Origin: a phage
Sequence record: OZ346189.1
Reading direction: 5' to 3' (one strand)
Length of the DNA: 64,000 nucleotides
Positions 1-64,000 of the stretch are shown piece after piece (the first letter of the stretch is position 1; every line of letters starts with the position of its first letter). The position numbers and the translations under genes are program-made. The notes beneath the pieces were generated by a model, which saw only the letters and a program-made list of their open reading frames with translations, was not told the origin of the DNA and ran no database searches.

Positions 1-175
1 CTTATCTGGAGCCCTGTGGGTGAAATGGTGGTACATTGCTTCTGGCAAGCTTCTAAAATGATGGGAGTCCCGTTCCAGATCACAGGTGAATACTTGTGTG
101 GTCGTAATTGGGGTAATTGTCACTAATGTAAACTATCAACACATGGAAGTGTTGTTGAGCAAAGAGGAGACTTTT

Positions 176-460
176 ATGGTAGTAGAACCAACAAAAACAT
201 TTACATCCATGACTATCCCTGTTATTATGCAGGTGGAGTGTGTTCAGGTATCTCAAGTGTGGCCTGGCACCAAAATCCCAACAGGGCCTGATTTCTTTCA
301 GGTTGGGAAAGTGTACAATGTCTGGAAGGCACCAGATTGTTACCCTTTCATTAAAGATGACCGTGGGATGCTGTGGTATCTTGGAAATGACTTGACACTG
401 CACCTTGGGAATGCTATTATTGCAGTATTCAGACTTAACAAGAAGGAGACCGATCAATGA
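176..460 (+). CDS. hypothetical protein
   Basis: ORF track 86..460 (GTG); internal ATG at 176 preceded by AAAGAGGAG RBS; stop overlaps next start (ATGA). Confidence 0.4.
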   Translation: MVVEPTKTFTSMTIPVIMQVECVQVSQVWPGTKIPTGPDFFQVGKVYNVWKAPDCYPFIKDDRGMLWYLGNDLTLHLGNAIIAVFRLNKKETDQ

Positions 461-684
461 CGACTTTGGTTAAAGCCACCTTTGTAGAAGAAAAGATGAC
501 AGACATGTCATTCTTTAAAGAAGGAAAGACCTACGAGGTTTATTCCGATAAAGCTCGTGCAAACAAAATGATTAAAGACGAGGAAGGGGTTGACTGGTAT
601 ATCTCTCACCTGGCAAACGGTGAGTATCATATCTACGGAACCACTTTGCTTGCCAAGTTTGTAGTTGTTGAAGAGGACCTATGA
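457..684 (+). CDS. hypothetical protein
   Basis: ORF with RBS, translationally coupled to neighbours. Confidence 0.5.
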   Translation: MTTLVKATFVEEKMTDMSFFKEGKTYEVYSDKARANKMIKDEEGVDWYISHLANGEYHIYGTTLLAKFVVVEEDL

Positions 685-875
685 AAGTAAAGTATCTTGC
701 TGAAGGTATGAATAGGTATTTTACCCTTGGTGAAGAATATTGGCCCTTTACAAACAACGGCGATGTCTACGTGAAAGATAATTTCGGCACGCCGTGGTTT
801 CTGCACTCTAATGGGCTGGGATACTCCATTTACTGCGGTGCAGTGAACAACACAACTCTTGCAGAGTTCGTTTAG
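681..875 (+). CDS. hypothetical protein
   Basis: ORF, start overlaps previous stop. Confidence 0.45.
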   Translation: MKVKYLAEGMNRYFTLGEEYWPFTNNGDVYVKDNFGTPWFLHSNGLGYSIYCGAVNNTTLAEFV

Positions 876-885
876 AGGAGGTAGG

Positions 886-1257
886 ATGTTAGTAAAAGGT
901 ACCCACACAGTCAAACAACGTATTGAAGTTGAGATTGATGATTGTGAGCTGAAGCATATTTTACGGTCATGCTCCAACGTTTTGCTCCTTAGTATTCTTC
1001 AGGAGCGAGCGGAGAACGAGTTCTTAAATGCATTGGCAGGCCGTCCCGGTGACTTCTGTGTGCGTAAGCGTGGTGACAACAAGTCGTGGTTGTGGGAGAT
1101 CGATGCCGACTGGGATTACCACAAAAATGAGGGTATAGATGAGCCTATTCGTGAACTGACGGACAAAGAGATTCAGATGTACAATGAAGTTTGTCATTGG
1201 GCAACACGCCAACAAATTTACCTAGACCCTGTGTGGCTGATTGAAAATAGTCGTTGA
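886..1257 (+). CDS. hypothetical protein
   Basis: ATG at 886 after GAGGAGG RBS (track ORF 859..1257). Confidence 0.5.
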   Translation: MLVKGTHTVKQRIEVEIDDCELKHILRSCSNVLLLSILQERAENEFLNALAGRPGDFCVRKRGDNKSWLWEIDADWDYHKNEGIDEPIRELTDKEIQMYNEVCHWATRQQIYLDPVWLIENSR

Positions 1258-1282
1258 CAAGAAGTAAGGTTAGATGTAAGAT
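1254..1282 (+). promoter_or_regulatory. sigma70-like promoter (TTGACA-17-TAAGAT)
   Basis: -35/-10 hexamers with 17-nt spacer upstream of ORF 1334. Confidence 0.45.
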
Positions 1283-1333
1283 ACTCCTCACAAACAGAGT
1301 ATTGATTGTTAAATAATTAAGGAGACCTCTAAG

Positions 1334-1588
1334 ATGAAAATCATGTTGAAACCAGAATGCGTTGCAAACGACCGAGCTTTTAAAGATTGCACACTTGGCG
1401 CTACTTATGAAGCAGAGTTTTGTGAGAACCCTTTGGTAAAAGCCCTTTTGGAAGAAGGGGCCCCTCTATCACAAGAAGAGCTTGATGAGCTGGAAAACTC
1501 AGCACAGTGCCTTACCTTTAAAGATGATGAAGGAGACTCTGTCTGGTGCACTGTTAACGAAGTAGTTTTTGTAAAAACTGAACATTAA
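1334..1588 (+). CDS. hypothetical protein (paralog of 1652..1912)
   Basis: ORF with AAGGAGA RBS; shares KP-x-AF(K/R)DCT and DD(E/N)GD-x-V(W/F)CT motifs with next gene. Confidence 0.5.
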   Translation: MKIMLKPECVANDRAFKDCTLGATYEAEFCENPLVKALLEEGAPLSQEELDELENSAQCLTFKDDEGDSVWCTVNEVVFVKTEH

Positions 1589-1591
1589 TAC

Positions 1592-1620
1592 TTGACAACA
1601 GCGATAGGACCTAATACAAT
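1592..1620 (+). promoter_or_regulatory. sigma70-like promoter (TTGACA-17-TACAAT)
   Basis: consensus-like hexamers upstream of ORF 1652. Confidence 0.45.
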
Positions 1621-1651
1621 GGTCCTATCAAAACGAAAGGGGACCACAGCA

Positions 1652-1912
1652 ATGACCAAACAATATCAACGAATTAAAGCCAAGGTTAAGCCAGACTATC
1701 TAGAGAAGGACTCTGCTTTTCGGGACTGCACAGCTGACAAAGTTTACACAGGGGCCGTCCTGTTGAACGATAAACTTGAAGTAGATGTGCTGGGTAAAGA
1801 GGCCGTTATCGAGGATGACAACGGTGACTGTGTTTTCTGCACCACACGAGAGCTAGAAGTCTTAGAATATTTCGGTGAAATCTTCAACTCCTTAGACGAC
1901 GAGGAAGCGTGA
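1652..1912 (+). CDS. hypothetical protein (paralog of 1334..1588)
   Basis: ATG at 1652 after AAAGGGGA RBS and its own promoter (track ORF 1592..1912). Confidence 0.5.
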   Translation: MTKQYQRIKAKVKPDYLEKDSAFRDCTADKVYTGAVLLNDKLEVDVLGKEAVIEDDNGDCVFCTTRELEVLEYFGEIFNSLDDEEA

Positions 1913-2301
1913 TGAAAAATATTTGGGATATCGATATCTTTGAAGCCTCTAAGCTTGACGGTGCTGATGGAGTGATTATGGTGTCTGATGGCAAGGCAAC
2001 ACTAACTTCCGGAGATATCATCTATGCCTTGGACGAGCTGGCGCTTCTGAAATCTACCGGTAACACTTTGGAGGAGCGTCTTCAAGGATTCGCTTTCAAA
2101 GAAGGTACAAATACAGCCATGATGTGCACCACACGGACAGTTCAGGTTGGTAACGGTGTCTATATGATTATTGCTGTGTGTCCTAAATTCAGCAACGTCA
2201 ACAAAGATGATGCTGACGCGGTCAACGATGTGGTTGTTCTCTTCGTGGGTGACGCTATGGCAGATCTGATGAATGCAGGAGAAGCAGCAAATGAAGACTG
2301 A
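1909..2301 (+). CDS. hypothetical protein
   Basis: ORF, start overlaps previous stop. Confidence 0.45.
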   Translation: MMKNIWDIDIFEASKLDGADGVIMVSDGKATLTSGDIIYALDELALLKSTGNTLEERLQGFAFKEGTNTAMMCTTRTVQVGNGVYMIIAVCPKFSNVNKDDADAVNDVVVLFVGDAMADLMNAGEAANED

Positions 2302-2593
2302 AAACATCACCCCAGCAGGGTTCTTAAAAGTATACCGTGAACTGCTATATACTACAGAGGACAGTGTTCTAGAGTATCCAGAATATCTTTTGCTGTATAA
2401 GTATCTGCAGGAGGCTGGTGAAAATCTGCCAGTTAGTGCAGAAGGTGGTCCAAACTGGATATACAGCGCATGGAGAAAGGTTGACATTCTCCCAGACCCA
2501 GGTAAAGATATGGTAGTTTGGCAGCTTATCAACAACATCGGGATTCCAATCTTTGATGAAGCTGTTAAAATCTATTTTGAACTTGACGATTAA
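2291..2593 (+). CDS. hypothetical protein
   Basis: ATG at 2291 after GGAGAAG RBS (track ORF 2273..2593). Confidence 0.45.
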   Translation: MKTENITPAGFLKVYRELLYTTEDSVLEYPEYLLLYKYLQEAGENLPVSAEGGPNWIYSAWRKVDILPDPGKDMVVWQLINNIGIPIFDEAVKIYFELDD

Positions 2594-2610
2594 TATCAGG
2601 AGACCTTAAG

Positions 2611-2856
2611 ATGACTGAAGCAGTTGCTCGCGCAGGACAGAAAGTACGTTGTGTTGAAGTAGGTTTTGGTGGCAAAGGGTGTCAAAACTTGACTCAAGGC
2701 AAGGAATATGCTGTTATCTCTGGTGGTGGCGACGAAAGTATTGTGTTCGAGGGCCACATCCTGGATGCTGAAAACTTTGAAATCTTTGACGACGATGGGG
2801 ATCCGATCACCTGCCTGCTGGACGGGAATTGGGGAACTTTCGAAGTGATTGGCTAA
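2611..2856 (+). CDS. hypothetical protein
   Basis: ORF with CAGGAGA RBS. Confidence 0.5.
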   Translation: MTEAVARAGQKVRCVEVGFGGKGCQNLTQGKEYAVISGGGDESIVFEGHILDAENFEIFDDDGDPITCLLDGNWGTFEVIG

Positions 2857-2939
2857 CAAATACCTATTGTAATTTACAGAAGGGGATGCTAAAATAGTGT
2901 CTCCTTCTATGTTGTTCAAATAAAATCGGAGATTCCATA

Positions 2940-3308
2940 ATGGAACAAATGAACGATCAAGAGTCGGTTGCGATGAACGAGCAAGAACAACCTCAAGAAT
3001 TTTTCTTAGGGTTAAGTAAAGATCAAGTGTCTCTTTTGCTAGTGCTTTCTTCTTTCATGGGAAGACTTCAGGAGCTCACACAACAACCGGAGGCTGAACA
3101 ATTATTTCAGGCTCTGCGTGAAGAAGAAAAATATCGTCGTTTGGACTATGCCTTAGGTTGGGTAGCTCAACAACGAGATATGCTGATGGCCCTCTCTGGG
3201 ACCACAAGTTTTGCAATGGGCCTGTTGGCTCAAGTTCAGGACAAATTAATTCAAGCAGGGTTTGCACACACGGCAAACACTAACGAAGAACAAGGAGACA
3301 AAGAATGA
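2940..3308 (+). CDS. hypothetical protein
   Basis: ORF with GGAGA RBS. Confidence 0.5.
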   Translation: MEQMNDQESVAMNEQEQPQEFFLGLSKDQVSLLLVLSSFMGRLQELTQQPEAEQLFQALREEEKYRRLDYALGWVAQQRDMLMALSGTTSFAMGLLAQVQDKLIQAGFAHTANTNEEQGDKE

Positions 3309-4531
3309 GCGTTATTCAACAATTCGCTAACCCGATGAATCCGCGTGAAACTGTTTTACTGGCTCACGGCATGATTAAACGCGTCAGCATCAAGCCTATC
3401 AAAGGTGCTGATCCTACAACAGGTATTAAAACCACTGTGTGGCAAGGTAAGAAAATTGAATCCAGCCACACCATCTCTTTACTGATTTCTGAACTGGATT
3501 CCTCTGATAACCTACTTCAAGGTGGTGAAGAAGTTTGGATCAGTATGGGCGATAAGCTGCTTAAACCGGGTCATCAAGACTCTGTCTCTGTTAAAATTGA
3601 TGACAAGTGGGAAACCGTAACGCCAGGATGGATCGTAAATATCCCTTTGAAGGCAAACGAGCATAACGGTAAGACCTACTACAAAGGCTCACTGGCTAAG
3701 ATGGTTAAGCTGGGTGCAGGAGAGGCTCCAGCAGCGACTCAGCAGCAAAAACAGCAACAAGGTGCACAATCACAAGGCCAGAAGCAGAAACCTCAGCAGA
3801 ATGCCAATCAGGACGTTTTACGCATCTATGGTGATGTGACTCAGATTGTTGGCAACGTGGTTACTGTAAATGACCACAAGATTGGCGAAGGTGCTATGGT
3901 TGTAACTGATGAGCAGCTTAAAGACCTGGTGGTAGGTGGTCGTGTTGCAGCCATTGTTGACAAAGACACTGGAAACATTATCAGTGGTTTCAAGGCCTAT
4001 CCTCCTAAGGCAGAGAACGGCACTCAAGGCTCCGGTGGCAAGCGTAAATCCTCTTACGACCCTATCGGTGTGGAAACGGGGCATAGCATCAATGCGTTGC
4101 AGATCATCCTGGATCGCGGGTTTAAGGTAGACGACCCACTGGGCGTGGCTAAAACACTGCACGTAGTCACCATTGAGCTTAAGAAAGAGTATGCTCAAGC
4201 CACCAACCGAACTGAAGATGAAGTAGGTGCCAGTGTCGGTAATGCGGTGTTGAACGCTTGTCGCCGTATTGACAAGAAAACGAAAGTTGATGATTTTGCA
4301 GCGGCAATTACTGCAGAAGCAAAAGATGTCTTGACTAATCTGGCTGAGCCGTTGTACGATTGGATCAAGAACGGTGCTGGGTCAACTGACCATCAAGAAC
4401 CTCAGGCTGCCAAACAGGAAGCAGCTCCACAGCAAAACACTGTAGACGCTCCTCCTGTAAATGATGGGGAAGATGACCCGATGGATCAGAATCCAGCACA
4501 GTACGCCTTTGATGATGACATCCCTTTTTAA
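3305..4531 (+). CDS. ssb: single-stranded DNA-binding protein with acidic C-terminal tail
   Basis: 408 aa; C-terminus ends DDDIPF (the E. coli SSB protein-interaction tail); Q/G-rich linker; RBS GGAGACAAAGA. Confidence 0.65.
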   Translation: MSVIQQFANPMNPRETVLLAHGMIKRVSIKPIKGADPTTGIKTTVWQGKKIESSHTISLLISELDSSDNLLQGGEEVWISMGDKLLKPGHQDSVSVKIDDKWETVTPGWIVNIPLKANEHNGKTYYKGSLAKMVKLGAGEAPAATQQQKQQQGAQSQGQKQKPQQNANQDVLRIYGDVTQIVGNVVTVNDHKIGEGAMVVTDEQLKDLVVGGRVAAIVDKDTGNIISGFKAYPPKAENGTQGSGGKRKSSYDPIGVETGHSINALQIILDRGFKVDDPLGVAKTLHVVTIELKKEYAQATNRTEDEVGASVGNAVLNACRRIDKKTKVDDFAAAITAEAKDVLTNLAEPLYDWIKNGAGSTDHQEPQAAKQEAAPQQNTVDAPPVNDGEDDPMDQNPAQYAFDDDIPF

Positions 4532-4545
4532 CAATTAGTTAACAT

Positions 4546-4575
4546 AGCCCTGCCCGAAAGGGTGGGGCATTTTTG
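4546..4575 (+). terminator. rho-independent terminator
   Basis: GC-rich hairpin (agccctgccc-gaaa-gggtggggc) followed by a T run. Confidence 0.6.
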
Positions 4576-4593
4576 TATAAGGAGATCTGAAAA

Positions 4594-5010
4594 ATGACAT
4601 TAGAAGATATCATTGTTAAACCTGAGAACTATGACCAATACAACCTGTCAACTCAATCTGTAGACCTTGGATGCGCCACAGTTAGTGCGTGGCTGGTTAA
4701 TGGAAAAGAGCTGGACAAGTGCTTAGAAGCTCACATGTCTGTTAACAAGTTTCTGGATGAAAATACTCACTGGCTTGAGGGTGCTGGAGTATATGCTTCA
4801 TGGTTGGAGAGCATGGGCTTTGACTATCAATCTGATGAAGGGTGGTGGAGCTATCTGGCTATCTGTCCAGAAACACTGCAATGCTTCATGAAATACTCTG
4901 AAGATCTTGAGTACCGAGCGGTGGTTGATAGTGCTATTGCCCGTTATAGCCGTAAACCTTTTTCCCATGACATTAAAACTGTGGAAGAATTTGTTGAAGT
5001 TTTCTGTTGA
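4594..5010 (+). CDS. hypothetical protein
   Basis: ORF with TAAGGAGA RBS. Confidence 0.5.
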   Translation: MTLEDIIVKPENYDQYNLSTQSVDLGCATVSAWLVNGKELDKCLEAHMSVNKFLDENTHWLEGAGVYASWLESMGFDYQSDEGWWSYLAICPETLQCFMKYSEDLEYRAVVDSAIARYSRKPFSHDIKTVEEFVEVFC

Positions 5011-5106
5011 CACAGGTTGAAAGGTGTGCAATTATAACTTCATAAAACGGGAGGACGCGATGAACGAAGAAAACTGGGATGTATAACTAACAGGAGACCA
5101 CTGCCC

Positions 5107-5304
5107 ATGATTTATCGAATCCGTGTAAGAGAAGATGCACCAGGCTGTTACTTTGACTGGCGTGGGTGGTGGTTTCTCCACCCAATGGATGGACTCACAG
5201 ATAGAATGCTGGATGCTGCCCTTTATACAGATACCGACATAGAATATAATCTCTATCTGAAGGACGGTATAGATAACGGTCTATTTGAAGCAATTCCTGT
5301 GTAA
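5107..5304 (+). CDS. hypothetical protein
   Basis: ORF with CAGGAGA RBS. Confidence 0.45.
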   Translation: MIYRIRVREDAPGCYFDWRGWWFLHPMDGLTDRMLDAALYTDTDIEYNLYLKDGIDNGLFEAIPV

Positions 5305-5372
5305 GAGACTGTGATAGCCATGTTTTATGATCTTCCTGTAGCACCACCACCTGTTGAACCTGGAGAACTAAG

Positions 5373-5792
5373 ATGATCTATGAAATGCCAAAACTGATTC
5401 GTGACGATGCCCAAAACCACACCATTATTATGGGTAAACGCATGAATATCCTTTGCCGTAACGATTTCTGTGGTGTAGAATACGTTGCAGACTACTTCGG
5501 TGAGAATGGTAAACACCCTGTTCAGTTCTTCCTTGACCATGAGGATAACATTATCTGGGAGTTTGAAACTGAAGATATCCGCAACCTCTTCATCTTCCTC
5601 GGTGTCAAGGTTAAGGCCAATTTCGCGGAAGGTGAGTGCGACGATTGTGGATTTTATGAGGTGACAGACTTCTATCTCCCGAGTGGCAAGAACATTTACT
5701 ATGAGAGTCACTTCGGAAACACCAACATGCCTCAAAGCTGGGAAGAATTTTTCAGTATCGTAGAAGAGGAGCTGGCATACCGTGATTATTGA
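5373..5792 (+). CDS. hypothetical protein
   Basis: ORF with CTGGAGA RBS. Confidence 0.5.
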   Translation: MIYEMPKLIRDDAQNHTIIMGKRMNILCRNDFCGVEYVADYFGENGKHPVQFFLDHEDNIIWEFETEDIRNLFIFLGVKVKANFAEGECDDCGFYEVTDFYLPSGKNIYYESHFGNTNMPQSWEEFFSIVEEELAYRDY

Positions 5793-6240
5793 TACTGTAA
5801 AGGGAGATTTAATCTCCCTTTTTAAGAGCGGTGCTGGTCACCTAATCCACGGTTGTAACTGCTTCCACACAATGGGTAAGGGCATAGCAAAACAGATTGC
5901 CCGTGAGTTTCCTCAAGCATTGTCAGCCGACAAAGAGACCAGACACGGTTGCCTAAGTAAACTGGGTGCGTTCTCCCGATGGGAGCACTTATCTCCGAGA
6001 GGTATTGTCTACGGAATCAATCTGTATACTCAGTTCTACCCAGGGCCTAATGCTGAATATTTCTCAATCCTGAAAGGCTTTGAGCTAGTCAATGAGGTAT
6101 TCGAGGGATCGACTTTACCATTCTACATCCCTAAGATCGGATGCGGCATAGGCGGTTTGAAGTGGGAGCACGTAGAGGACGTTATTAACCTCGCCACTTT
6201 TGATATAGATATTATCGTGGTGGAGTACAAAGAGTGTTGA
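5782..6240 (+). CDS. macro-domain protein (TARG1/DarG-like ADP-ribose-processing fold)
   Basis: motif HGCNCFHTMGKGIAKQIAREFP resembles the TARG1/OARD1-type macro-domain signature (HC..DC.MGAGIA..F); GTG start with GAGGAG RBS. Confidence 0.5.
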   Translation: MIIDTVKGDLISLFKSGAGHLIHGCNCFHTMGKGIAKQIAREFPQALSADKETRHGCLSKLGAFSRWEHLSPRGIVYGINLYTQFYPGPNAEYFSILKGFELVNEVFEGSTLPFYIPKIGCGIGGLKWEHVEDVINLATFDIDIIVVEYKEC

Positions 6241-6266
6241 CAGCTGACTTTTGAGATGGTATAGTC
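6238..6266 (+). promoter_or_regulatory. sigma70-like promoter (TTGACA-17-TATAGT)
   Basis: hexamers upstream of ORF 6297. Confidence 0.45.
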
Positions 6267-6296
6267 ACCACAACGATTGAGAGAGGGAGCACCACT

Positions 6297-6497
6297 ATGG
6301 AGACTAAAATCTTAATTCTGGCTGTGATAGATACGACCGAAGGGGCCGTGTTCGAATCTGCAGGAGGGTATTTCTACCTGCCCTACGGAAAAATAACTTC
6401 CGAACCGAGTAAAGATTCAATCCTTAAAGTGTTCCCTTGTGCTTTCTGGCTGGAGATTCTGGTAGAAGATTGCAGAGGATTGGGGAGAGAATTATGA
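6297..6497 (+). CDS. hypothetical protein
   Basis: ORF with GAGGGAG RBS. Confidence 0.45.
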   Translation: METKILILAVIDTTEGAVFESAGGYFYLPYGKITSEPSKDSILKVFPCAFWLEILVEDCRGLGREL

Positions 6498-6688
6498 GAA
6501 ACAAGAAAGAGCTTTACTCTGGCGAGTGGATCAACGATCAACAGGTCGGAGAGGTAACCTGCTTCCGGTGTTTTACTCGGTACAATCTTAAAACTGCACC
6601 AAAAAGTGTTCCAAAGACTGACGGTTATTACATAAAAGAACCTCATTGCCCAAAATGTAAATGCCGATTGTACTGGAGCAATCTATAA
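6494..6688 (+). CDS. hypothetical zinc-ribbon protein
   Basis: ATG at 6494 after GGGGAGAG RBS; CxxC...CxxC pairs (CFRC, CPKC). Confidence 0.45.
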   Translation: MRNKKELYSGEWINDQQVGEVTCFRCFTRYNLKTAPKSVPKTDGYYIKEPHCPKCKCRLYWSNL

Positions 6689-6692
6689 GAGG

Positions 6693-6720
6693 TTGACATC
6701 TGAAAACTGCAGTGTATAGT
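6693..6720 (+). promoter_or_regulatory. sigma70-like promoter (TTGACA-16-TATAGT)
   Basis: hexamers upstream of ORF 6752. Confidence 0.45.
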
Positions 6721-6751
6721 ATACACATAAACTAACAGAGAGCGATGTATT

Positions 6752-6943
6752 ATGGTAATTTTTAACCGGGATGGTATCATAGTTAGACAGCACCCGTTCC
6801 TTGAATACTATCAAATTGAGCAATGGTGCTACGGGGATTGCAGTCACTCCTATGGGCAAAGTTGGGGATATCGTACAGTTTTTGAATCAACAGACCTTGA
6901 CAAAGTAAGACAGAAAGTTTTAGAACTTATTAACAACAAGTGA
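6752..6943 (+). CDS. hypothetical protein
   Basis: ORF. Confidence 0.4.
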   Translation: MVIFNRDGIIVRQHPFLEYYQIEQWCYGDCSHSYGQSWGYRTVFESTDLDKVRQKVLELINNK

Positions 6944-6952
6944 GTATGATAT

Positions 6953-7285
6953 ATGGTAACATTAGAAAGACGTAAAGCTATCGCCGCCACACTGGCAGAC
7001 ATCTTTTGGGATTGCAACTTAAAAGATACCAGAAATTGTGGCGCATCTGTAGATGTATTATTCCCACGGCCCACCATTGTTGCAATGGGAAACCTGTTAA
7101 ACGTAGTGTACGGAGCATGGGACAAAGAAGGTGGATTCTATATCTGGCAACCTGACTACAGAGCCTGGAAAGAGGTAAGGGGTGCGGTTGACTTTGGGCC
7201 TGCAAGTGCTAAGATGGATGGCTGGGAAATTTATGTTGGAAACGACATGAAGCTGAAAGGCGAGATTGTTTACTGGTTACCTTAA
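6953..7285 (+). CDS. hypothetical protein
   Basis: ORF. Confidence 0.45.
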   Translation: MVTLERRKAIAATLADIFWDCNLKDTRNCGASVDVLFPRPTIVAMGNLLNVVYGAWDKEGGFYIWQPDYRAWKEVRGAVDFGPASAKMDGWEIYVGNDMKLKGEIVYWLP

Positions 7286-7305
7286 GAGAATGCAGGAGAT
7301 AAAGT

Positions 7306-7551
7306 ATGAACAAAGGGTGGACATTTGTAGACGGCGTTGAAAACATGCCTCTAGGAAAGTATATTGTAGCCATGGCAGATGAGAATGGCAAGGTTGATTT
7401 CGGAGCTTGCGAGGTTGTTCTTGCAGGATCTGGTGACTATGCTCACAAAACTGGGATAATTAACGGTCATTTCTACTTTGATTACAACCCTGTTGTGGCG
7501 TATATGGCTATGCCAGAGTTCGAGCTCCCAAAGGAGGGTGCGGATGTTTAA
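7306..7551 (+). CDS. hypothetical protein
   Basis: ORF with CAGGAGA RBS. Confidence 0.45.
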   Translation: MNKGWTFVDGVENMPLGKYIVAMADENGKVDFGACEVVLAGSGDYAHKTGIINGHFYFDYNPVVAYMAMPEFELPKEGADV

Positions 7552-7741
7552 GCTTAAATCTGCATGGAACATCGCTGTGGGGGACGAGATCCGCATCCCA
7601 GGTGGAAAGACCATTATGAAGATATCTCGTATCGAGTACGAAGGTGATCGTGTATTTCATATCTTTGCAGAAGATGGTCGAGAAATTTATATACAGGCAG
7701 GCTCTCACATCTATATTCGTAAGAAAGGGGACGACAAATGA
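7544..7741 (+). CDS. hypothetical protein
   Basis: ATG at 7544 after AAGGAGGG RBS (track ORF 7478..7741). Confidence 0.45.
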   Translation: MFKLKSAWNIAVGDEIRIPGGKTIMKISRIEYEGDRVFHIFAEDGREIYIQAGSHIYIRKKGDDK

Positions 7742-8067
7742 CAGAGATCATCATTTCAACTGCAGGGTATGTGTTCCTGACAATCATTGCACTGACCATT
7801 TTGGTGGTGGTATATGGAATTGTTATTCTCCCTATTCTTGAGACAATTAGTTTGTGTCGGTGTTGGAGAAAGGCTTACGGTCCACAGCCGTGGAAGGACT
7901 GGCCCCACCTGGTGCACATAGCGTTCTCTTATGCTTATGATCACGCCAGCAGTGCATGCATAACCGGGTATCACGCCCACAACTGGAGCTGGGAAGGGTT
8001 GAGGAAATGGAATGTTACAAAGACCATACCTCTGCGCATGTACAAACCTAAAAACAAAGACAGCTGA
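7738..8067 (+). CDS. hypothetical membrane protein
   Basis: hydrophobic N-terminal segment; start overlaps previous stop. Confidence 0.45.
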   Translation: MTEIIISTAGYVFLTIIALTILVVVYGIVILPILETISLCRCWRKAYGPQPWKDWPHLVHIAFSYAYDHASSACITGYHAHNWSWEGLRKWNVTKTIPLRMYKPKNKDS

Positions 8068-8099
8068 TACTTGAAAATCCCTGGCATATCAAGTGTAAG

Positions 8100-8600
8100 G
8101 AGGATTTCTAAAATGGATTTCCTCCTTTTGATATTTCACCGGGCCAGATATTTTAAAATTCTTAGAAAATCAGAAAATGGATCGAAAACTAAAATGGATT
8201 TTTCAAGACAGGCACGATAAGATGTGCTGCTCATTCTATCGTTCGCACCGTACTTTAAGTCACTATTCCAGATTTTTCCGCACATACTCTCACCCTTCTA
8301 CCAGAACTTTCCCAGCTTACCTCTGACCTTTTATAACAATAAGTCCATTATTATCAGAAAGTTTCGGCACATCTCTTTCGGTACTCGATCTGTTTTTCAT
8401 TTCAAAGACCTGATTTTCTGAAAATTTTTCTCGATAAATTTCTTAGTACTCGATCTGTTTTTCGTTTTCTGAATCGGATTTTCTGGAAATCGTTCCAGCC
8501 CTCGACCTGAAATTTTTGGGGACGAAATCGATTTTTCGTTTTCAGAAATGGATTTTTAAAATTTCTATATGGGAATATTTTATGGGATACTGTTTTATAG
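8100..8600. repeat. iteron-rich AT-rich non-coding region
   Basis: repeated short motifs (aaatggattt x4, tactcgatctgtttttc x2, cgatttttcgttttc) with no convincing ORF. Confidence 0.5.
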
Positions 8601-8617
8601 GAAATTGTTACGGAGGG

Positions 8618-8635
8618 TAATTAGCATGCTAATTA
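8618..8635. promoter_or_regulatory. perfect 18-bp palindrome TAATTAGCATGCTAATTA
   Basis: perfect inverted repeat seen directly; operator-like. Confidence 0.4.
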
Positions 8636-8671
8636 AATTTATTAAATGCGAGGAGTTCTCATTTAGAATTT

Positions 8672-8745
8672 TGAATGATAATCATTCTCGTTTGCAGAAT
8701 AACGGGCAGGCCCGGTGATTGTCTCCCGGCCCCTGTTGCCCCGGC
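8672..8745 (+). repeat. repeat element R1 (core GGCAGGCCCGGTGATTGTCTCCC at 8705..8727)
   Basis: related direct copy R2 at 8803..8880; inverted copy of the core at 18492..18514 (22/23 nt identical). Confidence 0.55.
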
Positions 8746-8802
8746 TTGTTATTATAGTATCACACAGGACAAAGAAAGCAAGGATTTTTTGCATAAATTT
8801 TT

Positions 8803-8880
8803 AAATGATAATGATAACCGTTCTCATTTTATGCAGCGCCCATCCCCGGTGGTTGTCTCCCCCGTCACCGGTGCCTGCCG
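8803..8880 (+). repeat. repeat element R2 (R1-like)
   Basis: shares AATGATAAT...TCTC.TTT...CCGGTG.TTGTCTCCC with R1. Confidence 0.5.
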
Positions 8881-9344
8881 TCCTTTCGATAGGTATATTG
8901 TGCCACCTGGCGGGGCCGCTGTCAACACTTCTTCAAAAATTTTTTCTAACATAATGCACCAACCGCTGCAACCTGGCGGGGCCAGCCTGGCAGGACCTGA
9001 CTGACCAGGTAGGAGAGAGTGAAAACTTGCAAACCTGGTAGGCCTATGCTACAGGGCAGGTAACAATTGAAGAGGAGGTACAAAAATGAAAAGTAATATA
9101 ATCCCCTGGAAAATGTAGCGATCAACGCCGCTGAAGTTATCACCCTGGTTGAAAAGGCTATGGCGGGAGCGTTGGAACATAAAGAAGAGTACGAAAAATG
9201 ATGGTTAACCTGGCAGGGGCGGCGGCTGGAGAATTCTTCCCAAAAAATAATTCTAACTAATGGTTGACAGCTCGGAGAGTTCTGTTATTCTTATCCTCGC
9301 AAGGTGAACAACACCACACTAATTAACAGAGAGGATAAAAAATC

Positions 9345-9542
9345 ATGAACGCCTACGGAATTAAAGTACGTCGCAACACTCACCAGGCCGTCACCGATCA
9401 AATGGTTTGCCAGGTGGACGTAACCATCAACAACGGGCAAGGCCTTTATAAATTCCGTCGCGGTCAGAGCTATACCCGGCAACAGCTTAATCGTTGCGCC
9501 CTGACAAAAGGCCAGATCAACCACTGGTTTAATAAAAAATAA
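9345..9542 (+). CDS. hypothetical protein
   Basis: ORF with AGAGGA RBS. Confidence 0.5.
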   Translation: MNAYGIKVRRNTHQAVTDQMVCQVDVTINNGQGLYKFRRGQSYTRQQLNRCALTKGQINHWFNKK

Positions 9543-9606
9543 GTATTGACATATAGTCTGACACCAAATACACTAAAAGCACAAAAGACACTAAGAGGAT
9601 AAAATC

Positions 9607-10005
9607 ATGAAAACCACTACCTTTAATTTTGATAATGCGGACTTTTCTTTTTCTGATGTCAAGAACTGCCGCCGGGATCGTGGATTTTACAAGGCTTATA
9701 ATCTGGTGGGCCTGGACGATGACAATAATTTGCACGAAGTAGCTGAGATCCGGTATTATGCCGCCGCCAGCGGGAACACTCAATACTGCGTTTTTTGGAT
9801 TCACGACAACAAGAACAATAAGTACGGTTATACTGGCGGGAAGGCGAGCGGTCACGGTTACGATAAAGCTAATGCAGCACTTGAGAGCGCATTAAATGCT
9901 ATGGGGATCACTGCCAACGGCTGGATCTATGAAGAAGAGTTTTTGTCGGCACTTGCTGACCACCTGGGCTATAAAAAGCACATTGTAACATGCGCCCACG
10001 AATAA
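9607..10005 (+). CDS. hypothetical protein
   Basis: ORF with TAAGAGGA RBS and upstream TTGACA promoter. Confidence 0.5.
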   Translation: MKTTTFNFDNADFSFSDVKNCRRDRGFYKAYNLVGLDDDNNLHEVAEIRYYAAASGNTQYCVFWIHDNKNNKYGYTGGKASGHGYDKANAALESALNAMGITANGWIYEEEFLSALADHLGYKKHIVTCAHE

Positions 10006-10011
10006 AAATTG

Positions 10012-10039
10012 TTGACACGCTGCAAAATTCAAGTAAACT
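10012..10039 (+). promoter_or_regulatory. sigma70-like promoter (TTGACA-16-TAAACT)
   Basis: hexamers upstream of ORF 10088. Confidence 0.4.
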
Positions 10040-10087
10040 AGTCACAAAAGGCGGGAATGTTTCCCGCCAACACAAAGGAAAAAGATC

Positions 10088-10492
10088 ATGAATAAGAACG
10101 TACGCCGCATCATGAACGAACTGGCAAACGATGAAAAAATTATTGACATGCATTTGATCAACATTTGCCGCCGTTGTGTAACATATAACAACCGCGCCGC
10201 AAAAGCGCGTGAGATGAACGCAAAAGGCACCTTAAAGCCATTCCAGGTGGTGGTAAAGGCCATTAAAGATGTAGCTAATACGGCAAACCAGGTACAGGGG
10301 AACACCAACGAGAGTACCAATATTGATCCGGCTTACATCATGAAACGGATCCGGACCTGCAAGAACAAAGAGCAAGTGTATAATGTCATAGACTGGTTGG
10401 ATTCTATGGGCGATGTGGTGTACAATAGATTCTCGGCAGCTATTGAGATCCAGCTTGACAGGTTAGACGGTAAAGTACTTAAAACTTACTAA
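10088..10492 (+). CDS. hypothetical protein
   Basis: ORF with AAAGGAAAAAG RBS. Confidence 0.5.
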   Translation: MNKNVRRIMNELANDEKIIDMHLINICRRCVTYNNRAAKAREMNAKGTLKPFQVVVKAIKDVANTANQVQGNTNESTNIDPAYIMKRIRTCKNKEQVYNVIDWLDSMGDVVYNRFSAAIEIQLDRLDGKVLKTY

Positions 10493-10493
10493 A

Positions 10494-10539
10494 TTTATTT
10501 TTAGATGGCCTTGACTCCAGGGCCATCAATAAAGTAAAT
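10494..10539 (+). promoter_or_regulatory. repeated hairpin-promoter element, copy 1
   Basis: TTTATTTTTAG + ATGGCC/GGCCAT stem with TTGACT in the loop, then CAATAAAGTAAAT; near-identical copies at 11117 and 14853. Confidence 0.45.
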
Positions 10540-10771
10540 TAATCTCAGCTAAGCGAAAAAGGGGGCTTTAAGATGAGCACTACACGCCAATACACAAAGG
10601 TAACTATTATCGCCTGCGTTGTCGGTTACATCCTGGCGCAAATGTTAATGAGTAGCGCTAACAGTTTTGCAAAATTTTTCTTAAATTTTTAATTGACAAG
10701 CTAACTTAGATTGATATACTTAAACACGTAAACGGGAAAACTTCCCAGAACACACAAAAGGAGAAAACACC

Positions 10772-11113
10772 ATGACTACTATGACCGCCGCAGAAAAAGC
10801 TATTCAGATCGCCGCACTGAAAAAACAGATCGCAGACCTTGAGAACAAGATCGATAACTTTGAAATCGACGAGGACAAGTACGACGAAAACTATGATGAA
10901 TGGTTAGACGAGATCTACGGCGAAATTATGATCGGAAACATTTCTTTTCTTCCGTCGCGTATCCTCAAGGAGCTAGATCCTATCACTTACCGCTGCGGAT
11001 TTAGCGACTACATCGACAGCCTGGATATTGAGGACGATGAAGAATACCAGGAATTACAGACAGAGTTAGAAGAAGCAAAAGAAGAGCTTGCAGAACTGGA
11101 AGAAAACGAGTAA
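10772..11113 (+). CDS. hypothetical highly acidic coiled-coil protein
   Basis: ORF with AAAGGAGAAAA RBS; runs of D/E (DEDKYDENYDEW, DIEDDEEYQELQTELEEAKEELAELEENE). Confidence 0.5.
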   Translation: MTTMTAAEKAIQIAALKKQIADLENKIDNFEIDEDKYDENYDEWLDEIYGEIMIGNISFLPSRILKELDPITYRCGFSDYIDSLDIEDDEEYQELQTELEEAKEELAELEENE

Positions 11114-11116
11114 GAT

Positions 11117-11159
11117 TATTTTTAGATGGCCTTGACTCCAGGGCCATCAATAAAGTAAA
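11117..11159 (+). promoter_or_regulatory. repeated hairpin-promoter element, copy 2
   Basis: near-identical to 10494..10539. Confidence 0.45.
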
Positions 11160-11202
11160 CTTTATACTGTTAACACTGAACTAATGCATAGGAGTTAAAA
11201 CC

Positions 11203-11448
11203 ATGGCAGCACTAATCACCAAATATTATGCCCCTACCAACACCAAAAGCGCCCGTATCATGGTAAAAGGCTTCGGACGTAAAAAGGTGTACACCTGGGA
11301 TTATGCCTTAGACACGGAAGACAACTACACCAACGCGATGACCGATTTTATTAATGATCTGAACACGCGGATCTTGACAAATTATAAAATTACCGATATT
11401 GCCTATATAGGGGAAGGCGGGATCTGTTTTGTCGGTATCGTCAAATAA
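11203..11448 (+). CDS. hypothetical protein
   Basis: ORF with TAGGAG RBS. Confidence 0.5.
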   Translation: MAALITKYYAPTNTKSARIMVKGFGRKKVYTWDYALDTEDNYTNAMTDFINDLNTRILTNYKITDIAYIGEGGICFVGIVK

Positions 11449-11523
11449 GCTGTTTTTTCGGTGGTCCTGGTAGCAGGGCCATCTATAAAGATAGTTTATC
11501 AATACAATGAAAGGAGAAAGTAC

Positions 11524-11877
11524 ATGATCAGCGGGGCAAGTTTTATTATTGGCGCTATTGCTACGGCTTTAATTGTAAACAAGATCCAATCTAAAAACGA
11601 AAAAGATAGCAACGCCCTTACAGAATACCCGTTTTGGGTATTCAACGACAATGAAGACTATATTATCAAGTACAAGAATGAGAAGGGCGACCAGGTAACA
11701 CCGCGACCGATCCCGGCTTACAAGATGCAAGAAACACTATACCGCCTAAAGGCTGGAGGCGCAAAAATCGTAGACTTTTGGGGATACGATCACACAGATC
11801 AGGAAGTTATAAAGCGCCGTATCCGGGCTATTCAGGCCAATATTGAAGTTAGCAAGGGGGGAATATATGAAGATTAA
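11524..11877 (+). CDS. hypothetical membrane-anchored protein
   Basis: ATG at 11524 after AAAGGAGAAAG RBS; N-terminal TM segment (track ORF 11461..11877). Confidence 0.45.
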   Translation: MISGASFIIGAIATALIVNKIQSKNEKDSNALTEYPFWVFNDNEDYIIKYKNEKGDQVTPRPIPAYKMQETLYRLKAGGAKIVDFWGYDHTDQEVIKRRIRAIQANIEVSKGGIYED

Positions 11878-12064
11878 TTTTGAGAAGATTGTAAAGCGAT
11901 CTCATGCTTCCGAAGAGCTGCCGGAACGCCGCCAGCGCAACAATAAACTGAATAAGCCAAAAAGATTTGGGAAGATCTGGCGGAATCATTATGATCGCAA
12001 ATTACCGGGCCTGCTTTTGGAACGTGAACGACAGGCGGAACGATACCGCCACAAAGGCAAATAA
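11867..12064 (+). CDS. hypothetical basic protein
   Basis: ATG at 11867 after AAGGGGGG RBS; K/R-rich. Confidence 0.4.
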   Translation: MKINFEKIVKRSHASEELPERRQRNNKLNKPKRFGKIWRNHYDRKLPGLLLERERQAERYRHKGK

Positions 12065-12071
12065 CAACCAA

Positions 12072-12100
12072 CGCCCCGCCATTGTGCGGGGCTTTTTATT
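12072..12100 (+). terminator. rho-independent terminator
   Basis: hairpin CCCCGC-cattgt-GCGGGG followed by TTTTT. Confidence 0.65.
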
Positions 12101-12245
12101 TCTATCCTACGAATAGCGCCCCCGGTTGGCCCTGTAAGCGCCAAAAAGGCCCCACCTATGCAATCGCCCCCCTTTAACCTGAAAACATCGCTTAGGGCCG
12201 TTTTATGGCGTTAAAAATATCATTGATAGTGATTTTATTTAAAGC

Positions 12246-12273
12246 TTGACATCTTAAACAGGTTAGCTATACT
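12246..12273 (+). promoter_or_regulatory. sigma70-like promoter (TTGACA-16-TATACT)
   Basis: hexamers upstream of ORF 12306. Confidence 0.45.
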
Positions 12274-12305
12274 AACCACATCAAAGAGAGAAAGGAGTAA
12301 ACGCC

Positions 12306-12566
12306 ATGCGTAAATTAAAAAATTTTGATAAAGTTGATGTTGTCCTGAATAATTTTTACTACTGCAACAACAAGGCCATTTGGTGGCGTGATAGTTCCAC
12401 CGATAAAGTCAAGGCGCGCTTTCTCCAGGGGCACTGGCAAGGCCGTCCAGTGATTAAAATCATGGGGCAATTGGTAGCGTTTAAAAATTGCCGCCGTGTT
12501 GATGACGTTGAGGAGATTTTAAACATTTTGCGCCACAATAATTTAAAAAATAGTGTTGACAAGTAA
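12306..12566 (+). CDS. hypothetical protein
   Basis: ORF with AAAGGAG RBS. Confidence 0.5.
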   Translation: MRKLKNFDKVDVVLNNFYYCNNKAIWWRDSSTDKVKARFLQGHWQGRPVIKIMGQLVAFKNCRRVDDVEEILNILRHNNLKNSVDK

Positions 12567-12583
12567 ATCTCAATAAGTATAAT
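12556..12583 (+). promoter_or_regulatory. consensus sigma70 promoter (TTGACA-16-TATAAT)
   Basis: perfect -35 and -10 hexamers upstream of ORF 12641. Confidence 0.55.
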
Positions 12584-12640
12584 TAAACACACAGGCGGGA
12601 AAACTTCCCGCCACTAACAAAGAAAACAGGAGAAAATATC

Positions 12641-13264
12641 ATGACCACCGTTAACATTACCACAGGTTACAATTTAGCTTTCGACGTGCTGACCGACGAA
12701 CAAAAAGAAAAAGCCGTTGAAATGGTCCGCGAAAGAGAAGAACACAGCGGGGATAACTTTTTTGCAGAAAGTGTAATTGAAGACTATAAAGAATATATCT
12801 TTCCAGAGTATGGCCTTGAAGATACCGAAGTACATTGGTCCGGCTTTTGGTGCCAGGGCGACGGCGCATCAATCAGTGCGGAAAACGTGGATTTAGAAAA
12901 ATTCTTGCGTAAAGTCAAGTCTCTGACTAAATTCCGCTCAATTCGTCACTTGTTCGGCACAATGCACGATGGCGAGCTATCCGCAAGTGTTGAGCGCGAT
13001 CCATATAGCCGTTATAGTCACGAAAACACTGTAAGCGGGTACATCGATACTACATGGCTAGACCTGACCGCCAAACAAGAAAACAAAGTGGAAGACCTGG
13101 AAGAACTGATCACCGAGACGGTACGGGAGCTATCCCGCAAGGTTTACGTAGACCTGGAGGAGGCCTATCTAGAACAGTTCACCGCAGAAAACCTGATCGG
13201 CCTTATCGAGGCCAATGATTGGCGGTTTGATGTCGATGAATATGGTGAGATGACTTTTTCATAA
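12641..13264 (+). CDS. hypothetical acidic protein
   Basis: 207-aa ORF with AGGAGAAAA RBS; no family recognised. Confidence 0.5.
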   Translation: MTTVNITTGYNLAFDVLTDEQKEKAVEMVREREEHSGDNFFAESVIEDYKEYIFPEYGLEDTEVHWSGFWCQGDGASISAENVDLEKFLRKVKSLTKFRSIRHLFGTMHDGELSASVERDPYSRYSHENTVSGYIDTTWLDLTAKQENKVEDLEELITETVRELSRKVYVDLEEAYLEQFTAENLIGLIEANDWRFDVDEYGEMTFS

Positions 13265-13354
13265 ATAAAGTGTTGCAATAGCCTAAAAACCTGCTATATT
13301 AAAACTCAAGGGGGCAAGACGTTTGCCCCCACACAAAACAAAGAGGAAAACATC

Positions 13355-13735
13355 ATGAAAAACACTACTAAAGCTATTGACACTGTTATGTTTAACCTGG
13401 TTACATTCCGTGAAGATATGAAAGATCTTCCACGTGAAACAGTGTGCGATCACATTGAAAACTATCGCAAACTAATCAAAGAGTTGCCTTTAAAACGTGA
13501 CCAGTATGCGGCTAACGCTATGCTTAACGCCATGATCAAAAAGATGATTCAGTGTGATTTAACTCTGGCCTATGATTATGCAGGTGGTCGTTTTGCAGTA
13601 TACAATCAGCCCGTGCCTGGTATGAGCACCACCGAAGAATTGCACGCGTTAAATCTGAAACAAGATGTATGGGATAACATGCCCCGCGTGGTGGTGTGGG
13701 CAGAAAGCGGAAAGATTTACGGCGATAATTTTTAA
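13355..13735 (+). CDS. hypothetical protein
   Basis: ORF with AAAGAGGAAAA RBS. Confidence 0.5.
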   Translation: MKNTTKAIDTVMFNLVTFREDMKDLPRETVCDHIENYRKLIKELPLKRDQYAANAMLNAMIKKMIQCDLTLAYDYAGGRFAVYNQPVPGMSTTEELHALNLKQDVWDNMPRVVVWAESGKIYGDNF

Positions 13736-13799
13736 TCAGGTAACAGGCGGCATATTTGCCGCCTTATTGTTAAACAGAACTGCAAAAGAGGTACATAGA

Positions 13800-14171
13800 A
13801 TGGAATTTATTATTTTGGCTGTAGTAGTTGCCTTGTTCAACGCCTGGATCGCTGGCAAGATAGGTAGATCCGCTTTTCTATGGTTTGTTATATCTATTTT
13901 CCTGGGAGTGGTTGCAACTATTGTATTGGTTATCCTTGCAATTGTTGACAAGGGCGATAATAGAAAGGGTAAAGTGTTTTCCGACCTGTATGACGCACAA
14001 ACGTTTGTCAACGCCTATTATAGTGATCTTCCAGTCTCCCTACGCTGCAGCCTGGCACAACAGGTTTTTGATGAGGCTAAAACCAGAGACCAAGCCCATG
14101 AGATATGTTTAACTGAAGCGGATCGCCTATTTGAGAGGAATAGAAAATATGTGGACCAGCCGTTTAAATAA
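13800..14171 (+). CDS. hypothetical membrane protein
   Basis: ATG at 13800 after AAGAGG RBS; two predicted TM helices (track ORF 13665..14171). Confidence 0.45.
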   Translation: MEFIILAVVVALFNAWIAGKIGRSAFLWFVISIFLGVVATIVLVILAIVDKGDNRKGKVFSDLYDAQTFVNAYYSDLPVSLRCSLAQQVFDEAKTRDQAHEICLTEADRLFERNRKYVDQPFK

Positions 14172-14511
14172 CGCCACGTTAATTAATCCCTTTAGTGAAG
14201 ATTTGAAGCCAGCCGCCTGGCGTGACGGATTCAATAACGAACGCTTTATTTTCAGGCCTGATCTTGAGGAATTTTATAACAATGGATCGAACAACAGCGG
14301 AGATAATTTTTCTTGTGGTGTGCGTGGTGATAGGACTCCTGGGGGCCATTGTAAACCACGTCACTACTAACAGGAGGGAAGGGGGAGACGATGACAACCA
14401 AGGATAAGCCATGCGCTGATAAGGTGCGCCGTGTTATGGTATGGCTTGAGATTATCGCCCTTGAAATATTGTTAGGCGTAGGGATGTACTTTATCGCTGT
14501 AAGTAACTAAG

Positions 14512-14545
14512 AGCGGCCCCCGATCATGGGGGCCTATCTTTTTAA
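14512..14545 (+). terminator. rho-independent terminator
   Basis: hairpin GGCCCCC-gatcat-GGGGGCC followed by a T run. Confidence 0.6.
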
Positions 14546-14649
14546 AAAATTTTTCTTCCGGGGTGTTGCAATCCGGTCCGGAATGTGGATAATAACAATC
14601 AACGGGGAGCTAATCCCCACCACCACAAAAACCAGAAAGGAGAAACAAA

Positions 14650-14850
14650 ATGAGCAACAATATCCGCGTTATTAACTTCAAAAAAGAAGAAAAAATTGCC
14701 GTGCTGATTGACGGTCAAGAAATCTTCAAGGGCGACTATGAAGATCATCAAACGGCGATTAGTATCACTCGCGTGATTGGTTATCATAATTTCTACCCCC
14801 AAGGCGCTGAGGCAGCAGTTAAACGAATCAAAGAGATTGTAGGCCTGTAA
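14650..14850 (+). CDS. hypothetical protein
   Basis: ORF with AAAGGAGAAA RBS. Confidence 0.5.
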   Translation: MSNNIRVINFKKEEKIAVLIDGQEIFKGDYEDHQTAISITRVIGYHNFYPQGAEAAVKRIKEIVGL

Positions 14851-14852
14851 AA

Positions 14853-14898
14853 TTTATTTTTAGATGGCCTTGACTTCAGGGCCATCGATAAAGTAAAT
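14853..14898 (+). promoter_or_regulatory. repeated hairpin-promoter element, copy 3
   Basis: near-identical to 10494..10539 (TTGACTTCAGGGCCATCGATAAAGTAAAT). Confidence 0.45.
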
Positions 14899-14943
14899 TT
14901 AAACCCTGTTAAAATACCACGCAGTTAACAAGGAGTGATAGAC

Positions 14944-15243
14944 ATGTTTATCCAGGCTAATAATCTTTATTTCTTTGATGGTCAGATCGTAGATGGTGTG
15001 GAAGTGGAGATCACCGGGTGCCCTGGCGGTCAGGCTATGACTTTTCGGAATAATGCCTTTGATGATTCTCATATCGTTATGAGAATGGAAGTTACGAAGC
15101 TGGACGACAAGAAAACACTTATTGACTATTCTGTGAAAGATCATCCAGACTACCGCATGATCCATGGTGATTTGTGCATTGTTGACCGTGACAAGGTGGG
15201 CGGCATTGTGATCGCTATTGTGAACGATGTTTTCTCAAACTAA
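14944..15243 (+). CDS. hypothetical protein
   Basis: ATG at 14944, 11 nt after AAGGAG. Confidence 0.5.
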   Translation: MFIQANNLYFFDGQIVDGVEVEITGCPGGQAMTFRNNAFDDSHIVMRMEVTKLDDKKTLIDYSVKDHPDYRMIHGDLCIVDRDKVGGIVIAIVNDVFSN

Positions 15244-15260
15244 TTTCAGCAGGCGATTTT

Positions 15261-15611
15261 ATGAAAGTCAAACTATATTACCTTAATGAGCTTAACCCCC
15301 TTGCCCAGGTCCGCGCCCTAGCTAATACCTTGATTTGTGAGAAATCTGTATATTGTGTTGAGCTTAACGCCATGCGTGAACGTCTCAAAGGTGGTTACTT
15401 TGACATCCATGCTGCAATCAACGGCCTGAATATGGAATTTATACGCTTACGTAACAGCCGCCGGAATCTGGCAAGAATGGAACAAGATCCGGCCCACCTT
15501 CGTAAGCTGGTTATTGAAAATCATCTGATGTTTAATGCCGAGGGTGATTATTACCATTTTCACCGCAAACGCTGGTACCGTGGCGGCAATACAGGCAAGA
15601 ATGCAAAATAA
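15261..15611 (+). CDS. hypothetical protein
   Basis: ORF. Confidence 0.45.
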   Translation: MKVKLYYLNELNPLAQVRALANTLICEKSVYCVELNAMRERLKGGYFDIHAAINGLNMEFIRLRNSRRNLARMEQDPAHLRKLVIENHLMFNAEGDYYHFHRKRWYRGGNTGKNAK

Positions 15612-15647
15612 GGCCCCTAGCAGGGCCTGCAGCAATATAATCACATA

Positions 15648-15680
15648 AAGGCCATGCGGTTGCATGGCCTTTATTATTTT
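15648..15680 (+). terminator. rho-independent terminator
   Basis: 10-bp stem AAGGCCATGC/GCATGGCCTT followed by a T-rich tract. Confidence 0.65.
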
Positions 15681-15813
15681 GGCGTTACAACGGCATACGG
15701 GGCGCTTAAAAAATTTTTAAAGAAGTACTTGCATCATTCCCGACAATATGGATAATAAGAGTTGTCGAGGGGGAGGCCCCCAATCGTTGACCAGATAGAT
15801 AGGAGTTAAAATC

Positions 15814-16098
15814 ATGGCTATTGTTACCGCTGGCGATGTAGTAGAAATGGAAGCAAAATACTTAAAAGCGGGTATGCACATCCTACGGAATGATCAAGAG
15901 TTATTATTAACGATGGTTGACTATAATCACGGCCAGGATTATCCAAGCATCGACTACTTTTTTGAGTATGTTGATGAAGAGTTGAAAGAGGATGAGGCCT
16001 ATTGCGGTGAGTTCTGCAACTTCTTTTGTCCTGATGAGGTTGTAAAGGTTATTTATCAACCTGGCGTAGCTTTCCCGCTGCACGCTATCAATAAATAA
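15814..16098 (+). CDS. hypothetical protein
   Basis: ORF with TAGGAG RBS. Confidence 0.5.
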   Translation: MAIVTAGDVVEMEAKYLKAGMHILRNDQELLLTMVDYNHGQDYPSIDYFFEYVDEELKEDEAYCGEFCNFFCPDEVVKVIYQPGVAFPLHAINK

Positions 16099-16153
16099 AC
16101 CTGGCGGGGCCGAAAAGGCCCCCAATTATGAAAATAAAGAGAGGCAAATCATC

Positions 16154-16387
16154 ATGATGGAACAAATTAAACGCGCCGAGGCTATTAATGGCAACGTGAT
16201 CTATTTTGTCAGCAAAAACGAAAAAGGCGTACCATATGCGGCAGTAATAGTACAACCTGACGGCGATTATTGGTTTACTGTGTACGGCGCTTATTCTTTT
16301 GGGCGTCCAGTGCATGATAAAATTTTGAAAGTAGCGAACCCTACCGGGAAGAATATCACAGCAGAAAAATTTTTTGAAAATAGTTGA
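16154..16387 (+). CDS. hypothetical protein
   Basis: ORF with AAAGAGAGG RBS. Confidence 0.5.
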   Translation: MMEQIKRAEAINGNVIYFVSKNEKGVPYAAVIVQPDGDYWFTVYGAYSFGRPVHDKILKVANPTGKNITAEKFFENS

Positions 16388-16462
16388 CATGACCATATAA
16401 GACTGTAATATATAAATCAAAGGGGGCAACTAACCCCACCAACTACAAAGAGGATAAAAATC

Positions 16463-16642
16463 ATGGCTATTATTGCAAAGACTGAGATCGTAGGCTTAGA
16501 TTCTATTCTCCTCGCATATGAGGAAGCTATAGAAATGTATGTGGTTTCCTATGGTGAGTATATCCGTGAATATAAATCTATTGATCTGGCTTTTGAATGT
16601 TATATCCGCCAGGTTAATAAAGCGTACGATGATTATCGTTAA
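16463..16642 (+). CDS. hypothetical small protein (59 aa, below the ORF-track cutoff)
   Basis: ATG after AAAGAGGATAAAAA RBS and TTGACA-16-TAATAT promoter at 16384..16411. Confidence 0.4.
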   Translation: MAIIAKTEIVGLDSILLAYEEAIEMYVVSYGEYIREYKSIDLAFECYIRQVNKAYDDYR

Positions 16643-16729
16643 AATAGTTTGACAACAGCCATCTTACAAAGCATAATACATAAGGCGGTGGAATGGTCCG
16701 CCACCTGGAACAAAGAAGAGGTAAACACC

Positions 16730-16975
16730 ATGAAAAGCAATAAAGGTTATAACGGTTACAAAAACAAAACTCATTGGAATGTAAGCCTTTGGATTAATAA
16801 CGATGAGTCATTGTACCGGTTGGCCCAAGGCTTTATTAACGCCAATGCTAATCGTAATGATGCGGCGCGGGATATGATGCTTTTTCTGGAGCTAACCGGA
16901 CAAGATAAGACCCCGGACGGCTTCAAGTACAGCACTACGGCGATCCGTGCCGCGATGGTTGGAATGAAACACTAA
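16730..16975 (+). CDS. hypothetical protein
   Basis: ATG at 16730 after AAGAGG RBS (track ORF 16649..16975). Confidence 0.45.
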   Translation: MKSNKGYNGYKNKTHWNVSLWINNDESLYRLAQGFINANANRNDAARDMMLFLELTGQDKTPDGFKYSTTAIRAAMVGMKH

Positions 16976-17166
16976 AAGCACATAGCTGCCTTACCCTGGG
17001 GCTGTGGTAGCGGCCCCATGAATAAGGTTACTAACAGAAGAGAATAAACACCATGAAACAGAAATTAATCGATGCAGTGATCTTGGTTATTGCCCTGGGT
17101 ATTGGCCTGATTGCAACCATGTCTAATATGATCTTGTCTTCCAACGGTATCGGGTGAGGTTGGCAA

Positions 17167-17382
17167 ATGATCACTAACAAAACAGGCAAAACGGAATTTT
17201 TACGCAACTTACAGATCGGCAAGCCTGAGATCTGGTACTGCACTAAAACACCACGTGACGAAATGAAAGACTTCACCGCCACGCTGCAACGGGTAAAGAT
17301 ATCTATCACGCAGAAAAAGGCCTTACTAGTGGTGGAAGGGGAGATCCCCCAAACCGTTGTTATAGTTGAGCGTACAGCATAG
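17167..17382 (+). CDS. hypothetical protein
   Basis: ORF. Confidence 0.4.
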   Translation: MITNKTGKTEFLRNLQIGKPEIWYCTKTPRDEMKDFTATLQRVKISITQKKALLVVEGEIPQTVVIVERTA

Positions 17383-17473
17383 TTTAATTTATACAGATAC
17401 CTGAAAATTAACCAACAAAGCATAAACAGGCGGTTACCGCCGCCTTAAACGTAGCAGAAAGAGGATAGACACA

Positions 17474-17758
17474 ATGAAAAAGATGATCGCAGTGGTTACC
17501 CTGGTTGTTGGACTTAATGCGCCTGTAATGGCTAAAGAGCTGGCAAAAGAGGTTAATCTAACGGATATTCATGCCGTCAATCAAATCGGGGTTACTTATC
17601 GCTTATGCCTTGCCGCTAAAACTTTTAAGGACGGCACAACAGAGTACTACGGATTCGAGGGTATCCGGTGCGGTGAGCTTGCTCGCGACCTTAAGGAAGA
17701 TCCAGACCTGGAGGATCTGCCCATAACCGTGAACGGAAAAACTTACGTGAACCGTTAA
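17474..17758 (+). CDS. hypothetical secreted/periplasmic protein
   Basis: N-terminal signal peptide (MKKMIAVVTLVVGLNAPVMA); AAAGAGGA RBS. Confidence 0.5.
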   Translation: MKKMIAVVTLVVGLNAPVMAKELAKEVNLTDIHAVNQIGVTYRLCLAAKTFKDGTTEYYGFEGIRCGELARDLKEDPDLEDLPITVNGKTYVNR

Positions 17759-18092
17759 CCATGAGAAAGATAATTATTACCATGGGGATCGTGGCGGCAA
17801 TGTTGGCGATCTTTCCCTTTATGGTTAGGTATGTGCTGATTAATGTTGTCCTGGTAGTCAGCGATCTGGTGTTATATATTAACTCATTGTTTTAGGCGCG
17901 ATAATGACAGCGGAAGAAGTTAAAAAAAGTACTGGCGGTACTGCGTTATCATAATCATTGCAAGGTGAAGAATGATCCTGATTATCTTGATTCATCCCTT
18001 GAAGAGGATACACTACAAGCCATAAGCAACATGCAAGAATTGCTTAAGCGTATGACAGAGAAAAACCGACCGGACTACATAGGGGGTAAAAT

Positions 18093-18404
18093 ATGATCGC
18101 TATTACGCCAACCGTTTTAGATTGGTATCGGCAACGCATAGCGCCTCCGCTGGCTATCTTCAAAGATGCGGAAGCAAAACAACGCCGGATCTCAATACAT
18201 GAGATCATCAACCTTAACGCTGGAGGCACACCATACCGCCCAGGACCTGGCCGTGAGATGGACAATACATTGGCGATCCTGAAGATACGCCGTAAACGGT
18301 CCTCCCTTACGCTGGATTCATTACACACAATGCAGTCCCCGTTCCAGGTGACTGGGAAACGGATCGCCAGGTCCTGGACAAAGGCCAATGACCGGACCGT
18401 ATAA
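18093..18404 (+). CDS. hypothetical protein
   Basis: ORF with GGGGG RBS; preferred over the antisense ORF 18044..18568. Confidence 0.45.
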   Translation: MIAITPTVLDWYRQRIAPPLAIFKDAEAKQRRISIHEIINLNAGGTPYRPGPGREMDNTLAILKIRRKRSSLTLDSLHTMQSPFQVTGKRIARSWTKANDRTV

Positions 18405-18491
18405 ATAAAAAGTGTTTTGGTACTGATTTTGGGGTTGACTTGTTCGGCCCCTTTTGCTATTCTTATTAAACGGGCGGCACTTGGGAACAGG

Positions 18492-18514
18492 GGGAGACAA
18501 TCACCAGGCCTGCC
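18492..18514 (-). repeat. inverted copy of the R1 core (GGCAGGCCTGGTGATTGTCTCCC on the minus strand)
   Basis: 22/23 nt identical to 8705..8727 in inverted orientation. Confidence 0.55.
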
Positions 18515-18539
18515 TGTCATATAAGAACTATAAAAACCG

Positions 18540-18568
18540 TTGACATCTGCCAGGGGGTGGGGTAACAT
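18540..18568 (+). promoter_or_regulatory. sigma70-like promoter (TTGACA-17-TAACAT)
   Basis: hexamers upstream of ORF 18623. Confidence 0.4.
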
Positions 18569-18622
18569 TTATCTTGAAGGGGCAAAGGTGCCCACACAAC
18601 AACCAGAAGAGAGGAAAACACT

Positions 18623-18895
18623 ATGTCAAGCTGGATTAATCAAGAAGTCGAATCACGTTTTAATGCTATTTGGGATCTCATCGAAAAAGAAGACGGCACA
18701 TCAAGCCCCTACCTCAACAATTTGGAATTCCATTTTGTGGAAGCGATGAACGCAGAACATGATCACGAAGGTGGTGCGGACGAGTTCGCTAAAGGGTATG
18801 GCTTCAACAATGCCAACGAAATGATCGAGGCGGTTGTACTCCAGGCTGAGGAAGATTATCAATTAAAAACGCTTGAATTCTGCCGCCGTAAGTAA
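18623..18895 (+). CDS. hypothetical acidic protein
   Basis: ORF with AGAGAGGAAAA RBS. Confidence 0.5.
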   Translation: MSSWINQEVESRFNAIWDLIEKEDGTSSPYLNNLEFHFVEAMNAEHDHEGGADEFAKGYGFNNANEMIEAVVLQAEEDYQLKTLEFCRRK

Positions 18896-18955
18896 TAAGA
18901 TAATGACACGGGCCGGGAGGCCCACTAATCAGAACCACACAAAGAGGTAAACATC

Positions 18956-19219
18956 ATGAAACGTCTTGATCAGCTTAAACTAGTTCAGTACATGGCCTAC
19001 AAAGTTCTTGAAGTCCAAAAAGGTAGCAAAAAAGAGGTTTGCGAGAAAGCATATAAGATCTTTACCCGTAAAAAAGATGATTGGATGTTACGCCAGACCA
19101 AAAAAGCCGATATCCTGGGATACCTGGAAGAAGAGATCCGACTTGAAGAACAAGAAGAGATCCGCCGTAGTGAGGCAGATTATCAGGCAGCTTGGGAAAA
19201 CTGGATGAGCAACAAATAA
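18956..19219 (+). CDS. hypothetical protein
   Basis: ORF with AAAGAGG RBS. Confidence 0.5.
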   Translation: MKRLDQLKLVQYMAYKVLEVQKGSKKEVCEKAYKIFTRKKDDWMLRQTKKADILGYLEEEIRLEEQEEIRRSEADYQAAWENWMSNK

Positions 19220-19285
19220 TACAACAAGTTACATGGTCAGGGGCAATAAAGCCCCTTGATCACATAAAAATTATGCTATCCCTGG

Positions 19286-19314
19286 TTGACAGGGATCGGC
19301 AGTTTTGCTATATT
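19286..19314 (+). promoter_or_regulatory. sigma70-like promoter (TTGACA-17-TATATT)
   Basis: hexamers upstream of ORF 19364. Confidence 0.45.
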
Positions 19315-19363
19315 CTTTTTTGAAGGGAAGTTGTAAGAAAATTAACTAAGAGGTAAAAACACC

Positions 19364-19783
19364 ATGAACATTAAATCTAATAATCCGGCATATAGCTTTG
19401 ATAACGCTTTTTGTCACGGTCCGGCGGCGAAAGGATTCGAAATCGATGGTAAACTAATTATTGTCAATGTTGACGGGGAAGAGGTTGCAGTATATCCGGT
19501 GGCAGACGTAAAAAGCCGTTTACAATGCCGCATGGATGTTACCGCCTATCAGCTTGATCCGGTCCGCATAGTTGCCCTGGTCCTGGAAGAAGAAATTAAA
19601 GCCATGCACCATAGCAACAGATTTATTGGTGACGCGCAGGATAATATGAAAGTATGCCGCCATAAAGTTAATGAAGTGCTTAAAGAGTACGGCTATAAAG
19701 ATCTTATGATCAAACGTGAGGAAAAATTCCGCTACCGTAACGACCTGGCAAATCGGATTTTTGAAATATACGAATCATTATAA
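19364..19783 (+). CDS. hypothetical protein
   Basis: ORF with TAAGAGG RBS. Confidence 0.5.
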   Translation: MNIKSNNPAYSFDNAFCHGPAAKGFEIDGKLIIVNVDGEEVAVYPVADVKSRLQCRMDVTAYQLDPVRIVALVLEEEIKAMHHSNRFIGDAQDNMKVCRHKVNEVLKEYGYKDLMIKREEKFRYRNDLANRIFEIYESL

Positions 19784-19801
19784 TTTTTTAACTGAATTAT
19801 C

Positions 19802-19826
19802 AAGGGGCTTAGGCCCCTTTCTTTTT
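19802..19826 (+). terminator. rho-independent terminator ending the plus-strand block
   Basis: hairpin AAGGGGC-tta-GCCCCTT followed by TTTCTTTTT. Confidence 0.65.
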
Positions 19827-20212
19827 GTCTGCTCTTCCTCCTACCACAAACGGCCCAGCCTGGCAAGTGGAATAATTGACTAGCCATCAATCCCACACAC
19901 TGTACAAATATACATGGAAAATAACTATTGCATAATTTTTCATTGTGTGGTAGCAGGTCCATTTTTACCCGTTTTCTCTCTCAAAATTGCACGTAATGCC
20001 GCTATTGCACAAAATTTAACCTGATGCACATCTTCAATATCTTGTCAACAACTAAAAATCTTTATAAGTCATACACTTACACACTCACAAAAGCGTGTTC
20101 TACGTGAAAAATCGAGTATAACTATAGCCGCCAGATCTCAGAATTTACAAAGGCCATCATTAAAGCTTCAGTAAAATCAGTCATTCCTCACCTCTTGTTA
20201 GTCACTATACTA

Positions 20213-20476
20213 TCATTTATCCTTGTCGTCAAGAACTTTTTTAAATCTTTCAGGGATATCTCCCGTTCTTAGATAGTTCATGACCTCGCAAGGTTCCCAC
20301 TTGAATTTCTTACAGAGCAGGGCGGCTGAGATTGTTTCATTGCGAAAAGAAAGGATATTAATATCCCACTCTGAGAACCCCAACTTCCGAAGGGTAGCTA
20401 CAGAAATCCTCACCGCAACCCAGCAGCAAAAACATGCAACAAACGCCACTGCTACAACCCACATCAGGATGTTCAT
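20213..20476 (-). CDS. hypothetical membrane protein
   Basis: ORF with N-terminal TM segment. Confidence 0.4.
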   Translation of the reverse strand: MNILMWVVAVAFVACFCCWVAVRISVATLRKLGFSEWDINILSFRNETISAALLCKKFKWEPCEVMNYLRTGDIPERFKKVLDDKDK

Positions 20477-20565
20477 ATAAGCACCTTACTGAAATACAAG
20501 ACACAGTGTTAAGGTTACTGACCAGCAAATAATTAACAGTGCCGTTGCAACCTTGGCAAGATTTA

Positions 20566-20853
20566 TCATAGTGCCTCTAAGATTTCATATCCTTCGGGTC
20601 GGAATACAAGCCACTCCGTGGCTCCGTTTGGTCGATACGCTTTATACAGAACAACCTGGTCTCGGCACATGCACATGGCTACATAGTTTTCATCCACACC
20701 TGCAGCCTGCATTGCATCTTCTTCTCCGGCAACTGCTTTGCTTACAACTTCCTTGGTAGGCAGGTGTGCGATCAGCTCGTCACCATCATTAATTCCAAAA
20801 TGGCTGAGTTCGCCGTTGGTATCTTTAATCTTAATCTTAACCAGATCTTTCAT
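20566..20853 (-). CDS. hypothetical small protein (family A-like)
   Basis: ORF in a tandem minus-strand array; C-terminal E-x-x-E-A-L resembles the family A tail. Confidence 0.45.
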   Translation of the reverse strand: MKDLVKIKIKDTNGELSHFGINDGDELIAHLPTKEVVSKAVAGEEDAMQAAGVDENYVAMCMCRDQVVLYKAYRPNGATEWLVFRPEGYEILEAL

Positions 20854-21182
20854 TAGTCTTCCCCCAGGTTCAAAGGTCCTAAGATTTCATATGCCAGATT
20901 AGAAGTTACAAGAGGGTCTTCTGCGTCTTTAGTATTATACCACCCGTGAATAACCAGAGTCCCACTTTGTTTCATGTCCAACTGGAACTCTTCTGCCGTT
21001 TCCTCATCCAGCTCCAAGATTTCCATAAGGTATTTGATGTTAGGGAGGTATGCAGCTGTTACAGTCCCCTCTACCAGACCTTCAGGCCAACCTACATCTG
21101 GATGACAAGTAGGAACCAGATTGGTCAGCTTAATGGTGTACGCTTTTTCTGCACGAGCCTTCAGTAACGGGTCAATCTTCAT
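20853..21182 (-). CDS. hypothetical protein
   Basis: ORF, coupled start/stop. Confidence 0.45.
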   Translation of the reverse strand: MKIDPLLKARAEKAYTIKLTNLVPTCHPDVGWPEGLVEGTVTAAYLPNIKYLMEILELDEETAEEFQLDMKQSGTLVIHGWYNTKDAEDPLVTSNLAYEILGPLNLGED

Positions 21183-21532
21183 TATTCGTCCTCCTCTTCG
21201 GTACCTGCTTCCAGTAATAAGTTAAGAATATCTTCTGCACAAGGCTCATAGAACTCTTGGCCTTCATTATCGATGATTTTGTAGTCATCTCCGCGAATAA
21301 TCAGAGGATCACTCTCAAAATTATCGAGACCTTTAACAACGACAACACGATCGATTGCCATCATTGTAAGAACTTTATCGACATCTTCCTCTGCTACACC
21401 ATACTGCAGCAGAATGTCTTTGGTAGGAGGAACAGCATCCACCACAACACCGTTACCAAAACCTTCCGGTAAGTTAGCTAAAATATCTTCCGGAACCACA
21501 CTAACATCAAAACCAGTAATTTCTACTTTCAT
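21182..21532 (-). CDS. hypothetical acidic protein
   Basis: ORF, coupled. Confidence 0.45.
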   Translation of the reverse strand: MKVEITGFDVSVVPEDILANLPEGFGNGVVVDAVPPTKDILLQYGVAEEDVDKVLTMMAIDRVVVVKGLDNFESDPLIIRGDDYKIIDNEGQEFYEPCAEDILNLLLEAGTEEEDE

Positions 21533-21793
21533 TTACAGCACCTCTTCGTCAACTACTTCATAAAAATGGCCTGGGATTGCAATAGCGTTCTCACCTTCAC
21601 CTACAAACACAGTTCCGTCAAGAATCAACATCATAAGAGTTTCTGGAATATCCTCTTCCTGAACGTTGCCAAAACCTTTAATCAGCTCGTAGGTTGGAAG
21701 ATTTACCTCTAAGATGTCACCATCTTTAGAGCGGAAATCAACACCATCCTGAATCTCTGCCATTTCAAGGTTTTTCAGTTTAATCTTCATCAA
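21533..21793 (-). CDS. hypothetical small protein (family A-like)
   Basis: MMKIKLKNL... ends EVVDEEVL. Confidence 0.45.
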   Translation of the reverse strand: MMKIKLKNLEMAEIQDGVDFRSKDGDILEVNLPTYELIKGFGNVQEEDIPETLMMLILDGTVFVGEGENAIAIPGHFYEVVDEEVL

Positions 21794-21869
21794 TCAGTCT
21801 CCCGTCTTGTTAAGATGAAGGTATTATTTCACACAGGGTTGGCGTTGTCAACACCTGTGTGCAAGAAAA

Positions 21870-22265
21870 TTACTGAAACAGTGCGGATAAATTACCTTCT
21901 GGTGGGAACTTATCTGCCAAAAACGGTGTTAGCACAGTAGCCTTCTGAAGATCTGGGGTCCACTCGTTGTTCAGAACATCCCAGTAGTACGCAATGTTGC
22001 TGTGTGGGTGCCGCATTACGAACTTTTTCCCTTCGTAGTCATCTGAAACCTCTACAGAAGAAATAACAACAGAATCTTCAAGGGTTTCTTCATAGAAAGA
22101 TCCACCTTCAAATTTCCAACGAGATGCAAGAGCTCCTGCCTTGAACGCTGCAGATAACGGACTGTCTGCAAGAACATACATTTCTTGCACTCTGTCGCTG
22201 CGATCTTTGCTTCTTACGTTGTATACAGTATCTGAGCTATACTCAACACGGTATAGGCTTACCAT
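21870..22265 (-). CDS. hypothetical protein, paralog family B
   Basis: shares the HP-x-S...YW....W-TP motif with 24072..24470. Confidence 0.5.
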   Translation of the reverse strand: MVSLYRVEYSSDTVYNVRSKDRSDRVQEMYVLADSPLSAAFKAGALASRWKFEGGSFYEETLEDSVVISSVEVSDDYEGKKFVMRHPHSNIAYYWDVLNNEWTPDLQKATVLTPFLADKFPPEGNLSALFQ

Positions 22266-22597
22266 TACCGCACCTCCTCAATAACTTCCACATCTGAGCC
22301 CACCACAAATGCAAAAGGACAGGTTTCATGAAAGACATCCGGATCGCCGCCAAGCTTGCTAACAATCTCTCCACCACTAATAAACACAAGCTCACCGATA
22401 TTCATCAGATTGCTGAAATAGTACCCATAATGATTAAAGAATGCAGCAGGGTCAGGTAGACTAGTAGCCTCAAGCACTACATCAGTTGAGGTTACTTTCT
22501 TATCATAACCTCTCGCCTTTTGAGATGCAAGATCTGCAGAATCCTCAGGCGACCGGAGATGCACAGGAATTGTTTCACCAATAAAGCGTACTTTCAT
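22265..22597 (-). CDS. hypothetical small protein (family A-like)
   Basis: internal start MKVRFIG at 22597 (track ORF 22265..22624); ends DVEVIEEVR. Confidence 0.45.
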   Translation of the reverse strand: MKVRFIGETIPVHLRSPEDSADLASQKARGYDKKVTSTDVVLEATSLPDPAAFFNHYGYYFSNLMNIGELVFISGGEIVSKLGGDPDVFHETCPFAFVVGSDVEVIEEVR

Positions 22598-22601
22598 ATT
22601 A

Positions 22602-22865
22602 TCACCCAACAACCATAGCTTCAAAAGGGGTCATGAACGAATAAACGGCATCATCATCTGCTTCAGGGAATGCTCCCAAAGACTTCATGTCTGAGCCCTT
22701 GACAAATACAAGGTTTTGATCAAAAGCTTCTTGAGGATCAATCCGATACATATTTCGTAGAATATCGCCTACCTCCTCATCAAGAGGTGAGTATGCTGTG
22801 CACGTTTTTCCGATCAAGCTTTGAGAATCAGGGTATCCACCTGAAGTTTTAAAATAAACAATCAT
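22602..22865 (-). CDS. hypothetical protein
   Basis: ORF. Confidence 0.45.
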   Translation of the reverse strand: MIVYFKTSGGYPDSQSLIGKTCTAYSPLDEEVGDILRNMYRIDPQEAFDQNLVFVKGSDMKSLGAFPEADDDAVYSFMTPFEAMVVG

Positions 22866-22956
22866 ATAGTATCACCTCTGGTAAGAGATTGGGATTCCTT
22901 TCCCACAAATAATTACAAACCTTCCTTATCGAGGAAGTATGCTAATCCAAGCAGGA

Positions 22957-23226
22957 TTATTCCTCTACAATCTCATACACATCCGGAGTTACAATCAACT
23001 CTTCTCCGTTACCCGGTGCAACAAACACCACCATGCCTTCAGGTGTGTGCTTTTTAGCCATCTCGATAACATCTTCTCGCAGAGCTGGCTCCATCAGATC
23101 AAAACCTTCACCCAGGGCATCACGAACCACCTTCATATAGTCAACTGGTTGTGCTTCGACAATCATACCTTCAACCAGTCCACAGTTTTTGTCTGCCAGC
23201 TCAGTTTTGAATAATTTAATTTTCAT
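22957..23226 (-). CDS. hypothetical small protein (family A-like)
   Basis: MKIKLFK... ends YEIVEE. Confidence 0.45.
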   Translation of the reverse strand: MKIKLFKTELADKNCGLVEGMIVEAQPVDYMKVVRDALGEGFDLMEPALREDVIEMAKKHTPEGMVVFVAPGNGEELIVTPDVYEIVEE

Positions 23227-23363
23227 TTAGAGGTCTCCTCAATTATTTGATATTAATAGCCGTAACCTAACACATTAACTACAACTGCGATTGCAAACAT
23301 AATTTCAAAGCATGCAATCTCTACATTTGGAACTAATTTCTTGATCACACCCATTGTAGCACC

Positions 23364-23681
23364 TCATTCTCTAAAGTCAATCTTTACTTTGCCTTTCCCC
23401 TTACCTTTCTTTCCACCGCATTTAGCCAGTTGACGTGCTGCAACATCTACCATACGGTCAGTTGCCTCGTAAGCATCACTGCCTTTAGCTTTGGCAATAA
23501 CTTCTTTTCCAGAATTGTCAAAAATGAACGCCATAACTTCCTGGTGATCATTTTCAACTTTTACACTCACACGTGCATAGTTGGCAGAGGGATGCAAACG
23601 CTCCAGCTTAGACATTTTGTGGGAAATGAAAGACACCATACCTTCAGTGATTTCTACGTTGCCAGTGATTTCAATTTGCAT
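23364..23681 (-). CDS. hpf: ribosome hibernation promoting factor (HPF/RaiA/YfiA family) homolog
   Basis: MQIEITGNVEITEGM...KLE...VKVE...G.D.Y.A.D...ARQL aligns along its length with E. coli HPF (MQLNITGNNVEITEA...). Confidence 0.75.
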   Translation of the reverse strand: MQIEITGNVEITEGMVSFISHKMSKLERLHPSANYARVSVKVENDHQEVMAFIFDNSGKEVIAKAKGSDAYEATDRMVDVAARQLAKCGGKKGKGKGKVKIDFRE

Positions 23682-23763
23682 AACGTGTTCCTTTTAAAGA
23701 AGAGGGAACCAAACCCTCTTTGAAAACAATGATACTAAATCTGAAGCGTTGTGTCAACAGTTT

Positions 23764-24054
23764 TTACAGATTGTTGTCGATAGTTTTTAAAATATCCACA
23801 GCAAGATCTGCCATTTTTCGAACATACTCTGCAAACTCAACAGGATCCTTGATCAAAGAATTCACAGGGTCGTACCCTAGAGCGTTCAAAATGGCTGCAG
23901 CATCTACAACCTTCTCATCATTTGCGAAGATCTCTCCATCAAACTTGTAGGTCCATTTTGAGTCAATCTTGGCAGGGAATGATTGGTCAACGCTTGTTAC
24001 ACCATCCTTTTTAAACGCTCCGGTGTTATCAGTGTCTAGAACTAAATCCATCAT
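23764..24054 (-). CDS. hypothetical protein
   Basis: ORF. Confidence 0.45.
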   Translation of the reverse strand: MMDLVLDTDNTGAFKKDGVTSVDQSFPAKIDSKWTYKFDGEIFANDEKVVDAAAILNALGYDPVNSLIKDPVEFAEYVRKMADLAVDILKTIDNNL

Positions 24055-24071
24055 GTTAGTACCTCACCGTT

Positions 24072-24470
24072 TCAGTTTAGCTTTTCTTCAACAACCCCAT
24101 AGCTCGGGACAGAGTCAAGAGCTTTCTGGTTTAAAAGTGGTGTAGCAGAATCTGCAAACGGTGTCCAAGTTTTTGTTCTGGCATTCCAGTAATGCTTCAC
24201 TCTGGAATCTGGATGCACTATAACAAAAACTTTTTCACTTGTCAACACATTAATTTCTTCTACACCCTTGCTGATAATTTCTCCGTCATAGCCACCAGTC
24301 TGGTATCCTTCGTACCAGGTTCTTGCATATGCATAGCCAGCCTGCCAGCATGCAGCCTCCTCCGAGGTGGAGACTACGTAGAAGTCTTTCTCAAATTCTG
24401 GGATACGCCCTTGCTTTACGCTCCAAGCTCCGCGAATTTTCATTGTAACTTTGAACAGTTTATTTTTCAC
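24072..24470 (-). CDS. hypothetical protein, paralog family B
   Basis: VIVHPDSRVKHYWNARTKTWTP matches VMRHPHSNIAYYWDVLNNEWTP of 21870..22265. Confidence 0.5.
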   Translation of the reverse strand: MKNKLFKVTMKIRGAWSVKQGRIPEFEKDFYVVSTSEEAACWQAGYAYARTWYEGYQTGGYDGEIISKGVEEINVLTSEKVFVIVHPDSRVKHYWNARTKTWTPFADSATPLLNQKALDSVPSYGVVEEKLN

Positions 24471-24482
24471 AACGGTTACCCA

Positions 24483-24737
24483 TCACAGCTCTACAATCTC
24501 TGCATCTGACCCTGCCCCAAAGGCATAATAGGATTCTTCCCCGAAATAATATTCCGGTGCACCAGCAGCGATCAGGTCTGATCCCAAGATAAACACCACG
24601 TTGTGGCCTACATAACTGTGATGTTGCCGCACAGGATCATCCCACGGCAACCCTTCAAAGTATACCGCAGGAACGACCTTTCCCTTCAGGAAGGATTGTC
24701 CCAAGTAGACGTTAGAATCAAGAATTTTAACCTTCAT
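24483..24737 (-). CDS. hypothetical small protein, paralog family A
   Basis: MKVKILDSNVYLGQ...DLIAAGA...EIVEL; close paralog of 24727..24954. Confidence 0.5.
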   Translation of the reverse strand: MKVKILDSNVYLGQSFLKGKVVPAVYFEGLPWDDPVRQHHSYVGHNVVFILGSDLIAAGAPEYYFGEESYYAFGAGSDAEIVEL

Positions 24738-24954
24738 TCTCGTCCTCCACTATCTCTACATCCTCACCAAGGGCAAAGTTGTAGGTCCACTGGCTGTCAA
24801 AGCAGTCCTGAGATGCACCAGCGGAAATAAGATCTGCACCTTTTATTTTTAAAAGGTCAGGATAATCTTCGTTAGGGATAGCGGTAAACACTTTCCCCAC
24901 TAAGGGCTCCTGACCAATATAGAAGCTTGAATCTAAAACTTTAACTTTCATCAA
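24727..24954 (-). CDS. hypothetical small protein, paralog family A
   Basis: MMKVKVLDSSFYIGQ...DLISAGA...EIVEDENEG. Confidence 0.5.
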   Translation of the reverse strand: MMKVKVLDSSFYIGQEPLVGKVFTAIPNEDYPDLLKIKGADLISAGASQDCFDSQWTYNFALGEDVEIVEDENEG

Positions 24955-25238
24955 CGGTCTCCCTCAGGCGGTTGTGGGACGTAAACACTGTTACGAATAT
25001 CGTCAGCAGTGTAGTAATAAGTGGTTCCAACCCTATCTCGGGCTGCAATGTACTCTGCTATACCAATAAGTGCCATTGATTTGGTGGCGTATCTTCCCCA
25101 CTCGTTAGCTCCCCAGTAGAATTTAGACCAGTAGGGAATAATACCGAACAAATATACCTTTTGACGAACTTCCCAGTAAGTGCCTTTTCCGACAAGTTTA
25201 AACTCTACTTCACTACTGTTAATCTTTTTCATTATCAA
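24951..25238 (-). CDS. hypothetical protein
   Basis: ORF, coupled. Confidence 0.45.
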   Translation of the reverse strand: MIMKKINSSEVEFKLVGKGTYWEVRQKVYLFGIIPYWSKFYWGANEWGRYATKSMALIGIAEYIAARDRVGTTYYYTADDIRNSVYVPQPPEGDR

Positions 25239-25531
25239 TCTCCCTCTACCGTGGTCGGATTGTCAGTAAGAAATTGAGCATTGGCTGGAGGCACGCCTGA
25301 CATTTTCCACACAACCATAAGTTTGTAACCAGGAACTCTATTAAGTGCAGATCGAGTAGAGTTTGTGCACGTATACTTTCGCTTTCCAAACCCGTTCTCC
25401 ATCATAATCCAGTACCCAGTATCTTTGTCACCAGGTATCGGTAGACCACCTTCATCAACCCACTGAATGGACCACGGCACGATGGCTACAGCTTTATATT
25501 TAAACTTTTTAAACCACTCAAAAAGTTTCAT
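25235..25531 (-). CDS. hypothetical protein
   Basis: ORF, coupled. Confidence 0.45.
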   Translation of the reverse strand: MKLFEWFKKFKYKAVAIVPWSIQWVDEGGLPIPGDKDTGYWIMMENGFGKRKYTCTNSTRSALNRVPGYKLMVVWKMSGVPPANAQFLTDNPTTVEGD

Positions 25532-25626
25532 AATTCAGCCTCGCATAGACATAATCACTATAAACAGGCAAACAATGAATCCGAATGCCACGCCACCCAT
25601 AAACGTTAATATTGATGCAATCATAG

Positions 25627-25812
25627 TCAATCAGCCTCGCTTGGCAACTCTTCTACCTTAACATGCCGAAAAGTGTTACCGTAATGGTTGATCCATGACA
25701 TCAGCTCGCTTTCTTGCTCTTCCTCTGGGATGAACTCTCGAATGCTGACAAGTTTTAAGAAAACCCAATCACAATCTGCACCCATTCTACCAGACAGGCA
25801 ATAGTGCTTCAT
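25627..25812 (-). CDS. hypothetical protein
   Basis: ORF. Confidence 0.4.
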   Translation of the reverse strand: MKHYCLSGRMGADCDWVFLKLVSIREFIPEEEQESELMSWINHYGNTFRHVKVEELPSEAD

Positions 25813-25830
25813 AAAACCCCCCCACCTGGT

Positions 25831-26025
25831 TTAGAATATTGCTTCTTCCATTGCACCTGAGAGCAACAAAGAGGTGATCTGGCTAACATTCATCTCAGAC
25901 TCTACTTCCTCCCCTTTGAAAGGTTCGCGGCAGAATAGGACTGTTTCAGGACTTTTACTTCGAACAATATAATACAAATCATTCAATGTGTTGTAGTAAT
26001 AAGTGTTAAAACGTAAGTTTTTCAT
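25831..26025 (-). CDS. hypothetical protein
   Basis: ORF. Confidence 0.4.
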   Translation of the reverse strand: MKNLRFNTYYYNTLNDLYYIVRSKSPETVLFCREPFKGEEVESEMNVSQITSLLLSGAMEEAIF

Positions 26026-26309
26026 TTTCTAGTCCCCTTCTTAGATTTTTGTGTAGAAACGCTTTCTGCAATACGAGACAAACGTTCTTCTGAAGCCTTG
26101 CCTATTCCAGGTTTTTTGAGTGGGTTATCTTTATGACCACAATCCAATTGGATATTGGATACCTCTCCAACCTTGTAAGTCAATTCTAGCAAAAGGTTGT
26201 CGTCCTTGTCAAATGTTCTTACGATAAATTTTTTATCGTTCTCCTGAACTTCGTATCGGGTACCCGCAGTATACAACATGGTGCCATCCGCATAGGATAT
26301 CCAGATCAT
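26022..26309 (-). CDS. hypothetical protein
   Basis: ORF, coupled. Confidence 0.45.
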   Translation of the reverse strand: MIWISYADGTMLYTAGTRYEVQENDKKFIVRTFDKDDNLLLELTYKVGEVSNIQLDCGHKDNPLKKPGIGKASEERLSRIAESVSTQKSKKGTRK

Positions 26310-26653
26310 TGAACCTCCTTCTGCTGCAACAGCATTAACTCTTTGTTGGAGATTTTTACTGCTGTTTTTATTGTTCCATCTTCACGAAACCACGACCAGA
26401 ACTCTACAGTGTCCCCACTGTCAAGCAAAGCATACCCGTGGTAGAAGTCTTTGTCCTTAGACAGTTTCTCATCTATGTCTGCATCGACACATTCGTGATC
26501 CATAGCATTTTGCCTGAATGCATCGGTTATACCAATGCACGCCTTGCTCTCAAGACTGGTATATCCGATATCTTTTAATTCAGTTTCCCAAGTCCAGTAC
26601 CCTATAAAAGCTAAAACAGCTACCCACATTAATAACGTTTTAATCTTTGGCAT
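26306..26653 (-). CDS. hypothetical protein with N-terminal signal/TM segment
   Basis: ORF; hydrophobic N-terminus. Confidence 0.45.
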   Translation of the reverse strand: MPKIKTLLMWVAVLAFIGYWTWETELKDIGYTSLESKACIGITDAFRQNAMDHECVDADIDEKLSKDKDFYHGYALLDSGDTVEFWSWFREDGTIKTAVKISNKELMLLQQKEVQ

Positions 26654-26715
26654 TCTCTCTACCTCTTTCTTAGTTTATTTCACTATGGCACATCCTTTGT
26701 GCCATATCTCAACCA

Positions 26716-27177
26716 CTACTTAAATAGTAGTCCAAAATAGTGCAAAATTAACAGAAGTTGAACTACACCTAGTGCAACGGCGAGTATGTTAATCTTAGAA
26801 TCGAAAAACTTCTTAACTTTTACTCTAAAAGGTTCCTTAATGTCCTTTACGATCCTATTTATAGATGATTTCATATCCCTGATTACCATCCTAAACATTA
26901 GAGACGGATCTTCCTTCTCTGTAATAGAATCGAAAACATACTCTCTTCGGTCATAAGGACCTCCAGATCTGCGTATTAACCTCTCCACAGAGACCTCGTA
27001 CGACACACCTGTAACGTAATCATCTATGATAAGTAGTGACGGGTCTTTATCGTCCAAGGGTATTAAAGTTATCTTTCCAGATTTTGTTAAAATTTCTCCT
27101 TTTTCAAGCAAGGTGTACCAATGCTCTCTACCAAGATTGTTGAGGCACGTTTTTACATATTTAACAAACATCGTCAC
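26716..27177 (-). CDS. hypothetical protein with C-terminal TM helix
   Basis: ORF. Confidence 0.45.
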   Translation of the reverse strand: MTMFVKYVKTCLNNLGREHWYTLLEKGEILTKSGKITLIPLDDKDPSLLIIDDYVTGVSYEVSVERLIRRSGGPYDRREYVFDSITEKEDPSLMFRMVIRDMKSSINRIVKDIKEPFRVKVKKFFDSKINILAVALGVVQLLLILHYFGLLFK

Positions 27178-27359
27178 CCCTCATAGCACGTCTGATATAA
27201 CCACTCTATGAAATCTTGATACCATTCGCCCTCTGAGCGCTCCGTAGGCCAATAATCTTCACCCTCTCGTGCATTAAAATCTGAGTATTCAACTTTCCAC
27301 TCCTTTACCAGCTCGTGGAGAAGGTTTTCAGCCTGCTCTAAAGATTTATTTTTTGCCAT
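27174..27359 (-). CDS. hypothetical protein
   Basis: internal start MAKNK at 27359 after AAAAGGAGACAGC RBS. Confidence 0.4.
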   Translation of the reverse strand: MAKNKSLEQAENLLHELVKEWKVEYSDFNAREGEDYWPTERSEGEWYQDFIEWLYQTCYEG

Positions 27360-27578
27360 TGCTGTCTCCTTTTTCAAGATAGTTATACATCAGAACTGCA
27401 CCACCTAAGATGGCTACCAGTAACAATATCCCAGATAGCATCTCAATAAACATGGCTTGAAACACTGGAAGGTCTCCCTAAATTAACGCACCATTTTAAA
27501 TACATGCTCTTTTCCCATAAAGGTGCCTGGCTAAGATCTGCGTAGAACGCAATCTCTTTAAGAACAGTATAGATAGTT

Positions 27579-27806
27579 TTAGGTGCGGTCTCCATCCCTA
27601 CTCTCCTTCCTGATATTCTTGTAGTAATCAACTAGGCACATTATTACGATGAAGATAACAACAGGCCAAAAAGGTGCAGCAGTGATGATGGTGATAAAAT
27701 CATCAAACTTCACCCTTCGTCTGGACACGATGCATACACCTGTCAAGAATACCGCTGTTATAACGGACATTACCAGGTAACCTATTAGCACAACATTTAT
27801 ACTCAT
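27579..27806 (-). CDS. hypothetical membrane protein
   Basis: start MSINVV at 27806 after AAAGGGGAGGA RBS; two TM helices. Confidence 0.4.
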   Translation of the reverse strand: MSINVVLIGYLVMSVITAVFLTGVCIVSRRRVKFDDFITIITAAPFWPVVIFIVIMCLVDYYKNIRKESRDGDRT

Positions 27807-27837
27807 TGGTCCTCCCCTTTGTAGGTTAAATTGTATA

Positions 27838-28371
27838 CTACAAATGGTCGCTGAGGGTGTCAAGAAAATTATCCCGTTCTTTCTCAGAGTTTTCATGTGT
27901 GTAGCTGAAAAACATATCGAGAATAACCTTATTGATATATTCCAGCTCCTCTGTGTTCAGATGCTTAGCAGGATCTACAATGACATCCCAAATATCATAC
28001 AGACCACACTCATGATACCCATAACGCCACTCAATTGTCAAGCTGAGCGGCAAATCTTTACCGTCACAAACAACCTTCCATCTACATATGTTGGTATCTG
28101 GTCGTACCTGTGCACGGTACACCTGTACAAAATCCAATTTGAATTTGAGGTACTCGTCATACAATTTAAGCACAAAGCTCTCGATTTGTGGAGACACTTT
28201 TGCAGCAAACTGTGCGTATTTGTACTTGCACTGGATGATCTTTCTGCGTTTTGCAGTTAAATTTTTTGCCGCCAGTTGTTCTTCAGTGTATCTCCACCTA
28301 CGATCAACAAACGCAACAGGGTCTTTGTCCCCATAGAGGTCTTCCCAGTTAATCAGAAGCATACCTGTCAC
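27838..28371 (-). CDS. hypothetical protein
   Basis: ORF, coupled. Confidence 0.45.
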   Translation of the reverse strand: MTGMLLINWEDLYGDKDPVAFVDRRWRYTEEQLAAKNLTAKRRKIIQCKYKYAQFAAKVSPQIESFVLKLYDEYLKFKLDFVQVYRAQVRPDTNICRWKVVCDGKDLPLSLTIEWRYGYHECGLYDIWDVIVDPAKHLNTEELEYINKVILDMFFSYTHENSEKERDNFLDTLSDHL

Positions 28372-28601
28372 TCCTCCACAACTTCAAGGCCTTTACCGCC
28401 TCGCTCTGGCAGATTACTTAAAGATAGGTAATACATATAATCAGGAGAGATCCTGCCAGACTCTGCACCTGCAGCTAGTAAATCCTTCCCTTTAACCAGG
28501 ACAACATTCTCGTTTGCAGATAGCCGTTTTGCTTCCACAATTTTACCAACACAGTCAACCAAGGAAGGGTACCCTAAATCTGTAAGAAATTTAACTTTCA
28601 T
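28368..28601 (-). CDS. hypothetical small protein, paralog family A
   Basis: MKVKFLTDLGY...DLLAAGA...EVVEE. Confidence 0.5.
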   Translation of the reverse strand: MKVKFLTDLGYPSLVDCVGKIVEAKRLSANENVVLVKGKDLLAAGAESGRISPDYMYYLSLSNLPERGGKGLEVVEE

Positions 28602-28638
28602 GCTACCTCCTACCTACCATCCCTGGTAAGATAAATTA

Positions 28639-29037
28639 TTACTGAACAGAGCGCGGTGCTGGGAAGGATAACTCTTCTAAAGAGAAGATTTCATTTCCTA
28701 CCACCCAAGTTGCTGGGTCATCTGGATCAACAGGTTGGATAATCATTACCTCATCAGCCTCGCACACACGTTTCCCACCCATAGTAGCGTCAGCCACTAA
28801 CATACGCGGCTCTTCAGAAATGCACAGGTAGCCACCTCGGCCCACTGTTCCTTCCACGGGATCCTGCCCTTTGACCACAATGAATACCTTCTCTCCTGTG
28901 GCGATATTACTTTTCACACTAACAGTTTGACCAACTTTAGATGTACCGATCTTGGTGGCTTCAAACATTAAATCCCGAATTACTGTTGCATAGTTGCCGG
29001 ACACTTTCTTACCTTCTTTAGTAATCTCAATCTTCAT
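28639..29037 (-). CDS. hypothetical protein
   Basis: ORF. Confidence 0.45.
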   Translation of the reverse strand: MKIEITKEGKKVSGNYATVIRDLMFEATKIGTSKVGQTVSVKSNIATGEKVFIVVKGQDPVEGTVGRGGYLCISEEPRMLVADATMGGKRVCEADEVMIIQPVDPDDPATWVVGNEIFSLEELSFPAPRSVQ

Positions 29038-29273
29038 AATCTAGGCTCCTTAAATGAATCTATGTAATCAATTAAATCCCAAGCATCGCGATGGGCTGTC
29101 AGAGGGTATACTTCTCCGAGAGGGATCATAGCAATAAGTCTATCAAAAACCCAGTCTGGACGCAACATTTTATGGTGATATTCCCACTCACCTTCCACAG
29201 ATTTTTTCTGAGTTATCAGGATCTCTGTGTAGTGTTTCTCCTGTCTTGAGTAGATTGAAAATGACTTGTACAT
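29034..29273 (-). CDS. hypothetical protein
   Basis: internal start MYKSF at 29273 after AGAGGGGG RBS. Confidence 0.4.
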   Translation of the reverse strand: MYKSFSIYSRQEKHYTEILITQKKSVEGEWEYHHKMLRPDWVFDRLIAMIPLGEVYPLTAHRDAWDLIDYIDSFKEPRL

Positions 29274-29309
29274 AAATGACCCCCTCTTGTTGAAAACAAC
29301 AATACACAA

Positions 29310-29594
29310 CTACCAGGTTACTGTCAAGTAGGCAACCGTATTATTTTTCTCTGGGGAGATGCCAACAACATCTACCTGCAGACCTCCTGCCCTTAAATCT
29401 CCAACAATGTGAGGGAAGTAATCTGAGAGATGCGAGGGTAGATTTATCGAAAATCCGCACCCCAGAAAGCCTGCTAACGCTTTATTTTGTATCTCCCCCA
29501 CAATCGCATCATAAATGGAGTTAAGCTCGTCAGGGAGCGTTACAGGACGTTTTAGCGCTAACTGGTGTAATTTGTCCTTAGCACTCATTTTCAT
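29310..29594 (-). CDS. hypothetical protein
   Basis: start MKMSAK at 29594 overlapping the upstream stop. Confidence 0.4.
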   Translation of the reverse strand: MKMSAKDKLHQLALKRPVTLPDELNSIYDAIVGEIQNKALAGFLGCGFSINLPSHLSDYFPHIVGDLRAGGLQVDVVGISPEKNNTVAYLTVTW

Positions 29595-30124
29595 TTCAGG
29601 TCTACCTCTGGAGGTGCCAACCACATAAACGGCGGCAAGTCTAAACGGTTTTTCTTATCCCACACAAAATATGCATATGCTTGCCCGTCAGTTCTGCCGT
29701 TTGATTGAAATGATGGACGCTTAGATATTGTGATCACAGTAGTAGGTGCATTATCAAGCCACCATTCAAATCTGGCTTTGCTTTCCAGAAAATTAAGACG
29801 CAAAAGCATAATAACTACGTCAGCATCTTTCAACGCCTTGTCTACAAACTCACGAGCCAGGCTGTATGGTGGGTTGGTGATAATACAGTCAACATGGTTG
29901 TATTCTGTATTCAGATAGTCAACACCTTCTTGTATTTCTCCCCATGCAGATCCTAACGGCATACGGGAGTAGAACACACCTGAGGCACTATTCCTGCAAG
30001 GCTCTAAGTAGGTCCAGTCTTCTGGGAACGGAATAAGGTCATACAGCCCTTCTGCACACCACTCCGGTGTCACATACTCATCGTAGGCGTTACGTTGTTC
30101 ATCAGGTTTTCGAGCACAAGTCAT
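29591..30124 (-). CDS. phage Dam-type DNA N6-adenine methyltransferase (small)
   Basis: ITNPPYS catalytic motif plus N-terminal YVTPEW...LEPC pattern typical of small phage N6-adenine methyltransferases. Confidence 0.5.
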   Translation of the reverse strand: MTCARKPDEQRNAYDEYVTPEWCAEGLYDLIPFPEDWTYLEPCRNSASGVFYSRMPLGSAWGEIQEGVDYLNTEYNHVDCIITNPPYSLAREFVDKALKDADVVIMLLRLNFLESKARFEWWLDNAPTTVITISKRPSFQSNGRTDGQAYAYFVWDKKNRLDLPPFMWLAPPEVDLK

Positions 30125-30175
30125 GCAAATCTCCAGATCATAAAAGCCCTCCGAAGAGGGCTTTAGAATTAATGT

Positions 30176-31225
30176 TTAAGCTTCTTCGACAATTCCTGCA
30201 CCCAGGATTTTTTCATTGAGCTCTTTTGCTGTTTTAATAATATTGTCCACCAGACGCTTGCGAGTCTTATCTTTTACCTTAACCTCTTCACCGCCGTTTA
30301 GGGTTGTCTTCAATTGGGACAAAATGTCTTGAAGTTCAACGACAGAGAATCGCTGCAGATCTTCTGAGGTAATCTCACCTAAGGCAATCTTAACGGTCTC
30401 ACCACTTTCCATCTGCAGGTTCAGGAACACAGTGTGAACATCACCTTTCGAACCACCAGCTTTTGCAGATTCAACAGCATGAACTAACTCATCTAAAGAG
30501 GTACACTGGTGAATCTCCGGGAGACCTGCTTCACCTAACACACCTTCTTCATCACCTTTTGCCAGAAGCTTTTTCGGTTTTTGTCCGTTCTGGATGCGTT
30601 GTATGTTACCTTCATCCAGAATGATAGCTCCAGTTCGAGCTGCCAGCTCCTCTCCGTCCAACCACACTTCACCACCAGCTGTGATGGATGCGATCTCATC
30701 TTCTGTCAGCACCCAACCGTAGTATTTTTCGATCAGGCGTTCGAAACGCTTTTTCCAGTAGCTGACCTGAGTATTCATGTTCACACCGTTACCATAAGTG
30801 CCACCTTGATAGTAGTGGAACATAAATTCTGTGTCCGGAGCCACAGTACGTTCTTTGCAACCCAGCCATAAGATTGTTCCCGCAGAGCAGCACATCCCTT
30901 CCGCATGTGCAACAACGCTTGCCTGAGACTCGCGGAATGCCTGCAGATAAGCCATCGCAATGTGCACGCAACCACCAGGGCTGTTAATGATCACTCGAAT
31001 GCTTTCTTCAGGCTGAGCCATACGGATCGTCTGCAGGCGAGACATATGATCCTGCAGGTCTTCCAAATCGTCGATATAAAGAACGTGGTCAACAACAGGT
31101 GTTGGGTAGCTGTATGTCTCCATAATACCACCCGGCATACCGAACATTTTATTACTCATAGGTTCGAAACCGTTCTGTTTTTCTTTCATGCCGTGTACCA
31201 TGGTGCTGCGAGGTGTTAAATTCAT
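30176..31225 (-). CDS. ClpP/S49-family serine protease-like protein
   Basis: INSPGG motif in the N-terminal half; acidic coiled C-terminal half. Confidence 0.55.
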   Translation of the reverse strand: MNLTPRSTMVHGMKEKQNGFEPMSNKMFGMPGGIMETYSYPTPVVDHVLYIDDLEDLQDHMSRLQTIRMAQPEESIRVIINSPGGCVHIAMAYLQAFRESQASVVAHAEGMCCSAGTILWLGCKERTVAPDTEFMFHYYQGGTYGNGVNMNTQVSYWKKRFERLIEKYYGWVLTEDEIASITAGGEVWLDGEELAARTGAIILDEGNIQRIQNGQKPKKLLAKGDEEGVLGEAGLPEIHQCTSLDELVHAVESAKAGGSKGDVHTVFLNLQMESGETVKIALGEITSEDLQRFSVVELQDILSQLKTTLNGGEEVKVKDKTRKRLVDNIIKTAKELNEKILGAGIVEEA

Positions 31226-31285
31226 GAGAAATCCTTAATATTGGAAGTTGAAAGCTATTTATTTAAACCTGATTCACATTTACCT

Positions 31286-31597
31286 TTATTTAGCAATCAC
31301 TAGTGAATACTTACGATTGTCAGAAGCATCACAGCTCAATGATTGCCAGTCTACCACATACCACGTATCATTGTCAACAATTACTTTATCGCCTGTTCTG
31401 TAGCAGGTACTGCTTTCAATAATCCGAGACTCGATAAAGAATCTGTGTCGGCGCTCACGTAGCAACGCTAAGTTGATTATATTACCACCGCTGTCCTTGA
31501 TCCACACATTCTTGGATCCTTTATTTGCCAAAATTGTCTCGCCGTTGTAGACAAACAGGCAGTATATTTTATTCAGTTTCTCTTGTATTGTAGCCAT
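31286..31597 (-). CDS. hypothetical protein
   Basis: ORF. Confidence 0.45.
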   Translation of the reverse strand: MATIQEKLNKIYCLFVYNGETILANKGSKNVWIKDSGGNIINLALLRERRHRFFIESRIIESSTCYRTGDKVIVDNDTWYVVDWQSLSCDASDNRKYSLVIAK

Positions 31598-31698
31598 ACT
31601 GTCCTTCTCTCTGTTTTGTCCGATAATAATATCTAAAGCTTACCTATTTGTCAACAACTGTTTTAGATATTTAAGGGTGGAATAACCACCCTTCTGTA

Positions 31699-32487
31699 TT
31701 ACTCGGAAACAGGGGTCCAAATATGGTTTGCACGATCCTCAATAAGATTGAGTGCGATCTGACGACCCAACCCGGAACGAACGACATCGTCTGGACTATC
31801 AAAGCTGATCATTCCAACCTCAGGATCTGGATGACGAGTAAAGAAATCCGTCACCCATGCAAGGCCAGATTTACCAGGGATGTCACGTTGGCTATTATCA
31901 CCCATAATTACAAGGGTGGCCTGATCAGAGATCCTTGTGATAATTGACAACATTTCTTCAGGGTTAGTTTGCTGTGCCTCGTCAATCAGGACAAAGCATC
32001 GCTCATCGAAACTACGACCACGAATGCTTTCAACTTCACAAATCTCGATACGACTGTTCTGACCGTCTCCCAGCATTGCGGCAAAAGCACCTTTGCCAAC
32101 ACGACGACAAATCGTGTCCATCATGCTTCGAAGATAGGGCCACAGTTTCTGCATTGCATTTCCGGGTTTAAATCCTGAAGTCTTTCCTGTCTGGACGTAA
32201 GGACGTGCAACAATGATCTTATCAATCTCGTTCTTACGCAGAAGATCACCTGCATATGCAGATGCCATAAATGTCTTACCGGATCCAAACACACCGTTTA
32301 CAATAATAATCTTACGTGACCCCAGATAATCAAGATACTTTTGCTGCTTCTTATTCATTGGTCGGAGAGCTGGAGCGGTGTGCTCTCTTTCGTCAGCAAA
32401 TTTCTCAGCAGCCTTACGCAGGCGATCAGATTTGCGAGCCTCTCTAGCTTCATCACGCATGCGTTTTGTTTCTTTAGCTCGACCCAT
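31699..32487 (-). CDS. phoH: PhoH-like ATPase
   Basis: Walker A GVFGSGKT and PhoH-like core. Confidence 0.75.
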   Translation of the reverse strand: MGRAKETKRMRDEAREARKSDRLRKAAEKFADEREHTAPALRPMNKKQQKYLDYLGSRKIIIVNGVFGSGKTFMASAYAGDLLRKNEIDKIIVARPYVQTGKTSGFKPGNAMQKLWPYLRSMMDTICRRVGKGAFAAMLGDGQNSRIEICEVESIRGRSFDERCFVLIDEAQQTNPEEMLSIITRISDQATLVIMGDNSQRDIPGKSGLAWVTDFFTRHPDPEVGMISFDSPDDVVRSGLGRQIALNLIEDRANHIWTPVSE

Positions 32488-32525
32488 GTTGGGACTCCTT
32501 TCAGATTGAGATGTGCCAAGTACTT

Positions 32526-32876
32526 TTACTGCAACAGTTTTTCAATAGCCGCTTCCATGCTGCTTGCAACAGCCTGAACTCGGATATTCATCTCTTCTTG
32601 GTGGATCAGCTCCTTAAGCTCTTTAATGGTAAATTCTTTAGAGAAACCTTCCACCATAATCTTGTGCAAGGCTTCTTGCGTGTCTACTTGCAAGAACTTT
32701 TCCAGTTTGTTGGCAGAGGCTTCTAAATCAGCCCGAATACGAGGGTCATCTGTGCGATTCAGCATTAGGCGTAAGCCATCAAGATTAGTAGAAATAGCAT
32801 CTGCATGTTGAGTAACTAACCGTGGCAAAATGAGGTCTACAAACTTATTAGCCAAATCGATACGTTCTTGTGTCAC
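32526..32876 (-). CDS. hypothetical protein
   Basis: ORF (GTG start). Confidence 0.4.
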   Translation of the reverse strand: MTQERIDLANKFVDLILPRLVTQHADAISTNLDGLRLMLNRTDDPRIRADLEASANKLEKFLQVDTQEALHKIMVEGFSKEFTIKELKELIHQEEMNIRVQAVASSMEAAIEKLLQ

Positions 32877-32986
32877 TGTTGCACCCCCTCTTCATCTTCA
32901 TGATGTTTCTTTTCACGCTTGTGTTTTTTCTTAAGCTCAAGCGCAATCTCTTTCTTGTACGCCTTCTTCAAGGCTTTTTTAGCCAT
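32873..32986 (-). CDS. hypothetical lysine-rich small protein (37 aa)
   Basis: MAKKALKKAYKKEIALELKKKHKREKKHHEDEEGVQQ; GGAGGTG RBS; not in the ORF track. Confidence 0.3.
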   Translation of the reverse strand: MAKKALKKAYKKEIALELKKKHKREKKHHEDEEGVQQ

Positions 32987-33048
32987 TTGGCACCTCCTCT
33001 GCTTTCATTACGCTAATTATAACCAACTTAACAAAACTTTGTCAACAA

Positions 33049-33522
33049 TTAGTCAACCTGAACCCAACCACCTGCTGCCTTTTTAAACATTCTTTGGTTA
33101 TCACTACCTCTGAAGGGTTTTTTGGTTGGGTTATCTTTTTCGTACTTACCATCCATAATGTAATCGACACTATCTTTAATGTAATCGGGAACCTCTTCAA
33201 ACAAATACCCTGTGTACACCCAGATAGTTTTTGTGTTGCCGAAGTGTTCACGGATAGCGCTAATGATCGAGTACATACCCTCAATATTGTAAGGCGCTAA
33301 AGGTTCGCCACCGCATAATGTAACGCCAGTAATGTGTTTCGGCTCTATAGAGTGAAGTATACTCTCAATAGTGTCATTTGTTAACGGTTCCCCTTTAGCT
33401 GGTGACCAAACACTTTTGTTTTGGCAACCGACGCAGTGATGTGGGCAACCAGAACAGAACACCGTTGTCCTAATGCCTGGGCCGTCAACCATGCTACACT
33501 CTATAATATTAACAACATTCAT
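33049..33522 (-). CDS. nrdG: anaerobic ribonucleotide reductase activating protein
   Basis: CPHHCVGCQNKSVW radical-SAM cysteine cluster typical of NrdG; about 157 aa. Confidence 0.75.
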   Translation of the reverse strand: MNVVNIIECSMVDGPGIRTTVFCSGCPHHCVGCQNKSVWSPAKGEPLTNDTIESILHSIEPKHITGVTLCGGEPLAPYNIEGMYSIISAIREHFGNTKTIWVYTGYLFEEVPDYIKDSVDYIMDGKYEKDNPTKKPFRGSDNQRMFKKAAGGWVQVD

Positions 33523-33755
33523 TCCTTATCCTCTTTTAGGTAAGGATATTCAGGCCCACAATAAGCTCTATCCAAGAAAACAGCTTCTTCCCCTCTGGAA
33601 TCAGTAGATCTATAATACCCATCACCATGGTAACTAACGAACCAGTGGCACCCATCATCGCTTTCTACTGTTGTGGCTCTGTCCGAATGAAAGATAATTT
33701 CGTAATCCTTACCGAATGTAAACCATCTGTTAGCTTTTACACAGACACCTATCAT
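33519..33755 (-). CDS. hypothetical protein
   Basis: ORF, coupled. Confidence 0.4.
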   Translation of the reverse strand: MIGVCVKANRWFTFGKDYEIIFHSDRATTVESDDGCHWFVSYHGDGYYRSTDSRGEEAVFLDRAYCGPEYPYLKEDKE

Positions 33756-34086
33756 AAGGAACCTCTCTTCTGTGGTGTGCTTCTATTCAAGATAAACCTA
33801 TAAAAGTCCATTTGATGAAGCCGTATAACTTTTTATACTTACGCTTCAGTGCTAACAATTTTATCTTGATTTTCTTGATAGATTCCCGCATTTCGACCCC
33901 TTATGCTTATAAGTACTCCGCATCGCATTCAGGGCAATGCCAAATAAAATCGTCCAGTGCCTTGCACCAACGAAGATTGCAACGACAACCACACTTGCAA
34001 ATTTTATAAATACCTTTAGACATACTGTACCCCCCAGCTCACTGTGTGTCAATAATATGCCACATCCTTGTGGCTTTTGTCAAGTA

Positions 34087-35292
34087 TCAGCAACTACAAC
34101 TTCCATAGTGCTTAACTCGCTCGATAACTTCCGCTTGCTTACCTTTATTGTAAGGACGGGAGTTAGGACTGGAAAGGTATCCAGACACACGTCGAATTAC
34201 ACTGATCGTTCCCTCTTCATGGTTTCCACACTCTGGGCATACAAAGCCTTTAGCTGTTGCACTGAACTCACCAGAGAAACCACACTTGAGACATTTATCC
34301 ACAGGTTGGTTAATACCAAAATACATAATATGTTTATACCCGAAGTCAACAAGAGCCTCTAAAGCATCCAGGTTGTTTTTCAGGTTAGGTGTCTCTACGT
34401 ATCCAATGTTGCCACCAGAGGAGATCATAGCAAAACCTTCCTCATACTCCCACTTATCAAAAGGAGAGCTATTTATCCACACTGGCTGATGGAAACTGTT
34501 GGTGAGATATTCATGCTCGTGCTTTAACACTTCTGGATATTCACGATCCAGACAGGTTGCAGCTTTATAGCATAGACTCTCAGAAGGAGTGCCGTACAAG
34601 CTAAATGCTAGTCTACTTTCCTTCTTGTATCGCTCACAAGCATCTCTCATGTGCTGAAGGATTCCAAGAGCTAAAGCCTTGTCACCTTCTCTGCCCAAAA
34701 TCTGACAGGTTTCATACACACCAATATACCCAATACTGATGGAAGCGTACCCGTCATAGAAGAGTTTATCAATACTTTCTTCGGGATCCAGGCGAGCAAG
34801 AGCGCCTTCACACCACATGATGGGGTTCTGCCCTGCCTTTGTTCCTTTTAGACGGTTAACCCTTACAAGGTGAGCCTCGTATGCAAGATCCAAGTATTCG
34901 TCAAGAACTGCAAAGAAATCAACACATTCCGTCTTAGCTTTTGCCGCAATCATTGGCAGGTTAAGGCTAACAACACCCAAGTTGAATCTGCCGAGGTATT
35001 TCTCCTCACCTGTTTCCAAGTCATTGTATTTGCTAAGAAAACTCCGGCAACCCATACTCGTTACTTTGCCATCTGTCGAGCCTGTCACTTTACGATTTAG
35101 TGGAACAGAAACAAAGTCAGGATAAATCCGCTCTGCAGAGCATTCCAGAGCTAATCGTTTCAAATCATAGTTAGGATCTCCGGGGTTCATGTTGACACCC
35201 TCTTCTAGGAAGAACAGCACTTTAGGGAACACAGGTGTGATACGTTCTTCACCAAGACCCATTTTGTGGACTTTCAAGTAATTTTTGGTAAT
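34087..35292 (-). CDS. nrdD: anaerobic ribonucleoside-triphosphate reductase, exon 2 (C-terminal part)
   Basis: C-terminal zinc ribbon (CLKCG...CPECG) and glycyl-radical motif RRVSGYL; the 5' boundary (3' splice site) is approximate. Confidence 0.65.
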   Translation of the reverse strand: MTKNYLKVHKMGLGEERITPVFPKVLFFLEEGVNMNPGDPNYDLKRLALECSAERIYPDFVSVPLNRKVTGSTDGKVTSMGCRSFLSKYNDLETGEEKYLGRFNLGVVSLNLPMIAAKAKTECVDFFAVLDEYLDLAYEAHLVRVNRLKGTKAGQNPIMWCEGALARLDPEESIDKLFYDGYASISIGYIGVYETCQILGREGDKALALGILQHMRDACERYKKESRLAFSLYGTPSESLCYKAATCLDREYPEVLKHEHEYLTNSFHQPVWINSSPFDKWEYEEGFAMISSGGNIGYVETPNLKNNLDALEALVDFGYKHIMYFGINQPVDKCLKCGFSGEFSATAKGFVCPECGNHEEGTISVIRRVSGYLSSPNSRPYNKGKQAEVIERVKHYGSCSC

Positions 35293-36143
35293 CATTCTAC
35301 CAAAGACCGAGGTATCCAGTCCTAAACTTAATGTGATGAATGGAGTCTGCTGTCTCCTCCCTGTGTTTCCACAGGGCCAGACTATCTATTACTCTACTTC
35401 AATAAGATAATAACCCTTTATTGTGAGATGCTTACCTTCGGCATTTCCTTCGATAGCCCTGTGAACGTTACCTACGTTCAAATTTAAGGCTTTTGCACAG
35501 GCGTAGAGTGAAGGATATTCACCCACCAAGATTTTCCCTTTGTATGCCTGCACTTTCCTATAGCACTTACCTGGACAAAGTCCTGTTCGGAAAGCATGTC
35601 TCTTATTATCTTCCGGCAAAACCCACTCTAGGTTAGACGGATGATCATTCAATGTATTGCCATCTTTATGATTCACTTCCCAGTTTTCAGGGTCTTCTGG
35701 GACATCTGGCAAACAATACAAGGCAACAACCCTTGAGGTTTGGATTCGAATCTTTTTACCTTTGTGGTTGAAAGAGTACATATAACGGCGTTTAACATGC
35801 TTATTACCTTTTCCATAACCTCCCCACAATATTGGGTGCAGCATTCCACGTTTTCCGTATACGTTTCCAACTTCATCAATCACATAGTTTGATTCTTCAC
35901 CATTAAGAATGATCTTTTTCATAGAGCCTCTCCATTTCGAAGTTAGTATTTCAACTAACCCCTACACTACTTGGTTCAGAAATGTTTGTCAAGCATCTCT
36001 GCCTTTCGTTAGTCGTTACAACCGTTCCAACTCCTGTAAGAACTAGTCACGGGATTGGCATAGCTTTCGCCTTAGCGTTCCCCGTTAGCCGGATTTACCG
36101 ACCCCTCTTATGAGGTTAGGAGAGTTTTACAACGGCCAGTTTG
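35293..36143 (-). other. group I intron (IA2-like) within nrdD
   Basis: exon 1 ends ...AACGGU then UAA; intron contains UAACGGGGAAC and CAAUCCCGUGACUAG as in the T4 td intron, an R-like GUAACGACUAAC element, and UAGAUAGUCUGG (S-like) after the HEG; boundaries approximate. Confidence 0.55.
35389..35922 (-). mobile_element. HNH homing endonuclease encoded within the nrdD intron
   Basis: HNH motif EVNHKDGNTLNDHPSNLEWV; GGAGAG RBS. Confidence 0.7.
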
Positions 36144-37007
36144 TTAACCGTTGACAGAAGTTAACGTATTGATTTGATAGAGCAAAGTCTGCATGCTGTC
36201 AAATACGTCTTTATCTGTCATTTGCATTGCAACAGTCTCAGCATCTGGCAACCAATGTTCCTGGCAAAATTTAAGGTTCTTCTCATAAGTCGCCTCAGCA
36301 TACTGTGCCAAATAATGGTCAATATGGCTCATAGTCTGACCCCCATATTGAGCACTAGCTACTGCACTAGAGATTTGGCTAAGGATTGTTGTTGCAACCC
36401 CTATTGACTTCGGCTTACTGACATGGGCGTTACCAATGTTGAATCCGTTTTCCAACATATCTGGATAATTTACCAAACAACAGTTTGTTAACGGACTGAT
36501 CAAGTAGTCAAGATCATGCACATGGATGAAGCCTTTATTGTGCTCTTCTGAGACACGGTCTGGCAGGATCTGTGTTGATGCAAGGTGTTTGCTAAGGATG
36601 CCTGCAAGCAGGTCACGATGAGTGTGTACATGATTGGTAGGCTTATTTGCGTTTTCTTTTGTAAATTCATCACAAGTTCGATCCAAGAAGCCACTAATAT
36701 CTGCAAGCAGTTTTCCACCTGCCTCTCTGTTATTATCTCTTGTCTGTCTATACTGGATGTATTCTCTGGCTGCACATTTTAAACCCATATCCATAAGAGC
36801 ATCTTCAACAAGGATATGGATATTTTTTACAGAGATCGTGCACTGGTCGGTTGGTAGATTGTTAGCAACAACTTCATTAACCGCACAAGCGATCCGGTAA
36901 GCTTCTTCTTCAGTATGTCCAGACTCAAGTAAGGCGGACTCTGCCGCCTTGATCACCTTAATTCCGTTATAGACCTCTTCTCTACCGTCCCGTTTTACAA
37001 CTTTCAC
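36144..37007 (-). CDS. nrdD: anaerobic ribonucleoside-triphosphate reductase, exon 1 (ATP cone and N-terminal catalytic part)
   Basis: FIHVHDLDYLISPLTNCCLVNYPDMLENGF is the NrdD signature; ORF ends in a stop at the 5' splice site. Confidence 0.75.
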   Translation of the reverse strand: MKVVKRDGREEVYNGIKVIKAAESALLESGHTEEEAYRIACAVNEVVANNLPTDQCTISVKNIHILVEDALMDMGLKCAAREYIQYRQTRDNNREAGGKLLADISGFLDRTCDEFTKENANKPTNHVHTHRDLLAGILSKHLASTQILPDRVSEEHNKGFIHVHDLDYLISPLTNCCLVNYPDMLENGFNIGNAHVSKPKSIGVATTILSQISSAVASAQYGGQTMSHIDHYLAQYAEATYEKNLKFCQEHWLPDAETVAMQMTDKDVFDSMQTLLYQINTLTSVNG

Positions 37008-37282
37008 TTTTTCTCTCCAAAACCATTCTTAACAAAAGAGATGAAATCGTCGGCACCGCCTATATGGACACTTTCAAGATTGCTTTCTAAGAAGATCTGC
37101 GGCAACGTTCTGGGGACAATTGGACTACACTTCTCAATAAGCTCTTCTTTTGTGTAGCCCTCGCCAAGTGTCTTATATACAAAAGGCAGACCTTTGCTGA
37201 TTGCAAATTCTTTTGCTCTGACACAGTGTGGGCAGTTATCCTTACCGTAAATGATGATGAAAAAAGATTTTTCGCAGCTCAT
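37004..37282 (-). CDS. glutaredoxin/NrdH-like redoxin
   Basis: CPHC active site in a 92-aa thioredoxin-fold ORF next to the RNR genes. Confidence 0.7.
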   Translation of the reverse strand: MSCEKSFFIIIYGKDNCPHCVRAKEFAISKGLPFVYKTLGEGYTKEELIEKCSPIVPRTLPQIFLESNLESVHIGGADDFISFVKNGFGEKK

Positions 37283-37285
37283 ATA

Positions 37286-38374
37286 TTAAAACTCCCAAAT
37301 TTCTTCTTCAGCGTCGTTAACAGTTGTGTTGACGCGGTAGTCAGTGTTCGACATTTCTTGGTTCGCCGTCTGTTGCAATGAAGGTTTCATCCACACCTGC
37401 ATAAACGGTAGCGGGTCCTTTGTTGGCGGCACAAAGTCTTTGTCGATGTCGTAGTAATCATAAATCGGTGAGCAGTTATAGTCAACCCATTCTTTAAGCA
37501 ACGGTGAGTTAAGACCTATAATCGCTCTTCCTTCGCTGAAAATATAGTCACTCCAACCGTACTCTTTGGTTCGCACTTCATCAAGAATCTCTTTTAACTC
37601 CCCTTTTATCTCAAGGAAGCTTTTCTCCCATGCGGGATCATTAAGCAGGATATCAATGATGGCAAAATCACCTTTCGAATGTAGCATTTCGTCAAGCATG
37701 ATTTTTTGAACAAGCTGCGCCACCTGAACAAAGATACCCTGTTCAGCTACTGCGAAAGTGCATGCAAAACTTGCAATAAACTCAATACTTTCCAGAGCTA
37801 AAAGTGCAAAAAGCGCTCTAAGAATGCATTTCCGCACAACATCTTCTTCAACACTAGAAGGATCCAGTCGGTATTTTGCACCAATAACCTCAAGCTCTTG
37901 CATGTATTTGACAATAACGCCGGATCTGCTCAGAACGTTTTGGTTTTCCTGAATCTCTTCTATAATCTCACGGGCATTGGGGAGGCATTGTCTAACAATC
38001 TCTGAGTAAGTTAGTGCGTGAAGAACTTCAATCTCCGACTGTTTCATCAATAGAGTGAAAAGCTCACTATTAGTGATGAATGGTGAAAAGAGGCAGATGA
38101 TCGATCTTGCCGCAACGCTATCAGCCTCCCATTGCCACATCAAGGTCTGAACCATCACATCATAAGTTGACTTTGAGCATGTTACAAAATCTGAAATAGA
38201 TTGCGACAAATCCACTTCATCCTCTGCCCAGTCTTGTTCTTTTTGTTTTTTGTACAGTTCGAACAGTTGTGGATATTTTTTGTTGATAGAGTCGTACATA
38301 CCCATTTGCTGTCCCAGAAACAGCGGATAGTCACCAGTTTTATGAGCGGTGTTCTCAGCATTAAATACAGCCAT
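37286..38374 (-). CDS. nrdB: ribonucleotide reductase class Ia beta subunit
   Basis: NrdB-like sequence; start MAVFNAENT at 38374 after GAGGTAG RBS (track ORF extends to 38434). Confidence 0.8.
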   Translation of the reverse strand: MAVFNAENTAHKTGDYPLFLGQQMGMYDSINKKYPQLFELYKKQKEQDWAEDEVDLSQSISDFVTCSKSTYDVMVQTLMWQWEADSVAARSIICLFSPFITNSELFTLLMKQSEIEVLHALTYSEIVRQCLPNAREIIEEIQENQNVLSRSGVIVKYMQELEVIGAKYRLDPSSVEEDVVRKCILRALFALLALESIEFIASFACTFAVAEQGIFVQVAQLVQKIMLDEMLHSKGDFAIIDILLNDPAWEKSFLEIKGELKEILDEVRTKEYGWSDYIFSEGRAIIGLNSPLLKEWVDYNCSPIYDYYDIDKDFVPPTKDPLPFMQVWMKPSLQQTANQEMSNTDYRVNTTVNDAEEEIWEF

Positions 38375-38412
38375 TATTCTACCTCTAAAATGGGGCCGAA
38401 GCCCCTTTAAAA

Positions 38413-40728
38413 TTATAGTGCACAGCTTTCGCAATACGGATCTTCAACTGAACTATCTGCAATCAAAGGATAGTTCTTTCTGGTTTCATCTTCAGCCTGT
38501 TTCTTGGCATGAAGTTCCTCTGCCAAGGAGTCACCCGCACCAACCCTAGAGTTTAAATAATACCATGTCTTCATTCCGAATTTAGTGGCACGGATAAGGT
38601 ACCCTAGCTGCTCCTTCATTGAAATTTTACCATCTTTCAACTTGGTGTAGTCTATGTATAAATCCGCGCTGATTGCCTGACCTGTGAATTTTTGAATCAC
38701 AGCATACATATCGATCATGTCGTTAGTATCAACGTCCCAAGCCGAAGTGTAATACTCTTTCAACTCATCATAGTCAGGAACGATAAACAGCACCTGCCCT
38801 TGTGGCGACTTTTTAAAGATAATGTGCTCACGGACAGGATAAACCCCGTTAGTGGTGTTTGTTGCCAGCGAAGAGCTTTCATTAGGCATATATGCTTCAA
38901 GAACGCTATTACGTAGCCCACCATTTTCAACGATTTCTTTACGTAACCCTTCCCAATCCTGTTTAAGAGAAGGATCTTTCACCACGCTATCGACCTCTTT
39001 GTTATAGGTGTCGATTGGTAACCAACCTTCTGGATATTTTGTTTTATGCATCCACTCGCAGACACCACGCTCTTTTGCCAACCGTAAACTTGCCTTATGC
39101 AAGCTGTAGCTGTGAAGTTCTGCAAGATCGTGAACGAGCTGTTTACTTTCAGGAGACCCGTAAGTAACCTTGTGGCTGGCAATAAAATGTGCAACATTGG
39201 TAAGGCCAACCCCGATGGATCTGCGTTTTTTAACTGTGCTTTCCATATTTTCATACGGATATGTCATGATTTCCATAACATTGTCAATCATAAGCACCGT
39301 ATAGTATGCAACATCCTCATACTCCTCTGGAGTAACCCTCCCAGCTACAAGAGATGACAGGAAGCACAATGCAACCTCTCCATCATCAGCATCGTACTTG
39401 AAGATATTACGCATATCTGAATAGCCTTTTGTCGGGAGGGCTATTTCTGCACACAGGTTGCTTGAATAGATCACATCTTTAAAAGGTGTATGTCTATTCA
39501 TCTCATCTGTCCAGTATACGTACAGCCTTCCCACCTCAGTGCGCTGCGTGATCAGTTCAACAGCAAGATCTCTAGCTCGGATCCATGTTTTAGGAATACT
39601 GTCATCTTTAGCAATACGATCAACCTCTGCATCAAACTCCTCTATAGACATGGTGAAGATACCCTCATGCAGTTGAGGCGCGTGCTTATAAGAAACAAGC
39701 ATCCAATCTAAATTCTTAGCCACACGGTTGATAAACGACCTATTAATACCGATGGAGTAGTCCATGGTGTTGATTCTTTTTGAAGCAACAGTCATAGGGT
39801 TTCTCAAACGGATTAGCTCATCAATCTGCGGGTCCAGTGCAAGGAATGATACTGTTGCAGAACCACCACGTGATTGTTGTCTGTTCTCCTTAACCCCAGC
39901 ATCAATACCTCGATAATATGGAATCTTACCCATATGTTTAATAGTGTTACCACGAACACCATCGCCTGCAGATCTTGAGGATAAGTAGTAGCCGATACCT
40001 GCTTGGTTAACCGTCATTGTGTACGCAACTTCACGTGCCACACCAATAGATTTTGCTGTATCGTCAGCTTTTATTACACAACAAGATGCATACCCTGTCT
40101 TACCTGTGCGCAGCCCGTTTAAGTACGGTGTCGGGGCATTGATCTTTAAGTCGGACAGGTAAGTGTATAATTTTACAACATCGTTGATACGACGTTCTTT
40201 CGGCATATTCTTCATGACAGCCATTGCTATCCCCATAAACATCATCTGGGGAGATTCAAACAAGGTGTCTTTAAGAGTATCCTTGATCCCGTATTTGTCG
40301 CGAAACTGTTTAAGGACTGCATAGCCATAACCGAGATCTTTACTGTGATCAATAACAGTGCCTAAAGTGTTTAACTCGGTAAAGCTATAACCCATATCCT
40401 CCCAATACCCTTTCTCAACCATGTCGTTGTAAAATGATGGTAAGGAAGGGATCTTTGTAAACCCTCCAAAAGCCTCTTTATAAATCTGACCAATAAGAAC
40501 ACGACCAGCCATACGGGAATGTGCTTCGTCTTTACGGCTAACACAGGAGTCTATGATAGCTTGGTTAACTTCTTTGGTTGTACATCCATCATACAGTCGT
40601 TTGTATGCATCCAGTGCAATGTGTGACCAATTGCCGTTACCGTCGTCACCGAAAATAGCTGCCTTATTTAAACGTTCTGGATCGAATGCCACTTCACATC
40701 CGTTGCTTTTAATTACCTTGGTGATCAA
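38413..40728 (-). CDS. nrdA: ribonucleotide reductase class Ia alpha subunit
   Basis: 771 aa; N-terminal ATP cone; active-site motif SNLCAEIALPT. Confidence 0.85.
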   Translation of the reverse strand: MITKVIKSNGCEVAFDPERLNKAAIFGDDGNGNWSHIALDAYKRLYDGCTTKEVNQAIIDSCVSRKDEAHSRMAGRVLIGQIYKEAFGGFTKIPSLPSFYNDMVEKGYWEDMGYSFTELNTLGTVIDHSKDLGYGYAVLKQFRDKYGIKDTLKDTLFESPQMMFMGIAMAVMKNMPKERRINDVVKLYTYLSDLKINAPTPYLNGLRTGKTGYASCCVIKADDTAKSIGVAREVAYTMTVNQAGIGYYLSSRSAGDGVRGNTIKHMGKIPYYRGIDAGVKENRQQSRGGSATVSFLALDPQIDELIRLRNPMTVASKRINTMDYSIGINRSFINRVAKNLDWMLVSYKHAPQLHEGIFTMSIEEFDAEVDRIAKDDSIPKTWIRARDLAVELITQRTEVGRLYVYWTDEMNRHTPFKDVIYSSNLCAEIALPTKGYSDMRNIFKYDADDGEVALCFLSSLVAGRVTPEEYEDVAYYTVLMIDNVMEIMTYPYENMESTVKKRRSIGVGLTNVAHFIASHKVTYGSPESKQLVHDLAELHSYSLHKASLRLAKERGVCEWMHKTKYPEGWLPIDTYNKEVDSVVKDPSLKQDWEGLRKEIVENGGLRNSVLEAYMPNESSSLATNTTNGVYPVREHIIFKKSPQGQVLFIVPDYDELKEYYTSAWDVDTNDMIDMYAVIQKFTGQAISADLYIDYTKLKDGKISMKEQLGYLIRATKFGMKTWYYLNSRVGAGDSLAEELHAKKQAEDETRKNYPLIADSSVEDPYCESCAL

Positions 40729-41033
40729 TTTGCTTCCTCCACTTCATTAACGTATTTATCAAGGCAGGTATCAGTATCTTGCTGGATAAAGGTATCCTCT
40801 TCTACAGAGATATTTATAATTTTACCTGTATACTCGTCATAATAAACATCATCATACATTTTAATATCGTTTGTCAGGCCGTTGAACCAAAGCCAACCAA
40901 CATACTCTGCCCGACTTGCAAAACCAAGATCCTTCCACTTGGAGTTATGACTCATCTTCACCACCTTAGCTTTCAATACCGAATAATTTTTCCAGGCGAT
41001 GCAGATCTTCAAAATTAAAAGGTTCATCAACAA
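40725..41033 (-). CDS. hypothetical protein
   Basis: ORF, coupled. Confidence 0.4.
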   Translation of the reverse strand: MLMNLLILKICIAWKNYSVLKAKVVKMSHNSKWKDLGFASRAEYVGWLWFNGLTNDIKMYDDVYYDEYTGKIINISVEEDTFIQQDTDTCLDKYVNEVEEAN

Positions 41034-41466
41034 TATGAATATCTTCAGCCTTTTCAGATTGTTTTGTATACTTTCTTACATTAACACGATCCTCTACAGG
41101 GATATCATACGGAAGATCTTGAACAAGCATTGCCTCACCGGGTGCTTTATCTACATCTAAAATATCTACACCGTTATACATTTGCGGGTATCTAAAGTCT
41201 GCACGCATGACACCAGCAAATACATCTGCCTTTCGATAATGTGTTGGCTTATTTTTGCATCGAACGTTTTTTCCACGAAGAACATCAATACTTTTTAAAT
41301 CAAACCCTACGGCAAAGAGTGCAGCTCGGAGACCGTTTCGTGTGCGAACGTTAAACCCGGGAACGGTAGATAGGAAATCCAAAGTAACTGAAATAAATGT
41401 CTTTTTAGGAATCATAACATTACTCATATCTGTCTCCATTTCTGGCCCACTAACAAAGTGAGCCAT
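40966..41466 (-). CDS. hypothetical protein
   Basis: ORF; start uncertain (overlaps the downstream gene). Confidence 0.35.
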   Translation of the reverse strand: MAHFVSGPEMETDMSNVMIPKKTFISVTLDFLSTVPGFNVRTRNGLRAALFAVGFDLKSIDVLRGKNVRCKNKPTHYRKADVFAGVMRADFRYPQMYNGVDILDVDKAPGEAMLVQDLPYDIPVEDRVNVRKYTKQSEKAEDIHIVDEPFNFEDLHRLEKLFGIES

Positions 41467-41525
41467 TATTATAGATTATCTAATACTATTAGTCAACACA
41501 AAAATTACCTATCGCTGTGATAGGA

Positions 41526-42509
41526 TTAACCTTTCACGAAGTGGTTATTAAGCAGTTGTCTGTGCTGAACCCACCCACAAAAGTTGGCAGACCAGAATTT
41601 ACCATCACGATCTTGATGGGTTACACCTTCCTGCCAAGTACTGATGTCTTGTGTGATTTCACATGAAGACAGGTAGTAGTTTAAACGTTCCATTGCGTTA
41701 TCGTGATCCATAGGTGTCGCCTGGTGCTCGTAAGGGCTTGCATGAATACGATCCCCACCAATCAATTTTTTAGCCACACTGTCTGCCTTTTCAAACGTGC
41801 TGTCAATATTTCGATAAGATACTTGTGCACAGCAACTAGCACTGATAGACAGAGCTTCTTTAGTATCGAGAATGCAAAGCTTTCCTTCTGTGTCACGTAC
41901 AGCGTAGTTAAACTCTCCGTCCAAATAAACGTGCTCTACATATGGGGTGTGCCATTGACCCGGTTTAAGGATTTCAGGAGTGCTATTCCCAAGAGCCTCC
42001 CACATACAATTAGCCAACATCTGAATCGTAGGATCCGCATCGTGCCAGCAACGGAGGTGGAAAAAATTATTCCACTCGGTGCTTGTTACAACTGTTTTCA
42101 TGCGCTGGAATGGCTCCACTAAGCGGTTACATACTTGCTTATGGTAACCAGCAAGGGCGAACTTCTCTGCATGCCAAGCGGCGTTTTTTGCAGCTTCTTT
42201 CCAAAACTCTTCAGGAGTTAGCTCCATGTCAGTGTACTCTACACGGATCTTTTGATCGTGTTCCCCACCATCTTCCATTCCTCGCTTATTTACACCGAAG
42301 CGAACTGGCATTGCCGGATTCTCCACAATCTGTTGCAGCATCTTGCCGACAGGTACTGCACGGGAAGACATGGCGTTTCGGCTGAACACTCGGTGCGTCA
42401 TAAGCTCTGAGTGAATAATTCGAGGATACTCTAGTTCAAAAGTGGTGATACGCTTACCTTTCTCGGAAATGCTGTCAGCAATAATCTTTGCAGTGCACAG
42501 TTTTAGCAT
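41526..42509 (-). CDS. ThyX-like protein (flavin-dependent thymidylate synthase family)
   Basis: HSELMTHRVFSRNAMSSR matches the ThyX signature (H-E-L-I-R-HR-x-FS-x-S-x-x-S-x-R) with T for the first R; 327 aa is long for ThyX. Confidence 0.45.
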   Translation of the reverse strand: MLKLCTAKIIADSISEKGKRITTFELEYPRIIHSELMTHRVFSRNAMSSRAVPVGKMLQQIVENPAMPVRFGVNKRGMEDGGEHDQKIRVEYTDMELTPEEFWKEAAKNAAWHAEKFALAGYHKQVCNRLVEPFQRMKTVVTSTEWNNFFHLRCWHDADPTIQMLANCMWEALGNSTPEILKPGQWHTPYVEHVYLDGEFNYAVRDTEGKLCILDTKEALSISASCCAQVSYRNIDSTFEKADSVAKKLIGGDRIHASPYEHQATPMDHDNAMERLNYYLSSCEITQDISTWQEGVTHQDRDGKFWSANFCGWVQHRQLLNNHFVKG

Positions 42510-42709
42510 TATTTAGCTCTCCTTGTTTTAATTTTGGAAATTTCGTCTGGGTTTATGTTGGCCTTAAATGCAAGGTATCTGTTGAACATGTCAGAGCACA
42601 TATCTTGGGTGATCCTAGAGGCATACACTAGCTTACCTCCTAGATCATACACCTCTAGCCAGTCACCGTATCTGACTACAGGATCGCCACCTTTAGAACA
42701 TCTGCCCAT
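42509..42709 (-). CDS. hypothetical protein
   Basis: ORF. Confidence 0.4.
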   Translation of the reverse strand: MGRCSKGGDPVVRYGDWLEVYDLGGKLVYASRITQDMCSDMFNRYLAFKANINPDEISKIKTRRAK

Positions 42710-42710
42710 T

Positions 42711-43304
42711 TCAAATACCTTCTAAAAATTTTCCTATTTTATACCAGCTATTAGCGGTATAGTCAACACTGACCTTTAACTCCTCGAATTGCTCATAAGG
42801 CGTATCTTTTAGGATTTTAATAACTTCAGGTCGTGAAGCGAATTGGTTCAGGTATTCATGCCTGTCGTCAATTATAACATCTACAGCCACATTCCCTTTG
42901 AAATGTGTGGCGTAGAAGCCGTGGCCCTGGGTGTGATCGTCCAGATCCATAAAATCACTGGTCCAACGCTTTAAGAACCTTGATTTAGATGCAAGGTGAC
43001 CTTTCTTGCATACCGAGATAAATGCAAGCTTGTGACCACGAGCCACCAAATCTTTCATAACCTCAATAGCCCCCTCTTCAGGCTTAAGGAAGTCGTAGAG
43101 GAACGGATCACTCCAGAAATCAAAAGGTCCTATGATGTTTTCTTTGGGACGATCAGGCCAATACTTTGACAGATCGTAGTACATTAGCCCATTAGAAGGT
43201 TTAGCTACTGTCTTACTGGCTGGACCATACAAACGCTCCAACCACTCCCACCATGCTGTTCCTGAATCTACCAGTGTCAGATCTACATCAATTCCGATTA
43301 ACAT
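42711..43304 (-). CDS. HAD-superfamily phosphatase (nucleotidase-like)
   Basis: N-terminal DxDxT motif (IGIDVDLTLVD). Confidence 0.55.
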   Translation of the reverse strand: MLIGIDVDLTLVDSGTAWWEWLERLYGPASKTVAKPSNGLMYYDLSKYWPDRPKENIIGPFDFWSDPFLYDFLKPEEGAIEVMKDLVARGHKLAFISVCKKGHLASKSRFLKRWTSDFMDLDDHTQGHGFYATHFKGNVAVDVIIDDRHEYLNQFASRPEVIKILKDTPYEQFEELKVSVDYTANSWYKIGKFLEGI

Positions 43305-43912
43305 TCTTCTTGGGCCTCTTTAGCATCAATATACTTGCACACAATCTCCGATGCACACTCCCAAGGTGCACCTTCAGGGTTTACAACATCAAACTCAACC
43401 CCTTTTATTCCGTTCTTTTCCAGACTTAGATAGGTTCTGGAATCATTTCCCCAGTCATATCCTACACGGTGAATACGGAACAACAACAGATCTCCACCTG
43501 TGCTGTATGCGTACTCGCTAAGGCATGCCAGCTCCTCTTTGAATCCCCCATCGGAGTAAACAATAACCCCTTTACCTTCAGGGAAATCTTTCTTCAAAGA
43601 TGCGACTGAGGCTTTACCGAAAGCATCTTCACCAAAGATAGGTTTAATCAGATTTTCACTACAATGGATCATCCATTCTCGCGGAGAAACATGCTTGCCG
43701 TCTATCATTAAGAAAGGGCAAGGCTCTTCTTTGTAGTGGCGGTCATAAAGTGCATTCCAGAGTTGAGGAGTTACACCAGCTGCCTTAATTGCCACACTGA
43801 AGAGCATTTCCTTAACCTCACGGTGGTGTGAGTTAGGAATAGCTTCCAACAAGAGATCTGCAATGTGATCCTTACCACTGCTGGGTGGGGCGTTAAGAAC
43901 AATAATATCCAT
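43298..43912 (-). CDS. P-loop nucleotide kinase (dNMP kinase-like)
   Basis: P-loop LNAPPSSGKD near the N-terminus, similar to T4 gp1-type kinases. Confidence 0.5.
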   Translation of the reverse strand: MDIIVLNAPPSSGKDHIADLLLEAIPNSHHREVKEMLFSVAIKAAGVTPQLWNALYDRHYKEEPCPFLMIDGKHVSPREWMIHCSENLIKPIFGEDAFGKASVASLKKDFPEGKGVIVYSDGGFKEELACLSEYAYSTGGDLLLFRIHRVGYDWGNDSRTYLSLEKNGIKGVEFDVVNPEGAPWECASEIVCKYIDAKEAQEEC

Positions 43913-44115
43913 TAAAAACCTCCGTGGTATTCTTCAACTGCATCAATAATACTTTTACACTTATCTACCAGCTCGTTAGCCACTACAGCATCGTCTTCCC
44001 AAACAGCCTCCTCAATCTGATCAAGCAATGATCGCATCTTACTCATCATTTCTGGGATAAAGTTTTCTGAAAAGCTGTCTGGAATTGTTAACTCTAGTGT
44101 CATTTCGGTCTCCAA
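43912..44115 (-). CDS. hypothetical acidic protein
   Basis: ORF. Confidence 0.4.
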   Translation of the reverse strand: METEMTLELTIPDSFSENFIPEMMSKMRSLLDQIEEAVWEDDAVVANELVDKCKSIIDAVEEYHGGF

Positions 44116-44130
44116 TCATACTATGCGTTA

Positions 44131-44589
44131 TTAGAAGTTTGTTTTTACACGTCCCTTCTCATCAACCTCGTTGTTAGCTAAAAGCGTTACAAAGTCTGTG
44201 AAACGAACATGAAGAACCCTTTTCTTATCAAGGTATCCTAAAGCCACCCCTGAGAAATTTAGCATCAAAGGGGCTAAAGAAGCTCTGGCACTGAAATGCT
44301 GTTGTTCTACCCTTCCAACACCCTTAGTGTAGGATGGGTTAAGATTGTAAGTTCTGAATCCCAGTTTTGTTGGAGCTTTAGAATTAAAAACGACTTTATA
44401 GCGTTTCTTACTCAACTTATGCTCCAGGATAAGCATTCCCTTATCACCTTTGATAAGTTGAAAATCTGTAAAGTGCTCTTTTAAGACGAAAGGTAGTGCC
44501 AGTCCCATCGCCTGTCCTCTTTGTACCGCTGTCTCACCAAAAGCTTTTGCATCAGTAAGTTCTTTGGTCAAGTCTATGCTTTTGATCAT
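44131..44589 (-). CDS. hypothetical protein
   Basis: ORF. Confidence 0.4.
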   Translation of the reverse strand: MIKSIDLTKELTDAKAFGETAVQRGQAMGLALPFVLKEHFTDFQLIKGDKGMLILEHKLSKKRYKVVFNSKAPTKLGFRTYNLNPSYTKGVGRVEQQHFSARASLAPLMLNFSGVALGYLDKKRVLHVRFTDFVTLLANNEVDEKGRVKTNF

Positions 44590-45400
44590 ACCTGGTCTCC
44601 AAAATGTATTGTAGTTCTTTCTTACCTATACTCTTCATTCCAGCAGTCTTACCTGCTTCTTCTTGAAAAGAAGAATAGCATTCAGCAAACACTCTGTCAA
44701 CACCGTTAACTAAAGATTTTATGAAATATGTTGATTCTTCAGATTTTGGGTCATCATCCCCCAATACTTTTCCAGCATTATACCCAACACGTCTTACACA
44801 GAAGTCGTAGTCATCTGGTGTGCTAAAAGAAAATAACTTATTCTCTCCAATCTCTACAGGATCCCTATTGCACGCCTTTTTCTCCCAAATTTGGAAAACA
44901 CATGGCACGTCATAAGGTTTGCCATTAAGTAAAAACGAATTCTTAGGGCACCTTTCGCTGTAGACAAGGTGCATCGACATGTCCAGTTTGTTTGCAAAAA
45001 ATATTTTTTCAAATGTCCGTGGCAAGATGAAGGCTATAGCCCCTCCAAGCTCTAGCAATGATGCACAATGGTTAAAGAATTTGCAAGCTAAGGATGAATT
45101 CTTGCCAAATGGTGGGTTACCTATGAAGACATCTGCCTTGGGATGCACCTCCAAGAAGTTTGCCTGAATGCACGGTGTTGGTCCTTCAAATTCAGGATCT
45201 GGTACTAAATCGTACGACAGTATCTCTGAAAATAGTTTTGAAAAAGAACCCCTTCCAGCAGAAGGCTCAACGTATGCACAATTCCCATACTTATCTTTTA
45301 CTTTACCAACAAGATATTCTGCATACTCAGGGTTTGTGTAGTATTTGTCGTTGGACTCTTTCTTGCTCAAAGTGCCTCCAAAAGGAAAAGGGAGGCGCAA
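44552..45400 (-). CDS. DNA N6-adenine methyltransferase
   Basis: SAM-binding motif VEPSAGRGSF and catalytic IGNPPFG. Confidence 0.6.
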   Translation of the reverse strand: MRLPFPFGGTLSKKESNDKYYTNPEYAEYLVGKVKDKYGNCAYVEPSAGRGSFSKLFSEILSYDLVPDPEFEGPTPCIQANFLEVHPKADVFIGNPPFGKNSSLACKFFNHCASLLELGGAIAFILPRTFEKIFFANKLDMSMHLVYSERCPKNSFLLNGKPYDVPCVFQIWEKKACNRDPVEIGENKLFSFSTPDDYDFCVRRVGYNAGKVLGDDDPKSEESTYFIKSLVNGVDRVFAECYSSFQEEAGKTAGMKSIGKKELQYILETRYDQKHRLDQRTY

Positions 45401-45415
45401 GCCTCCCTATAATTG

Positions 45416-46399
45416 TTAGATTATCTGAATCAGGGTATTTTTCATTTCTTCTCTGGTGCGGATGTTGTTACGGTCACGAACAACAGATCCACAACCTTCG
45501 CAGCGGTATGTTTTAAATGCACTCAGTTGAGTATACGCCAAAGCTTCTTCCTCGTGAAGGTGTTCTCCACCACAGCGTGGGCAACGAACTTTTGGCTCCT
45601 CATCCTGGTAGTACAATGACATGTTGGGGTGCTGCTTAGCAAACGGGCGAGCCAGCAAATACAGGCCTTCCAGAGATAGGATATCGCCAACATTGTACTC
45701 CCGCATCTGTTTAAACGCCTCAAGATCACCGTGAACACACTTGATCCACATTTCAAATGTGTGGTCAATCAGTTTCTGTCGGGCAAGTTGGAAGTATTTG
45801 CATGCATACTCCAAAGTGTTTGCATTCAAACGGAATGCCTTCTTGATCATTTTAAGGGTGTCAACCTCTTTGTAGGGGCTTGTTGGAGGCAATCCGTGAA
45901 ATGCAAATCGTTGGTTGGCCCACCCACAGTCAAAACCTGAATTGTGGGCTACTGCGACATCACATTTATCCAGATAATACCACAAATCCTGAATCAATTC
46001 GAGATCATTGTGAATATCCTCATCCCACATTTTGTAATCAGGAAGAGCGCAGTCAACCACACTAGGACTGTCTAACCACTTACCTGCGAAAGTTAGCATG
46101 TAGGGCATAATTTCAATACCGCAGGTTTGAATGTTGGTCTTATAGTGCCCAAAGAACCAGCCGTTTGTTGGAGATGTCTCTGTATCATACACCCAAACTT
46201 TAGCACCTTTGTGCTCTTCAAGGAAGCGCTCCGTTGCTTCTCCTACAATCTCTGACATATTCTCTTGTGCACGTTTAAGCTGTAGTCGGATCCAGCTCTC
46301 ACGTGACTCACGGCCTAAAAATTCACGAGCAATTTGTCTATTAGTGTATCCCTGTTGCTTTAGTGTTAAAATTTGCTCAAGAGTTAACTTTGTCATCAT
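45416..46399 (-). CDS. DnaQ-like 3'-5' exonuclease with C-terminal zinc finger
   Basis: Exo I VYDTETS, Exo II AHNSGFD; CPRCGG...CEGCGS. Confidence 0.55.
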   Translation of the reverse strand: MMTKLTLEQILTLKQQGYTNRQIAREFLGRESRESWIRLQLKRAQENMSEIVGEATERFLEEHKGAKVWVYDTETSPTNGWFFGHYKTNIQTCGIEIMPYMLTFAGKWLDSPSVVDCALPDYKMWDEDIHNDLELIQDLWYYLDKCDVAVAHNSGFDCGWANQRFAFHGLPPTSPYKEVDTLKMIKKAFRLNANTLEYACKYFQLARQKLIDHTFEMWIKCVHGDLEAFKQMREYNVGDILSLEGLYLLARPFAKQHPNMSLYYQDEEPKVRCPRCGGEHLHEEEALAYTQLSAFKTYRCEGCGSVVRDRNNIRTREEMKNTLIQII

Positions 46400-46411
46400 C
46401 GTTAAGATTCC

Positions 46412-46633
46412 TTAGTAAAACTGAAGAATGTCTTTTAAAGCGAAGTCACGATATTCGCCCTTGTCTACATCGAAGGCACGCATCAACCACTGCTCTTCTT
46501 TATGATACTCTGTAGAGCCAAACCATAAATTAGGCTCAGTAACGCAGCGATCTGCAACAACACCTTTCCAGTTACGGTATTTCATCCTGATCAGGACTGA
46601 GTCGCAAGGATTGAATACCTTTTTCATCCCCAT
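46412..46633 (-). CDS. hypothetical protein
   Basis: ORF. Confidence 0.4.
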   Translation of the reverse strand: MGMKKVFNPCDSVLIRMKYRNWKGVVADRCVTEPNLWFGSTEYHKEEQWLMRAFDVDKGEYRDFALKDILQFY

Positions 46634-47177
46634 AGAAATCTCTCTCCTCAGTTTTCTTTATAAACTCCTGCATGTAGGACTCAATAGCCTCATGCTTGGT
46701 GCACTCTGGATTAATGACAAGATTGAGATCTGATTCTGCTCGTGCAATGATCGTAGCTTTAGAGCATCTCCTCAAGAACTTTGTCATATCATCTCTGTAG
46801 TTTTTGTGGAGCGGGAAGTCGCTGTAGTCTTTCTCCAAATAGTCAGCCATCCGGCGCAACGCCTCTGATAAACTGCAATCTGTATACTCGTTACAGTATT
46901 TCATCCAGTATTTAAGCACATACCCCTCAAAGGTATTAGTGCATTGTGACAAAACACCCCTGCAACGACCAGTCAGATGGTCATGATCCAAACAAGGCTT
47001 ACGAAGTGGCTCGCACAAGATCGGATCAAGACCATCCTGCTCCTCTGACAATTCTTTTCGAAAGTTGGCTATGTCCTTAGAATCTTTTAGCCACCCGCTA
47101 TGAACGGGGGCTTTGACAGCTTTCTTTCTTATTTTACGCTTTGCGATAACCCCTCCAGATGCGCCCTGCCTATCCAA
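46572..47177 (-). CDS. Endonuclease VII-like (T4 gp49 family) nuclease
   Basis: CLDHDHLTGRCRGVL...C motif of the Endo VII/HNH family; true start may be internal. Confidence 0.55.
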   Translation of the reverse strand: MDRQGASGGVIAKRKIRKKAVKAPVHSGWLKDSKDIANFRKELSEEQDGLDPILCEPLRKPCLDHDHLTGRCRGVLSQCTNTFEGYVLKYWMKYCNEYTDCSLSEALRRMADYLEKDYSDFPLHKNYRDDMTKFLRRCSKATIIARAESDLNLVINPECTKHEAIESYMQEFIKKTEERDFYGDEKGIQSLRLSPDQDEIP

Positions 47178-47758
47178 TAAGCATCGGCGAGATCGGCCTT
47201 ACCTTGTACCAAATTGATCCCATCTAGGAACCCAGGTTCAGATACTTCGCAGGCCTTAACCATCAACTTTTTATCCATCGTAACAGGTTTCTTCACAGTA
47301 TGCTCTTTACCTGTCTTTTTGTCAAGCTTTTTCTTCTCCTCAAAAGCAAGTTCCTCAGGAAGATGACTACGAGCAAACTTTTTGGCAGTTGTTGGTGTCA
47401 CGGTGTGGACCTTAAACAGGCCGTCATTTTCACAATCAGCTAAAGCATCCCAAAGCATAACTTCAAGACCGTAAAACAACCCAGCCAGTTCGCGTGTGGC
47501 ATCCCCGCGTGATCCAAAGGAAAGCCCTTCCATAACCACGGTGTCAACGCCGTGCGTGTGGATGTAATATCTGACCTGTTTGCAGATCCAGTCAATACGC
47601 TCAGCAGCTGTTGCAAAAGAAACCGTCCCTGGTTTCTTCTCTTTTGCAGATGAGCTTTGAGTTCGTAACACAACCTTATGAACAGGCTTTCCATCGTCCC
47701 ATACAACGCAAGCTGTGTGTGTCAACGACTGGTCTATGGATAATAGACGCTCTCTCAT
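47129..47758 (-). CDS. RuvC-like Holliday junction resolvase
   Basis: RNase H-fold pattern LLSIDQS...VVMEGLSF...LADAYWIG consistent with RuvC-type catalytic residues. Confidence 0.45.
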   Translation of the reverse strand: MRERLLSIDQSLTHTACVVWDDGKPVHKVVLRTQSSSAKEKKPGTVSFATAAERIDWICKQVRYYIHTHGVDTVVMEGLSFGSRGDATRELAGLFYGLEVMLWDALADCENDGLFKVHTVTPTTAKKFARSHLPEELAFEEKKKLDKKTGKEHTVKKPVTMDKKLMVKACEVSEPGFLDGINLVQGKADLADAYWIGRAHLEGLSQSVK

Positions 47759-48087
47759 GCTTCCTCGTCCTCCTCTCCTTCATCAGGAGCATAAGCCTTA
47801 TCTTTGAACAAGACGAGAGAGCAAAGCTTAACATCTGTTTCCACACTGGTGAACATGCATAACCGCTCGCCCTCAATCAGCTCACAATCCTCTTTTAAAA
47901 CAGCAGACCATACACGGTCATCTGCGTAATCATCCGTGTACAGGATGTATGAAATGGTGTCATCTTCATACAACCGCCACATACCTGTGGCAACAACGAA
48001 TGTATTTTTTGTTTTAAGTGTCCCTGTTGTGTGATCATCCTCAAAAACAGCTTCCATAATTGCGTTATCTACAGCATTTTTAGTCAT
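47755..48087 (-). CDS. hypothetical protein
   Basis: ORF, coupled. Confidence 0.4.
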   Translation of the reverse strand: MTKNAVDNAIMEAVFEDDHTTGTLKTKNTFVVATGMWRLYEDDTISYILYTDDYADDRVWSAVLKEDCELIEGERLCMFTSVETDVKLCSLVLFKDKAYAPDEGEEDEEA

Positions 48088-49226
48088 CAGATTGCTCCAA
48101 CATTTCTAAGAACGTTAACAAGTTTTGTCTGGTCATTAAATGTCCGCTTCATATACAAACAGTCAAAAATTATACTCATCCATTGACCTACGGAAATTCT
48201 ACGATCAATACCATTGAAGTCAGTATACTTAACAACACCTTTCGGGAACCACTTCTTGTACTGATCAATAATAGCCACCCACATCTCCTTTGGAGTGCTG
48301 CACTGAGACAGTAGGTAGAATGCTGAGGCATCCCCGAACTTACCCTTACCGATAAGTCCTTGATACGGCTTGATGTTGTCAGCAGAGTCACCACACAGCA
48401 TTTGGTATCCGAAGAACAGCATCCCGTAACCGCCAACCTCTCCATTAGGCTTCATGAAGATGTTCCCCATACCGTTATCGATCAGCATAGGGGTTTCCCT
48501 TACAAAATCTCCCTTATCGTTTCGCATGGGATCGAACACAAGCCCCGGTAGTGTTCTTTGGTCCTTATCAATAGAGATAATAAACTTGTTGAACTTACCT
48601 GTTTTTTGGTAGTGGTTCCAACCTTCAAATTGCTGGATAGCTAACCAGTCGTCAGCCTCGATACCGTTGATCACTTGAGCATTATACTGCTTTTGGAGAT
48701 ACTGTCTTGCATCTCCAAGCAGCAGTGGTCTAAGAGTATTGTTACGGTTGGCTTTATATCTTTCCGGCATGGGAAGATCTAGTCTGAAATTACCTGTGCC
48801 TCCAAGTACCCCCACGCACCGATCTTCCGGAATACCGAGATAATTAAGGACTGCATTAGCTTTACACTTAATTGTGTGCAAGCAGTTCTCTACAGGATCA
48901 GGGGTTTGGATATCCAAGACATCGAAATCTTCTCGTGTCCACGGAATAAACTCCTTGCCAGCCTTTTTACATGCAGCTTCACGGTTGGTATTCTCAGCTT
49001 TTAACCAACCACCAACGGTGTTCTTCTGCCGCCCCCAGAACTCTGTTCGTGTTTTAAACATCTTCTTACGTCCGGAGGCTTTGTGTGTTACCTCAATTGT
49101 CCTTTTTTCACAACTTGCTGCAGCTTGATATGCAACCTGATCGAAGTCATAATAAACTATAGCGTCAGGTTCAAGAAGATCAGCTAGACAATCTATGGAC
49201 TCAATAAGTGGATATTCTCTACTCAA
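48087..49226 (-). CDS. 5'-3' exonuclease / flap endonuclease (FEN/RNase H-type)
   Basis: EADDWLA motif and H3TH-like CGDSADNIKPYQGLIGKGKFGDA. Confidence 0.5.
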   Translation of the reverse strand: MSREYPLIESIDCLADLLEPDAIVYYDFDQVAYQAAASCEKRTIEVTHKASGRKKMFKTRTEFWGRQKNTVGGWLKAENTNREAACKKAGKEFIPWTREDFDVLDIQTPDPVENCLHTIKCKANAVLNYLGIPEDRCVGVLGGTGNFRLDLPMPERYKANRNNTLRPLLLGDARQYLQKQYNAQVINGIEADDWLAIQQFEGWNHYQKTGKFNKFIISIDKDQRTLPGLVFDPMRNDKGDFVRETPMLIDNGMGNIFMKPNGEVGGYGMLFFGYQMLCGDSADNIKPYQGLIGKGKFGDASAFYLLSQCSTPKEMWVAIIDQYKKWFPKGVVKYTDFNGIDRRISVGQWMSIIFDCLYMKRTFNDQTKLVNVLRNVGAI

Positions 49227-49527
49227 AGACCCTCCTGTTAGTTATTCTGCAAGATGGTTGGATGCTGTAATGAAATGCATCATCACTCTCTGCAATAAGT
49301 GACTCAACATCCCAATACTTTTCAAAAAGGAACGGATTAGACCCCCAGTGGTGGGTTATTTTCATCAATGAGTCTGGTAGCAGATAGCCACAGATCTTAA
49401 TTACATCACCAGGTTGAATTGTGTTTTCATAGAGGTTGCTTTCCTTCTTCAGAATAATACCTTTATGATTCTCGTTTGCATACAACTGGACAATATCTTT
49501 ATCTTCAACAATAAAAATTTTAAGCAT
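49219..49527 (-). CDS. hypothetical protein
   Basis: ORF. Confidence 0.4.
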   Translation of the reverse strand: MLKIFIVEDKDIVQLYANENHKGIILKKESNLYENTIQPGDVIKICGYLLPDSLMKITHHWGSNPFLFEKYWDVESLIAESDDAFHYSIQPSCRITNRRVFE

Positions 49528-49586
49528 GTCTAGTTCTCCTAGTTTATAAATATCTGACTGATAATATCAGATTAATAACACTTTTG

Positions 49587-49883
49587 TCAAGACTTTTTAG
49601 TCTTTCTTGGAGAGCTTTTTGTTGATCTTTTCCTTTTGTGGTAGATTCCAAGTGCAGCGTTTTCTTGGGCGCACGTTTTAACAGTTCTCAGAGAAGAACT
49701 TTCAGCTTTAGGCAGGTTTAACTCCCACCAACCGAGCCAGTAAAGTTCTGATTCCGACAGCTGCTCAGATTCAGCCTTCCGATACAATGATTGCATACCT
49801 CTAATGATGTCGTCCAGAGGTGTATCGAATACAAAAGCTGTCTTATCAAATTTCTCTTTTACAGGTTTCTTAGCCATGCTCAC
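49587..49883 (-). CDS. hypothetical basic protein
   Basis: ORF. Confidence 0.4.
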   Translation of the reverse strand: MSMAKKPVKEKFDKTAFVFDTPLDDIIRGMQSLYRKAESEQLSESELYWLGWWELNLPKAESSSLRTVKTCAQENAALGIYHKRKRSTKSSPRKTKKS

Positions 49884-50754
49884 CTCTCACACAATCATCC
49901 ACTGACTTCATAAACTCTTGCACCCAAAGTGCCCCTATTTGAGGAACTATGGCGTTACCGAAGCCTTTGTGGCGAGACAATCCCATTGGGGTGGATAGCC
50001 CATCAACCAACAAGGGAATGCCGGGTTCAGGAAGTTTACGCCATTTTCCGTCTCGGCATAGATACTGTCTTGTATGCTCCCACACCCGTAATACATCCTC
50101 ACCTGCTCCCACAGATTCCCAGGACTTAATGACTTCCTGCCAGTTGCTAAGCGTTGTTGCTTGCGCCTTTCCATCGCTTCCTGAGATCTGCACCCTACCT
50201 GAGTTACCGTAGGGGTTAACCACGTTGCTAACTGCCCCGAAGTAAAGTCGTTCGCGGCGGTGCGGGGCGTTGAGGATTGCAGCATTAAGTATGGAAGCCC
50301 CGAAGCTGTAACCAGCGTTTTCCATTTCATTCTGCATATCGTCGAGCCATCCGGATTCAATCGCTTTTGCAACCTGCTCTCCAAACATGAACTCAGGTTT
50401 AAGCTGTTTAACGAGCCGGAGGTATGTTGGTGCAAGATGTCTTGGGTCAAATTTTCCACGTTGCTTACCTGCTTGAGAGAAAGGTTGGCAGCACGGAGAT
50501 CCTGTGCATACCGACCAAGTTTCTGGAATGCCAGCAAGTTTCAAGGCCAAAGGCCATCCACCTATACCAGCGAAGAAGTGCCACTGTGTGAAACCTCTAA
50601 GATCTTCTACAGTAACCTCTGTAATAGAACGATCATCCACCTCGCCTTGAGGAAGTAGTCCTAAAGATATTAGATTCTTCAACCAAGCAACTGCATCTTT
50701 ATCATTGTCATTGTAGTATACCACACTTAATTCTCCAAATACTGATGTATCCAA
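49870..50754 (-). CDS. DNA (cytosine-5)-methyltransferase
   Basis: motif I FFAGIGG, motif IV GSPCCQPFSQAG, motif VIII HRRER, motif X GNAIVPQ. Confidence 0.65.
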   Translation of the reverse strand: MDTSVFGELSVVYYNDNDKDAVAWLKNLISLGLLPQGEVDDRSITEVTVEDLRGFTQWHFFAGIGGWPLALKLAGIPETWSVCTGSPCCQPFSQAGKQRGKFDPRHLAPTYLRLVKQLKPEFMFGEQVAKAIESGWLDDMQNEMENAGYSFGASILNAAILNAPHRRERLYFGAVSNVVNPYGNSGRVQISGSDGKAQATTLSNWQEVIKSWESVGAGEDVLRVWEHTRQYLCRDGKWRKLPEPGIPLLVDGLSTPMGLSRHKGFGNAIVPQIGALWVQEFMKSVDDCVRGEHG

Positions 50755-51173
50755 GAAAAGTCAGTCTTCCATTCCGGAACCTTGCTAAGCTCCCGCCACT
50801 CTGCAAAGCAGTCTCGATAATAAGCCTCTGCCATGCCCTTGGTGATCTTATTCACCTTAGCCAACTGATTAACTGCCTGAGCATACTTTCCACGGATATT
50901 TGCTAACCCAGGGTGCACCGATGTGTGACAATCCGGGCACAACGCTATCAGTCCGACAAGACGGATCACTCCATCTTCGAAAGTGTAAAGTTCATGACAC
51001 TCCACTGGGTGTTTGCTGCCCTTACCGCCGCACACCTCACAAGTGTAGTTGGCTTCTCTGTAGCACTTCTTACGGATCTTATCCCACTCACTCTTCTTCA
51101 CAGCGTTTCGGAGGTTATTATACCAAGCTGTTTCTGGGATCAGTTGCACAATAAGCCTGCGTTCAGACTTCAT
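50727..51173 (-). mobile_element. HNH endonuclease (free-standing)
   Basis: CEVCGG...HPVECHELY...CPDCH motif; start MKSERR at 51173 (track ORF to 51242). Confidence 0.5.
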
Positions 51174-51201
51174 TAAACGTCCGTCTTCCACGTGTTCTCC
51201 C

Positions 51202-51408
51202 TCATTCAAAGAAATGGGTGCGAGGGCAGGAACCTGCCTCACCTTGTTTCACAAGCTCGTAGAGCTCACCTTGGCCTGTCTCATAAAGGCAAATACGTTT
51301 ACCATTGTCCCGATATACATCGACAAGATACGCTGTTTCACCTGCAAACACGACACCACAGGCCAGACATGCTGTCATGAACAAAATTGCCAACAGAAAA
51401 TCTTTCAT
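51202..51408 (-). CDS. small secreted protein (signal peptide)
   Basis: MKDFLLAILFMTACLACGVVFA signal-like N-terminus; immediately downstream of the endolysin. Confidence 0.4.
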   Translation of the reverse strand: MKDFLLAILFMTACLACGVVFAGETAYLVDVYRDNGKRICLYETGQGELYELVKQGEAGSCPRTHFFE

Positions 51409-51471
51409 GGTTAAACCCTCCTAAACATTTTATGAGGTAACAATACCACGTCCGTGTGGTTATGTCAATGA

Positions 51472-51942
51472 TCAATCCAGGACAACGCCACCTGCTTTTT
51501 TAAACACATCGATCAACTTCTCGATCTTCTGTTCATGCTGACCATATCCAGCACCAGGTAGCGAAGCCCAGCGGGAACGGCATTTGTGGATAGCTTCGTG
51601 GATACGCCCTTCGTCAATGTCAGCGAGAGCCTTGCACTCACGGATCAGTTGCAACGCAATCTTGTCCTGACTGGCAGGGCCAAAATCTGGTAATCCTAGC
51701 TGCTTCATATAGTGTTTAGCGAACTTCTCCAAAACCTGGTAACGCCCAGCAGCGGAGGAGGTAAGTTTAGCATTTAGCTTAACGTAAACACCGGGATGCT
51801 TGCTGTAATCGCTGAACAGCTTGCCACCGACTATGACATCGTATCCACGATCCTTGGTAGGTTGTCTACCATTATCTGTGCCTTCCGAATATGCGATCAT
51901 ATCCAAGAAAGCTTTTCGTTGAACATTTTTATCAAGTTTCAT
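51472..51942 (-). CDS. endolysin, lambda R-like lytic transglycosylase
   Basis: QRKAFLDMIAYSEGTDNGRQ...GYDVIVGG...AGRYQ...WASLPGAGYGQ closely matches phage lambda R. Confidence 0.85.
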   Translation of the reverse strand: MKLDKNVQRKAFLDMIAYSEGTDNGRQPTKDRGYDVIVGGKLFSDYSKHPGVYVKLNAKLTSSAAGRYQVLEKFAKHYMKQLGLPDFGPASQDKIALQLIRECKALADIDEGRIHEAIHKCRSRWASLPGAGYGQHEQKIEKLIDVFKKAGGVVLD

Positions 51943-52066
51943 TTTTCATACTCTCCAGTTTACTCATAACTAACCCGATCAACAACACTGCATAGTGTGG
52001 TTATGTAGGTGCCAATTGAAAAACCATCATTCAATTGACTACCGTTGCCTACTAAACCTTCCTACA

Positions 52067-53350
52067 TCATTCCAGCACCTCCCAAGTGTCTGGGTTAACA
52101 TTCCGGACGCAGATACCGACAGGGAATTGGTAGTTGTTGTCTTCTGTCCTTGCTTGATATTTGAAGGTGACAAACTTGCCGATCATTTCCTGCATTCTGT
52201 CATAGCTACGCTCCTCGTGCGTACCTTTCATCTTCATTTTAACAACAACACCTTCCTTGTCAACACAGATAAGAACACCTTCATCATTCTTATCTTTCTC
52301 AACGTCAATAACTTTCACCTCTGCGTCGTTGAACTTTTTCCATTTCAATGCTTCAGATGTTCGCTGACCATACTCATATTTACCGCAGAAATTACGCATG
52401 ATAGTACCTTCATATCCTTCGGACATGAATATACCAACAGATTCTTCGCAATGATCAACTGTGTACGCAAGCTCTGCGTCAACAACCTTGATATGATCAA
52501 GCATCAGAGTGGTAACGGTATCCTCTGCATCCATAAGATCCTTGCAGCGTCCAGACTCTGTTTCTGGATCCCACCACACCTTGTCGCTAGGAATATCAAA
52601 AATGTGATACTCCAGATCGTAGCTACAGTATCCACCGTAACGCAAATCATCACGAACAGGCTCAACATCGACAGGAATATCTACCTTGTTGAAGTTTTTG
52701 TATGTTGATAAGCCTGCCTTAATTGCTGCATGACGGCGTTTTTTATCTGCCTCATAGTCTTTATCGATCTCGGCCTGAATCTCTTCCTGTGTGCGCCACC
52801 GTTTAGCAAGAGACACTATTTTCTGCAAAGGAAGACCATGAATGTATAGTTCCCCATCAAGTTGTTTAATCCCAGTGGTAGAATGGAAAGAACGAAGTTG
52901 CTCTAAAAGCTTTCCTTGAATAGGGTAGGACTTATTACCACGGGAAATAAATTTAGGCTCACCATTTTGGAAAACAACAAGCAGACGAAGGCCATCTAAC
53001 TTACGCAAGATCCAGCAAGGTAATTTAAGTGCCTTGCCACGCTTCAGGTAGTCATGCACCAGCATAGGTAAAAGATCAACACCCTGCTCGCAATCTTCCA
53101 TGTTTTCAACATACCCCAGACGGACTTGTTTTTCCCACTTGCTGATAGCCTCAAGCTCGGCCTGTTGCTCAGCTGTAGTCTCGTTGGCACGACCTACGTT
53201 TTTAGGTGTGCATACCGTCTCTTTGTACTGCAATTTACCGTCAAGCTTGCCAAACTCTACGATAACCTTTTCGCCATCAGTGAATACTTTCCACTGTTGG
53301 TAGCTGCCATCTTTGTTCAGTGCGTACAGTGTTGTTTTGATTTGATGCAT
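52067..53350 (-). CDS. ATP-dependent DNA ligase
   Basis: adenylation motif I RKLDGLR (KxDG), motif IV EGTIMR, motif V LKWKK. Confidence 0.75.
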   Translation of the reverse strand: MHQIKTTLYALNKDGSYQQWKVFTDGEKVIVEFGKLDGKLQYKETVCTPKNVGRANETTAEQQAELEAISKWEKQVRLGYVENMEDCEQGVDLLPMLVHDYLKRGKALKLPCWILRKLDGLRLLVVFQNGEPKFISRGNKSYPIQGKLLEQLRSFHSTTGIKQLDGELYIHGLPLQKIVSLAKRWRTQEEIQAEIDKDYEADKKRRHAAIKAGLSTYKNFNKVDIPVDVEPVRDDLRYGGYCSYDLEYHIFDIPSDKVWWDPETESGRCKDLMDAEDTVTTLMLDHIKVVDAELAYTVDHCEESVGIFMSEGYEGTIMRNFCGKYEYGQRTSEALKWKKFNDAEVKVIDVEKDKNDEGVLICVDKEGVVVKMKMKGTHEERSYDRMQEMIGKFVTFKYQARTEDNNYQFPVGICVRNVNPDTWEVLE

Positions 53351-53619
53351 TACTCGGCCTCTTCCTTAAAAATTTTAAACATCTCTTCTTTACTCATTAC
53401 CAACCAGTCTCCCATAAAGTCAACTAACCAATCTCCCTGGTACAAAACCAAGTTGCCAAACGGCTCAACAAGCTCACACATGCGACGAATATCTCTGGTC
53501 CGAACAGGTGACGATGTAAACACACCTGTATCAATCCACCGTTGCAGATCAGATACTGATGAAGAGCTTCCATCAAACTGGTGTGCTTCTACAGGTTTAG
53601 CAAGATTAAATAACGGCAT
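53350..53619 (-). CDS. hypothetical protein
   Basis: ORF, coupled. Confidence 0.4.
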   Translation of the reverse strand: MPLFNLAKPVEAHQFDGSSSSVSDLQRWIDTGVFTSSPVRTRDIRRMCELVEPFGNLVLYQGDWLVDFMGDWLVMSKEEMFKIFKEEAE

Positions 53620-53914
53620 TGCAGTCCTCCTTCTGTAGTAGGTCTTTTATAGGATAAACAAGTAAGTGTGGATCGGAATAACGTATAGTCCTATTCTGCC
53701 ATACTATGAACTTTATTACAACCAAATTTACAATATCTTTATCACCATGTAGCCCAACACACACATTTGTCCATATTTTGTGGTTGAAGATCTTGCTATC
53801 GATGTAGATTTTAGTGTCAAACTTATCTTCCATTCTACCTATAAGTTTGATCAGCTCCTTCATCTGGTCGCCAAACACAGCATCTTTTTCAAGATCTCTG
53901 GAATGCTTGTACAT
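53606..53914 (-). CDS. hypothetical protein
   Basis: ORF. Confidence 0.4.
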   Translation of the reverse strand: MYKHSRDLEKDAVFGDQMKELIKLIGRMEDKFDTKIYIDSKIFNHKIWTNVCVGLHGDKDIVNLVVIKFIVWQNRTIRYSDPHLLVYPIKDLLQKEDCNAVI

Positions 53915-53976
53915 AACTAACTACCTCACTGCATACTTTCCATAATAAGTAAAGCCGGGTAATCCCGGCTATGTTG

Positions 53977-54690
53977 TTAAATATACTCTGTTACATCCTT
54001 GAAGCTCGAAGGCTTCATAATCTTACCTTTACTGTCAAGGAATATAATAGCTTTATTACCGTTGTAGAACTCCTCTTTAGCAACGAAACCTTCGTAGCGA
54101 CCACCAAAACGACGCTCAAGATCTTCAATCTCTAACTCTATGAGCAATTCAGTAGACATATCTGCACTGGCACCGTGAGAATATCGTAGATGGTTGATCC
54201 GTGCAAACTTGCTGTCATTAGATTTGAGAACCTTCCGCATCATCCCACACACATCGCCGCGAAGCTGGAACAGCAAAGCTGTTGACAACTCCGCTAAGCG
54301 GTAAGCTGACGCTCTTTGCTTGGATGTGTTTTTCGCAGCGATCAGTGTATCATAGAACTCACCGATCTTGAACTTAAGACCTCGTGGATTATCAAACAGG
54401 TTTGACCACTTTTCGTGATTATCATTAACAAGATAAGCGGCATAACTTGTGACAACGTGAAGATCGCAGGCCTCTTTTAGCAGGTGATCTCCACCATCAC
54501 CTTTCTCCAGCTCTTCCAAAACCTCATTGAACTCTTCCTCAATGAAGCTAAGCTGTAATTCGAATGGTGTGTATGATTTTTTCACTTTAGCTGCCACACG
54601 GTTCCAGTTTTCCACCCAGTTGGCAGACCAAAGGTAGTTTTCAGGCTGAGACAGTTTTTCCAGGTTGTCGATCAGTTTAGTATTCAGCAT
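53977..54690 (-). CDS. hypothetical protein (weak MazG-like EExxE pattern)
   Basis: ORF; EEEFNEVLEELEK resembles all-alpha NTP pyrophosphatases but is not diagnostic. Confidence 0.35.
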   Translation of the reverse strand: MLNTKLIDNLEKLSQPENYLWSANWVENWNRVAAKVKKSYTPFELQLSFIEEEFNEVLEELEKGDGGDHLLKEACDLHVVTSYAAYLVNDNHEKWSNLFDNPRGLKFKIGEFYDTLIAAKNTSKQRASAYRLAELSTALLFQLRGDVCGMMRKVLKSNDSKFARINHLRYSHGASADMSTELLIELEIEDLERRFGGRYEGFVAKEEFYNGNKAIIFLDSKGKIMKPSSFKDVTEYI

Positions 54691-54703
54691 TGAAGGTCTC
54701 CTT

Positions 54704-55465
54704 TTAAAGTTCCATAAAGTTTTCTACAGTTTCAATAAATGCTTTATCAGAGAAAGCGTCAACAGCACCGTTAAACCATACAGGGATCCCGCGATCCTCA
54801 TATTGATAAAGGTCGCTACGTGAAATGCCACTTCCATCTGCACTCTGCGAGTCATACTTGTTTACAATCAGCAGTTTTGTGCCTTTACAAGTAGCAGGAA
54901 ACAATTCCCAGTTAAAATTAATAACTGTGTTAGAACAACCTACTAGGATCACCATATCATTGCTTGTGAGAGATGTCAACAGGTCATACATGTCTGTATA
55001 CTTAGGAGCAACCTCACCGAAGAACACTACATTGGGCTTAACCCAGGTATACTTGCCTGTATCTACCTCCGTGTATCCGATATTTTTAATTACATCATTA
55101 CCTTCAGCATCTTCGTAGGTGATTTCAGGCAAATACCCGTGGACATGTAAAATATCTTCATGTTTTACACCAGCACGCTCCAGCAAATCATCTACATTGG
55201 TGGTAAGGTTGATCACACGACCAGACCAGCGGGAATACCACTCAGCGATCCGAAGATGTGCAAGGTTAGGATCAACACTGCCCAGAGCTACACGACGTGC
55301 ATTGTAAAAGTCATGCACCTTATAGTAATTCTTGGCAAAGGTGTGAATGTTGCACACCTCATCGATGCTGAAATTCTCCCACATTGCAGTGCTACCAGAT
55401 CGGAAAGTGGGAATACCAGATTCAGCGCTCAAACCAGCACCGGAGATAATAATCAGTCGTCGCAT
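54704..55465 (-). CDS. Sir2-family (sirtuin-like) NAD-dependent protein
   Basis: N-terminal GAGLSAESGIPTFRS matches the sirtuin NAD-binding signature (GAG.S..SGIP.FR); no obvious CxxC zinc ribbon. Confidence 0.65.
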   Translation of the reverse strand: MRRLIIISGAGLSAESGIPTFRSGSTAMWENFSIDEVCNIHTFAKNYYKVHDFYNARRVALGSVDPNLAHLRIAEWYSRWSGRVINLTTNVDDLLERAGVKHEDILHVHGYLPEITYEDAEGNDVIKNIGYTEVDTGKYTWVKPNVVFFGEVAPKYTDMYDLLTSLTSNDMVILVGCSNTVINFNWELFPATCKGTKLLIVNKYDSQSADGSGISRSDLYQYEDRGIPVWFNGAVDAFSDKAFIETVENFMEL

Positions 55466-55473
55466 AAGTGTCC

Positions 55474-55824
55474 TCAGTAGATGTTTTGTTTAATCTCTAT
55501 TCCAAACTTCTTGAATGAGTCAGCAGCAAGCATAAATTTACGAGCTGCCGATGGATTAGAAGTATGCACGAAAATAATCACGTTGTCAATAAGTGGTGGC
55601 TTTCCGAATACAAGTTTCTCCTCTAGCGCAGAGAAGCAGTCGTACCCTTCAAGCACTTCACCTAGATCATTGTCAAAATACCACTCAGATACGCGTCTGT
55701 AGAGCTTTCTCTTATCATTAAGAAAATCCATAAACTCAGAAGAATTCTTTAGCCACAGAGCGTCTGGGAGTCCATAATCTGACGGATCTCTAAAATCATC
55801 AAGCCACACAATCCACTTCTTCAT
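55474..55824 (-). CDS. receiver-like (CheY-fold) small protein
   Basis: KKWIVWLDDFRD, FDNDLGE, IIFVHTSNP and a late K resemble the receiver-domain layout; weak. Confidence 0.35.
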   Translation of the reverse strand: MKKWIVWLDDFRDPSDYGLPDALWLKNSSEFMDFLNDKRKLYRRVSEWYFDNDLGEVLEGYDCFSALEEKLVFGKPPLIDNVIIFVHTSNPSAARKFMLAADSFKKFGIEIKQNIY

Positions 55825-56756
55825 TGCATATAGTCCTCGTTGTGGAAATAGTAGTCCAGTATCTCACGACGCTCCTGCTCTAATAAGCAATTCCACACAT
55901 CTTCTGTATAGTTGCTACGAATAAATTTTACCATACCGTAAAACTCTTCGTCAACACGTTTAAAGATATCATCATCCCAAATCTTCCAAGCTTTACCCCT
56001 CATTACTGCCTTCTGTGCCAGATAGTATGGAGACTTGATCTTCAGCTGCAGATCATAAGGGTAGTAAGGCTTACGAATCATATACCCTTCACCTCTTGTT
56101 TCTGCAGCTAATTCTTTTGCATAGCTGAACGGAATTTCACGCACAGTGTTAGGACGTTTTGCACCAAGGTATTTGGCAATCCCATCTAAAGCTGCTTCTG
56201 GTAGCATTATTCCAGAATCATTATATCTGCAACCTATCAAATATGCGCCATGGTCTTCTTGAACAATATGCGGATCTGAAGGGTGACAAATTTCAAACAT
56301 GAATGTCATGTTTTCATTGCCCATAACCTTCTTGATAAGATCTAAATTACCACATTGCTCTTGGATGGTTTCCTTTGCAAGGTTACAATATGGAGAATCA
56401 AGAGACCCGGTTGTTGAGAACAATAGGTCACCTTTATGAGATGATACCACACCAAGGAATCCGTTCTTTTTCTCTACCGCAGTCACAAGCTTATTGTCAG
56501 GCAGGTTGGTGGAGTTTTCTCCCAAGTTAAACACTTTTGTGAAGGGCCATGCCACAACATTTCCTTCATTACCTACAACAATGCCTCGGCACTCCAGTAA
56601 ACGAGGGGACAAATGCCATAAATTGTTGTAAAATACTTTTCTAGCATATTTATAGATCTTTAACCCGAGATCTGGGTAATACCTACTGGTTGCAAGACCT
56701 TTGTCAACTAGGTCGTCTGCATTAAAATACTTCATTATATGTTCCTCATTTGTCAT
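55821..56756 (-). CDS. RNA ligase-like nucleotidyltransferase
   Basis: ligase-superfamily motifs KKNGF (motif I variant), EGYMIR (motif IV), LKIK (motif V); adjacent to polynucleotide kinase. Confidence 0.5.
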   Translation of the reverse strand: MTNEEHIMKYFNADDLVDKGLATSRYYPDLGLKIYKYARKVFYNNLWHLSPRLLECRGIVVGNEGNVVAWPFTKVFNLGENSTNLPDNKLVTAVEKKNGFLGVVSSHKGDLLFSTTGSLDSPYCNLAKETIQEQCGNLDLIKKVMGNENMTFMFEICHPSDPHIVQEDHGAYLIGCRYNDSGIMLPEAALDGIAKYLGAKRPNTVREIPFSYAKELAAETRGEGYMIRKPYYPYDLQLKIKSPYYLAQKAVMRGKAWKIWDDDIFKRVDEEFYGMVKFIRSNYTEDVWNCLLEQERREILDYYFHNEDYMQ

Positions 56757-56856
56757 TTTGTCAGTCTATCCTGCCACACAAATAACTTAGTGTCAACACT
56801 TGAAATTAACAAAACAGTTAGGTATACTACCGTTGAAATTAAAACGGAGGGTCGCT

Positions 56857-57267
56857 ATGTCTAAAATGCTATATATCGTGCGTGGTCTACCAGGGTCTGG
56901 CAAATCAACACTGGCAAATGCGCTATCTTTAGAGGGTCTGTATCCACATTTTGAGAACGACATGTTCTGGTATGACGATGACGGCAATTACAACTGGGAT
57001 GCAAGTAAAGTAACACTCGCAGCAAAATGGTGCAAAGATAACGTAGAAGATATGATGCGTATGGGATACGACCGTATCGTGGTAAGTAATACGTTTACAA
57101 AAGAAAAACATGTGCAGGAATATGTTGACATGGCAATCACTCATGGGTATAGTTATACCGTGATCGTGGTTGAAAACCGCCACGGCAATAAAAGCATTCA
57201 TGATGTTCCAGACAAGGTTGTGGATCGTATGGAACGCCAGCTTAAAAACTGCATTAAACTTAAATGA
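56857..57267 (+). CDS. polynucleotide 5'-kinase (T4 Pnk kinase-domain-like)
   Basis: P-loop GLPGSGKST and C-terminal HDVPDKVVDRM resembling T4 Pnk; ACGGAGGG RBS. Confidence 0.65.
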   Translation: MSKMLYIVRGLPGSGKSTLANALSLEGLYPHFENDMFWYDDDGNYNWDASKVTLAAKWCKDNVEDMMRMGYDRIVVSNTFTKEKHVQEYVDMAITHGYSYTVIVVENRHGNKSIHDVPDKVVDRMERQLKNCIKLK

Positions 57268-57274
57268 GGAATGT

Positions 57275-57829
57275 ATGAAATACTTTGTAACAAGCGACAC
57301 ACACTTTCTCCACCAGCGGGTCATGGAGTTTGATTCATGTCAAAAACACAGATCTCAGTATGATCACAATCTTGACAGTATGAATGCGGGAATCATCACC
57401 AAGTGGAACTCTGTTGTGTCACCTGCAGACACTGTGTTCCACTTGGGAGATATTGCATGCACTAATGATAAGAATATCAACAAATTGCTCCCAGATATTC
57501 TAAATATGTTGAACGGACATATTATTCTTGTTCGTGGCAACCATGACACAAGGACGACTGTCAAAATTATGAAAGAGTTCGGTCATGAGGTTGTAGATTA
57601 TTACGAGCTTCGCCACAACAAGAATTTGATCTGTATGAGCCATTACCAGTTTGCAAAGTGGAACAGAAAGCCTCACGGATCAGTCCAACTGTTCGGTCAT
57701 GCTCACGGAACCACACAACAGTTGTTTGGCAGGCAGCTTGATGTCGGTTGGGATGTGTGGGGGAGACTCTTACCATTAGAAGAGGCATACCGTATTGCAA
57801 TGAGTTTTGATATTGACAGCAGGGAGTAA
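57275..57829 (+). CDS. calcineurin-like metallophosphoesterase
   Basis: motifs SDTHF, GDIA, GNHD. Confidence 0.65.
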   Translation: MKYFVTSDTHFLHQRVMEFDSCQKHRSQYDHNLDSMNAGIITKWNSVVSPADTVFHLGDIACTNDKNINKLLPDILNMLNGHIILVRGNHDTRTTVKIMKEFGHEVVDYYELRHNKNLICMSHYQFAKWNRKPHGSVQLFGHAHGTTQQLFGRQLDVGWDVWGRLLPLEEAYRIAMSFDIDSRE

Positions 57830-57876
57830 TCCCTGCTATTTTAAAGAAAATTGCCACACAAGGAGAATCAGGAGAT

Positions 57877-58227
57877 ATGAAAGATGGGGATAAGCTGCTA
57901 TATCTTAAAGTCCCCCTTGAAATACTATCTATGTCAAAAGTTTTGAATGACACAACTGGGGAGGTTGTTGTTCTTGACTTGTATGACAAGATCGTATACT
58001 GCTACCTGCACAACTGGTATAAGCTTGGAGGAAATTCACGCTTCACACCAAGCACAAGGAAAATTGCAGCAGATGTTGGGATAAAGAAAACAAAAGCAGC
58101 AGCGTGCGTTAAAACTTTAGAATGTGCAGGAGTGGTTGAAACATCCACACAAGGGAGAGGTAAAAGATGCACATTTTCCAAAGTTTTGCCACCAGAAGAA
58201 GTTATTCGGATGTCAACAACTGGTTAG
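57877..58227 (+). CDS. putative HTH DNA-binding protein
   Basis: helix-turn-helix-like segment PSTRKIAADVGIKKTKAAACVKTLECAGVV; GGAGAA RBS; directly upstream of palindromic repeats. Confidence 0.4.
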   Translation: MKDGDKLLYLKVPLEILSMSKVLNDTTGEVVVLDLYDKIVYCYLHNWYKLGGNSRFTPSTRKIAADVGIKKTKAAACVKTLECAGVVETSTQGRGKRCTFSKVLPPEEVIRMSTTG

Positions 58228-58297
58228 ACCAGTAAAAACTTAAATATCTGTACTATAAGGATTCGTATGTTTTATGTTCGCCATGGAACGGATACTA

Positions 58298-58366
58298 TTA
58301 ACTGTCCGTGATACGGACACATCTGCCCGTAATACGGACACTAACTGTCCGTGATACGGACACATA
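58298..58366. promoter_or_regulatory. two identical palindromic sites TAACTGTCCGTGATACGGACACAT plus a related half-site, followed by an AT-rich tract
   Basis: perfect inverted repeat TGTCCG-N5-CGGACA at 58303..58319 and 58349..58365; CCGTAATACGG between. Confidence 0.55.
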
Positions 58367-58866
58367 AAGAATATAACTAAAATAACTAAATAATAAAAAA
58401 TAAAAGATCTAGTACTTATGGTACTAAGTACATATACTTAACTTATGTAGAATATACTAGATCCTAAGTACCATGTTTTAAATTTATTACTTACTATGGG
58501 CAGTGTCGGCCCTTCATTGGCACTCGCCTACGAGGGGCGAGATGCCGGGCCTCCTTGGTGCACACAATAACAGAAGTTCATACATGCAGGTCTGTTAACA
58601 TGTGTGGGAGCGAAGCGATAGCGCAGGCCAAAGGCCGAGCACTGATGTGGACCACCGACGAAAGCTTGCCAGCGCCGTAAGGAGTCGGTTGAGAGTCTCC
58701 CGCACGAGCTTGGATGAAGTTTATGTGTGGAAACTGACAAGAAGGCCCCTAAATCGCTCCACAGCTATATAAACTATACCAGGTAATGCAATCGCACCAG
58801 TTTGATAGAAAAGCTCGTTACAAAGCGATACAGTGAGTTTTTCTATAACTTGAAGAGGAGGCAGCT

Positions 58867-59445
58867 ATGGGTTCACGCAAAGATGACCGTGAAAAGATTG
58901 CAAAACGTTATCAGAATGAAGAACAGATGGAGAAAACTTTCAAGTGGAAGCCAGGTTTCCAGCGTAATCATTCTAACGCTCGTGATCGTAAGCATCCGGA
59001 TAAGTGGTTAACACCGCCAAATGATGGCATGCAGGTTGGGGATGAGAAGGAGCTGTCACCTGGAAAAGATGGCAACTACATTCGCACTAAGGAAGCAGGT
59101 CCAAAGGATGACAGCTATCTTGTAGATAAGGTTCTTGACGGTGTTGATGTAGGTGTTGACACTGTACGAAACCTTTTTCTTGGTTGGTATCGCACAGGGT
59201 TTTTCGACATCAAGGCTATTCGTCGTGTTTGTGATATTAAAAAGTCTGCCTACGATGATGATTCCCTACATCGCACTCTGAGACAATACTCAGAGAGGTA
59301 CGGTCATCCAGTTATCACTCTTGACGATATTAACGAAGTTATGTATCATGTAGAGGTTGTTGCAGGTAGGTTCGGTGATGCATATCTCGGTATTCTTTCT
59401 GCAAAGGATGAGGTAATGTTAAATAAGATTTACTATGAACGCTGA
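58867..59445 (+). CDS. hypothetical protein
   Basis: ORF with GAGGAGG RBS. Confidence 0.5.
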   Translation: MGSRKDDREKIAKRYQNEEQMEKTFKWKPGFQRNHSNARDRKHPDKWLTPPNDGMQVGDEKELSPGKDGNYIRTKEAGPKDDSYLVDKVLDGVDVGVDTVRNLFLGWYRTGFFDIKAIRRVCDIKKSAYDDDSLHRTLRQYSERYGHPVITLDDINEVMYHVEVVAGRFGDAYLGILSAKDEVMLNKIYYER

Positions 59446-59455
59446 GGGGCGATTA

Positions 59456-59644
59456 ATGAACAATCCGGTAGCAAAGAACTGTAATAAATTCAACAAGTCT
59501 GCGATTCACACTGACAGGAAAAAGAGTTGGTTTCCTGACATTGACGAGGAGCTTGAGAGTTACTTTGAAGATTTAGTCACCAATGCAGATGAGGTTGCGA
59601 TTAAAGAATACGCAGACAGGAGGGATAAGGCCGGAATCTGTTGA
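59456..59644 (+). CDS. hypothetical protein
   Basis: ATG at 59456 after GAGGGG RBS. Confidence 0.4.
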   Translation: MNNPVAKNCNKFNKSAIHTDRKKSWFPDIDEELESYFEDLVTNADEVAIKEYADRRDKAGIC

Positions 59645-59669
59645 CAAAAATAATGTTACCTGATAAGAT
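59641..59669 (+). promoter_or_regulatory. sigma70-like promoter (TTGACA-17-TAAGAT)
   Basis: hexamers upstream of ORF 59721. Confidence 0.45.
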
Positions 59670-59720
59670 CTGCAATATGATGTGATACAATTTTAACTTA
59701 CGAGGTCTACAGGTAATGCT

Positions 59721-59963
59721 ATGTTTAAGGTTAAGCTCGTTTTTCGTTCCATGAATGAGGATTATTTAGAAGATGAAGGTGAATTTCGTGCACTGGATGA
59801 TGCAATAGATTTTGCCAACGACTTAGCTTGTATGAATACGGGTTATGGGCTATGCTGTTGGGATGGTGGTGTTCAGATCGGTGATAGCAAGATCTTCTAC
59901 TTCTACCCTGAGCCTGATAACAAACAAATTAAGTATGTTTTATTTATTTGTGCTTTACAATGA
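59721..59963 (+). CDS. hypothetical protein
   Basis: ORF. Confidence 0.45.
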   Translation: MFKVKLVFRSMNEDYLEDEGEFRALDDAIDFANDLACMNTGYGLCCWDGGVQIGDSKIFYFYPEPDNKQIKYVLFICALQ

Positions 59964-60250
59964 GGTTGTTTTCGTGTATCATGATGAATATCCAATTTAA
60001 AGATGAATTTGATGGCTTTATCTCCGGATGCTTTGAAACAGGGTTCGGAGAAGGCTGAGTTCCCCTTAGAGGGCTTGATAGTGCACCACACTTAAAATGG
60101 TAGGGGCAGCCAGCACATGACGATGTGACCCCAGCCAACCTGTAATAAGGTCGAGCCAAAGTGCGGTAATGGGCTCTGGTAACCCACTTGTTGGGTCTTG
60201 CTGGTCCAGGACGCTGGACAAGTCGCAGGGAATACCACCCTGCGGCGAAC

Positions 60251-60279
60251 TTGACAATCAGTATTTGCTATGATAAAAT
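60251..60279 (+). promoter_or_regulatory. sigma70-like promoter (TTGACA-17-TAAAAT)
   Basis: hexamers upstream of ORF 60308. Confidence 0.45.
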
Positions 60280-60307
60280 CCACCTATCACGTGATAATGG
60301 AGGAAAC

Positions 60308-60646
60308 ATGGCGGATACAACTAAAAAGCGTCGCCGTAGAGGCAGACCTCTGAAAGAGGAGTCCAACGCCATTCAGCTAGAGAAGAACATCCTTGATATG
60401 AAGGAATCTTTTATAGCGATGGTTCCAGAAGCTCACAAAGTTTTAAGAGAGCTGATGTTGGACCCGAAAACCAAACAAAATATTCGTCAAAGCATTGCAG
60501 AGTATGTTCTTGATAAGGCAGACCGAATGCAGGAAGAATATGATGAGATGTTTGGTGAAGAGGAAGAGGTGGTAGTGGAAGAGGCTGAAAAACCAGCACC
60601 TTTTATGCCATTTACTACAGAAATACAGCCTGTTAGCAATAGCTAA
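60308..60646 (+). CDS. hypothetical protein with basic N-terminus and acidic C-terminus
   Basis: ATG at 60308 after GGAGGAAAC RBS (track ORF 60188..60646); KKRRRRGRP. Confidence 0.45.
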   Translation: MADTTKKRRRRGRPLKEESNAIQLEKNILDMKESFIAMVPEAHKVLRELMLDPKTKQNIRQSIAEYVLDKADRMQEEYDEMFGEEEEVVVEEAEKPAPFMPFTTEIQPVSNS

Positions 60647-60655
60647 AATATTTTC

Positions 60656-60684
60656 TTGACAAACTTTGCTTAACAGTGTAATAT
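60656..60684 (+). promoter_or_regulatory. sigma70-like promoter for the tRNA cluster (TTGACA-17-TAATAT)
   Basis: hexamers about 60 nt upstream of the first tRNA. Confidence 0.5.
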
Positions 60685-60742
60685 TGTAAACATGGTCTCC
60701 CACCTTTTCTGGCGGCTAAGGTGTAAAAGAAAGCCACCCAGT

Positions 60743-60817
60743 GCCCTGTTAGCTTAGTGGATAAAGCAGCGGCCTTCTAAGCCGTTGACACTGGTTCGAG
60801 TCCAGTACGGGGTGCCA
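60743..60817 (+). tRNA. tRNA-Arg (anticodon TCT)
   Basis: hand-folded cloverleaf: acceptor GCCCTGT/ACGGGGT, anticodon stem GCGGC/GCCGT with loop CTTCTAA, T-arm ACTGG-TTCGAGT-CCAGT, encoded CCA. Confidence 0.65.
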
Positions 60818-60821
60818 AATT

Positions 60822-60900
60822 GGGGAGTTATCCCGTAGAGGTAGCGGTGTAGACTGTAAATCTATTGTCATTGCGACTCGGGTGGTTCGACTCCACCACT
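60822..60900 (+). tRNA. tRNA-Tyr (anticodon GTA)
   Basis: acceptor GGGGAGT/ACTCCCC, anticodon loop CTGTAAA, long variable arm, T-arm GGTGG-TTCGACT-CCACC, CCA. Confidence 0.65.
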
Positions 60901-61022
60901 CCCCACCAAATTTATATTTTTAGATGCATAAATAATACAGATAATGGCATTGATATTTATCGTCGTTTATACTAGTCACTAACTGCTCGAAAATCAGTGT
61001 CATTATCAGTATAATTTATAAA

Positions 61023-61113
61023 GGAGGGTAGGGAGCAATGGTGCTCAAGCGGTCTTGAAAACCGTCCCGTTGAGGATGACTCGATGATGGTTCGATTCCA
61101 TTACTCTCCGCCA
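61023..61113 (+). tRNA. tRNA-Ser (anticodon TGA)
   Basis: class II fold: 3-bp D stem, anticodon loop CTTGAAA, long variable arm, T-loop TTCGATT, CCA; acceptor has one G-U pair. Confidence 0.55.
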
Positions 61114-61210
61114 CATTGTTGACCTTGTAATTAAGCGAAAGCCGGAAGCAGAACCGGATTATCAAATGTTACAGTCGTCATCGCCGACTAGCAACATGGT
61201 CAACATACTG

Positions 61211-61308
61211 AGCTAGGTAAGCCCTTTGGCAAGGGCGAGGATTTTTAATCCTGAAAATAGACGAGGTAGTCGTTGAATACATAGGTGGTTCGATTCCATC
61301 ACCTAGCA
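61211..61308 (+). tRNA. atypical tRNA-like sequence (anticodon loop reads TTTTTAA, possibly Lys-TTT) with an approximately 30-nt insertion in the variable region
   Basis: acceptor GCTAGGT/ACCTAGC, D-arm GCCC/GGGC and T-arm GGTGG-TTCGATT-CCATC are recognisable; anticodon stem has only 4 bp; no encoded CCA. Confidence 0.3.
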
Positions 61309-61315
61309 CCTTTTT

Positions 61316-61391
61316 GCTGATGTAGCACAATCGGTAGTGCAATTGATTTGTAATCAATAGGTTGTAGGTTCAAGTCCTGCCATCAGCACCA
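61316..61391 (+). tRNA. tRNA-Thr (anticodon TGT)
   Basis: acceptor GCTGATG/CATCAGC, anticodon stem ATTGA/TCAAT with loop TTTGTAA, T-loop TTCAAGT, CCA. Confidence 0.65.
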
Positions 61392-61392
61392 A

Positions 61393-61467
61393 GGCCCTGT
61401 AGCTGGAAGGTTCAAGCAAGCGACTCATAATCGCCAGACGGTGGTTCAATTCCACCCAGGGCCACCA
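61393..61467 (+). tRNA. tRNA-Met or tRNA-Ile2 (anticodon CAT)
   Basis: acceptor GGCCCTG/CAGGGCC, anticodon loop CTCATAA, T-arm GGTGG-TTCAATT-CCACC, CCA. Confidence 0.6.
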
Positions 61468-61478
61468 AATAGTAAATA

Positions 61479-61555
61479 CTCCGCGTAGCTCAGCTTGGTA
61501 GAGCGCCTGATTTGGGATCAGGAGGTCGAGTGTTCGAATCACTCCGTGGAGACCA
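61479..61555 (+). tRNA. tRNA-Pro (anticodon TGG)
   Basis: acceptor CTCCGCG/CGTGGAG, D-arm GCTC-AGCTTGGTA-GAGC, anticodon stem CCTGA/TCAGG with loop TTTGGGA, T-arm GAGTG-TTCGAAT-CACTC, CCA. Confidence 0.7.
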
Positions 61556-61601
61556 CTTTCAGTTATACTTTAAACATATATAAACAAAAGGAACCTTTAA
61601 A

Positions 61602-61871
61602 ATGTATACACTTAAAATTGTAGAGCGTGTAAATCCAACTCATACCGTAGATTTTCGTGACGATTTCAATCCTCTGGCTGTAAATCTTCGAGAGTCATAT
61701 CATGAACTCAGCTGCGATGCAGTGGTGGTCTTTTTTGAAGACAACTCTGAAGGGGCGGTAGCTTGTGTTGTTGATAGTGAGCAGAAGTTTTATATTTACA
61801 GAGATGTAGATGCATACTTGATGAATGAAAATGCAGTTACTGTTAGAATCATCCACCGAGTGCCTCGATAA
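61602..61871 (+). CDS. hypothetical protein
   Basis: ORF with AAAGGAA RBS. Confidence 0.45.
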   Translation: MYTLKIVERVNPTHTVDFRDDFNPLAVNLRESYHELSCDAVVVFFEDNSEGAVACVVDSEQKFYIYRDVDAYLMNENAVTVRIIHRVPR

Positions 61872-61923
61872 GTATTAGTCTCCTTTTAGTTAGTTTCGAT
61901 CTATTTAGGTTACTCAATTTTAA

Positions 61924-61958
61924 CCCGCCCCGTTAGCTGTATAGCTGCGGGGTTTTTT
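61924..61958 (+). terminator. rho-independent terminator
   Basis: GC-rich hairpin followed by TTTTTT. Confidence 0.55.
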
Positions 61959-61976
61959 CGTTTCTGGAGCCTTAAA

Positions 61977-62375
61977 ATGATTTCAGTTTTAACATGGCTG
62001 AGCAGGTATAAAGGGATCATAAAAGGTTTAGTTTTTGCAGCTGCGATAGGTACAGCTTATCTTGGGGCCGTGTATTGGTTTAACTCTAAGCTTAATGATG
62101 CCTACCAAGAAGGTGTGTCAGCAACAGAGTTAAAGTGGGAACGGATCCTTGATCAGCAACAAAAGCAGGCCGACAAAATTAAAATGGGCCACGCAGAGGA
62201 GGTTAAAAACCTTGAAAAATCCCTTTCTGATCTGCAGGATAAATTAAATATAGCTGAGAAGGCAGGTAAAGAAAAGCAGATTATCTACCTCCAGTCACCT
62301 GAAGGCAAGAAGTCAACACTTCCTGATCAGCTTATAGATATTTATAATGAGAGTATCAATCAGGAGGATCAATGA
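61977..62375 (+). CDS. i-spanin (Rz-like inner-membrane spanin)
   Basis: N-terminal TM helix then coiled-coil periplasmic domain; followed by an overlapping lipoprotein gene. Confidence 0.55.
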   Translation: MISVLTWLSRYKGIIKGLVFAAAIGTAYLGAVYWFNSKLNDAYQEGVSATELKWERILDQQQKQADKIKMGHAEEVKNLEKSLSDLQDKLNIAEKAGKEKQIIYLQSPEGKKSTLPDQLIDIYNESINQEDQ

Positions 62376-62659
62376 GAGTTGCTACACTGTTTATTGTGTG
62401 CTTGTTATTATGTGGGTGTGCAACCAGCGTTGAGAGAGAATACAAGATTGACCCTCCTGATGTAGGAAGGTTGATTGTTAAACCCCCGGAAGGTGCCATG
62501 AAACCACCTGCTAAAGCTATGCCTTTGAAGAAAGGTGCGCCAGATGCAGTGAATTCTGGCATTATGAGGGATAATAATCTGTCTTGTAGCAATGATAGAG
62601 CTAAATTGATCATTTTGCAAGACTATATTAGAACACTTTTTCCAAAGGAGAGAGGTTAA
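62372..62659 (+). CDS. o-spanin (Rz1-like outer-membrane lipoprotein)
   Basis: signal peptide with lipobox-like LLCGC; proline-rich mature region. Confidence 0.55.
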   Translation: MRVATLFIVCLLLCGCATSVEREYKIDPPDVGRLIVKPPEGAMKPPAKAMPLKKGAPDAVNSGIMRDNNLSCSNDRAKLIILQDYIRTLFPKERG

Positions 62660-63087
62660 TGTCTAAGATTTACGGACCGTGTTCTGAAAAGCAGAAGATG
62701 ATCCTAGAAAACGATGCAGATATTTTGGTAATCGGCGGTGCCGCAGGGTCTGGCAAGTCGTTCCTCTTGCAATTGATGCCACTTAAAATTATTGATGACC
62801 CCCACAGCTCTGTGGTTATGTTCCGAAGAACAACCCCACAGTTGGAAGGTGAGGGTGGATTATGGCCTAAAGCAGTAGCTATTTATAGTGATCTGCCTGA
62901 AAACATTAAGCCAAAGTTTAGAGAGAAGGATCATAAGTTCATTTTTCCACGGTTTGATCCGAACACTGGCAAGTGGGATAGAAGCAAAAAGGGAGCTGTT
63001 GTAAAATACTGCCACATGGAGTATGTACAAGATAAGCTTAACCATCAGGGGCTTGAGTACACCATGGTTTGCTTCGATGAGGGTTAA
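62659..63087 (+). CDS. terminase large subunit, exon 1 (ATPase N-terminus)
   Basis: Walker A GGAAGSGKS preceded by Q..L..DADILVIGG; RRTTPQL; Walker B MVCFDE; ORF ends with a stop directly after the exon-final GGT. Confidence 0.6.
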   Translation: MSKIYGPCSEKQKMILENDADILVIGGAAGSGKSFLLQLMPLKIIDDPHSSVVMFRRTTPQLEGEGGLWPKAVAIYSDLPENIKPKFREKDHKFIFPRFDPNTGKWDRSKKGAVVKYCHMEYVQDKLNHQGLEYTMVCFDEG

Positions 63088-64000
63088 TTTGTAGCTCTCG
63101 TAAAACCTCCCTAATTGCGGGGAAATCTTTATTATTGACACCACCAACCTGTCATGGTAACATGACAGAGGCTTCGAAGAGAGATCGAAGGTATGGTAAC
63201 AGTGTGTTAATTTAGATAATCCGCAGCGAAGCATCCGAGAGGATGAACGTTCAACGACTAGTCGAAAGACGTAGAATCAAGCGATTCGAAACGGGAGGGT
63301 GAATGTGTAATACTAAGAAATGTATGGATTGCCAAAGAGTTCTACCTATTGATGATTTCTTTTTATCATCTAAGAGCAAGGATGGATACTCAGGTACATG
63401 CAAGGAATGCTATATGTACTACAGGAAGGGTGGATCTCGTAAAAACAAAAATATGGTTAAGAGAGATGATGCAGCATTGTTTATTCAAGACTTGCTGAAG
63501 AAAGGTGAACTTTTTGAATGCAAATCTTGTCATGAAAGTATGCTCGCTGATAGTTTTTACACAAAACGTGACTATGGTAAAGTATATCTGGTTACGAACA
63601 GGTGTAAGATGTGTGAAAAGTTTTATCAGATTGAGAAGAAATTTAACATAACAAAAGATGAATACTATCGTCTACTCTCAGATCAAGATCATAAGTGTGC
63701 CATTTGTAGAATATCCCTTGATGAGTATAGGACGCAAGGGTATAGAGATTTCTTTTGTGTTGATCATGACCATAAAACTGGTGCTGTAAGAGGGTTGCTT
63801 TGTGATAAATGCAACAGAGCTTTAGGTTTCTTCCAAGAGGATGAGGAAACTATTCTTAGAGCGGCAGAGTATTTACACATTCATAAGATATAGTCTGGTC
63901 TGCATGGAGACATGCAGCTGCCTGAAAATGGCGGGGCAAGACTAGCGACCTTGCCCGAACATAAACGACACAATTCGAATGGGAGCAGATAGACTACCTG
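63088..64000 (+). other. group I intron in the terminase large subunit gene (partial; continues beyond the window)
   Basis: begins after an exon-final U; contains P element AATTGCGGGGAAA (63113..63125) and R-like GTTCAACGACTAG (63248..63260); UAGUCUGG follows the HEG stop. Confidence 0.55.
63303..63893 (+). mobile_element. Endonuclease VII-type (HNH-like) homing endonuclease within the terminase intron
   Basis: CAICRISL...FCVDHDHKTGAVRGLLCDKCN, the T4 Endo VII family motif; GGGAGGG RBS. Confidence 0.7.

Follow-up and report, generated by a model that had tools for sequence, protein, structure and literature searches.

Introduction

The large-terminase gene (TerL) of phage rV5 (NC_011041) is known to be interrupted by introns: Kropinski et al. 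(2013) include an "Introns in terminase" section on this phage (PMC3606486), and its RefSeq record joins TerL from three pieces. The first of the rV5 introns is 319 nt long and devoid of an open reading frame (ORF), and 318 nt downstream TerL is interrupted again, by an intron that carries an HNH gene. A TerL intron is also mentioned in the genome announcement of phage LL12 (PMC6658697), intron boundaries were annotated in the BASEL phages by Maffei et al. in 2021 (PMC8594841), and the TerL intron of the related Certrevirus CB7, a different intron with an HNH endonuclease, was found by RT-PCR to splice in vivo (PMC7344957). Lactobacillus phage LL-H, an unrelated phage, is cited as having a group I intron in its large-terminase gene (Mikkonen & Alatossava 1995, known here through its citation in PMC3606486 alone).

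Fang et al. (2018) defined the Endo VII-motif (DHHRN) family of homing endonucleases and listed among its members an intron-encoded protein of Escherichia phage JES-2013 (PMC6083498). F-CphI, of the same family, is a free-standing enzyme whose gene adjoins an intron; the family shares a C-terminal CxxC...DHDH...R...CxxCN motif and a His-Me finger related to those of T4 Endo VII and Hpy99I (PMC6083498).

Here we describe a TerL gene in a window of 64,000 nt of phage DNA (sequence record OZ346189.1); all coordinates refer to this window unless a record is named. The interrupting element is already known. It occurs at the same site in Escherichia phage MaxBurger (MZ501093), DrSchubert, WalterGehring, nomo, navn, JES2013 (NC_022323) and ~25 other Vequintavirus records, with 98-99.9% identity over exon 1, intron and homing endonuclease gene (HEG), and these records annotate a "putative homing endonuclease" or "endonuclease VII" within the TerL intron. 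Since the element is thus present in both GenBank annotation and the literature, we regard it as ordinary. In MaxBurger, TerL is a two-piece join with the HEG inside, from which the window differs at this locus by ~0.1% and in nothing of substance.

Results

The TerL gene of an rV5-like phage is interrupted one codon past Walker B

The stretch 62600-64000 of OZ346189.1 is 99.9% identical to MaxBurger and 98-99.8% identical to ~30 further Vequintavirus (rV5-like) records; at the TerL locus, JES2013 is 98.6% identical to the window. A tRNA cluster and spanin genes precede TerL in the same arrangement as in rV5. By sequence, the source genome is thus assigned to Vequintavirus, and its TerL is that of an rV5-like E. 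coli phage, split by a group I intron carrying a homing endonuclease gene. The relevant features of TerL are as follows.

62659..63084, + strand: TerL exon 1, 142 codons, the last being GGT (Gly142); from the ORF list and Pfam Terminase_6N
62734-62760, + strand: Walker A, GGAAGSGKS, TerL residues 26-34; from motif positions
63064-63081, + strand: Walker B and catalytic Glu, MVCFDE, TerL residues 136-141; from motif positions
63085..63967, + strand: 883-nt group I intron; boundaries set by aligning it with the intron-less allele
63968..64000, + strand: start of TerL exon 2, ACA CAA TTC GAA TGG GAG CAG ATA GAC TAC CTG (TQFEWEQIDYL), cut by the window end
63084/63968, + strand: predicted spliced junction, GAUGAGGGU joined to ACACAAUUC

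An earlier note, made from the letters of the window, had read the ORF at 62659-63087 as a terminase with Walker A and B motifs that ends in MVCFDEG and is broken right after Walker B. Both motifs were located, the Pfam Terminase_6N match supports the assignment, and the 142-residue ORF indeed closes with MVCFDEG followed by TAA, placing the intron 3 nt (one codon) past the Walker B motif and catalytic Glu (MVCFDE, then G). The same note placed the start of the element at 63088; an intron is present there, and its start lies at 63085, because the TAA at 63085-63087 forms the first three bases of the intron. The intron thus opens with an in-frame UAA, and its last base, G63967, occupies the terminal guanosine position. 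Exon 2, which the note had located beyond the window, begins at 63968, 33 nt inside its end.

The intron-less allele of phage MaxTheCat, in which TerL is uninterrupted and 515 residues long, allowed these boundaries to be placed. The protein encoded by exon 1 is identical (100% amino acid identity) to residues 1-142 of MaxTheCat TerL, and joining 63084 to 63968 yields MVCFDEG followed by TQFEWEQIDYL, which is identical to the MaxTheCat protein over the part inside the window. Excision of 63085-63967 is therefore predicted to restore the TerL reading frame exactly. The in-frame terminase continuation is found downstream in MaxBurger, where the complete spliced TerL is 515 residues long; 515 of 516 aligned positions, stop included, match between the full-length MaxBurger splice product and MaxTheCat TerL. 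With the two exons joined, the match to Terminase_6N runs through the junction (residues 25-294) and reaches 72.2 bits, compared to 25.6 bits for exon 1 alone; Terminase_6C is matched with 27 bits. The predicted product would thus have the make-up of a T4-type large terminase, with an N-terminal ATPase bearing Walker A and B and a C-terminal RNase H-like nuclease. A PDB sequence search with the spliced TerL returned no match, and the TerL Walker B is consequently not tied by sequence to a solved terminase.

The intervening sequence carries the core of a subgroup IA group I intron

The elements of the ribozyme fold were assigned as listed below.

63079..63099, + strand: P1; exon GAGGGU plus intron UA (63079-63086) paired with the guide UAGCUCUC (63092-63099); from the Rfam alignment and the minimum free energy (MFE) fold of the rV5 allele
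63106..63111, + strand: P3 5′ strand, CCUCCC, paired with 63293-63298
63113-63125, + strand: P-element motif AATTGCGGGGAAA, found once in the window
63116..63225, + strand: P4, UGCGGG (63116-63121) with UCCGCA (63220-63225), enclosing P5 and its extension
63126-63128 with 63214-63216, + strand: P5, inside P4
63226..63250, + strand: P6 (GC/GU) and P6a hairpin AUCC-GAGA-GGAU; all 4 pairs of P6a covary over 8 introns
63249-63261, + strand: R-like motif GTTCAACGACTAG, found once in the window
63256..63260, + strand: P7 5′ strand, GACUA, within the R element, paired with UAGUC (63891-63895) and forming a pseudoknot with P3; from the Rfam model
63261-63270, + strand: P7.1, GUC-GAAA-GAC, double-sided changes at 2 of 3 positions
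63274-63287, + strand: P7.2, GAAUC-AAGC-GAUUC, double-sided changes at 4 of 5 positions
63293..63298, + strand: P3 3′ strand, GGGAGG, at the same time the HEG's Shine-Dalgarno sequence
63300..63883, + strand: P8, 11-bp stem of UGAAUGUGUAA (63300-63310) with UUACACAUUCA (63873-63883); from the Rfam alignment and sequence
63884..63898, + strand: J8/7 and P7 3′ strand, UAAGAUA-UAGUC-UGG (UAGUCUGG), the classical S element, present in all related introns
63891-63898, + strand: motif TAGTCTGG, after the endonuclease ORF
63900-63917, + strand: P9, CUGCAUG-GAGA-CAUGCAG; from comparison and MFE fold
63919-63933, + strand: P9.1; from comparison and MFE fold
63935-63955, + strand: P9.2, GGCAAG...CUUGCC; from comparison and MFE fold

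The canonical group I P element and the R-like element that had been noticed in the letters were thus both found where they had been placed. Such short motifs are individually not significant (TAGTCTGG, for instance, has 4 matches against 1.6 expected), and a search with the Rfam group I covariance model RF00028 was more telling. The window copy scored 47.5 bits over 63075-63917 (E = 9.6e-11 in a 1.1-kb search, 5.6e-9 in the whole window), which is 2.5 bits under the gathering score of 50 owing to the ~570 nt of ORF inserted in the P8 loop. A scan of the whole window with Rfam at the gathering threshold accordingly returned tRNAs only, the intron appearing when an E-value threshold was applied. 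The ORF-less rV5 allele of the TerL intron scored 84.9 bits with the same model. This allele, located at the same site and with the same ribozyme, differs by a few substitutions including one compensatory pair, and its MFE fold (z = -5.8) recovers P1, P3, P4, the P5 extension, P6a, P7.1, P7.2, P8, P9, P9.1 and P9.2; P7 is missing from it, as expected of a pseudoknotted helix. The conserved core from P3 to P9, with its P, Q, R and S elements, is present.

A distant blastn search with the rV5 copy as query retrieved related introns from other genes of very different phages. Among them are introns adjoining an RNA polymerase gene (phiKZ and FBPa36), one that separates pieces of a ribonucleotide reductase gene (phiNIT1), one in the tape-measure gene of nepoznato, one from a Vibrio phage, located in its major capsid protein region, and those in td and nrdB of T4-like phages. 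A single ordered layout is common to eight related introns, drawn from five phage groups. Over 12 helices in these 8 introns, standard pairs fill 429 of 433 cells, and double-sided changes are seen at 32 of the 55 pair positions, figures drawn from an alignment that was fitted by hand to the proposed structure and is hence biased towards it. Compensatory changes in P3 are seen in the introns of nepoznato (CUUUGU/GCAAAG) and of the Vibrio phage (CUAGGU/GCCUAG). Most of P4 is invariant in the comparison, with one G-C position replaced by U-A in five relatives, and a C-G to U-A change in a P5 hairpin occurs within Vequintavirus, in rV5. The P5 extension, of ~85 nt, comprises three helices, one of them CUGUCAUG-GUAA-CAUGACAG. 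Because P6 and P7 are invariant across the eight introns, their assignment comes from the Rfam model only; being the same in 8 of 8 introns, P7 is spoken for or against by the comparison in neither direction. In P8, the sequence is wholly replaced between alleles with and without the HEG and the helix is retained: rV5 and JEP1 harbor a short unrelated hairpin in its place (UAAGCGA...UCGCUUA in rV5, with one wobble pair in JEP1). The 3′ domain (P9-P9.2) is ~83% identical to the 3′ end of the td introns of T4-like phages. A sigma70-like TTGACA-17-TAACAT sequence was also observed within the intron, at 63135-63163.

P7.1 and P7.2 are extra helices typical of phage introns of subgroup IA, a subgroup whose definition reportedly goes back to Michel and Westhof in 1990. 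Together with the similarity to the T4 introns, they place the TerL intron in subgroup IA (T4 td-like), without P2. The introns of T4 td and nrdB (I-TevI/I-TevIII) and the phiKZ intron beside PHIKZ072, the latter 73% identical to the TerL intron over 190 nt, have the same core layout with P7.1/P7.2 and an in-frame stop at the intron start. They differ in host gene, in endonuclease family (GIY-YIG, HNH) and in ORF position, and the TerL intron, unlike them, has no P2 and has a three-helix P5 extension.

At the 5′ splice site, U63084 is predicted to form a wobble pair with G63094 inside the 8-bp P1, in which exon GAGGGU pairs with GCUCUC (63094-63099); this U-G pair and the terminal G are the splice-site features of group I introns. 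A P10 pairing of 63090-63092 (UGU) with exon 2 ACA (63968-63970) is possible and would be weak, with at best 3 bp. The exon sequence follows the presence of the intron: intron-containing alleles read GAG GGT in 5 of 5 cases and intron-less alleles GA(G/A) GGC in 5 of 5, and GGC cannot make the P1 U-G pair. A GGT/GGC split of this kind would be predicted if both the U and the guide pairing were required by the intron. The corresponding site in the intron-less allele is given below.

MaxTheCat, intron-less site: TTCGATGAGGGCACGCAGTTCGAA

Given the stop codon at the end of exon 1, one might take the sequence between the exons for a decayed insertion unable to splice, with TerL made as two polypeptides that assemble, and genes split in this manner exist, such as Aeromonas phage Aeh1 NrdA split by mobE (as cited in PMC7344957). 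We give this reading hardly any credence. Every core helix is intact and, P6 and P7 apart, backed by comparison, and the P1 exon sequence GAG GGU is strictly kept in the intron-bearing alleles. Moreover, exon 2 starts without a start codon or ribosome-binding site, ACA CAA TTC following directly on the last intron base, and the split would cut the ATPase fold between Walker B and the remainder of Terminase_6N. A splicing group I intron therefore remains the preferred reading. A free-standing endonuclease splitting TerL was rejected on the same grounds, and an intein was ruled out by the stop codon at the junction and the ribozyme core.

The intron encodes a putative endonuclease of the Endo VII-motif family

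63303..63893, + strand: homing endonuclease gene, 196 residues; Pfam Endonuclease_7, 1e-21

The ORF within the intron had been described as carrying an Endo VII motif, preceded by a strong ribosome-binding site and followed by TAGTCTGG, a description which holds: the match to Endonuclease_7 (PF02945) reaches 77.1 bits against a cut-off of 23.6, and GGGAGG lies 4 nt upstream of the ATG. PHROG matches were to endonuclease VII families, and the nearest solved structures were Hpy99I (6e-6, residues 57-192) and T4 Endo VII (5e-4). With the DHHRN motif defined as CX2-4C...D-H-D-H...R...CX2C-N (PMC6083498), the C-terminal part of the protein displays C132AIC, D154HDH157, R163 and C167DKCN171, so that its sequence marks the 196-residue protein as a His-Me-finger enzyme belonging to the DHHRN (Endo VII-motif) family. 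Its N-terminal part harbors two zinc-ribbon-like CxxC...CxxC repeats (residues 7-36 and 73-104), which are additional compared to F-CphI; it differs further from that enzyme in being intron-encoded, and its activity is putative. In tblastn searches of a phage collection, identity to the protein was 95% or more in 30 Vequintavirus records; in every other phage sequence it stayed below 60%.

The gene is closely interwoven with the ribozyme. P8 encloses nearly the entire ORF, with the AUG in its 5′ strand; the last six codons run through the P8 3′ strand and J8/7, and the P7 3′ strand opens with the three bases of the stop codon, UAG (63891-63893). Formation of P3 would be expected to occlude the ribosome-binding site of the endonuclease.

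Could this protein serve the phage, either as an accessory packaging nuclease like the HNH proteins beside HK97-type terminases or as a Holliday-junction resolvase, rather than being a selfish homing enzyme? Its gene is indeed nested within that of the terminase, stimulation of terminase by HNH proteins is on record (Kala et al. 2014, cited in PMC7344957), and the Pfam family bears the name "recombination endonuclease VII". Yet the gene is missing in about three quarters of near-identical, viable phages, and its catalytic motif lies towards the C terminus, like that of the endonucleases which Fang et al. group in one clade, and not towards the N terminus as in resolvases. MaxBurger, furthermore, has a separate gene annotated as "EndoVII packaging and recombination endonuclease" at positions 121777-122382 of its record, and the intron protein is therefore not the phage resolvase. 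We thus consider either such role most improbable and retain the homing endonuclease reading. When the window was searched with the intron halves and the endonuclease, the single notable hit was a weak Endo VII-like match at 46994-46920, which would fit the Endo VII gene of the phage itself.

Intron and endonuclease gene are polymorphic among Vequintavirus genomes

The TerL region was compared across ~119 Vequintavirus records, whose genomes are >91% identical. Approximately 30 of them carry the intron with its HEG, ~23 an ORF-less intron and ~65 no intron at the TerL site. The three states are exemplified by the window sequence, by rV5 (intron without the endonuclease gene) and by MaxTheCat (no intron); MaxBurger, the nearest relative of the window sequence, is without the second TerL intron of rV5. 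Such presence/absence polymorphism is suggestive of mobility, and is an indirect signature of what the endonuclease would be expected to do, namely site-specific cleavage of intron-less TerL leading to homing. Alleles with the HEG and ORF-less alleles are near-identical except in P8, where the two stems are unrelated in sequence.

Relation of the TerL intron to the nrdD intron of the same genome

36146 to 35350, - strand: nrdD intron, 797 nt; defined from intron-less alleles
35922-35389, - strand: endonuclease of the nrdD intron, HNH_3/I-HmuI-like; from the Pfam family
35384-35377, - strand: motif TAGTCTGG after the HEG of the nrdD intron

The earlier note had pointed to a second intron in the window which shares the exon-final GGU, the ensuing UAA and the post-HEG motif with the TerL intron, and had seen in this one intron lineage that colonised two essential genes. 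The second intron and its shared features are real: nrdD exon 1 ends with GGT followed by TAA, and exon 2 begins with CAG ACT CCA at 35349. An Rfam alignment of this intron (23.3 bits) was misplaced inside its ORF and was not used for the boundaries.

The idea of two copies of one lineage, recently spread to two genes, draws on further likenesses. Besides the UAA that opens both introns behind an exon-final GGU, the two have GUAAAA-P3-UAA, ACGACUA and AGAUAGUCUGG in common, and in both the ORF is preceded by the 3′ strand of P3, which serves also as its ribosome-binding site, and has its end next to J8/7. However, Smith-Waterman comparison of the TerL and nrdD cores gave z = 1.5, that is, no significant similarity, whereas the same test with the TerL core gave values of 28.7 (phiKZ), 19.6 (T4 nrdB), 16.6 (T4 td) and 9.8 (rV5 TerL intron 2). 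Searches for a sister intron within the window by blastn and tblastn, using the halves of the TerL intron and the endonuclease, yielded no match in the nrdD intron. The sets retrieved from other genomes also differ: the nrdD core finds 43 records, consisting of Vequintavirus nrdD loci and one short Bacillus phage match and never TerL, and the TerL core finds 779 records from many phage groups, including phiKZ, T4 td and T4 nrdB. Structurally, neither a tail of P9.1 and P9.2 nor a P7.2 with an AAGC loop is present in the nrdD intron, whose P3 and P4 are separated by additional hairpins, and the endonucleases belong to different families (Endonuclease_7 in TerL, HNH_3/I-HmuI-like in nrdD). GGU followed by UAA, the R-like element and UAGUCUGG also occur in the introns of phiKZ, phiNIT1, nepoznato, ELT4 and the Vibrio phage; the motifs common to both introns are thus generic group I core elements, and the claim of a single lineage in two genes is unsupported. 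We deem it very unlikely, and the present data would place the TerL and nrdD introns apart.

Discussion

The TerL gene in this window is, with high confidence, interrupted by a mobile group I intron of the phage subgroup IA type, inserted one codon past Walker B and the catalytic Glu and carrying an Endo VII-motif endonuclease. By the mechanism that we propose, the transcript would fold into the P1-P9 ribozyme, and an external guanosine would attack after U63084, which P1 holds in its U-G wobble. Exon 1, once released, would in turn attack after G63967, joining GGU to ACA and giving the uninterrupted 515-residue TerL. On unspliced RNA, the in-frame UAA at the first intron codon would halt ribosomes. 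In a mixed infection, the predicted role of the endonuclease is cleavage of intron-less TerL close to the point of insertion (...GAG GGC / ACG CAG...), and repair from the intron-containing genome would copy the intron in. Since the ribosome-binding site coincides with the P3 3′ strand, the AUG lies in P8 and the stop codon in P7, one RNA molecule would either have its endonuclease ORF translated or fold into the ribozyme, and not both.

How the endonuclease gene came to lie in the intron is a matter on which we offer a suggestion, tentatively and with some doubt: it may have entered a resident ORF-less intron as a cassette bringing its own P8 stem, the arrangement of ribosome-binding site in P3′, AUG in P8 and stop in P7 acting as a switch between translation and splicing, and the promoter-like sequence at 63135-63163 possibly giving a separate transcript. 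If this were true, the locus would offer a natural snapshot of group I introns becoming mobile.

The finding has little import beyond correct annotation, which is itself of some practical consequence: pipelines that miss the intron call a truncated 142-residue "terminase" and a second fragment, as is the case in several GenBank records. The Endo VII-motif homing family was defined recently, and the endonuclease is among its uncharacterised members. The TerL locus of these phages constitutes a clean natural series (no intron, ORF-less intron, intron with endonuclease) in otherwise near-identical genomes, which may lend itself to studies of how introns home or provide a marker for recombination among therapeutic rV5-like phages.

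A promoter-like sequence within the TerL intron and relatives of its ribozyme

Inspection of the group I intron interrupting the large terminase gene (TerL) revealed one match to a sigma70 promoter:
63135-63163, plus strand: sigma70-like match, TTGACA-17 nt-TAACAT, 10 of 12 positions, with TG

The match falls within the P5 extension of the intron, approximately 140 nt upstream of the ATG of the endonuclease gene, and is also found in the ORF-less allele of the intron carried by phage rV5. It might act as a promoter inside the intron, or the resemblance might be due to chance.

Close relatives of the TerL ribozyme, found in the unrelated phages nepoznato, Vibrio phage 1.232.O and phiKZ, share with it an AAGC loop in P7.2 and a P9.2 capped by a UAGCGA loop. 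The genes that they interrupt or adjoin encode a tape-measure protein, a major capsid protein and an RNA polymerase, and some of these introns lie in stretches devoid of any annotated feature.

Database records of the TerL region

The TerL intron is missed by automatic annotation. Many GenBank records, among them JEP1, which harbors the ORF-less allele, and several others matching the TerL region, lack a joined CDS for TerL: the gene is either split into a pair of CDSs, each called 'terminase large subunit', or given as hypothetical proteins.

Eighteen GenBank records (MG0656xx) titled 'Campylobacter phage', with C. jejuni as host, match the TerL region of E. coli rV5-like phages. Identity to the TerL region of the window was 97-99% among the matches listed. 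These matches suggest that hosts were wrongly assigned in this data set or that coliphages contaminated it.

An unusual tRNA-Lys

The tRNA cluster of the window includes one unusual member:
61212-61308, plus strand: tRNA of 97 nt, anticodon UUU (Lys), Rfam tRNA score 35.5 bits

Its variable arm is unusually long and contains a hairpin; long variable arms are normally those of leucine, serine and tyrosine tRNAs. ARAGORN assigned it a 4-base anticodon, a miscall. The gene is annotated as tRNA-Lys in MaxBurger, the phage nearest to the window, and is unannotated in rV5.

Intron content of nrdD and TerL among rV5-like phages

The class III ribonucleotide reductase gene, nrdD, is also interrupted:
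36147, minus strand: end of nrdD exon 1 (GGT)
35350-36146, minus strand: group I intron, 797 nt
35922-35389, minus strand: HNH_3/I-HmuI-like endonuclease ORF carried by the intron
35349, minus strand: start of nrdD exon 2 (QTPFITL...)

The Rfam score of this intron was no more than 23.3 bits, and the alignment behind it was misplaced. Among Vequintaviruses, it is found with a homing endonuclease gene, in a shorter form or not at all, and the TerL intron is likewise polymorphic. The TerL gene of rV5 carries a further intron:
NC_011041, 3623-4601: second TerL intron, 318 nt downstream of intron 1, carrying an HNH endonuclease

This second intron is missing from MaxBurger. Thus, TerL intron content varies combinatorially among these phages.
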